DNA of 6,232 bases from a virus (taxonomy: Duplodnaviria > Heunggongvirae > Uroviricota > Caudoviricetes). Both the position numbers and the translations under genes were made by a program. Location of the stretch: positions 1 through 6,232 of IMG/VR virus record IMGVR_UViG_2698536640_000019, one strand, 5' to 3'. The notes beneath the pieces were generated by a model. That model ran no database searches. It saw nothing but the letters and a program-made list of their open reading frames with translations, and was not told the DNA's origin. Shown one piece after another: positions 1 to 6,232 of the stretch. How positions within the stretch are numbered: the first letter of the stretch is position 1; each line of letters starts with the position of its first letter.

Positions 1-174
1 ACGCGGAATATCATAAAAACCGTTACGGTCCGTCAGCACACCGGCATCGACCGCATCACGCAGAAAATAAACCATGGAGGATAGCGGCATATTCATTTTT
101 TCTGCCAGAGAACGACTGGTCAGACGGCCAGAAAAACGCAGCCAGCTTTTAACCCCTTCAAGCACTTTTGCATC
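1..174 (-). CDS. Hypothetical protein, 5' part only (runs off the left edge of the window); possible next gene of the early operon
   Basis: Manual minus-strand translation from the ATG at 174-172 stays open to position 1 (about 58 codons, MQKCFEGVKSWLRFSGRLTSRSLAEKMNMPLSSMVYFLRDAVDAGVLTDRNGFYDIPR). It starts 9 nt after the stop of the upstream 192-aa gene and is co-oriented with the operon. No clear Shine-Dalgarno sequence; it competes with a plus-strand ORF at 74-316. Confidence 0.3.
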
Positions 175-183
175 AATCATGAA

Positions 184-762
184 TTATTCCTCCGTTATTG
201 CGATGAATTCGGAATGCTTGATTGCCATCAATGACGGATGCAGCTTTTCAGGGGAAAAGGCATTATCTGATTCACCGACAGGAATACGAACCACAACAGC
301 CCCTTTGTCGCCATAGAACCCGGCAGAAGAGCACGCCATAACTGTGCGGCCGTTGCTGACACCAAAAACCTCAAAATAGCAGTCCAGTTTATTAACCATC
401 CAGATACTGAATGCCGGAAGCTGTTTTAACTTCTCGTTTAAGATATTCAGTGCTTTGTTCAGTTTTTTTCCCTCTCGGAATCTGCGGTCGGGCTTAACTG
501 AAAATAAAGTACGGCCATCTTCATCAAATTTATCAGACAACACCCGTTTATTTCTTCCGACATCAACATCCTCATGCACCAGTATTGATTTGACAAAAAA
601 ATCCCCACAATACCAGGAACAACAATACCCTCTGGCATTCTGATTACTGAGAAAATCATCAATCAATTTCTGGCGCTCCCTGCCAACACAATCAAGCCAT
701 TCCCTGTGATAATGACGGGAATCGCTCTCATTCATTTTAAAATAACGATATTTTATACTCAT
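184..762 (-). CDS. Hypothetical 192-aa protein downstream of gam, with a CCxxxC cysteine motif (GYCCSWYCGDFF); function unknown
   Basis: Open reading frame from the ORF track. I prefer the internal ATG at 762-760 (MSIKYRYFKM...) because a GAGG lies 6 nt upstream; the track's start at 774 has no Shine-Dalgarno sequence. Stop TAA at 184-186. Co-oriented with gam, 84 nt downstream of it. The DNA looks AT-richer than the A/B genes by eye. No family recognised. Confidence 0.6.
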   Translation of the reverse strand: MSIKYRYFKMNESDSRHYHREWLDCVGRERQKLIDDFLSNQNARGYCCSWYCGDFFVKSILVHEDVDVGRNKRVLSDKFDEDGRTLFSVKPDRRFREGKKLNKALNILNEKLKQLPAFSIWMVNKLDCYFEVFGVSNGRTVMACSSAGFYGDKGAVVVRIPVGESDNAFSPEKLHPSLMAIKHSEFIAITEE

Positions 763-846
763 GATATGCCTCATTCAGGCGCGAGCAGTCCCCTGACGCA
801 AGCGCCATAATTAAAACGATGTGATATTTAAAGATTTAATGCGGTG

Positions 847-1377
847 TTATTTATTCAGTCCGGCGTCCTGTTCAAAAGGCTCGACATGAAAACTTTCAGC
901 GCCTTTATTCACCTTAATACCAGCAATCCCTTTCACCGCATCCGGCTCTGCCAGGACAGCTTGCTTATTCACTTCCTCTTTCGTGCGGATGAAGCGCTCA
1001 AGCCCCATACGACGCAGCATTTCAATCACACCTTCCACATCACGACTGACGCTGCATGATGGATTTCCCAGCCGCCATGACACCGTTCCGGTGGTCAGAT
1101 TGGCAGTTTTGGTTTCGCCGCCGTTCGTCAGCTCATTGCGGTTGGTTTTACACCAGTCATGAATCCCCTTAAAAAGCACTTTGATTTCTTTTTTAAGGTT
1201 TTCAATCTGCGGCGTATAACGGGCGGTGATTTCTGCCACTTCATCATTCATTGCCGTTTCCAGGCGCAGCGCCTCTCGCTGAATATCGCCCAGGGTGCGG
1301 ATATCGCGGCTGACCTCTTCACGGGTCTGCGGTGCCGCCTCTGCTGCGGCCTTTAATTTTGTAACGCGTTTTGCCAT
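847..1377 (-). CDS. gam: Host-nuclease inhibitor protein Gam (Mu Gam / Ku-like double-strand-end binding protein)
   Basis: 176-aa product. From memory it matches Mu Gam (about 174 aa) in motifs such as LQRE..RLET.MND..AEIT, ELTNGG..KTANL.TG.VSWR and RFIRTK.E.NK.A.L.EP.AV.G.AGI.V..G.E.F...PFEQ.AG. ATG at 1377-1375 is preceded by AAGGA; it sits 11 nt downstream of the preceding gene. Confidence 0.9.
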   Translation of the reverse strand: MAKRVTKLKAAAEAAPQTREEVSRDIRTLGDIQREALRLETAMNDEVAEITARYTPQIENLKKEIKVLFKGIHDWCKTNRNELTNGGETKTANLTTGTVSWRLGNPSCSVSRDVEGVIEMLRRMGLERFIRTKEEVNKQAVLAEPDAVKGIAGIKVNKGAESFHVEPFEQDAGLNK

Positions 1378-1388
1378 TTTGTTTTTCC

Positions 1389-1682
1389 TTATTGCAATGT
1401 ATCTGGTGCGTTCTGCAAAGAACGGCGCTCAATGCTGCTTTTCACCCCCATAGCCTGCATGGAACCCTGTAGTTCATCTGTCAGAAACTGAATAATTGTG
1501 GGGCTGTGATATTTAAGAATTTGTGCATAAACATCACAGGGTCCTGCCGGTCTGTTCTCTGTATCACGTTCGATTTTTACCGTGGCAGTAACCCCCTCTG
1601 TGATTTCCTTACTATCATTACCGGCTGGCTTTACTTCATGCATTACGTGGTCAAATTCAAAAATAACGCGTACTTTGCTCAT
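1389..1682 (-). CDS. Small hypothetical protein (97 aa), paralogue of the adjacent 78-aa protein
   Basis: The ORF-track frame is trimmed to the internal ATG at 1682-1680 (MSKVRVIFEFDH...). Its N-terminus matches the neighbouring gene's MSKVVRIIFEYKEH, and the first 30 nt or so are also similar at DNA level. Stop TAA at 1389-1391, 11 nt before the gam start. Confidence 0.6.
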   Translation of the reverse strand: MSKVRVIFEFDHVMHEVKPAGNDSKEITEGVTATVKIERDTENRPAGPCDVYAQILKYHSPTIIQFLTDELQGSMQAMGVKSSIERRSLQNAPDTLQ

Positions 1683-1722
1683 GGAATTACCCCTGCTGAT
1701 TAAATTCATTACCTTTAATAAC

Positions 1723-1959
1723 CTAGGAACTCATGTCCATATCTTTCATGAGCGCACTGGCTTTCATTGCCACAAGTTCAGTAAAGTCTCTGCTTTCCGC
1801 GAGCATAACCACCCCAAAAATCATGGCAGGTCCATCACCTTTCTGCTTTATCCCGGTTGAACGTATGTCCAGACTTACCCCCATGCGCACTGTTCCATCC
1901 GCGTTTTTATGGATAACGTGCTCCTTGTATTCGAAAATAATGCGTACAACTTTACTCAT
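1723..1959 (-). CDS. Small hypothetical protein (78 aa), paralogue of the adjacent 97-aa protein
   Basis: The ORF-track frame (1723-2058) is trimmed to the internal ATG at 1959-1957 (MSKVVRIIFEYKEHVIHK...), which has GAGGACCAGAGG immediately upstream as a Shine-Dalgarno sequence. The longer track start would overlap the upstream 210-aa gene. Stop TAG at 1723-1725. Confidence 0.6.
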   Translation of the reverse strand: MSKVVRIIFEYKEHVIHKNADGTVRMGVSLDIRSTGIKQKGDGPAMIFGVVMLAESRDFTELVAMKASALMKDMDMSS

Positions 1960-2033
1960 CCTCTGGTCCTCGTTTTGTTCGGATAACTGACCCGGCGTCT
2001 GACCTGATGACAGAGCCGAACCATGAAGCAACT

Positions 2034-2666
2034 TCATACTTCCCAGTAAACCGTGCATCCGCTTATACGGGTGGCCTTCACACGGCGGCGCAGGCCGTTG
2101 GTCTTAACGGTGATTTCAATTTCACCGGTTCCCTTAACTTCGTTTACCGGCGGCGTGGTTTTCAGTGCAAAACGTTGCGGGTAGCGTTTGCTGCGCTCCA
2201 GTACCGCACCAGCAAGTTCAGTCAGGCGGCGGGCGTTATTCAGTGAATCAAACAAATTCATAGGGAACTCCGGTTGTATCAGTAATGGATTCATGCGCAA
2301 TGCAGCCAGCTCTGACAGGAAGCCTCGATTAACTTTACCCATCCCCGGAATTTTTCGGGTTTCGCCACGCATGATTGCACGAAGAATGGAGTAACCGTGT
2401 CGCCACCCCTGGCGATAATCATCCATAATCAGAAAACCAAAGCGCAGGCTTTCCCATACATCCACATCAAAGCATTCATGATTAAAACGGCGTCTGATGG
2501 AATCAAGTTGCATGTCTGCATACCACTGATACAGGTCTATATACAGAAAACACACACCATCACCGTCCATCAATTCATAGATATAATCACAAACCTCCCC
2601 GTCATCGACGTTAAACTCACGAAAGCTGTGGAGAACATTGATTTCCTGCTGTATCTGCATTTTCAT
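2034..2666 (-). CDS. Hypothetical 210-aa protein with an acidic, Trp/Tyr-rich N-terminal half and a basic, Arg/Lys-rich C-terminal half; function unknown
   Basis: Open reading frame from the ORF track. ATG at 2666-2664 is preceded by GAGAGG and lies 12 nt downstream of the 73-aa gene stop. By manual count the N-terminal 88 residues or so have about 18 Asp/Glu against about 7 basic residues; the C-terminal half has about 22 Arg/Lys against about 11 acidic. The DNA under the N-half looks AT-rich and under the C-half GC-rich. No family recognised. Confidence 0.65.
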   Translation of the reverse strand: MKMQIQQEINVLHSFREFNVDDGEVCDYIYELMDGDGVCFLYIDLYQWYADMQLDSIRRRFNHECFDVDVWESLRFGFLIMDDYRQGWRHGYSILRAIMRGETRKIPGMGKVNRGFLSELAALRMNPLLIQPEFPMNLFDSLNNARRLTELAGAVLERSKRYPQRFALKTTPPVNEVKGTGEIEITVKTNGLRRRVKATRISGCTVYWEV

Positions 2667-2678
2667 ATAACCTCTCGT

Positions 2679-2900
2679 TTAACTAACCCGTCTTGCACCG
2701 ATAAAGCGACAAATATTGCTGTAAGCTTCTTTCGCACCTTCACGATCAAGTCCTGCCGATATTGCCATTCGGGTGCGATCATTAAATTCAAAGAGTAAAT
2801 CGCCACATTCTTCACTGTCAGACATGGAGACTGCTTTGACGTTATCGAAATTAACCAGGTAAAAGCGTCCGTAAATATCAGGAATATTAAATACAGCCAT
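2679..2900 (-). CDS. Small hypothetical protein (73 aa) immediately downstream of B, in the position occupied by kil in phage Mu
   Basis: ATG at 2900-2898 lies 2 nt after the B stop (TGA-tt-ATG) with AGG upstream. The ORF track extends to a GTG at 2906 that overlaps the B stop. The kil comparison rests on position and size only (Mu Kil is about 74 aa); I cannot confirm sequence similarity from memory. Confidence 0.5.
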   Translation of the reverse strand: MAVFNIPDIYGRFYLVNFDNVKAVSMSDSEECGDLLFEFNDRTRMAISAGLDREGAKEAYSNICRFIGARRVS

Positions 2901-2902
2901 AA

Positions 2903-3835
2903 TCACACCTGCGAGAGTAATTCAGGGTTGGTATAAACCTCTTTAAAGGCCGCATTAATATGTTTTTCTGTCAGCGCCGCGCCTTCACCGCTGGCGGTGA
3001 GCCACGCCTGGTTAAGCGTATGTGTCAGAACGCGTAACGCTCCCGGCTTTTCAGCGATAGCCTGCATGACGGCCAGCTCGGCCTCACCACTGATTCCCCA
3101 TGCCATGGCAATGGCCAGCACATCCGCCTTTTTGGCCTTGCGAAGTTGTTTTGTACGGGCAAGACGGCTGAACAGGCGCGATAAATCATCAAAGGCGCGG
3201 CGTCCACCTTTAAACAATCCGCGCGGGTTACCAATAAGCACCATCCCGATCCCCGTGGCGTCCTGAATTGCCCGGAGTTGCTCCAGACCGTCAATACCAA
3301 GATGATCCGCCTCATCCACAATCACCAGTCCACGCGTTCCCATCAGGCGACGGCGGATGGCGCGGGATAACGCCCCTTTGTTCGCGCGGGTATAATCAAT
3401 CCCCAGCGCATCGGCCAGCTCCAGCAGACACTCCGTGACGCTGGAATGCGCGGGAGACAGGGTGATCATCCAGGTGTTTGGTTGCTCCTGGCAGTAATTA
3501 CGGGCGGTGGCCGTTTTACCCACCCCGGGCACGCCCACTATGACGTTAATACAGCCCATCAGGCGGACCGCCTGAAACAGTGCGCGCAGCTCCTGGACTG
3601 TCTGTGTTTCCACAAACTGCGGCGGCTCCGGCAGAGAAGGCCGCTTTTTCCAGTCTTTGTACCAGGAGCGCATAGTCGCCGCGATAGCATCATTGTCTCC
3701 TTTATATTTCCCCTTGCGGAAAGCCGATAATGTACCGTCGGAAATTCCCGCCTCTCTGGCGATGACATACTGCGTCAGTACGCCGCCATCAATGAGTTCA
3801 TCAATGGTCTTGATTACATCGTTAATATCGGTCAT
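2903..3835 (-). CDS. B: MuB-like transposition ATPase / target DNA activator
   Basis: 310-aa product. From memory it matches Mu B (about 312 aa) in the motifs LPEPP.FVETQTV, the Walker A region G.PGVGKT, WMIT..P, L.E.DEADHLG, LSRA.RRRL.GT.GLVI.DEADHL, AKKADV.AIA.AW and AEKPGALR.L.H.L. ATG at 3835-3833 is preceded by GAGGT. Confidence 0.9.
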   Translation of the reverse strand: MTDINDVIKTIDELIDGGVLTQYVIAREAGISDGTLSAFRKGKYKGDNDAIAATMRSWYKDWKKRPSLPEPPQFVETQTVQELRALFQAVRLMGCINVIVGVPGVGKTATARNYCQEQPNTWMITLSPAHSSVTECLLELADALGIDYTRANKGALSRAIRRRLMGTRGLVIVDEADHLGIDGLEQLRAIQDATGIGMVLIGNPRGLFKGGRRAFDDLSRLFSRLARTKQLRKAKKADVLAIAMAWGISGEAELAVMQAIAEKPGALRVLTHTLNQAWLTASGEGAALTEKHINAAFKEVYTNPELLSQV

Positions 3836-3877
3836 ATTATTACCTCGCGTTTATATAGATACCTTTGTTTAATCAAA

Positions 3878-3910
3878 TAACCTGAGTCGCCCCTCGGGTT
3901 ATTTTTTTAT
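3878..3910 (+). terminator. Candidate intrinsic-terminator-like stem-loop in the A-B intergenic region
   Basis: On the plus strand, taaCCTGAG (3878-3886) pairs with CTCGGGtta (3893-3901) as a 9-bp stem with one U-G wobble and a 6-nt loop (tcgccc), followed by tTTTTTTTaTTT. On the minus (operon) strand the stem is weaker (the wobble becomes a C-A mismatch) and the following U-tract is interrupted. Identified by eye; not energy-evaluated. Confidence 0.3.
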
Positions 3911-3911
3911 T

Positions 3912-5999
3912 TCAGGCCAGCGGATCACTTTCTTTTAATTTCGCTTCGAGCAGTTGCAATCCCCGCTGGAAATTACGCTCGTATTCTTCGTCAGTTTCAT
4001 CATCAGCGACCGGTTGCTGAACGGTCACCGTATTACCCACAGGGCGGTATATATTTTCCAGCCATGGCTCCTGTGGCTTGTGCTCCAGCACGTTGACAAC
4101 CTCATCCTCGGCATCACGGATTTTTTCCTCTGCGCGTTTACGCATACCTTTAAGGCGCTGCTGCTGTTTGTAGTATTCCGCGCTGACCGGGAAGGCTTCG
4201 CGTTTATTGCCGTCCCATACCGCCTCGCAAATCACGCTGCCATCCTGGCGACGCACGGTAATTCGTTCGGCATCATGAATGTCATAGCTGATAAGCACTT
4301 TGCGGCCATGTTCATCACGCAGCTCGGGCGCGTAGTAAATATTATTCAGCCAGCGTATTTCACAGCGTCTTACAGGGCGTTCCACCATCGGCCGGAACAT
4401 GTCCCGCAATTCCACATCGGACAGCCATTCAATTTCCGTGTCCTCTTCTGCCAGGCGTTTTTTTCTGAACTCCGCCGGGCTGTAATGTTTACCGTTCGGC
4501 TTCATGGGTAATTCATCGTGCGGCCGGTTGTTGTACCACTCAACGCCGTCACGAATGGCATCAATCAGTTCAGACCAGGACGGTAAATCACGCATCGCTG
4601 ACTGCTGCCGGGCGTTCAGCCGCTTGCCCTGTTGCAGGGCAGTGAATGCCGAGCGTAAATCGCGGTTGGTTTTGCGTAACGTCTCGCGATCTGCACCTTT
4701 CCCGAAATAGGTGCGGTATTTACGGGCTATGCGCATCGGTAATGTGCGGTTAAGCCGTTCGATAATGCCCCGTCCCTGCGGATTACCGGCAATCCCGGTC
4801 GGGTGATTAATCCCCAGTCGCGGTAGTATCCCCACAACCTCCTTATCCAGGATGTCGGCGGTTTCCCCGGAGCCATTATCCGAGTAATACAGAAACGGTT
4901 TGCCGTGATGTCGAATACCGTGCTGTATGGCACCGGCTACGGCGAAAACATTTTCAGCCAGGTCAAGGCTCCAGCCCACCACAAAGCGTGTACCGCCATC
5001 GATAACAAAGGTTACTTCCGGTGCAAATGGCCGCCCGTGAACCGGGTGCCTGCATTTCAGCTTCATGCCGTGACCGTCACCAATCCAGACATAGTTCACC
5101 GGCATTCTGGACCAGTCGCGGCGCGTGAATCCCTCAAGCTGGCGGTATTCACTGCCGGTCACCCGGCCTTTTTGTTTCACCACTTCCGGCAGTTTCTTCA
5201 TTGCGCGGCGAATGGTGTCATAAGACGGCATGATATCGAGCATATAAGGCTCATCAGCGTGCCGGTGCTGCCATTCAGCGACAAAATCCTCGTAAGCCTC
5301 GGTCATTGGTCGGCCGTTTGACTGGCGATACTGCGCCAGAAATTCGGGCAGCCAGTTAATATCTTCGGCTTTTATTTCCTGGCGCTTACCAGGTGCCAGC
5401 AAAAGCAGGCGTTCAGCGGCGTTCTGCGCCTTGTTAAAGGCTGCAATCCAGCGTTTCAGCGTGATTTCACTCAACGCGCGGCGGTTTCCCTTTTTGGCGT
5501 TCGCCGTCTCAACCATTGCCACAATGCGCTCGTCCAGTTGTGAACGTGCCAGGTTGTCAACGATAAACCGGATAGCCTTCGCGCAGCTGAAACCGGGTTG
5601 TTGCGCGACTTTCAGCACCTCGCTGACGATCGCGATTCGTGCCTCTGCCACTTTACGTTGGTTTTCAGTCAGGGCATTCAGGCGTTCGACCATCAGTTGT
5701 GGTGATCCGCGATATGCCTCCACCGCATCAACCACGACAGGTGAGCGTCTGGCCTTTGTCACCACCGGAGCCGGTGATTCATCGGCTTTTTGCGTCATCA
5801 GTTGCAGGGCGTAGCGTTCACGTAATGCCTGCTGCGTCACTTCAGGTAAACAGTCGATGCTGTATTCAAAACCTTTAGTGCCTTCCTGGCGGCGTCTGCT
5901 GGTTTCGCTGGTTGCATACTTCCTGATTGAATAGCGGACGCCTTGCTCCGTTCCCGGCATTCCCGGTAATCCAACCAGCTCTTTAACTGAAGCAAACAT
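3912..5999 (-). CDS. A: MuA-like DDE transposase (phage Mu transposase A family)
   Basis: 695-aa product. The N-terminus (VKELVGLPGMPGTEQGV...RRQEGTKGFEYSIDCLPEV) resembles the MuA end/enhancer-binding winged-helix domain. A candidate DDE core is present: WIGDGHG, then YYSDNGSG, then GRGIIERLNRTL. It lies directly downstream of ner (TAA-tt-ATG) and upstream of the B homologue, the canonical Mu order. Confidence 0.92.
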   Translation of the reverse strand: MFASVKELVGLPGMPGTEQGVRYSIRKYATSETSRRRQEGTKGFEYSIDCLPEVTQQALRERYALQLMTQKADESPAPVVTKARRSPVVVDAVEAYRGSPQLMVERLNALTENQRKVAEARIAIVSEVLKVAQQPGFSCAKAIRFIVDNLARSQLDERIVAMVETANAKKGNRRALSEITLKRWIAAFNKAQNAAERLLLLAPGKRQEIKAEDINWLPEFLAQYRQSNGRPMTEAYEDFVAEWQHRHADEPYMLDIMPSYDTIRRAMKKLPEVVKQKGRVTGSEYRQLEGFTRRDWSRMPVNYVWIGDGHGMKLKCRHPVHGRPFAPEVTFVIDGGTRFVVGWSLDLAENVFAVAGAIQHGIRHHGKPFLYYSDNGSGETADILDKEVVGILPRLGINHPTGIAGNPQGRGIIERLNRTLPMRIARKYRTYFGKGADRETLRKTNRDLRSAFTALQQGKRLNARQQSAMRDLPSWSELIDAIRDGVEWYNNRPHDELPMKPNGKHYSPAEFRKKRLAEEDTEIEWLSDVELRDMFRPMVERPVRRCEIRWLNNIYYAPELRDEHGRKVLISYDIHDAERITVRRQDGSVICEAVWDGNKREAFPVSAEYYKQQQRLKGMRKRAEEKIRDAEDEVVNVLEHKPQEPWLENIYRPVGNTVTVQQPVADDETDEEYERNFQRGLQLLEAKLKESDPLA

Positions 6000-6001
6000 A
6001 A

Positions 6002-6232
6002 TTACGCGACCTTACGAATGTAGCGGCTGGGCCAAATCTCCTCGGGTGGCACACCCAGGCATTCCGCAATAATCCCCTCATACTTGGGAACATGACGGTA
6101 TACCGCGTTGTACAGGTTATTCTGACCTACACCAGCTTTACGGGCCAGCGCCCTCATACTTCCTTCTCTGGCTCTGACTTCCCCCAAGATTCTTTGAGGA
6201 TGCCAATCAGGCTTAACTTCATTTCTCGCCAT
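6002..6232 (-). CDS. ner: Ner-like DNA-binding transcriptional regulator (Mu Ner family)
   Basis: 76-aa product. From memory it matches Mu Ner (75 aa) in DWH...I.......S...L.R..G.....L.NA..RH.PK.E.IIA..L...PE.IWPSRY. It lies immediately upstream of the transposase gene. The start codon sits exactly at the right window edge, so its promoter and operators are outside the window. Confidence 0.85.
   Translation of the reverse strand: MARNEVKPDWHPQRILGEVRAREGSMRALARKAGVGQNNLYNAVYRHVPKYEGIIAECLGVPPEEIWPSRYIRKVA

Follow-up and report, generated by a model that had tools for sequence, protein, structure and literature searches.

The gene downstream of gam in this Mu-like prophage almost certainly encodes a member of the EaC/DUF5420/PHROG 2260 family and occupies an exchangeable slot flanked by gam and a phage Mu gp11 homologue. 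It is a further member of a catalogued, uncharacterised family, and the slot itself carries at least two deeply divergent alleles as well as a deletion remnant. As for function, the protein is here tentatively read as a binder of a host factor, with counter-defence as its most likely purpose. For the explanation as a whole, a rough blend of our figures for family and slot and for mechanism, our confidence falls just short of even.

The post-gam gene and its family

The window, i.e., the whole 6,232-nt stretch of viral DNA analysed here, has an overall GC content of 50% and comes from the early part of a transposable, Mu-like prophage. According to gene calls and profile matches, all of its genes lie on the minus strand: a ner-like gene (6002-6232), the genes for transposase A (3912-5999) and for B (2903-3835), the latter with Phage-MuB_C and AAA domains, and several small ORFs, one with a Kil domain (2034-2666). 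The upstream neighbour of the gene under study is gam (847..1377, minus strand), which encodes a Mu Gam-like DNA-end-binding inhibitor of host nucleases (PF07352, E 2e-39; phrog_491, E 8e-67). On its other side, positions 1..180 of the minus strand hold the first 60 codons of the gp11 homologue, which correspond to its N-terminal winged-helix-like part and are cut by the window end (phrog_1949, E 5e-29). Full-length copies of this downstream gene (L001, L002) align with Mu gp11 end to end, and Mu gp11 carries the domain PF25754 Gp11_C. The nearest deposited DNA, with 92.8% identity across 94% of the window, is that of a "Mu-like phage" found as an insertion in Stx-converting prophages, and related prophages, recognised by the flanks of the slot, are present in 232 of 5426 complete E. 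coli genomes.

The target ORF runs from 762 to 184 on the minus strand (CDS 184..762) and encodes 192 aa, as stated in the initial annotation, which had also placed it correctly 3′ of gam. Its ATG at position 762 lies 6 nt 3′ of a Shine-Dalgarno sequence, GAGG (769..772, minus strand), read directly from the sequence. Another possible start, ATG(774), has no Shine-Dalgarno sequence, and the RefSeq annotators chose the same start as ATG(762) in a copy that is 98.6% identical. With a GC content of 42.1% (GC3 43%), the gene lies below gam (51.2%) and, as noticed before, well below the transposition genes A (54.2%) and B (55.9%); the remaining small early genes are likewise low in GC (41-48%), and low GC is not particular to the target. 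Because full-length homologues exist and dN/dS among close alleles is 0.15-0.6, the ORF is, judged by sequence comparison, genuinely coding. Neither a sigma-70-like promoter on either strand nor a terminator-like site on the coding strand was found in positions 1-1500 of the window. Since no promoter- or terminator-like site surrounds the gene, it would be part of the early-operon transcript, transcribed together with gam from the early promoter and, going by Mu biology, repressed in the lysogen.

No family had been recognised for the protein in the initial annotation, which proved mistaken. Against the Pfam model DUF5420 (PF17457; cutoff 26 bits), the protein scores 49.2 bits (E 7e-13), its residues 48-189 covering positions 44-181 of the 184 in the profile. 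It also aligns from end to end with PHROG 2260 (E 3.1e-39), residues 1-192 spanning the whole 192-position profile. A HMMER search of 1.84 billion representative proteins returned just 89 clusters at E ≤ 1e-3, most of them 170-210 aa in length. One protein from this search, a repetitive sequence of 487 aa (P0018), was a spurious, repeat-driven match and was left out of the relatives. All 88 aligned relatives match phrog_2260, and 84 of the 88 match DUF5420. The family profile built from these 88 sequences aligns with EaC of phage P22 over 192 columns (hhalign probability 99.8%, E 2e-30), and a tblastn search with a divergent family member recovers eaC of phages P22, L, and ST64T. The ST64T gene, eac, is already annotated as "DUF5420 family protein", the label that RefSeq also puts on near-identical copies of the target. 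The target is a single-domain protein within the family length of ~170-210 aa and carries the family positions Y7, F8, P91, R94, G98, K99, F118, S119, G148, P161, and I181-E192. A GTDB scan with a narrow search pattern gave 3 loci.

The searchable literature holds no mention of DUF5420, PF17457, or phrog_2260; where it names P22 eaC it gives no function for EaC, and no link of any family member to defence or to another phenotype was found in it. A text-string search of the supplements to the Silas et al. preprint on an accessory-gene screen did not turn up the family motif, a result that is not conclusive. The target has no match in PADLOC-DB (defence proteins) at E ≤ 1 and none in NCBIfam, nor does it match PF25754 Gp11_C. 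In Pfam, whose anti-defence models include Gad1, Gad2, and others, it matches DUF5420 only, and none of the anti-defence models is recurrent among the 88 relatives.

Allele exchange between gam and the gp11 homologue

Among the Mu-like loci of IMG/VR, the gene directly adjoins the gp11 homologue in 45 of 46, i.e., in every locus that reaches that far, and it follows gam in 37 of 46. The main exception is a Salmonella-type group with ~50% identity (L016-L023), in which gam lies farther upstream or was undetected. In the E. coli lineage, identity amounts to 94-99% for gam and to 92-99% for the gp11 homologue, and the protein encoded between them is either 92-99% (allele A, the allele of the window) or 22-25% (allele B) identical to the target, with no intermediates. 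Allele A is found in 9 and allele B in 214 of the 5426 complete E. coli genomes; the two alleles share 24% identity. In the STEC1585 prophage, the same flanks enclose only a 14-codon remnant, MKYVYIVINNVVGK plus stop. Phage Mu leads from gam through the spacer to gp11 and is without a DUF5420 gene; SfMu has one in the slot. Alternative alleles or a remnant between near-identical flanks, together with a Mu that is without the gene, support the earlier idea that the gene is acquired cargo. As Mu lacks it and the STEC1585 prophage has lost it by deletion, with gam and gp11 kept in both, it is a dispensable early accessory gene in an exchangeable slot.

Two alleles illustrate how far the occupants of the slot have diverged. 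SfMu gp11, a DUF5420 protein, and the common allele of 180 aa from related E. coli Mu-like prophages (e.g., strain M1, WP_053264803) share with the target the slot, the 12-nt 3′ junction, the upstream spacer, and the predicted order of secondary-structure elements, but they are just 24-28% identical to it and have a wholly different Cys pattern. Scanned singly against the Pfam DUF5420 model, both scored below E 0.1, although P0034, the representative of the strain M1 allele, matches PHROG 2260. The gene of the same name in phage Mu, gp11 (Mup11), is likewise the first gene past gam, across the same conserved spacer, but its sequence is unrelated to the target, and it is the homologue of the gene at window positions 1-180 instead.

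The gam-distal spacer (763..846, minus strand), which separates gam from the target, has exactly the 84 nt reported previously; the AT-richness ascribed to it is only mild (45% GC versus 50% in the window). It contains an imperfect hairpin, GGCGCTTGCGTCAGGGGACTGCTCGCGCC, and no structured RNA was detected in its 84 nt, as it folds no better than shuffled sequence (z -0.10). In an alignment with the allele-B, deleted, and Mu loci, conservation extends through the spacer as far as ...GCGCCTGAA, with divergent sequence beyond. Conservation in all four configurations, Mu included, thus marks it, as far as the alignment goes, as an element of the backbone and not as cargo.

At the other end of the slot, alignment of the alleles shows that the 12 nt ACGGAGGAATAA (184..195, minus strand) are identical across all enterobacterial Mu-like alleles, although the encoded proteins are just 23-50% identical. 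The gp11 homologue starts 3 nt past the target stop with ATG or GTG (ATG in the window). Given this identity and the start 3 nt further on, the motif is at once the C-terminus of the protein (T-E-E-stop), a Shine-Dalgarno sequence (GGAGGA) for the gene that follows, and the 3′ boundary of allele exchange. Translation of the target may thereby be coupled to that of the gp11 homologue. Mu retains GAGGAATAA 5′ of gp11, which suggests that it lost the DUF5420 gene. We propose that whole alleles are exchanged by recombination at the gam-distal spacer and at the Shine-Dalgarno/stop motif, and such swapping at conserved junctions may reflect an arms race.

The target has also diverged more than its neighbours. 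In comparison to more distant Mu-like phages, it shows 26-28% identity versus 55-58% for gam, 66-73% for the gp11 homologue, and 42-69% for B. Within allele A, its dN/dS of 0.15-0.6 compares with 0.04-0.16 for gam in the same loci, where the gam values come from comparisons among L008-L015 only, the rows "window" and "L001" having been left out because of a codon offset. Values below 1 give no direct sign of positive selection on the gene as a whole. Rather, these ratios indicate purifying selection on the target, relaxed several-fold relative to gam, with the changes clustered in one hairpin.

Predicted fold and the variable cysteine hairpin

An AlphaFold2 model of the target, computed with the 88-sequence alignment, reached a pLDDT of 93.8 and a pTM of 0.85. 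It starts with beta1 and a long helix (12-40), continues with four strands, a pair of helices (96-113, 118-125), and another four strands, and closes with a loop, a short strand, and a helix at the C-terminus (183-191). The model of allele B (pLDDT 90.5) has the same predicted order of secondary-structure elements. Fold comparison with solved structures in the PDB gave no match, and a PDB sequence search returned a chance-level match alone, to fibrillarin (E 0.26); in a viral model library, the AlphaFold2 model matches uncharacterised phage proteins only. An internal duplication of two alpha+beta halves was considered and rejected (hhalign probability below 1%).

Conservation among the relatives is sparse and mostly structural (Y7, F8, G98, F118, G148, P161), and at least 90% conservation is reached at Y7, G98, G148, and P161 only. 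Other conserved features are a loop or helix-cap motif, P-D-R-R-x-K-E-G-K, and a C-terminal motif, I-K-x-S-E-F-I-A-L-T-E-E, which in a second subfamily including P22 EaC is replaced by I-T-Y-G-Q-F-Y-D-L. The two subfamilies differ in this polar motif (IKKSEFIALTEE versus ITYGQFYDL), and no catalytic-looking set of polar residues is common to both. The pI of family members ranges from 4.5 to 9.7. Pfam and fold comparison detected neither a DNA-binding fold or family nor a regulatory domain in the target. Because the conserved residues are mostly structural, a catalytic-looking polar set is not shared, and the pI range is wide, we read the target as a binding protein rather than an enzyme. In such a protein, the scaffold would consist of the conserved core plus the C-terminal strand-helix (IKxSEFIALTEE), and the variable beta2-beta3 hairpin together with the surface would set target specificity.

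The comparison with P22 EaC, a single-domain protein of about 180-210 aa from the same family, shows how these features are distributed. Both proteins have the N-terminal YF, P..R.KEGK, FS, and AG, and the predicted order of secondary-structure elements is the same. Their genes are alike in belonging to an early operon and in occupying a non-essential-region position 3′ of anti-RecBCD genes, which for eaC is the ea region of the PL operon. In contrast, identity is ~17% in the profile alignment, EaC ends in ...ITYGQFYDI... and the target subfamily in ...IKHSEFIAITEE, and EaC belongs to a lambdoid phage, the target to a transposable Mu-like one.

According to the AlphaFold2 model, the beta2-beta3 hairpin contains the string CCSWYC (residues 47-52; 607..624, minus strand). 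This cluster and the strings HYHREW, LDCVG, and MACSS, all of which are indeed found in the translation, had led the initial annotation to suggest metal binding. The allele of the window would fit a zinc or Fe-S protein in its composition, with 5 His and 6 Cys among its 192 residues, three of the Cys inside a six-residue stretch. However, the cluster is altered even among the nine allele-A genes, which are 92-99% identical: residues 47-52 read CCSWYC, RCSWYC, SYSWYC, CYSWCC, or LYFWCC, i.e., C47 is replaced by R, S, or L, C48 by Y, and Y51 by C. A homologue with 96% identity reads SYSWYC. Across the 88 relatives, each Cys and His of the target is kept in 1-23%, and Cys counts per member lie between 0 and 7, with at least 12 members having none. 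Zinc-finger, Fe-S, or other metal-binding models were not matched by the target in Pfam and NCBIfam, nor by the 88 relatives in Pfam. A total of 24 positions vary among 11 allele-A sequences (the nine genes plus L007 and L011); residues 41-58 account for 10 of these, and the C-terminal 60 residues for a single one. The beta2-beta3 hairpin with the Cys cluster is the most variable segment of the protein. With its Cys and His positions not conserved among homologues, the metal-binding reading fails; by these comparisons the cluster is not a metal site, and a metal-binding protein, whose probability we consider close to negligible, is effectively refuted for the family.

Distribution and candidate roles of the family

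Relatives of the target are found in P22-like and other Salmonella, E. coli, and Vibrio phages and in Mu-like phages of Pasteurellaceae and Yersinia. In P22, eaC lies 3′ of erf-abc1-abc2 and directly 5′ of xis, and in two classical phages the gene comes after anti-RecBCD functions, i.e., gam in the Mu-like phage and abc1/abc2 in P22. The relative in Vibrio phage H188 follows an exonuclease/helicase/RNaseH-like block, and the one at L057 a weak beta-clamp-like gene. Another adjoins AlpA/integrase near a DNA ligase in an integrative element of Desulfobotulus, and one is part of an island with an HTH_17 protein, a DNA methylase, and a D5-type primase. Plasmid records with a relative number 528, of which 495 are typed as conjugative; most are from Klebsiella, where the neighbourhood comprises an orphan methyltransferase, toxin-antitoxin genes, and many small unknown ORFs. 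Recurrent neighbours of the relatives are orphan Mrr_N/N6_N4 methyltransferases and SET-domain genes, and a Macro-domain neighbour was seen once, as a weak match. In a phage-like region of an Izemoplasma MAG (L064), the relative shares one operon with homologues of Pfam Gad1 and Gad2 (anti-Gabija), an association by neighbourhood only at this single locus. Since these elements replicate, integrate, and transfer by unrelated means, the family is unlikely to serve one particular machinery, and an action on the host is more plausible.

We tentatively propose that the target is not an enzyme but acts by binding a host factor at an early stage of lytic growth, with a role in counter-defence or host takeover, of which counter-defence would be the most likely purpose. 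More doubtful is the extension of this proposal to DUF5420/EaC as a non-enzymatic, host-targeting family with a fold unseen among solved structures, a likely counter-defence function, the hairpin as specificity determinant, and alleles swapped at the two junctions. Counter-defence is favoured by slot swapping, fast divergence, the spread over unrelated elements, the Gad1/Gad2, methyltransferase, SET-domain, and weak Macro-domain neighbours, and the place after anti-RecBCD functions in the two classical phages. Against it, the neighbours other than Gad1/Gad2 are generic features of mobile-element accessory regions, matches to Pfam anti-defence families or PADLOC are lacking, and dN/dS stays below 1. 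Early accessory slots also house genes that tune lysis-lysogeny or affect host physiology.

The anti-Gabija proteins Gad1 and Gad2 as well as Ocr and Ral can be likened to the target by their way of working and not by membership. Early expression, dispensability, rapid divergence, allele turnover between anchor genes, and presence in phages and plasmids are common to such proteins and the target family, but the target resembles none of them in sequence or fold. The DUF5420 family is not consistently acidic, so that its members are no obvious DNA mimics.

The surroundings of the gene could also point to an accessory factor of DNA transactions that aids recombination, end protection, transposition, or integration/excision together with Gam, the gp11 homologue, or Xis/Int. 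It stands beside DNA-end or recombination modules in unrelated elements, be it after gam in 37 of 46 Mu-like loci or between erf-abc1-abc2 and xis in P22. The H188, Desulfobotulus AlpA/integrase/ligase, and beta-clamp-like (L057) neighbourhoods, the contact with the gp11 homologue in 45 loci, where junction sequences suggest translational coupling, and the conserved basic motif PDRRxKEGK would be in line with such a role. We nevertheless consider it unlikely, as gam and gp11 remain where the gene is missing (Mu, the STEC1585 deletion), the family accompanies unrelated replication and integration strategies, conjugative plasmids included, a pI of 4.5-9.7 speaks against a consistently basic surface, no DNA-binding fold or family was detected, and the gene has a far higher rate of evolution than its DNA-handling neighbours.

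Genes of the lambdoid exo-xis region provide analogues for a modulator of phage development or host physiology, which would tune lysis-lysogeny, induction, or the cell cycle. We regard this role as quite unlikely for the target: ~500 plasmid records, mostly conjugative, are hard to square with a function in lysis-lysogeny, exchange for a deeply divergent allele in an otherwise near-identical backbone is seen more typically in conflict genes, and a regulatory domain was not detected. Its position would nevertheless suit such a role, matching the non-essential ea ("exo-att") region of P22 5′ of xis, with Kil, a cell-division inhibitor, among the window neighbours and excisionase-like HTH_17 genes adjoining relatives in two other elements. 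A prophage "moron" that shields the lysogen by defence or superinfection exclusion would agree with the low GC, the presence/absence and allelic polymorphism, and the location on mobile elements, which often carry defence genes. This reading is very unlikely in view of the missing promoter-like site (either strand) and terminator-like site (coding strand) near the gene, the lack of a PADLOC match even at E ≤ 1, and the position inside an early lytic operon with apparent coupling, from which, by analogy to Mu, the gene should be silent in the lysogen.

The preferred reading, a binder of a host factor with a purpose in counter-defence, concerns a swappable cassette between conserved anchors in Mu-like prophages of E. 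coli, Shiga-toxin-producing strains included. Its family has a confidently predicted fold without solved counterpart and spans phages, integrative elements, and hundreds of conjugative plasmids. The gene shows the same pattern as known counter-defence genes and is a reasonable candidate for anti-defence screening, for which alleles A and B and the deleted form on near-identical backbones offer a ready natural comparison. If the family does inhibit a defence system, this would provide a function for P22 eaC, which has been known for decades without one.

Junction of the slot gene with gp11

The gene downstream of the target, on the minus strand at window positions 1–180 and full length in a related prophage (L001:5647–6180), shows clear homology to Mu gp11, with a winged-helix-like N-terminal region and PF25754 (Gp11_C). 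In contrast to the target, this gp11 homologue is retained in every slot variant. At the junction of the two genes, the minus-strand motif ACGGAGGAATAA (window 184–195) encodes T-E-E-stop at the end of the slot gene and at the same time supplies the gp11 homologue, whose start lies 3 nt past this stop, with its Shine-Dalgarno sequence. The motif is 100% identical in nucleotides across the slot alleles (the window and related loci L001, L002, L005 and L007–L052), although their proteins are only 23–50% identical.

In E. coli STEC1585, the sole content of the slot is a 14-codon ORF, MKYVYIVINNVVGK followed by a stop (L003:2680–2826), which is a DUF5420 allele with an internal deletion whose start and Shine-Dalgarno/stop end are preserved. 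Phage Mu still carries GAGGAATAA before gp11 although it lacks a DUF5420 gene, suggesting an ancestral deletion of the slot gene.

The gam-side spacer and the B–gam interval

The 84-nt gam-distal spacer (window 763–846), which contains an imperfect hairpin, GGCGCTTGCGTCAGGGGACTGCTCGCGCC, is kept in this prophage, in prophages with the common 24%-identical allele B, in a deleted prophage and in phage Mu. No promoter-like or terminator-like character was seen in this spacer, and it folds no better than shuffled sequence.

Between the transposition gene B and gam (window 1389–2900), small-gene content differs between otherwise close prophages (compared with L001:7389–8727, L002:3866–4722 and L003:3367–4882). 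The interval is a second variable accessory region besides the slot of the target. It includes a 210-aa minus-strand ORF (window 2034–2666) whose C-terminal 75 residues correspond to the cell-division inhibitor Kil (phrog_2679, E 2e-39); residues 1–135 gave no matches. The internal Kil start, M136, is preceded by GGAG, and the upstream frame runs into Kil without a stop codon. The ORF represents either an in-frame nested pair or Kil with an N-terminal extension.

Family members in other elements

An EaC-subfamily homologue with 28% identity to the family member P0026 is encoded on the Klebsiella plasmid pRJA166a (L065:8986–9600) and is also found in 527 further plasmid records (∼500 plasmids), mainly from Klebsiella or Raoultella and most typed as conjugative. 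Its surroundings comprise small unknown ORFs, an orphan methyltransferase and toxin-antitoxin genes. In a phage-like region of a Candidatus Izemoplasma MAG (L064:5001–8659), a DUF5420 gene lies in one same-strand run with homologues of Pfam Gad1 (6084–6407) and Gad2 (7661–8659), a possible anti-defence island.

Within eaC of phage P22 (L053:5949–6471), and on the opposite strand, the annotation places the antisense aI RNA together with the C1-activated promoter and the terminator of this RNA. Thus, expression of P22 EaC may be subject to antisense regulation while lysogeny is established.

What the first reader, a model, noticed from the sequence alone, without database searches (positions are those of the whole stretch)
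1389..2900. Unassigned accessory gene cluster between B and gam in a Mu-like early operon
Four co-oriented, tightly packed genes sit between the conserved B and gam genes: a 73-aa protein, a 210-aa protein with opposite charge in its two halves, and two paralogous small proteins. I could not assign any of them to a known family from memory. In phage Mu this semi-essential early region encodes host-takeover functions (kil, gam, sot, arm, lig and others) and varies between Mu-like phages. Early-expressed variable cargo next to a nuclease inhibitor is a typical place for anti-defence or host-manipulation genes, but that role is inferred from context alone.
Basis: partly seen in the sequence, partly recalled or inferred. 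Interest (0 to 1): 0.75.

Follow-up and report, generated by a model that had tools for sequence, protein, structure and literature searches.

The report
Mu-like prophage early genes, including Kil
This stretch is the ordinary "semi-essential" early region of a common E. coli Mu-like prophage: it holds five gene modules, not four, including the host-killing gene kil fused in frame to its upstream neighbour, and nothing found here links it to anti-defence.

Summary
The 210-aa "protein with oppositely charged halves" is an in-frame fusion of two genes that are separate and overlap by 14 nt in most relatives. One is an acidic 139-aa homologue of Mu gp8/E7. The other is a basic 75-aa Kil protein (Pfam PF26843, phrog_2679; it shares its C-terminal motif with Mu Kil). 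A 1-bp deletion makes the fusion; it recurs in 14 independent E. coli sequences on several allelic backgrounds. One of the two "paralogues" is a 90-aa gene cut to 78 aa here by an amber codon. The 73-aa gene is nearly invariant, sits two bases after the B stop in Escherichia, Salmonella and Klebsiella elements, belongs to a very small family, and is predicted to have a small PH-like/LytTR-like fold. All ORFs are under purifying selection. Kil is flanked by two insertion/deletion slots, and the E7-like and 97-aa genes diverge fast, so the region is modular but its core order is conserved. No defence or anti-defence homology was found. Verdict: a lineage version of the known Mu early region. It is largely uncharacterised and of modest interest.

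The parts
2903..3835 (-). MuB-type AAA+ transposition ATPase (310 aa); left boundary gene of the interval
   Evidence: Pfam Phage-MuB_C E 7.6e-25 and AAA_22 E 4.7e-18; 47% identical to Mu B.
2679..2900 (-). orf73: a 73-aa acidic protein (phrog_3375) that starts 2 nt after the B stop codon; predicted fold is five beta-strands plus a C-terminal helix (PH-like/LytTR-like)
2034..2666 (-). 210-aa fused ORF: E7-like module joined in frame to Kil
   Evidence: ORF. The fusion is shown by alignment with L002, where the genes are separate. The same open 210/211-aa frame is present in L001, L019-L028, L031 and L032.
2262..2666 (-). E7-like portion (135 aa here; a separate 139-aa gene in most relatives), acidic, homologue of Mu gp8/E7
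   Evidence: Separate 137-140-aa proteins P0002-P0011. BLASTP against Mu gp8 gives 32% over 76 aa, E 1.5e-4. HHalign gives 95.3%, E 2.1e-8 over residues 1-74. The Klebsiella 135-aa counterpart is 26% identical to both the window protein and Mu gp8. dN/dS is 0.3-0.5.
2262..2271 (-). Fusion junction: GGAGTTCCCT immediately before the kil ATG (unfused alleles read GGAGTTCACTT). The 1-bp loss puts the E7-like frame in phase with kil. GGAG is also the kil Shine-Dalgarno sequence.
2034..2261 (-). Kil-family gene (75 aa, basic) with its own ATG and Shine-Dalgarno sequence inside the fused ORF
   Evidence: phrog_2679 'Kil' E 1.8e-39 and phrog_2743 (Mu Kil's family) E 0.001. Mu Kil hits phrog_2679 at E 9.3e-5. 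PF26843 Kil_protein is recorded on the identical sequence. It is 36% identical to Mu Kil over the C-terminal 39 aa. dN/dS is 0.07-0.11. It is 73-75% identical in the Salmonella and Klebsiella elements.
1960..2033 (-). 74-nt intergenic gap after kil: a variable slot. A 92-93-aa phrog_1518 gene lies directly after kil in the O157-type E. coli element (before the par90-type gene) and in the Klebsiella element (which has no par90-type gene).
1723..1959 (-). par90 (phrog_4107) truncated to 78 aa by an amber codon at 1723-1725 (GGG>TAG); the remaining 12 codons run to 1687
   Evidence: phrog_4107 E 5.9e-50. DNA alignment with L001-L003. The amber codon is in 5/10 loci, the gene is intact in 4/10 and frameshifted in 1/10 of L019-L028.
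1389..1682 (-). par97 (phrog_2230), 97 aa, a distant paralogue of par90; predicted beta-hairpin plus long helix; fast-evolving, with two deep alleles
847..1377 (-). Gam (Ku-like DNA-end binding protein, RecBCD inhibitor); right boundary gene
   Evidence: Pfam Phage_Mu_Gam E 2.1e-39; 55% identical to Mu Gam.

Best explanation
The interval 1389-2900 is the promoter-proximal part of the semi-essential early region of an E. coli Mu-like prophage lineage that includes O157:H7 strains. Shown: it lies inside one co-oriented, tightly spaced gene string (ner-A-B-...-gam) with no internal promoter or terminator signal above chance. Inferred: it is transcribed from the early promoter when the repressor is lost, as in Mu. 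It carries five modules. (1) orf73 is a small PH-like protein that starts two bases after the B stop; this core position and near-invariance argue for a conserved task linked to B/early replication or to a conserved host target (inferred). (2) An acidic homologue of Mu gp8/E7, function unknown. (3) Kil is the one module with a known phenotype in Mu: its expression kills the host and turns rods into spheres, implying a block of cell elongation; I infer the same role here, carried by the conserved basic C-terminal motif RRRVxAxR(I/V)xGCxVxW. (4, 5) Two diverged paralogues of a beta-hairpin-plus-helix protein, function unknown. In this window's sub-lineage a 1-bp deletion puts the E7-like gene and kil in one frame, so a 210-aa E7-like::Kil protein should be made. 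Kil alone can probably still start at its own retained SD and ATG (inferred). An amber codon also removes the last 12 residues of par90. The fast-evolving modules (E7-like, par97) and the two indel slots beside kil are the likeliest host-interaction components, but no specific target is supported.
For: Mu-like operon: Ner HTH_35, Mu transposase, MuB and Gam domains. The same lineage occurs in 233 of 5426 complete E. coli genomes, including O157:H7 strains. Kil assignment. Mu gp8/E7 homology. Separate genes in relatives and the 1-bp deletion here. The fusion is open in 14 independent sequences on at least three allelic backgrounds. Purifying selection on every ORF. No promoter/terminator excess and no Rfam match. 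SD sequences and 2-12-nt spacers. Conserved order across three genera. Mu kil gives spherical cells (PMC3961180). Deleting the Mu semi-essential region restores host viability after MuBam infection (PMC3325207).
Against: Similarity to Mu Kil is limited to the C-terminal ~39 residues (HHalign probability only 66%). Kil is the third module after B here, not the first as in Mu. No phenotype has been tested for any gene of this lineage. The E7-like match to Mu gp8 covers only the N-terminal half. Functions of orf73, E7-like, par90 and par97 remain unassigned. The fold hits for orf73 are weak (Z no higher than 6.4) and the par97 model has low confidence. Whether the fusion protein is made, is stable or is toxic is unknown.
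Confidence: 0.72

Rival explanations
1. Anti-defence cargo: one or more of orf73, E7-like, par90 and par97 is a dedicated inhibitor of a bacterial defence system, expressed early next to the RecBCD inhibitor Gam.
For: Early expression is inferred from position next to Gam. The proteins are small and mostly acidic. E7-like and par97 diverge very fast relative to Gam (26-35% vs 84% identity between genera) and par97 shows deep allelic dimorphism. Two indel slots flank kil, and one holds a phrog_1518 'host nuclease inhibitor' gene in other elements.
Against: There is no homology to any characterised protein: Pfam, NCBIfam, PADLOC and PDB all gave nothing. orf73 and kil are conserved core genes, not variable cargo. 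Two modules have Mu counterparts that decades of Mu genetics have not linked to defence evasion. No anti-defence HMM library was available to test the idea directly.
Confidence: 0.2
2. Toxin-antidote pair: the acidic E7-like protein neutralises or chaperones the basic Kil protein, and the fusion is a self-neutralised single-chain form.
For: The two genes are adjacent with a 14-nt overlap, suggesting translational coupling, in unfused alleles. Their net charges are opposite, -6 and +6.5. The fusion is tolerated in many strains.
Against: The majority O157-type and L003-type E. coli elements and the Salmonella element keep kil but lack the E7-like gene entirely. In Mu, kil and gp8/E7 are separated by two genes. 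There is no promoter of their own.
Confidence: 0.08
3. Decay: the fusion and the amber codon are neutral or degenerative lesions in a prophage that is rarely induced, with no functional meaning.
For: This window carries two ORF-altering changes in 1.5 kb. par90 is also frameshifted in L028. PGAP leaves the E7-like part of fused alleles unannotated.
Against: The 210-aa frame is fully open in 14 of 14 fused sequences despite substantial divergence of the E7-like part, and it occurs on several allelic backgrounds. The transposase, B, Gam and all other ORFs in the window are intact. The kil SD and ATG are retained.
Confidence: 0.3
4. Artefact: the ORFs are chance reading frames, or the fusion is a sequencing error.
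For: None beyond the small size of the ORFs.
Against: The PHROG hits are strong. dN/dS is below 1 for all ORFs. The exact protein sequences recur on tens to about a thousand contigs. The junction is identical in 14 independent sequences.
Confidence: 0.01

Closest known systems
Phage Mu semi-essential early region (kil, E5/gp6, E6/gp7, E7/gp8, E8/gp9 between B and gam; GenBank AF083977)
   Same: Same position between B and gam in the early operon. Same style of small, tightly packed genes. It shares a Kil-family gene and a gp8/E7 homologue of identical length, 139 aa.
   Different: The order differs: Mu has kil first after B, while here orf73 is first and kil is third. There is no counterpart of Mu gp6 (zinc ribbon) or gp9 (HTH). 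orf73 has no Mu counterpart. There are two paralogues of a family that only weakly cross-hits Mu gp7. E7-like and kil are fused in this window.
Mu Kil (74 aa; phrog_2743; expression gives spherical, dying E. coli)
   Same: Similar length, basic character, the shared C-terminal motif ...V.A.R..GC.(I/V).W, and reciprocal PHROG cross-hits. The window protein is placed in Pfam PF26843 'Kil_protein'.
   Different: Only the C-terminal ~39 residues align, at 36% identity. The genomic position differs. In this window it is the C-terminal part of a 210-aa ORF. The phenotype is untested.
Lambda Kil and Rac KilR (FtsZ-directed division inhibitors)
   Same: Small early-expressed prophage proteins that are toxic through cell-envelope or division targets.
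   Different: They are unrelated in sequence to Mu Kil and give filaments, not spheres (PMC3961180). They share a name, not a family.
E. coli O157:H7 Sakai prophage Sp18 (published Mu-like prophage)
   Same: Sp18 is reported as an intact, packaged Mu-like prophage of an O157:H7 strain (PMC2669165). The window's prophage lineage is also found in O157:H7 genomes; those elements share B, orf73, kil, par and gam.
   Different: I did not compare the window with Sp18 itself, so equating the two is an inference. The O157-type elements examined here lack the E7-like module and carry an extra 93-aa phrog_1518 gene after kil. The window belongs to the minority architecture that has the E7-like module (about 10 of 234 records).

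Membership tests
Mu-like transposable-phage early operon | Ner-type regulator, MuA transposase, MuB ATPase and Gam in one co-oriented string | tested here: met
   HTH_35 E 1e-21, Mu-transpos_C E 1.3e-17, Phage-MuB_C E 7.6e-25, Phage_Mu_Gam E 2.1e-39.
Kil family (Pfam PF26843 Kil_protein / phrog_2679) | Profile match over the full ~75-aa protein | tested here: met
   phrog_2679 E 1.8e-39 over profile positions 5-79 of 79. PF26843 is recorded for the identical sequence in L019-L028. My local Pfam copy lacks this model.
Kil family (Pfam PF26843 Kil_protein / phrog_2679) | Homology to the experimentally defined Mu Kil | tested here: inconclusive
   Only the C-terminal 39 aa align: BLASTP E 1.7e-5, HHalign 66% and E 5.8e-5. 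The PHROG cross-hits are E 0.001 and E 9.3e-5.
Kil family (Pfam PF26843 Kil_protein / phrog_2679) | Host killing with rounding of cells on expression | not testable with these tools
   The phenotype is known only for Mu kil (PMC3961180).
Mu gp8/E7 family (phrog_3690) | Profile-level homology and comparable length | tested here: met
   HHalign 95.3%, E 2.1e-8 over residues 1-74, and both proteins are 139 aa. BLASTP E 1.5e-4. The Klebsiella homologue bridges both at 26% identity. The direct phrog_3690 hit is only E 0.053, and the C-terminal half does not align.
Mu gp7/E6 family (phrog_10252) | Profile-level homology of par90/par97 to Mu gp7 | tested here: not met
   HHalign probabilities are 0.7% and 0.1%. 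The only link is a weak hit of Mu gp7 to phrog_2230 at E 0.009.
Known anti-phage defence systems (PADLOC) | HMM match to any defence-system component | tested here: not met
   No family at E up to 1 for any of the six proteins.
Known anti-defence proteins (Ocr, Acr, Tad, Gad and similar) | Sequence or fold match to a characterised inhibitor | tested here: inconclusive
Type II toxin-antitoxin module (E7-like + Kil) | Obligate co-occurrence of the two genes and an autonomous promoter | tested here: not met
   Kil occurs without the E7-like gene in L003, L004, most E. coli records and the Salmonella element L029. There is no promoter signal above chance.
PH-like / LytTR beta-fold (orf73) | Significant structural superposition on a confident model | tested here: inconclusive

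The most novel reading that the evidence does not exclude
At least one of the uncharacterised modules is a previously undescribed early host-takeover or counter-defence protein with a new target. The best candidates are the fast-evolving E7-like protein or par97, or the invariant PH-like orf73 coupled to MuB. The recurrent E7-like::Kil fusion would then be a functional single-chain variant that changes how or when Kil acts, not a lesion.
Probability: 0.2. Interest if true: 0.6.

Novelty: new member of a known kind. Interest (0 to 1): 0.3.

Why it matters
The semi-essential early region of Mu has been known for decades, yet most of its genes have no function and the target of Mu Kil is still unknown. 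This lineage is present in about 4% of complete E. coli genomes, including O157:H7 strains. It offers natural variants that could serve as genetic handles: kil alone, kil with short N-terminal extensions, kil behind a separate E7-like gene, and kil fused to it. The work also corrects annotation. The fused alleles leave about 417 nt unannotated in RefSeq records, and the gene after B is a conserved, structurally predictable ORFan. Beyond that the finding is ordinary: a lineage version of a known phage region, with no evidence for a new kind of system.

Tried and rejected
- Scan of genome contigs with Gam: it found only distant Gam relatives in Patescibacteria and Verrucomicrobiota MAGs, which do not help here.
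- Exact-junction scans of IMG/VR: 1 fused and 0 unfused matches, too few to estimate a frequency.
- Foldseek against AFDB50: the library was not available.
- PDB sequence searches with single proteins and profiles: only noise.
- NCBIfam and PADLOC: no hits.
- Rfam at permissive threshold and promoter/terminator scans: nothing above chance, so there is no hidden RNA or separate transcription unit.
- tblastn against 50,697 phage records: only two records carry these genes, both Mu-like phages inserted into Stx phages, so no isolated and characterised phage has this gene set.
- Homology of the paralogues to Mu gp7/E6: attractive from pattern and position, but not supported by HHalign.
- Sequencing error as the cause of the fusion: rejected, because the junction is identical in 14 independent sequences.
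- Toxin-antitoxin reading: rejected, because kil is widely found without the E7-like gene.
Full report
WHAT IS IN THE WINDOW

All long ORFs lie on the minus strand. In order they are:
- a Ner-type regulator (6002-6232)
- a Mu transposase (3912-5999)
- a MuB ATPase (2903-3835)
- the interval in question (1389-2900)
- Gam (847-1377)
- a DUF5420 protein (184-774)

The Pfam hits for the flanking genes are unambiguous. The DNA is 90-99% identical to a prophage found in 233 of 5426 complete E. coli genomes, including O157:H7 strains, and to a 'Mu-like phage' inserted into two Stx phages. A Mu-like prophage of O157:H7 Sakai, Sp18, has been reported as intact and packaged (PMC2669165). I did not compare the window with Sp18 directly.

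CHECKING THE OBSERVATION

The four ORFs exist at the stated coordinates. They are real genes:
- Each is preceded by a Shine-Dalgarno sequence, with 2-12-nt spacers.
- Each hits a PHROG family at E 1e-36 to 1e-50.
- The exact protein sequences recur on tens to about a thousand contigs.
- Pairwise dN/dS against 14 related loci is below 1 for all of them: kil 0.07-0.11, orf73 about 0 in most comparisons, par90 about 0.2, E7-like 0.3-0.5, par97 about 0.4.

The opposite charge of the two halves of the 210-aa ORF is also real: pI 5.0 versus 10.35.

THE 210-aa ORF IS TWO GENES FUSED

In E. coli OkiPb01677 (L002) and in 10 of 10 loci that carry the exact orf73 sequence (L008-L017), this stretch is annotated as a 139/140-aa gene and a 76-aa gene overlapping by 14 nt. 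The DNA alignment shows that the window, like L001, reads GGAGTTC-CCTATG where L002 reads GGAGTTCACTTATG. That is a 1-bp loss just upstream of the second gene's ATG, and it puts the upstream frame in phase with the downstream one.

This is not an error. The same junction, with a fully open 210/211-aa frame, is present in L001, in all ten sampled loci that carry the window's exact 75-aa sequence (L019-L028), and in two further complete genomes (L031, L032). These sequences sit on at least three different allelic backgrounds of both halves. Among the ten complete genomes with this architecture, four have only four annotated hypothetical genes. Three of those four were checked and all are fused. 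The NCBI annotation of fused alleles calls only the 75-aa gene and leaves about 417 nt unannotated.

WHAT THE TWO HALVES ARE

The C-terminal 75 aa belong to a Kil family:
- phrog_2679 'Kil protein' at E 1.8e-39.
- The precomputed Pfam family PF26843 'Kil_protein' is recorded on the identical sequence. My local Pfam copy predates this model, which explains the empty result.
- Mu Kil itself sits in phrog_2743 and cross-hits phrog_2679 at E 9.3e-5. The window protein cross-hits phrog_2743 at E 0.001.
- Direct comparison aligns only the C-terminal ~39 residues, at 36% identity (BLASTP E 1.7e-5; HHalign 66%, E 5.8e-5), around a shared ...V.A.R..GC.(I/V).W motif.

The N-terminal part is a homologue of Mu gp8/E7. 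It has the same 139-aa length in unfused form. HHalign gives 95.3% and E 2.1e-8 over residues 1-74. A Klebsiella homologue is 26% identical to both the window protein and Mu gp8. Mu gp8 has no known function.

THE OTHER THREE GENES

orf73 (phrog_3375):
- It starts two bases after the B stop codon. It is in that position in E. coli, Salmonella and Klebsiella elements, at 53-58% identity.
- The family is very small: 13 representatives at E below 1e-3 among 1.84 billion proteins. It has no Mu counterpart.
- AlphaFold2 gives a confident model (pLDDT 86.9, pTM 0.72) of five strands followed by a C-terminal helix.
- This defines a fold class, not a function. Its acidity (pI 4.9) argues against DNA binding.

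The two 'paralogues':
- They belong to phrog_4107 and phrog_2230.
- The relationship has moderate support: BLASTP E 5e-5 at 24% identity, HHalign 66% and E 5.5e-5 over 74 columns.
- The upstream one is a 90-aa gene in relatives. It is cut to 78 aa here by GGG>TAG. Within the fused sub-lineage it carries the amber codon in 5/10 loci, is intact in 4/10 and is frameshifted in 1/10.
- A link to Mu gp7/E6 is suggested by one weak PHROG cross-hit (E 0.009) but is not supported by HHalign.

IS IT A VARIABLE HOTSPOT?

Partly. Three architectures occur in E. coli:
- Window type: orf73 - E7-like - kil - par90 - par97. This covers about 10 of 234 records.
- Majority type, which includes the O157:H7 records: no E7-like module, plus an extra 93-aa phrog_1518 gene after kil.
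- A type with neither module.

In the types that lack the E7-like gene, kil uses the same RBS and start region as the E7-like gene and gains nine N-terminal residues, so the module is a clean indel. In Klebsiella a phrog_1518 gene lies directly after kil, in the position of par90. The Salmonella element lacks both the E7-like gene and par90, and it has a DUF3164 gene where Gam would be.

Divergence is very uneven. Between the E. coli and Klebsiella elements the identities are Gam 84%, Kil 75%, orf73 55%, E7-like 26%, and par97 barely detectable. par97 also has two alleles that are 71% identical at the nucleotide level inside flanks that are 95-98% identical.

So kil is flanked by two variable slots and two genes evolve fast. 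But the backbone B-orf73-...-kil-...-par97 is conserved across genera, and in ten varied contexts it was constant while the repressor gene was not.

HOW IT MOST LIKELY WORKS

The interval shows no promoter or terminator signal above chance and no Rfam match. It most likely rides on the early transcript, as in Mu.

The only module with a known phenotype is Kil. In Mu, kil expression yields spherical cells, which implies a block of cell elongation (PMC3961180). Deleting the whole semi-essential region restores host viability after infection with a replication-defective Mu (PMC3325207). I infer the same host-killing role here, carried by the conserved C-terminal part.

Kil tolerates N-terminal extensions in nature: 9 residues in two architectures and 135 residues in the fusion. 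The fusion retains the kil SD and ATG. The fused allele therefore probably still delivers Kil activity, but this is untested.

I found no support for the anti-defence reading beyond context. PADLOC, NCBIfam, Pfam, PDB and the fold searches gave no relevant match. No anti-defence profile library was available.

VERDICT

The region is a lineage version of the known Mu semi-essential early region. It contains a Kil-family gene and a Mu gp8 homologue (fused in this window), a conserved ORFan with a PH-like fold, and two fast-diverging paralogues, one of them truncated. It is modular, widespread and uncharacterised. Nothing places it outside the known kind, and the anti-defence hypothesis remains untested speculation.

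Noticed in passing
L004:3157-3438 (E. coli NCCP15648) and L030:5383-5661 (Klebsiella oxytoca): A 92-93-aa gene of phrog_1518 ('host nuclease inhibitor') lies directly after kil in these elements. The same domain matches the C-terminal part (positions 187-261) of phrog_18351, whose N-terminal 160 positions match Gam. This suggests that Gam + phrog_1518 fusion proteins exist and that the two may be functionally linked. It has no PDB relative.
   Followed up: partly
L008-L017, about 330-1050 in locus coordinates (upstream of ner): The divergently transcribed repressor gene differs widely between otherwise near-identical prophages: 168, 176, 184, 199, 203 and 213 aa, with different Pfam domains (HTH_Tnp_Mu_1, HTH_3/HTH_31, Phage_CI_repr). 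The immunity region therefore appears to be swapped far more freely than the B-gam interval.
   Followed up: no
L029:5299-5937 (Salmonella enterica): In the Salmonella Mu-like element, a 212-aa DUF3164 protein (phrog_846) sits where Gam lies in the E. coli and Klebsiella elements, followed by a 182-aa DUF5420-like gene. This may be a non-orthologous replacement of Gam.
   Followed up: no
window 1389-1682 compared with L002 and L008-L017: par97 exists as two deeply divergent alleles (71% nucleotide identity, dN about 0.29, dS about 0.7) although the adjacent gam is 95-98% identical. This is a sharp mosaic boundary, suggesting recombination or diversifying pressure.
   Followed up: partly
window 184-774; L011:6642-7219: The gene after gam is a DUF5420 protein (Pfam E 7.5e-13; phrog_2260). 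It is called as two pieces (100 + 98 aa) in L011, apparently a disrupted copy.
   Followed up: no
LC727895.1 7433-13317 and LC727881.1 68623-74289 (hits H1, H2): The only phage-database records with this gene set are Stx1a- and Stx2c-converting phages annotated as carrying an inserted Mu-like phage. A transposable prophage has landed inside another prophage.
   Followed up: no
L001:3463-3879, L031:1163-1579, L032:1166-1582, L019-L028:2084-2500: In every fused allele, the public annotation calls only the 75/76-aa kil gene and leaves about 417 nt of open, conserved reading frame unannotated.
   Followed up: yes

Follow-up and report, generated by a model that had tools for sequence, protein, structure and literature searches.

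Two adjacent small genes in the early region of an E. coli transposable prophage, here called P1 and P2, probably encode two anciently diverged members of one family of small soluble proteins of about 90 amino acids (aa). The family occupies a slot of the early operon between kil and gam (or a DUF3164 gene), which in phage Mu is held by gp7/E6. The models predict a fold in which a long N-terminal beta-hairpin packs on C-terminal helices; the P2 model, which is the confident one, has two such helices. P1 and P2 are quite likely homologous over their full length, as indicated by several independent lines of evidence that are each moderate.

The two genes and their operon

The window, which is the whole stretch of 6,232 nucleotides analyzed here, is the early region of a Mu-like (Sp18-type) transposable E. 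coli prophage in which all genes are encoded on the minus strand. The gene order on this single strand is a Ner-like HTH gene (6002–6232), the MuA transposase (3912–5999), the MuB ATPase (2903–3835), a 75-aa gene assigned to phrog_3375 (2679–2906), a Kil-like gene directly upstream of P1 (2034–2261; phrog_2679 Kil, E 1.8e-39), P1, P2, a Mu Gam-like host-nuclease inhibitor directly downstream of P2 (847–1377; PF07352, E 2.1e-39; phrog_491), and a gene for a DUF5420 protein (184–774). The window is 93% identical to regions labeled 'inserted Mu-like phage' in two Stx-converting phage records. A 691-nt stretch spanning P1 and P2 is found in 232 of 5426 complete E. coli genomes, where PGAP annotates hypothetical proteins of 90 aa (P1) and 97 aa (P2). 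P1 and P2 form a tandem: they are neighbors on one strand of a single operon, and no promoter-like or terminator-like sites are found on the coding strand around or between them.

The Kil-like gene corresponds to the C-terminal 75 codons of an uninterrupted 210-aa open reading frame (ORF; 2034–2666, minus). Its N-terminal ~130 residues are similar to the N-terminal part of Mu gp8/E7 (E 1e-5 by BLASTP, 32% over 76 aa), and they also match phrog_3690 at E 0.038. The extra ~420 bp are missing in the closest complete genome (L001, E. coli 2012EL-2448) and are confined to 13 of the complete E. coli genomes; in three further loci (L076–L078), the gene callers give the 75-aa Kil alone (PF26843 Kil_protein). 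In E. coli 2012EL-2448, an IS1A element is inserted in the prophage early region (L001 1474–2171) beside a gp16 (GemA)-family gene; this prophage copy is probably defective.

The coordinates, lengths, and start sites given for both genes in the original prediction agree with the ORF list and the sequence. P2 (1389–1682, minus) is an intact gene of 97 codons and a TAA stop, preceded 7 nt upstream of its ATG by a Shine–Dalgarno-like AGGGG (1690–1694, minus). It matches phrog_2230 with an E value of 4.3e-36, with residues 3–97 on profile positions 1–88 of 89, and PGAP calls it as a 97-aa coding sequence in L001. P1 (1723–1959, minus) consists of 78 codons and a TAG stop (1723–1725, minus), with a Shine–Dalgarno-like GAGGA (1967–1971, minus) 7 nt upstream of its ATG. 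It matches phrog_4107 with an E value of 1.9e-50, with residues 1–78 on profile positions 1–78 of 90; the last 12 profile positions are uncovered because of the TAG codon.

The 78-aa form of P1 is a truncated allele and not the norm of the family. P1 is usually 90 (or 91) aa long in relatives, among which a few copies are truncated or frameshifted, and in most of them it ends in ...SSGVIKGNEFNQQG, with the general pattern ...SSGVI[KN]GNEFNQQG. A codon-by-codon comparison with 10 other haplotypes places TAG in the window where the others have GGG at codon 79, with a loss of 12 of 90 residues. The two-base change from TCC GGG to TCC TAG (window 1721–1726) also makes a CCTAGG palindrome. The untranslated 3' remnant of P1 (1687–1722, minus) still contains 11 codons, VIKGNEFNQQG, and the normal TAA at 1687–1689, and the ribosome-binding site of P2 sits inside it. 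In relatives, the P1 TAA lies 4 nt ahead of the P2 ATG, while the gap between the genes is 40 nt in the window. The identical 78-aa product is present in 80 blocks of an assembly index, which indicates a circulating allele and not a sequencing error; the 71-nt stretch at the nonsense codon has no match above 97.2% identity among complete RefSeq E. coli genomes. The P1 reading frame is otherwise intact and 96% identical to full-length alleles. Degradation of one copy, which the original prediction named as evidence against its proposal, is therefore seen in part, in the P1 nonsense codon 12 codons before the normal stop, while P2 is intact. In several viral contigs, P1, P2, or Gam is frameshifted or truncated (L030 3019–3550; L031, L068, and L069), for example to 41 or 65 aa in P1 and to 61 aa in P2, so many such prophages are decaying.

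Sequence similarity and predicted structures of P1 and P2

Both proteins begin with MSKV..R.IFE: P1 starts with MSKVVRIIFEY and E. coli P2 with MSKVRVIFEF. The 5' segments that resemble each other are the first 18 codons of P1 (MSKVVRIIFEYKEHVIHK; 1906–1959, minus), which encode the predicted beta-strand 1, and the first 16 codons of P2 (MSKVRVIFEFDHVMHE; 1635–1682, minus), which encode the signature strand of the family. BLASTP aligns the two proteins with an E value of 4e-5 over 84 columns, and the local alignment has a z score of 7.9, with none of 2000 shuffles reaching the observed score; the N-terminal similarity that had been noted is real and beyond chance. The first 11–14 residues alone give a z score of 5.6, and the pairwise score falls to chance (z = 1.0) when the first 12–14 residues are removed. 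The same loss of signal leaves unsupported the earlier description of related acidic/Met-rich tails, and the ...MDMSS ending of P1 is itself made by the premature stop.

The similarity at the gene starts is also present at the DNA level, as had been proposed, with 39 of 48 aligned bases identical (81%) over the first 16–18 codons and two 3-nt indels; upstream of the ATG, the same alignment contains no DNA similarity between the genes. This identity needs no separate explanation because the conserved amino acids alone imply about that much, approximately 76% by a rough estimate that is not a tool result. Recent gene conversion as the source of the 81% identity was set aside on the basis of this estimate. 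An RNA-level explanation for the conserved 5' ends is not supported: there are no Rfam hits, and the predicted folding of the two translation-initiation regions does not exceed that of shuffled sequences (z −0.16 and +0.99). Exchange between phages at the starts of these genes is likely.

Profile comparisons suggest a relationship beyond the N-terminus. The hidden Markov model (HMM) of the P2 family, built from 77 sequences, was searched against a set of 1102 distinct ORFs (≥50 aa) drawn from collected loci. P1 variants were the sole non-self hits (E 1e-5 to 3e-3), and the next ORF was at E 11. The P1 sequences of two 90-aa alleles without their first 12 or 20 residues still match the P2-family HMM in register (E 0.007–0.02), and the P1 allele of the window without its N-terminus matches more weakly (E 0.17–0.44). 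In the reverse search with a P1 HMM, the next ranks are taken only by P2-type, Serratia, and Salmonella members of the family, at weak scores. Alignment of the P1 family with progressively deeper P2-family alignments by hhalign gives probabilities of 60–74% and E values of 3e-5 to 9e-5, colinear over 63–79 columns.

The AlphaFold model of P2 (pLDDT 85) has strands at residues 4–19 and 25–39 and helices at 48–58 and 60–77. The model of P1 (pLDDT 66) has strands at residues 3–18 and 24–38 and a helix at 57–73, with residues 44–55 below a pLDDT of 50. Strands of ~16 and 15 residues followed by a helix thus occur at matching positions in both models, and the predicted elements have the same order and length and coincide under the profile alignment, although the pLDDT of the P1 model is only 66. 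A shared fold, which the original prediction had proposed to check, would fit the matching hairpin and helix positions, with the low confidence of the P1 model weighing on the other side. Several observations count against the homology, namely the chance-level pairwise score outside the first ~14 residues, a profile–profile probability that tops out at 74%, the low-confidence P1 model, and the placement of P1 and P2 in separate PHROG families, with no cross-match of either protein to the other's PHROG at E ≤ 0.1. With the P2-family HMM, hhalign, and AlphaFold results weighed against these, P1 and P2 are most likely tandem diverged homologs, but a local duplication is not supported: the P1 body scores better against Salmonella homologs than against its neighbor P2, which makes a recent event of this kind unlikely. 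Either the second copy is an old one, or it was gained through recombination.

Distribution and variation of the family

Four positions are invariant in the 77 family members (V6, F8, F10, and G79), and nine are near-invariant (K3, I7, V35, A53, I55, L56, P61, I63, and E70). The conserved positions are mostly hydrophobic, and an alternating V-x-F-x-F lies in strand 1 of the model. Other subfamilies start in a related way, with MSNKVQVIFTFE in Salmonella and Citrobacter and with MAKVIFEF in Serratia and in an 89-aa Mu-type group. The MSKV.R.IFE[FY] motif is therefore the conserved hydrophobic core strand of the family and is not specific to the pair, and because this segment is the core strand, the P1–P2 similarity concentrates at the N-terminus and shows in the DNA. 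The phrog_2230 profile is matched by E. coli P2 and by the Salmonella (97 aa), Serratia (87 aa), and Mu-type (89 aa) proteins, and the 89-aa group aligns with the P2 family at an hhalign probability of 98.5%. Both phrog_2230 and phrog_4107, the highly significant matches of P2 and P1, respectively, are annotated as 'unknown function'; PHROGs treats them as two unrelated families, whereas they appear here to be remote homologs.

The family is narrow and is confined to the early ('semi-essential') operon of Mu-like transposable phages of enterobacteria. Searched exhaustively against 1.84 billion representatives, the P2-profile HMM returned only 13 hits, all of them family members or spurious repeats, and P1 was absent from these 13. 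A scan of one genome per species added one locus, in Citrobacter braakii, and a word-indexed search with a broadened profile gave ~100 clusters, of which almost all belong to Salmonella enterica and E. coli. No family was matched by P1 or P2 in Pfam-A (E ≤ 0.1), NCBIfam, or PADLOC (both E ≤ 1). The profile built from the 77 proteins found chance hits only among PDB sequences (E ≥ 0.29), a Foldseek search against BFVD returned nothing at E ≤ 0.001 and did not recover Mu gp7, and a literature search found nothing on the P1 and P2 genes or on Mu E6. The nearest known comparisons include dimerization modules made of two long strands and two helices (RNA polymerase alpha/RBP11-like and the M20 peptidase dimerization domain).

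The family keeps a constant place in the genome. The slot is arranged as Kil, a P2-like gene, and DUF3164 in Salmonella; as Kil, a P2-like gene, and Gam in Serratia; and as Kil, an unrelated 90-aa gene, a P2-like gene, and DUF3164 in Citrobacter. The unrelated gene of Citrobacter braakii (MKSTITAYCWASGLIEFG...; L075 2226–2498) is at the position that P1 has in E. coli, with the Kil-like and P2-like genes as its flanks. A 212-aa DUF3164 protein replaces Gam after the P2-like gene in Salmonella (L072/L073 4303–4941) and Citrobacter (L075 2797–3435), and the DUF5420, Gp11_C, and Gp12 genes downstream are retained in these prophages.

Phage Mu carries at this place of its early operon, between kil and gam, gp7 (old name E6; Mu_7, AAF01086.1; phrog_10252), an uncharacterized early protein of 87 aa that starts with MAKVIIEIK and resembles P1 and P2 in its size and start. 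Mu has this single gene, with gp8 and gp9 between gp7 and gam, whereas the window has both P1 and P2. Mu gp7 matches phrog_2230 weakly but over its full length (E 0.009), and hhalign aligns it colinearly with the P2 family (E 0.0016, probability 16%). Direct similarity of gp7 to P1 and P2 is not significant (HMMER E 17; hhalign probability 0.2–16%), and membership of gp7 in the family is not claimed; it is a positional counterpart of the family and possibly a remote relative. In a Mu-type viral contig (L105), the gp7 slot between the gp6-like and gp8-like genes is occupied by an 89-aa phrog_2230 protein starting with MAKVIFEFNN... (1501–1770), and the MuB, Kil, gp6, gp8, gp9, and Gam proteins of this contig are very similar to their Mu counterparts. 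The operon is thus conserved apart from an allelic replacement of gp7.

Copy number varies, a point that the original prediction had proposed to check. E. coli usually has two copies (P1 and P2) and rarely one, most of the E. coli loci read having both, and the relatives in Salmonella, Citrobacter, and Serratia have a single copy. The tandem two-copy state is specific to the E. coli Sp18-type lineage, in which it is polymorphic. E. coli CI5 and strains M1/M3 have P2 only, and CI5 is identical to locus L005 over the queried 201 nt. In these P2-only cases, the flank that usually precedes P1 meets P2 at ATGAG, and the two cases differ in their P2 allele class.

The E. coli P2 proteins fall into two allele classes that are ~60% identical and the P1 proteins into classes that are ~78% identical, and all four combinations of P1 and P2 classes occur. 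The Salmonella proteins form dozens of clusters that are only 25–40% identical to the P2 of the window. Among 26 distinct haplotypes, nucleotide diversity is approximately zero in two intervals, one surrounding the start of P1 (−39 to +35) and one running from the 3' end of P1 through the first 28 nt of P2, and it reaches 0.2–0.3 in the P2 body. In window coordinates, the islands of near-zero diversity, synonymous sites included, are at 1655–1725 and 1925–1998 (haplotypes from L004–L071). Together with the reassortment of alleles, the islands look like mosaic exchange, or recombination junctions, at the gene boundaries. Gene-wide dN/dS ratios (Nei–Gojobori) are 0.2–0.3 for P1 in most comparisons, 0.1–0.4 for P2, and 0.06–0.15 for Gam; a P1 value of 0.76 comes from one near-identical pair with very few substitutions and is uninformative. 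P1 and P2 are under purifying selection that is looser than that on Gam, and no gene-wide ratio above 1 was seen for either gene.

Alternative explanations and possible function

A chance match between unrelated short ORFs is a highly improbable account of the resemblance. The shortness of both proteins and the frequency of MSK- starts among well-translated E. coli proteins speak for it, but the shuffle test and the reciprocal HMM searches, in which the two families are exclusive best hits of each other among the 1102 ORFs, effectively refute it, and the genes are adjacent, on one strand, and of the same predicted architecture. A chimeric origin, in which only the first ~16–18 codons are common to both genes and the bodies are unrelated, has more in its favor. 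The common 5' segment would then have been copied or exchanged between the neighboring genes, either through gene conversion or through recombination at a 'linker' conserved at gene starts, of the kind seen at mosaic junctions in phages. The loss of pairwise similarity without the N-terminus agrees with this, as do a P1 N-terminus that is closest to the neighboring P2 beside a P1 body that scores better against Salmonella homologs, the near absence of nucleotide diversity at both gene starts compared with the P2 body, the free combination of P1 and P2 allele classes, and the single-copy haplotypes in which the usual P1 upstream flank is joined to P2 exactly at ATGAG. We nevertheless regard a chimeric origin as rather unlikely. 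The P1 body alone matches the P2-family profile in register in two alleles, and more weakly in that of the window, while unrelated ORFs reach only E ≥ 11 on this profile; the predicted strand and helix positions coincide in the two proteins; and the DNA identity is, by estimate, close to the level that conservation of the residues alone implies. The N-terminal motif is moreover kept in every subfamily, those with a single copy included, so no exchange specific to the pair is needed.

Two further alternatives concern the fate of the copies. P1 of the window may be decaying, inactivated by its nonsense codon, with P2 alone functional. This is a real but minority possibility in our estimate: the GGG-to-TAG double substitution removes 12 of 90 residues, frameshifted P1 or P2 genes of 41, 65, 61, or 15 aa are found in other prophage copies, and single-copy phages without P1 occur, but the missing tail falls after the last predicted helix (residues 57–73), its conservation may be at the nucleotide level as it overlaps the P2 ribosome-binding site, and the truncated allele is found in many assemblies with the remainder of its frame intact. 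The original prediction proposed a local duplication followed by diversification, a pattern it linked to families under arms-race selection such as inhibitors with different target specificities; on this view, the pair would be a recently duplicated inhibitor gene, diversified in an arms race, whose copies block different host-defense targets. The data are compatible with an inhibitor shaped by an arms race: the genes are small and non-enzymatic, are expressed early, and lie next to Kil and Gam; their allelic diversity is very high, both between the E. coli P2 classes and between the Salmonella clusters and the P2 of the window; the core is conserved while other positions vary; and alleles reassort with a polymorphic copy number. 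As a complete explanation it is unlikely, since the duplication is not recent, gene-wide dN/dS of 0.1–0.4 gives no sign of positive selection at that resolution, none of the inhibitor, defense, or anti-defense models examined is matched, and neither protein is strongly acidic. With pI values of 8.1 and 5.5 for the two proteins, mimicry of DNA in particular is unlikely.

Under the preferred explanation of two anciently diverged family members, P1 and P2 would be transcribed with the early operon and, as the genes are 4 nt apart in relatives, would probably be translationally coupled there. They share operon and timing with Mu Kil, which blocks cell division, and Gam, which shields DNA ends from host nuclease; the likeness is one of context only, with no similarity in sequence or fold. 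Kil and Gam are small, dispensable proteins that, by the GenBank annotation of Mu and what is generally known of this phage, act by binding host components. By analogy, P1 and P2 would most likely be dispensable early proteins that bind a host component, with a conserved core and a fast-changing surface. This model is drawn from the early operon, the Kil and Gam neighbors, the dispensable slot, and the combination of a conserved core with a variable surface. A role in binding a host factor or a defense component, judged from this context, is tentative. Each copy could have its own binding partner, or the two could form a pair. An improbable extension is that P1 and P2 form a heterodimer through their conserved N-terminal strands and jointly act as an early inhibitor of a host factor or an anti-phage defense. 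If so, the range of host variants that the prophage can overcome would depend on the reassorting, highly diverged alleles and on whether P1 is present, and the long-uncharacterized gp7/E6 slot of Mu would gain a function.

P1 and P2 are an ordinary pair of diverged accessory genes and do not represent a new type of system. In practical terms the gain is modest, in that phrog_2230 and phrog_4107 are tied to each other and, by position, to Mu gp7/E6; through this link, Mu genetics could address all of these genes together. Variability in alleles and copy number inside an otherwise conserved operon, as seen at this locus, is what genes involved in dealing with the host usually show. No new mechanism is in evidence, and the locus is a reasonable candidate for host-takeover or counter-defense screens.

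Follow-up and report, generated by a model that had tools for sequence, protein, structure and literature searches.

The 210-aa open reading frame (ORF) at 2034-2666 on the minus strand is very probably an ordinary, natural fusion allele of two Mu-type early genes, one for a gp8/E7-like protein and one for a Mu-type Kil protein, and not a purpose-built two-domain protein. The two genes are separate and overlapping in most relatives, and a one-base deletion (of an A) just before the kil start codon joined them in frame. The ORF has an ATG start and is present exactly as a sequence-only reading of the 6,232-nt stretch of DNA analyzed here (the window) had given it; the identical protein is public as P0013. 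That reading had also proposed a two-module or mosaic protein, which holds insofar as most relatives carry the parts as separate genes and either part is found without the other, although the boundary had been misplaced: it lies between residues 135 and 136 (nt 2261/2262). Searched separately, both parts were found to occur independently in other prophages, and they match two different families (gp8/E7-like and Kil), not a single family over the full length.

All substantial ORFs of the window lie on the minus strand. Gene order and homology identify the window as early-operon DNA of a Mu-like E. coli prophage, with ner, A, B, small accessory genes, and gam. A Ner-like protein (6002-6232) and a 695-aa Mu-type transposase (A; 3912-5999) are followed by a MuB-type transposition ATPase (2903-3835) with Phage-MuB_C and AAA_22 domains and 47% identity to Mu B, which anchors the locus as a Mu-type early operon. 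Four small ORFs separate this ATPase from the Gam host-nuclease inhibitor (847-1377; PF07352, E = 2e-39; 55% identity to Mu Gam), which ends the accessory-gene stretch downstream. Among them, a small early gene at 2679-2906 (phrog_3375; called by PGAP at 73 aa) lies between B and the fused ORF as the latter's upstream neighbor, and an ORF at 1389-1709 (phrog_2230; called by PGAP at 97 aa in relatives) is directly upstream of gam. Downstream of gam, where Mu has gp11, a 196-aa DUF5420 protein is encoded (184-774; phrog_2260). The 1051 bases around ORF 2034-2666 are 98.4% identical to E. coli chromosomes, and a tblastn search against 50,697 phage records returned as its sole matches two Stx phage records with an inserted Mu-like phage, the corresponding regions of which are 92.8% identical to the window DNA. 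Taken together, the gene order, the identities to Mu B and Mu Gam, and the DNA matches place ORF 2034-2666 within the accessory ("semi-essential") stretch of a Mu-like early operon. No RNA family in Rfam matched anywhere in the window, and no family matches were obtained for the plus-strand ORFs beneath 2034-2666 (2007-2246, 2188-2394, and 2397-2798) or for a 43-aa alternative-frame ORF on the minus strand (2291-2422).

The stretch between B and gam is also where Silas et al. (bioRxiv 10.1101/2023.04.06.535777) describe, in the Mu early region, the swapping of cassettes of small, fast-evolving genes. The same work identifies Mu E6/Mup07, from this stretch, as gnarl2, an accessory gene tied to O-antigen or barrier-defense antagonism. 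Mu gp7/E6 also matches phrog_2230 weakly (E = 0.009), the family to which ORF 1389-1709 belongs, and this ORF may be a gnarl2-like gene. The passages covered of Silas et al. mention neither Mu gp8 nor Mu Kil, and they offer no function transferable to the front part of the fused ORF.

The back part of the ORF (2034-2261), which runs from an internal ATG (2259-2261) to the stop codon (2034-2036), encodes 75 aa. Residues 136-210 match the PHROG family phrog_2679, "Kil protein," with E = 1.8e-39 over profile positions 5-79 of 79 (75/79), and phrog_2743, to which Mu Kil itself belongs, with E = 1e-3. Mu Kil in turn matches phrog_2679 (E = 9e-5), and the two families give reciprocal weak profile matches. 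Direct comparison of Mu Kil with the Kil module gave 36% identity over the last 39 aa by BLASTP, and an E-value of 4e-5 with a probability of 69% over 37 columns by hhalign; a C-terminal motif, G-x2-R-x-V-x3-R-x2-G-C-x3-W, is common to both. The Pfam family Kil_protein (PF26843) is precomputed on all 75-85-aa relatives in E. coli and Salmonella and on P0001, a 96%-identical fused protein, and membership of the window protein was assigned from this annotation of relatives and from the PHROG profile. The exact 75-aa Kil protein (P0027) occurs on 105 contigs, and PGAP calls it as a gene of its own in the near-identical genome of strain CP55. These matches indicate that the whole of a Mu-type Kil protein is contained in residues 136-210.

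Like Mu Kil (gp5, Mup05; PHROG 2743; PF26843), the Kil module is small and basic (74-76 aa) and its gene lies after B in the early operon, the order in the window being ner-A-B-orf75-ORF210. It differs in that identity (36%) is confined to the last 39 residues, the N-terminal helix region not being alignable, and in that kil is the third gene after B in the window, whereas Mu kil is the first, directly after B. It also differs in being the C-terminal portion of a 210-aa reading frame; the stand-alone size of about 74-85 aa would be obtained only if translation started at 2259-2261. When Mu kil is expressed, E. coli cells become spherical and die (Waggoner et al., 1989, cited in PMC3961180), and by homology with Mu Kil the product encoded here would be a host-toxic early protein. 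The same source describes Mu Kil as unrelated to the Kil proteins of lambda and Rac, with which it shares only a name (PMC3961180).

The front part (residues 1-135; 2262-2666) is preceded by a GAGAGG ribosome-binding site (2671-2676), read from the alignment, 4 nt before the first ATG (2664-2666). Its homologues (P0002-P0011) form a small family of 139-140-aa proteins from E. coli and Shigella that, in the unfused relatives, end in ...QPEFTYEFV. Mu gp8 aligned to the front module with 32% identity over 76 aa by BLASTP and to the family alignment with a probability of 95% (E = 2e-8) by hhalign, in the latter case across residues 1-74 only (74 columns). The Mu gp8 family profile (phrog_3690) likewise matched P0011 over residues 1-75 only (E = 4.5e-5), and gave E = 0.09 with P0002, which is 96% identical to the window protein; the C-terminal half of the front module did not align to Mu gp8. 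On the strength of these comparisons, residues 1-135 are probably distantly homologous to Mu gp8/E7 (Mup08; PHROG 3690). The likeness to Mu gp8 extends to a position in the B-gam stretch, to length (139 aa in Mu, 139-140 aa in the unfused relatives between B and gam), and to an F-[ND]-V-D-x-W-E motif within the first ~75 residues, which align. The differences are that the C-terminal 60 residues of the front module are unalignable, and that the Mu gene comes after kil and is not adjacent to it. The links to both Mu Kil and Mu gp8 are thus to be regarded as distant.

Scans of the ORF, its halves, and its neighbors with Pfam (a set without PF26843), NCBIfam, and PADLOC gave no match for the ORF, and searches of PDB sequences with both family profiles yielded nothing meaningful. 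A front-module profile search of 1.8 billion representative proteins returned 12 matches, five of which are true remote relatives. P0089 (1065 aa) and P0096 (1324 aa), long tandem-repeat proteins with 16 and 7 short matching stretches, respectively, were judged spurious, as repeat or low-complexity artefacts. The front and Kil modules were modeled separately with AlphaFold2. For the front module, a 16-sequence alignment produced a model with a mean pLDDT of 82 and a pTM of 0.73 (pLDDT >90 across most of residues 40-130); the predicted fold is a single compact alpha/beta domain (residues ~25-130) with a floppy N-terminal helix, and no solved structure matched it. The Kil model, with a pLDDT of 58, was of too low a quality for a fold search. 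Estimates of dN/dS were 0.4-0.65 for the front module and ~0.1-0.4 for Kil, which indicates purifying selection, with both kept as coding sequence in general.

In the unfused relatives, a 139-140-aa gene is followed by a 76-aa kil gene, with an overlap of 14 nt and with kil in the +1 frame. PGAP annotates two such genes in OkiPb01677 and 23CRST047 (a 139-aa hypothetical protein and a 76-aa protein, the latter named "Kil protein family" in one record; 14-nt overlap), and more diverged prophages that carry P0010 and P0011 have, likewise overlapping, a 140-aa gene and a 76-aa Kil_protein gene. The unfused alleles of E. coli and Shigella Mu-like prophages (WP_170996948.1 and WP_001047891.1 in OkiPb01677) have 96-99% front-module identity to the window, with the same gene order and neighbors; they differ from it by one extra A, which results in two genes, of 139 aa and 76 aa, that share 14 nt. 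At the unfused junction (GAGTTCACCTATGAATTTGTTTGA), the upstream frame reads ...E F T Y E F V stop and the kil ATG is in the +1 frame. The relatives have TTCACCTATG where the window and four complete genomes have TTCCCTATG, one A being absent between 2265 and 2264 on the minus strand; at this site (2264-2265; alignment column 417) GAGTTC-A-CCTATG in the relatives corresponds to GAGTTCCCTATG in the window. In the window and in strain CP55, the resulting GAGTTC-CCTATG gives the single frame ...Q P E F P M N L F D.... In a DNA alignment of nine loci (three fused, six unfused), this one A was the only difference between the fused and unfused junctions, and with its loss kil is brought into frame with the upstream gene.

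As this single base is the only cause of the fusion, a base missed in sequencing or assembly at a locus that truly contains two genes has to be weighed; other frameshifted versions of the upstream gene are indeed present in draft assemblies (P0012 and P0088). The deleted A, however, lies outside any homopolymer run (TTCACCT), and an identical 40-nt fused junction is present in four genomes that were finished independently and come from different countries and hosts: CP55 (pig, China), STEC1587, JNEC-KY203, and JNEC-KY176. It was also found in further draft assemblies, in which the flanking haplotypes differ. Fused proteins of 209, 210, and 211 aa were found, with different N-termini and Kil variable regions, and in an 86-aa protein on five contigs (P0040) the sequence MNPLLIQPEFPMNLFD shows the fused junction, the protein having been called from an internal Met. 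The same junction in independent genomes on diverged backgrounds, outside any homopolymer, makes a sequencing artefact very unlikely, and we give this explanation almost no credence. Of the frameshifted versions, P0012 (122 aa) and P0088 (110 aa) are gp8-like alleles disrupted near CAGGGGTGG (window ~2403-2411), by decay or by error in the draft assemblies; P0012 continues into the 43-aa alternative frame that is present in the window (2291-2422, minus strand).

Of 5426 complete E. coli genomes, 13 contain front-module DNA, in a single copy each, and 232 contain Kil-module DNA, 219 of them without a gp8-like gene. The fused arrangement accounts for four of the 13 complete genomes that carry both parts, and the unfused one for the other nine; it was also found in four draft contigs that are likewise unfused. 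Stand-alone Kil proteins are 75-85 aa in E. coli and Salmonella, and in two examined prophages without the front gene Kil is 84-85 aa, with a short alternative N-terminus. In all four fused finished genomes the sole PGAP annotation is a 75-76-aa Kil, with nothing called over the front ~400 nt, an annotation gap that is due to the fusion. The unannotated stretch (1863-2279 in locus L001 and 1865-2281 in L006, equivalent to window 2262-2678) is an intact coding sequence.

The fused junction is found on diverged backgrounds and does not trace a single clone's prophage: the front modules of the window and JNEC-KY176 differ by 28 substitutions, whereas those of the window and the unfused OkiPb01677 differ by three. 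A difference profile shows a recombination breakpoint near the junction, the window being an almost perfect match to OkiPb01677 up to the junction and then diverging, which points to a breakpoint at the gene boundary between the two. The junction was probably moved among haplotypes by the mosaic recombination that is typical of the region, although recurrent deletion may also be the origin of the junction on several haplotypes. The fused junction may moreover have been kept on several haplotypes by selection, beyond mere tolerance, a matter that the fusion-allele account does not explain. The B-to-gam interval is strongly mosaic in general (window 1700-2300 against loci L002, L003, L004, and L005); in some prophages kil is followed by an additional 93-aa gene, named "host nuclease inhibitor protein" in one record, and one prophage has an IS66 element near the interval.

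The asymmetry that had drawn attention to the ORF was an acidic N-terminal half and a basic C-terminal half, in step with a shift in DNA composition. The direction of the charge difference is as described, but the reported counts overstate the contrast: residues 1-105 contain 19 acidic and 12 basic residues (pI 4.8), where ~18 and ~7 had been counted, and residues 106-210 contain 9 acidic and 17 basic residues (pI 10.4), where ~11 and ~22 had been counted. The half-to-half difference has p ~0.06 in a residue-shuffle test. The enrichment of the N-terminal half in aromatic residues is borne out (17 W/Y/F in residues 1-105, against 7 in residues 106-210). The shift in DNA composition is also real, with GC at 0.427 for 2400-2666 and 0.519 for 2034-2399 (codon-shuffle p 0.03-0.05), but it does not go beyond the rest of the window: 16% of equal-size neighboring segment pairs elsewhere in the 6.2 kb differ in GC as much, so the shift is within what this mosaic region shows throughout. 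The GC and codon calculation, while it bore out uneven composition, located the shift mostly at codon position 2 (GC2 0.29 against 0.45, and GC3 0.47 against 0.54, for the first and second parts of the ORF), which argues for amino-acid composition more than for a changed DNA background. Neither the charge nor the GC asymmetry is statistically striking; both are real and unremarkable.

Charge and composition do switch together, near residue 90 (~nt 2400), but this is ~45 residues upstream of the gene junction. In the structure prediction the front module forms one domain that spans the acid-to-base switch, the junction at residues 135/136 lying outside the switch; the basic residues 85-130 are integral to the predicted domain, and the switch is therefore an intra-domain property. 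The asymmetry arises because acidic, aromatic-rich residues 1-90 are followed by the basic C-terminal third of the gp8-like domain and then by the basic Kil peptide. This bears on the suggestion of a dedicated two-domain protein in which an acidic, DNA-mimicking module is joined to a basic nucleic-acid-binding module. The first 90 residues do have a net charge of -10 and the remainder of the ORF is net positive, as such a protein would have; however, the front module as a whole is only mildly acidic (net -6, pI 5.0), unlike Ocr, ArdA, and similar strongly acidic mimics with a DNA-like surface, and showed no structural similarity to a known mimic, and the back is a Kil-family host-toxicity protein and no known nucleic-acid binder. 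The suggestion does not stand up to these results, and we regard a protein of that kind as highly improbable.

The comparisons show an ancestral layout of a gp8/E7-like gene of 139-140 aa followed by a 76-aa Mu-type kil, with the kil ATG 14 nt before the upstream stop; loss of the single A just upstream of that ATG then joined gp8-like residues 1-135 to a complete Kil. Upon induction, the early operon would be transcribed from a Mu-type early promoter, and ribosomes starting at 2666 would produce a predicted 210-aa gp8-like-Kil hybrid. Ribosomes starting at the internal GGAG-N6-ATG (2259-2261) would instead produce free 75-aa Kil, which, by analogy with Mu Kil, would be a small host-toxic protein that disturbs cell shape. 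The GGAG Shine-Dalgarno sequence of kil, as read from the sequence (2268-2271), is kept 6 nt before the internal ATG (7 nt in the unfused relatives), and RNA folding around the junction and this GGAG gave no stable structure relative to shuffled sequence (z = 0.65); with the site retained and no masking structure, internal initiation probably still yields free Kil. What the fusion would lose is termination-reinitiation coupling to the upstream gene, together with the four C-terminal residues (TYEF-V) of the gp8-like protein.

A different role for the overlap would be that unfused relatives already make a gp8-like-Kil hybrid, by programmed +1 frameshifting within the 14 nt, and that the window allele hard-wires this hybrid. 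The +1 frame of kil is compatible with such a mechanism, and the overlap ends in TTT GTT TGA, where the stop could pause ribosomes; yet neither a slippery site nor a stimulatory element was found at the overlap, the upstream frame having no recognized slippery motif (X-XXY-YYZ) and the RNA no stimulatory structure (z = 0.65). Start/stop overlaps of 4-14 nt are, moreover, a common arrangement for translational coupling in phage operons. Programmed frameshifting is accordingly a most implausible account of the unfused loci.

The gp8-like protein and Kil might also be functional or physical partners (e.g., a toxin and a protein that modulates or neutralizes it, or members of a complex), in which case the fusion would be a "Rosetta-stone" allele that is tolerated or favored because the two would bind each other in any case. 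Consistent with this, the gp8-like gene, where present, is directly upstream of kil with a 14-nt overlap (seven unfused annotated or called loci), and in all 13 complete genomes the front gene and kil fall in a single covering stretch. Phage Mu carries both families (gp8 and Kil), the fused junction persists on several diverged backgrounds, and the order of an acidic protein and then a small, basic, toxic peptide is reminiscent of antidote-toxin pairs. Against this, Kil occurs without a gp8-like gene in 219 of the 232 complete E. coli genomes, which indicates that Kil needs no partner; in Mu, gp8 and kil are not adjacent and their order is reversed; and mosaic recombination near the junction can account for its spread without selection. 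We therefore regard a partnership as unlikely, though less so than the other alternatives to a simple fusion allele, and it is equally doubtful that the recurrent natural fusion reports an interaction between the gp8/E7-like protein and Kil.

The fusion-allele reading matters mostly for annotation: deletion of one base, which unites two Mu early genes of known kinds, accounts for the two-faced 210-aa protein, and there is therefore no reason to follow it up as a novel domain architecture or a DNA mimic. The family of gp8/E7-like proteins is very small and has a confidently predicted fold with no solved match, and in the loci examined its gene always immediately precedes kil and overlaps it by 14 nt; together with the natural fusion, this makes for a cheap test of a functional gp8-Kil link. 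Should the gp8/E7-like protein and Kil prove to be partners, this would offer a first functional entry point to Mu gp8/E7 and to the target pathway of Mu-type Kil.
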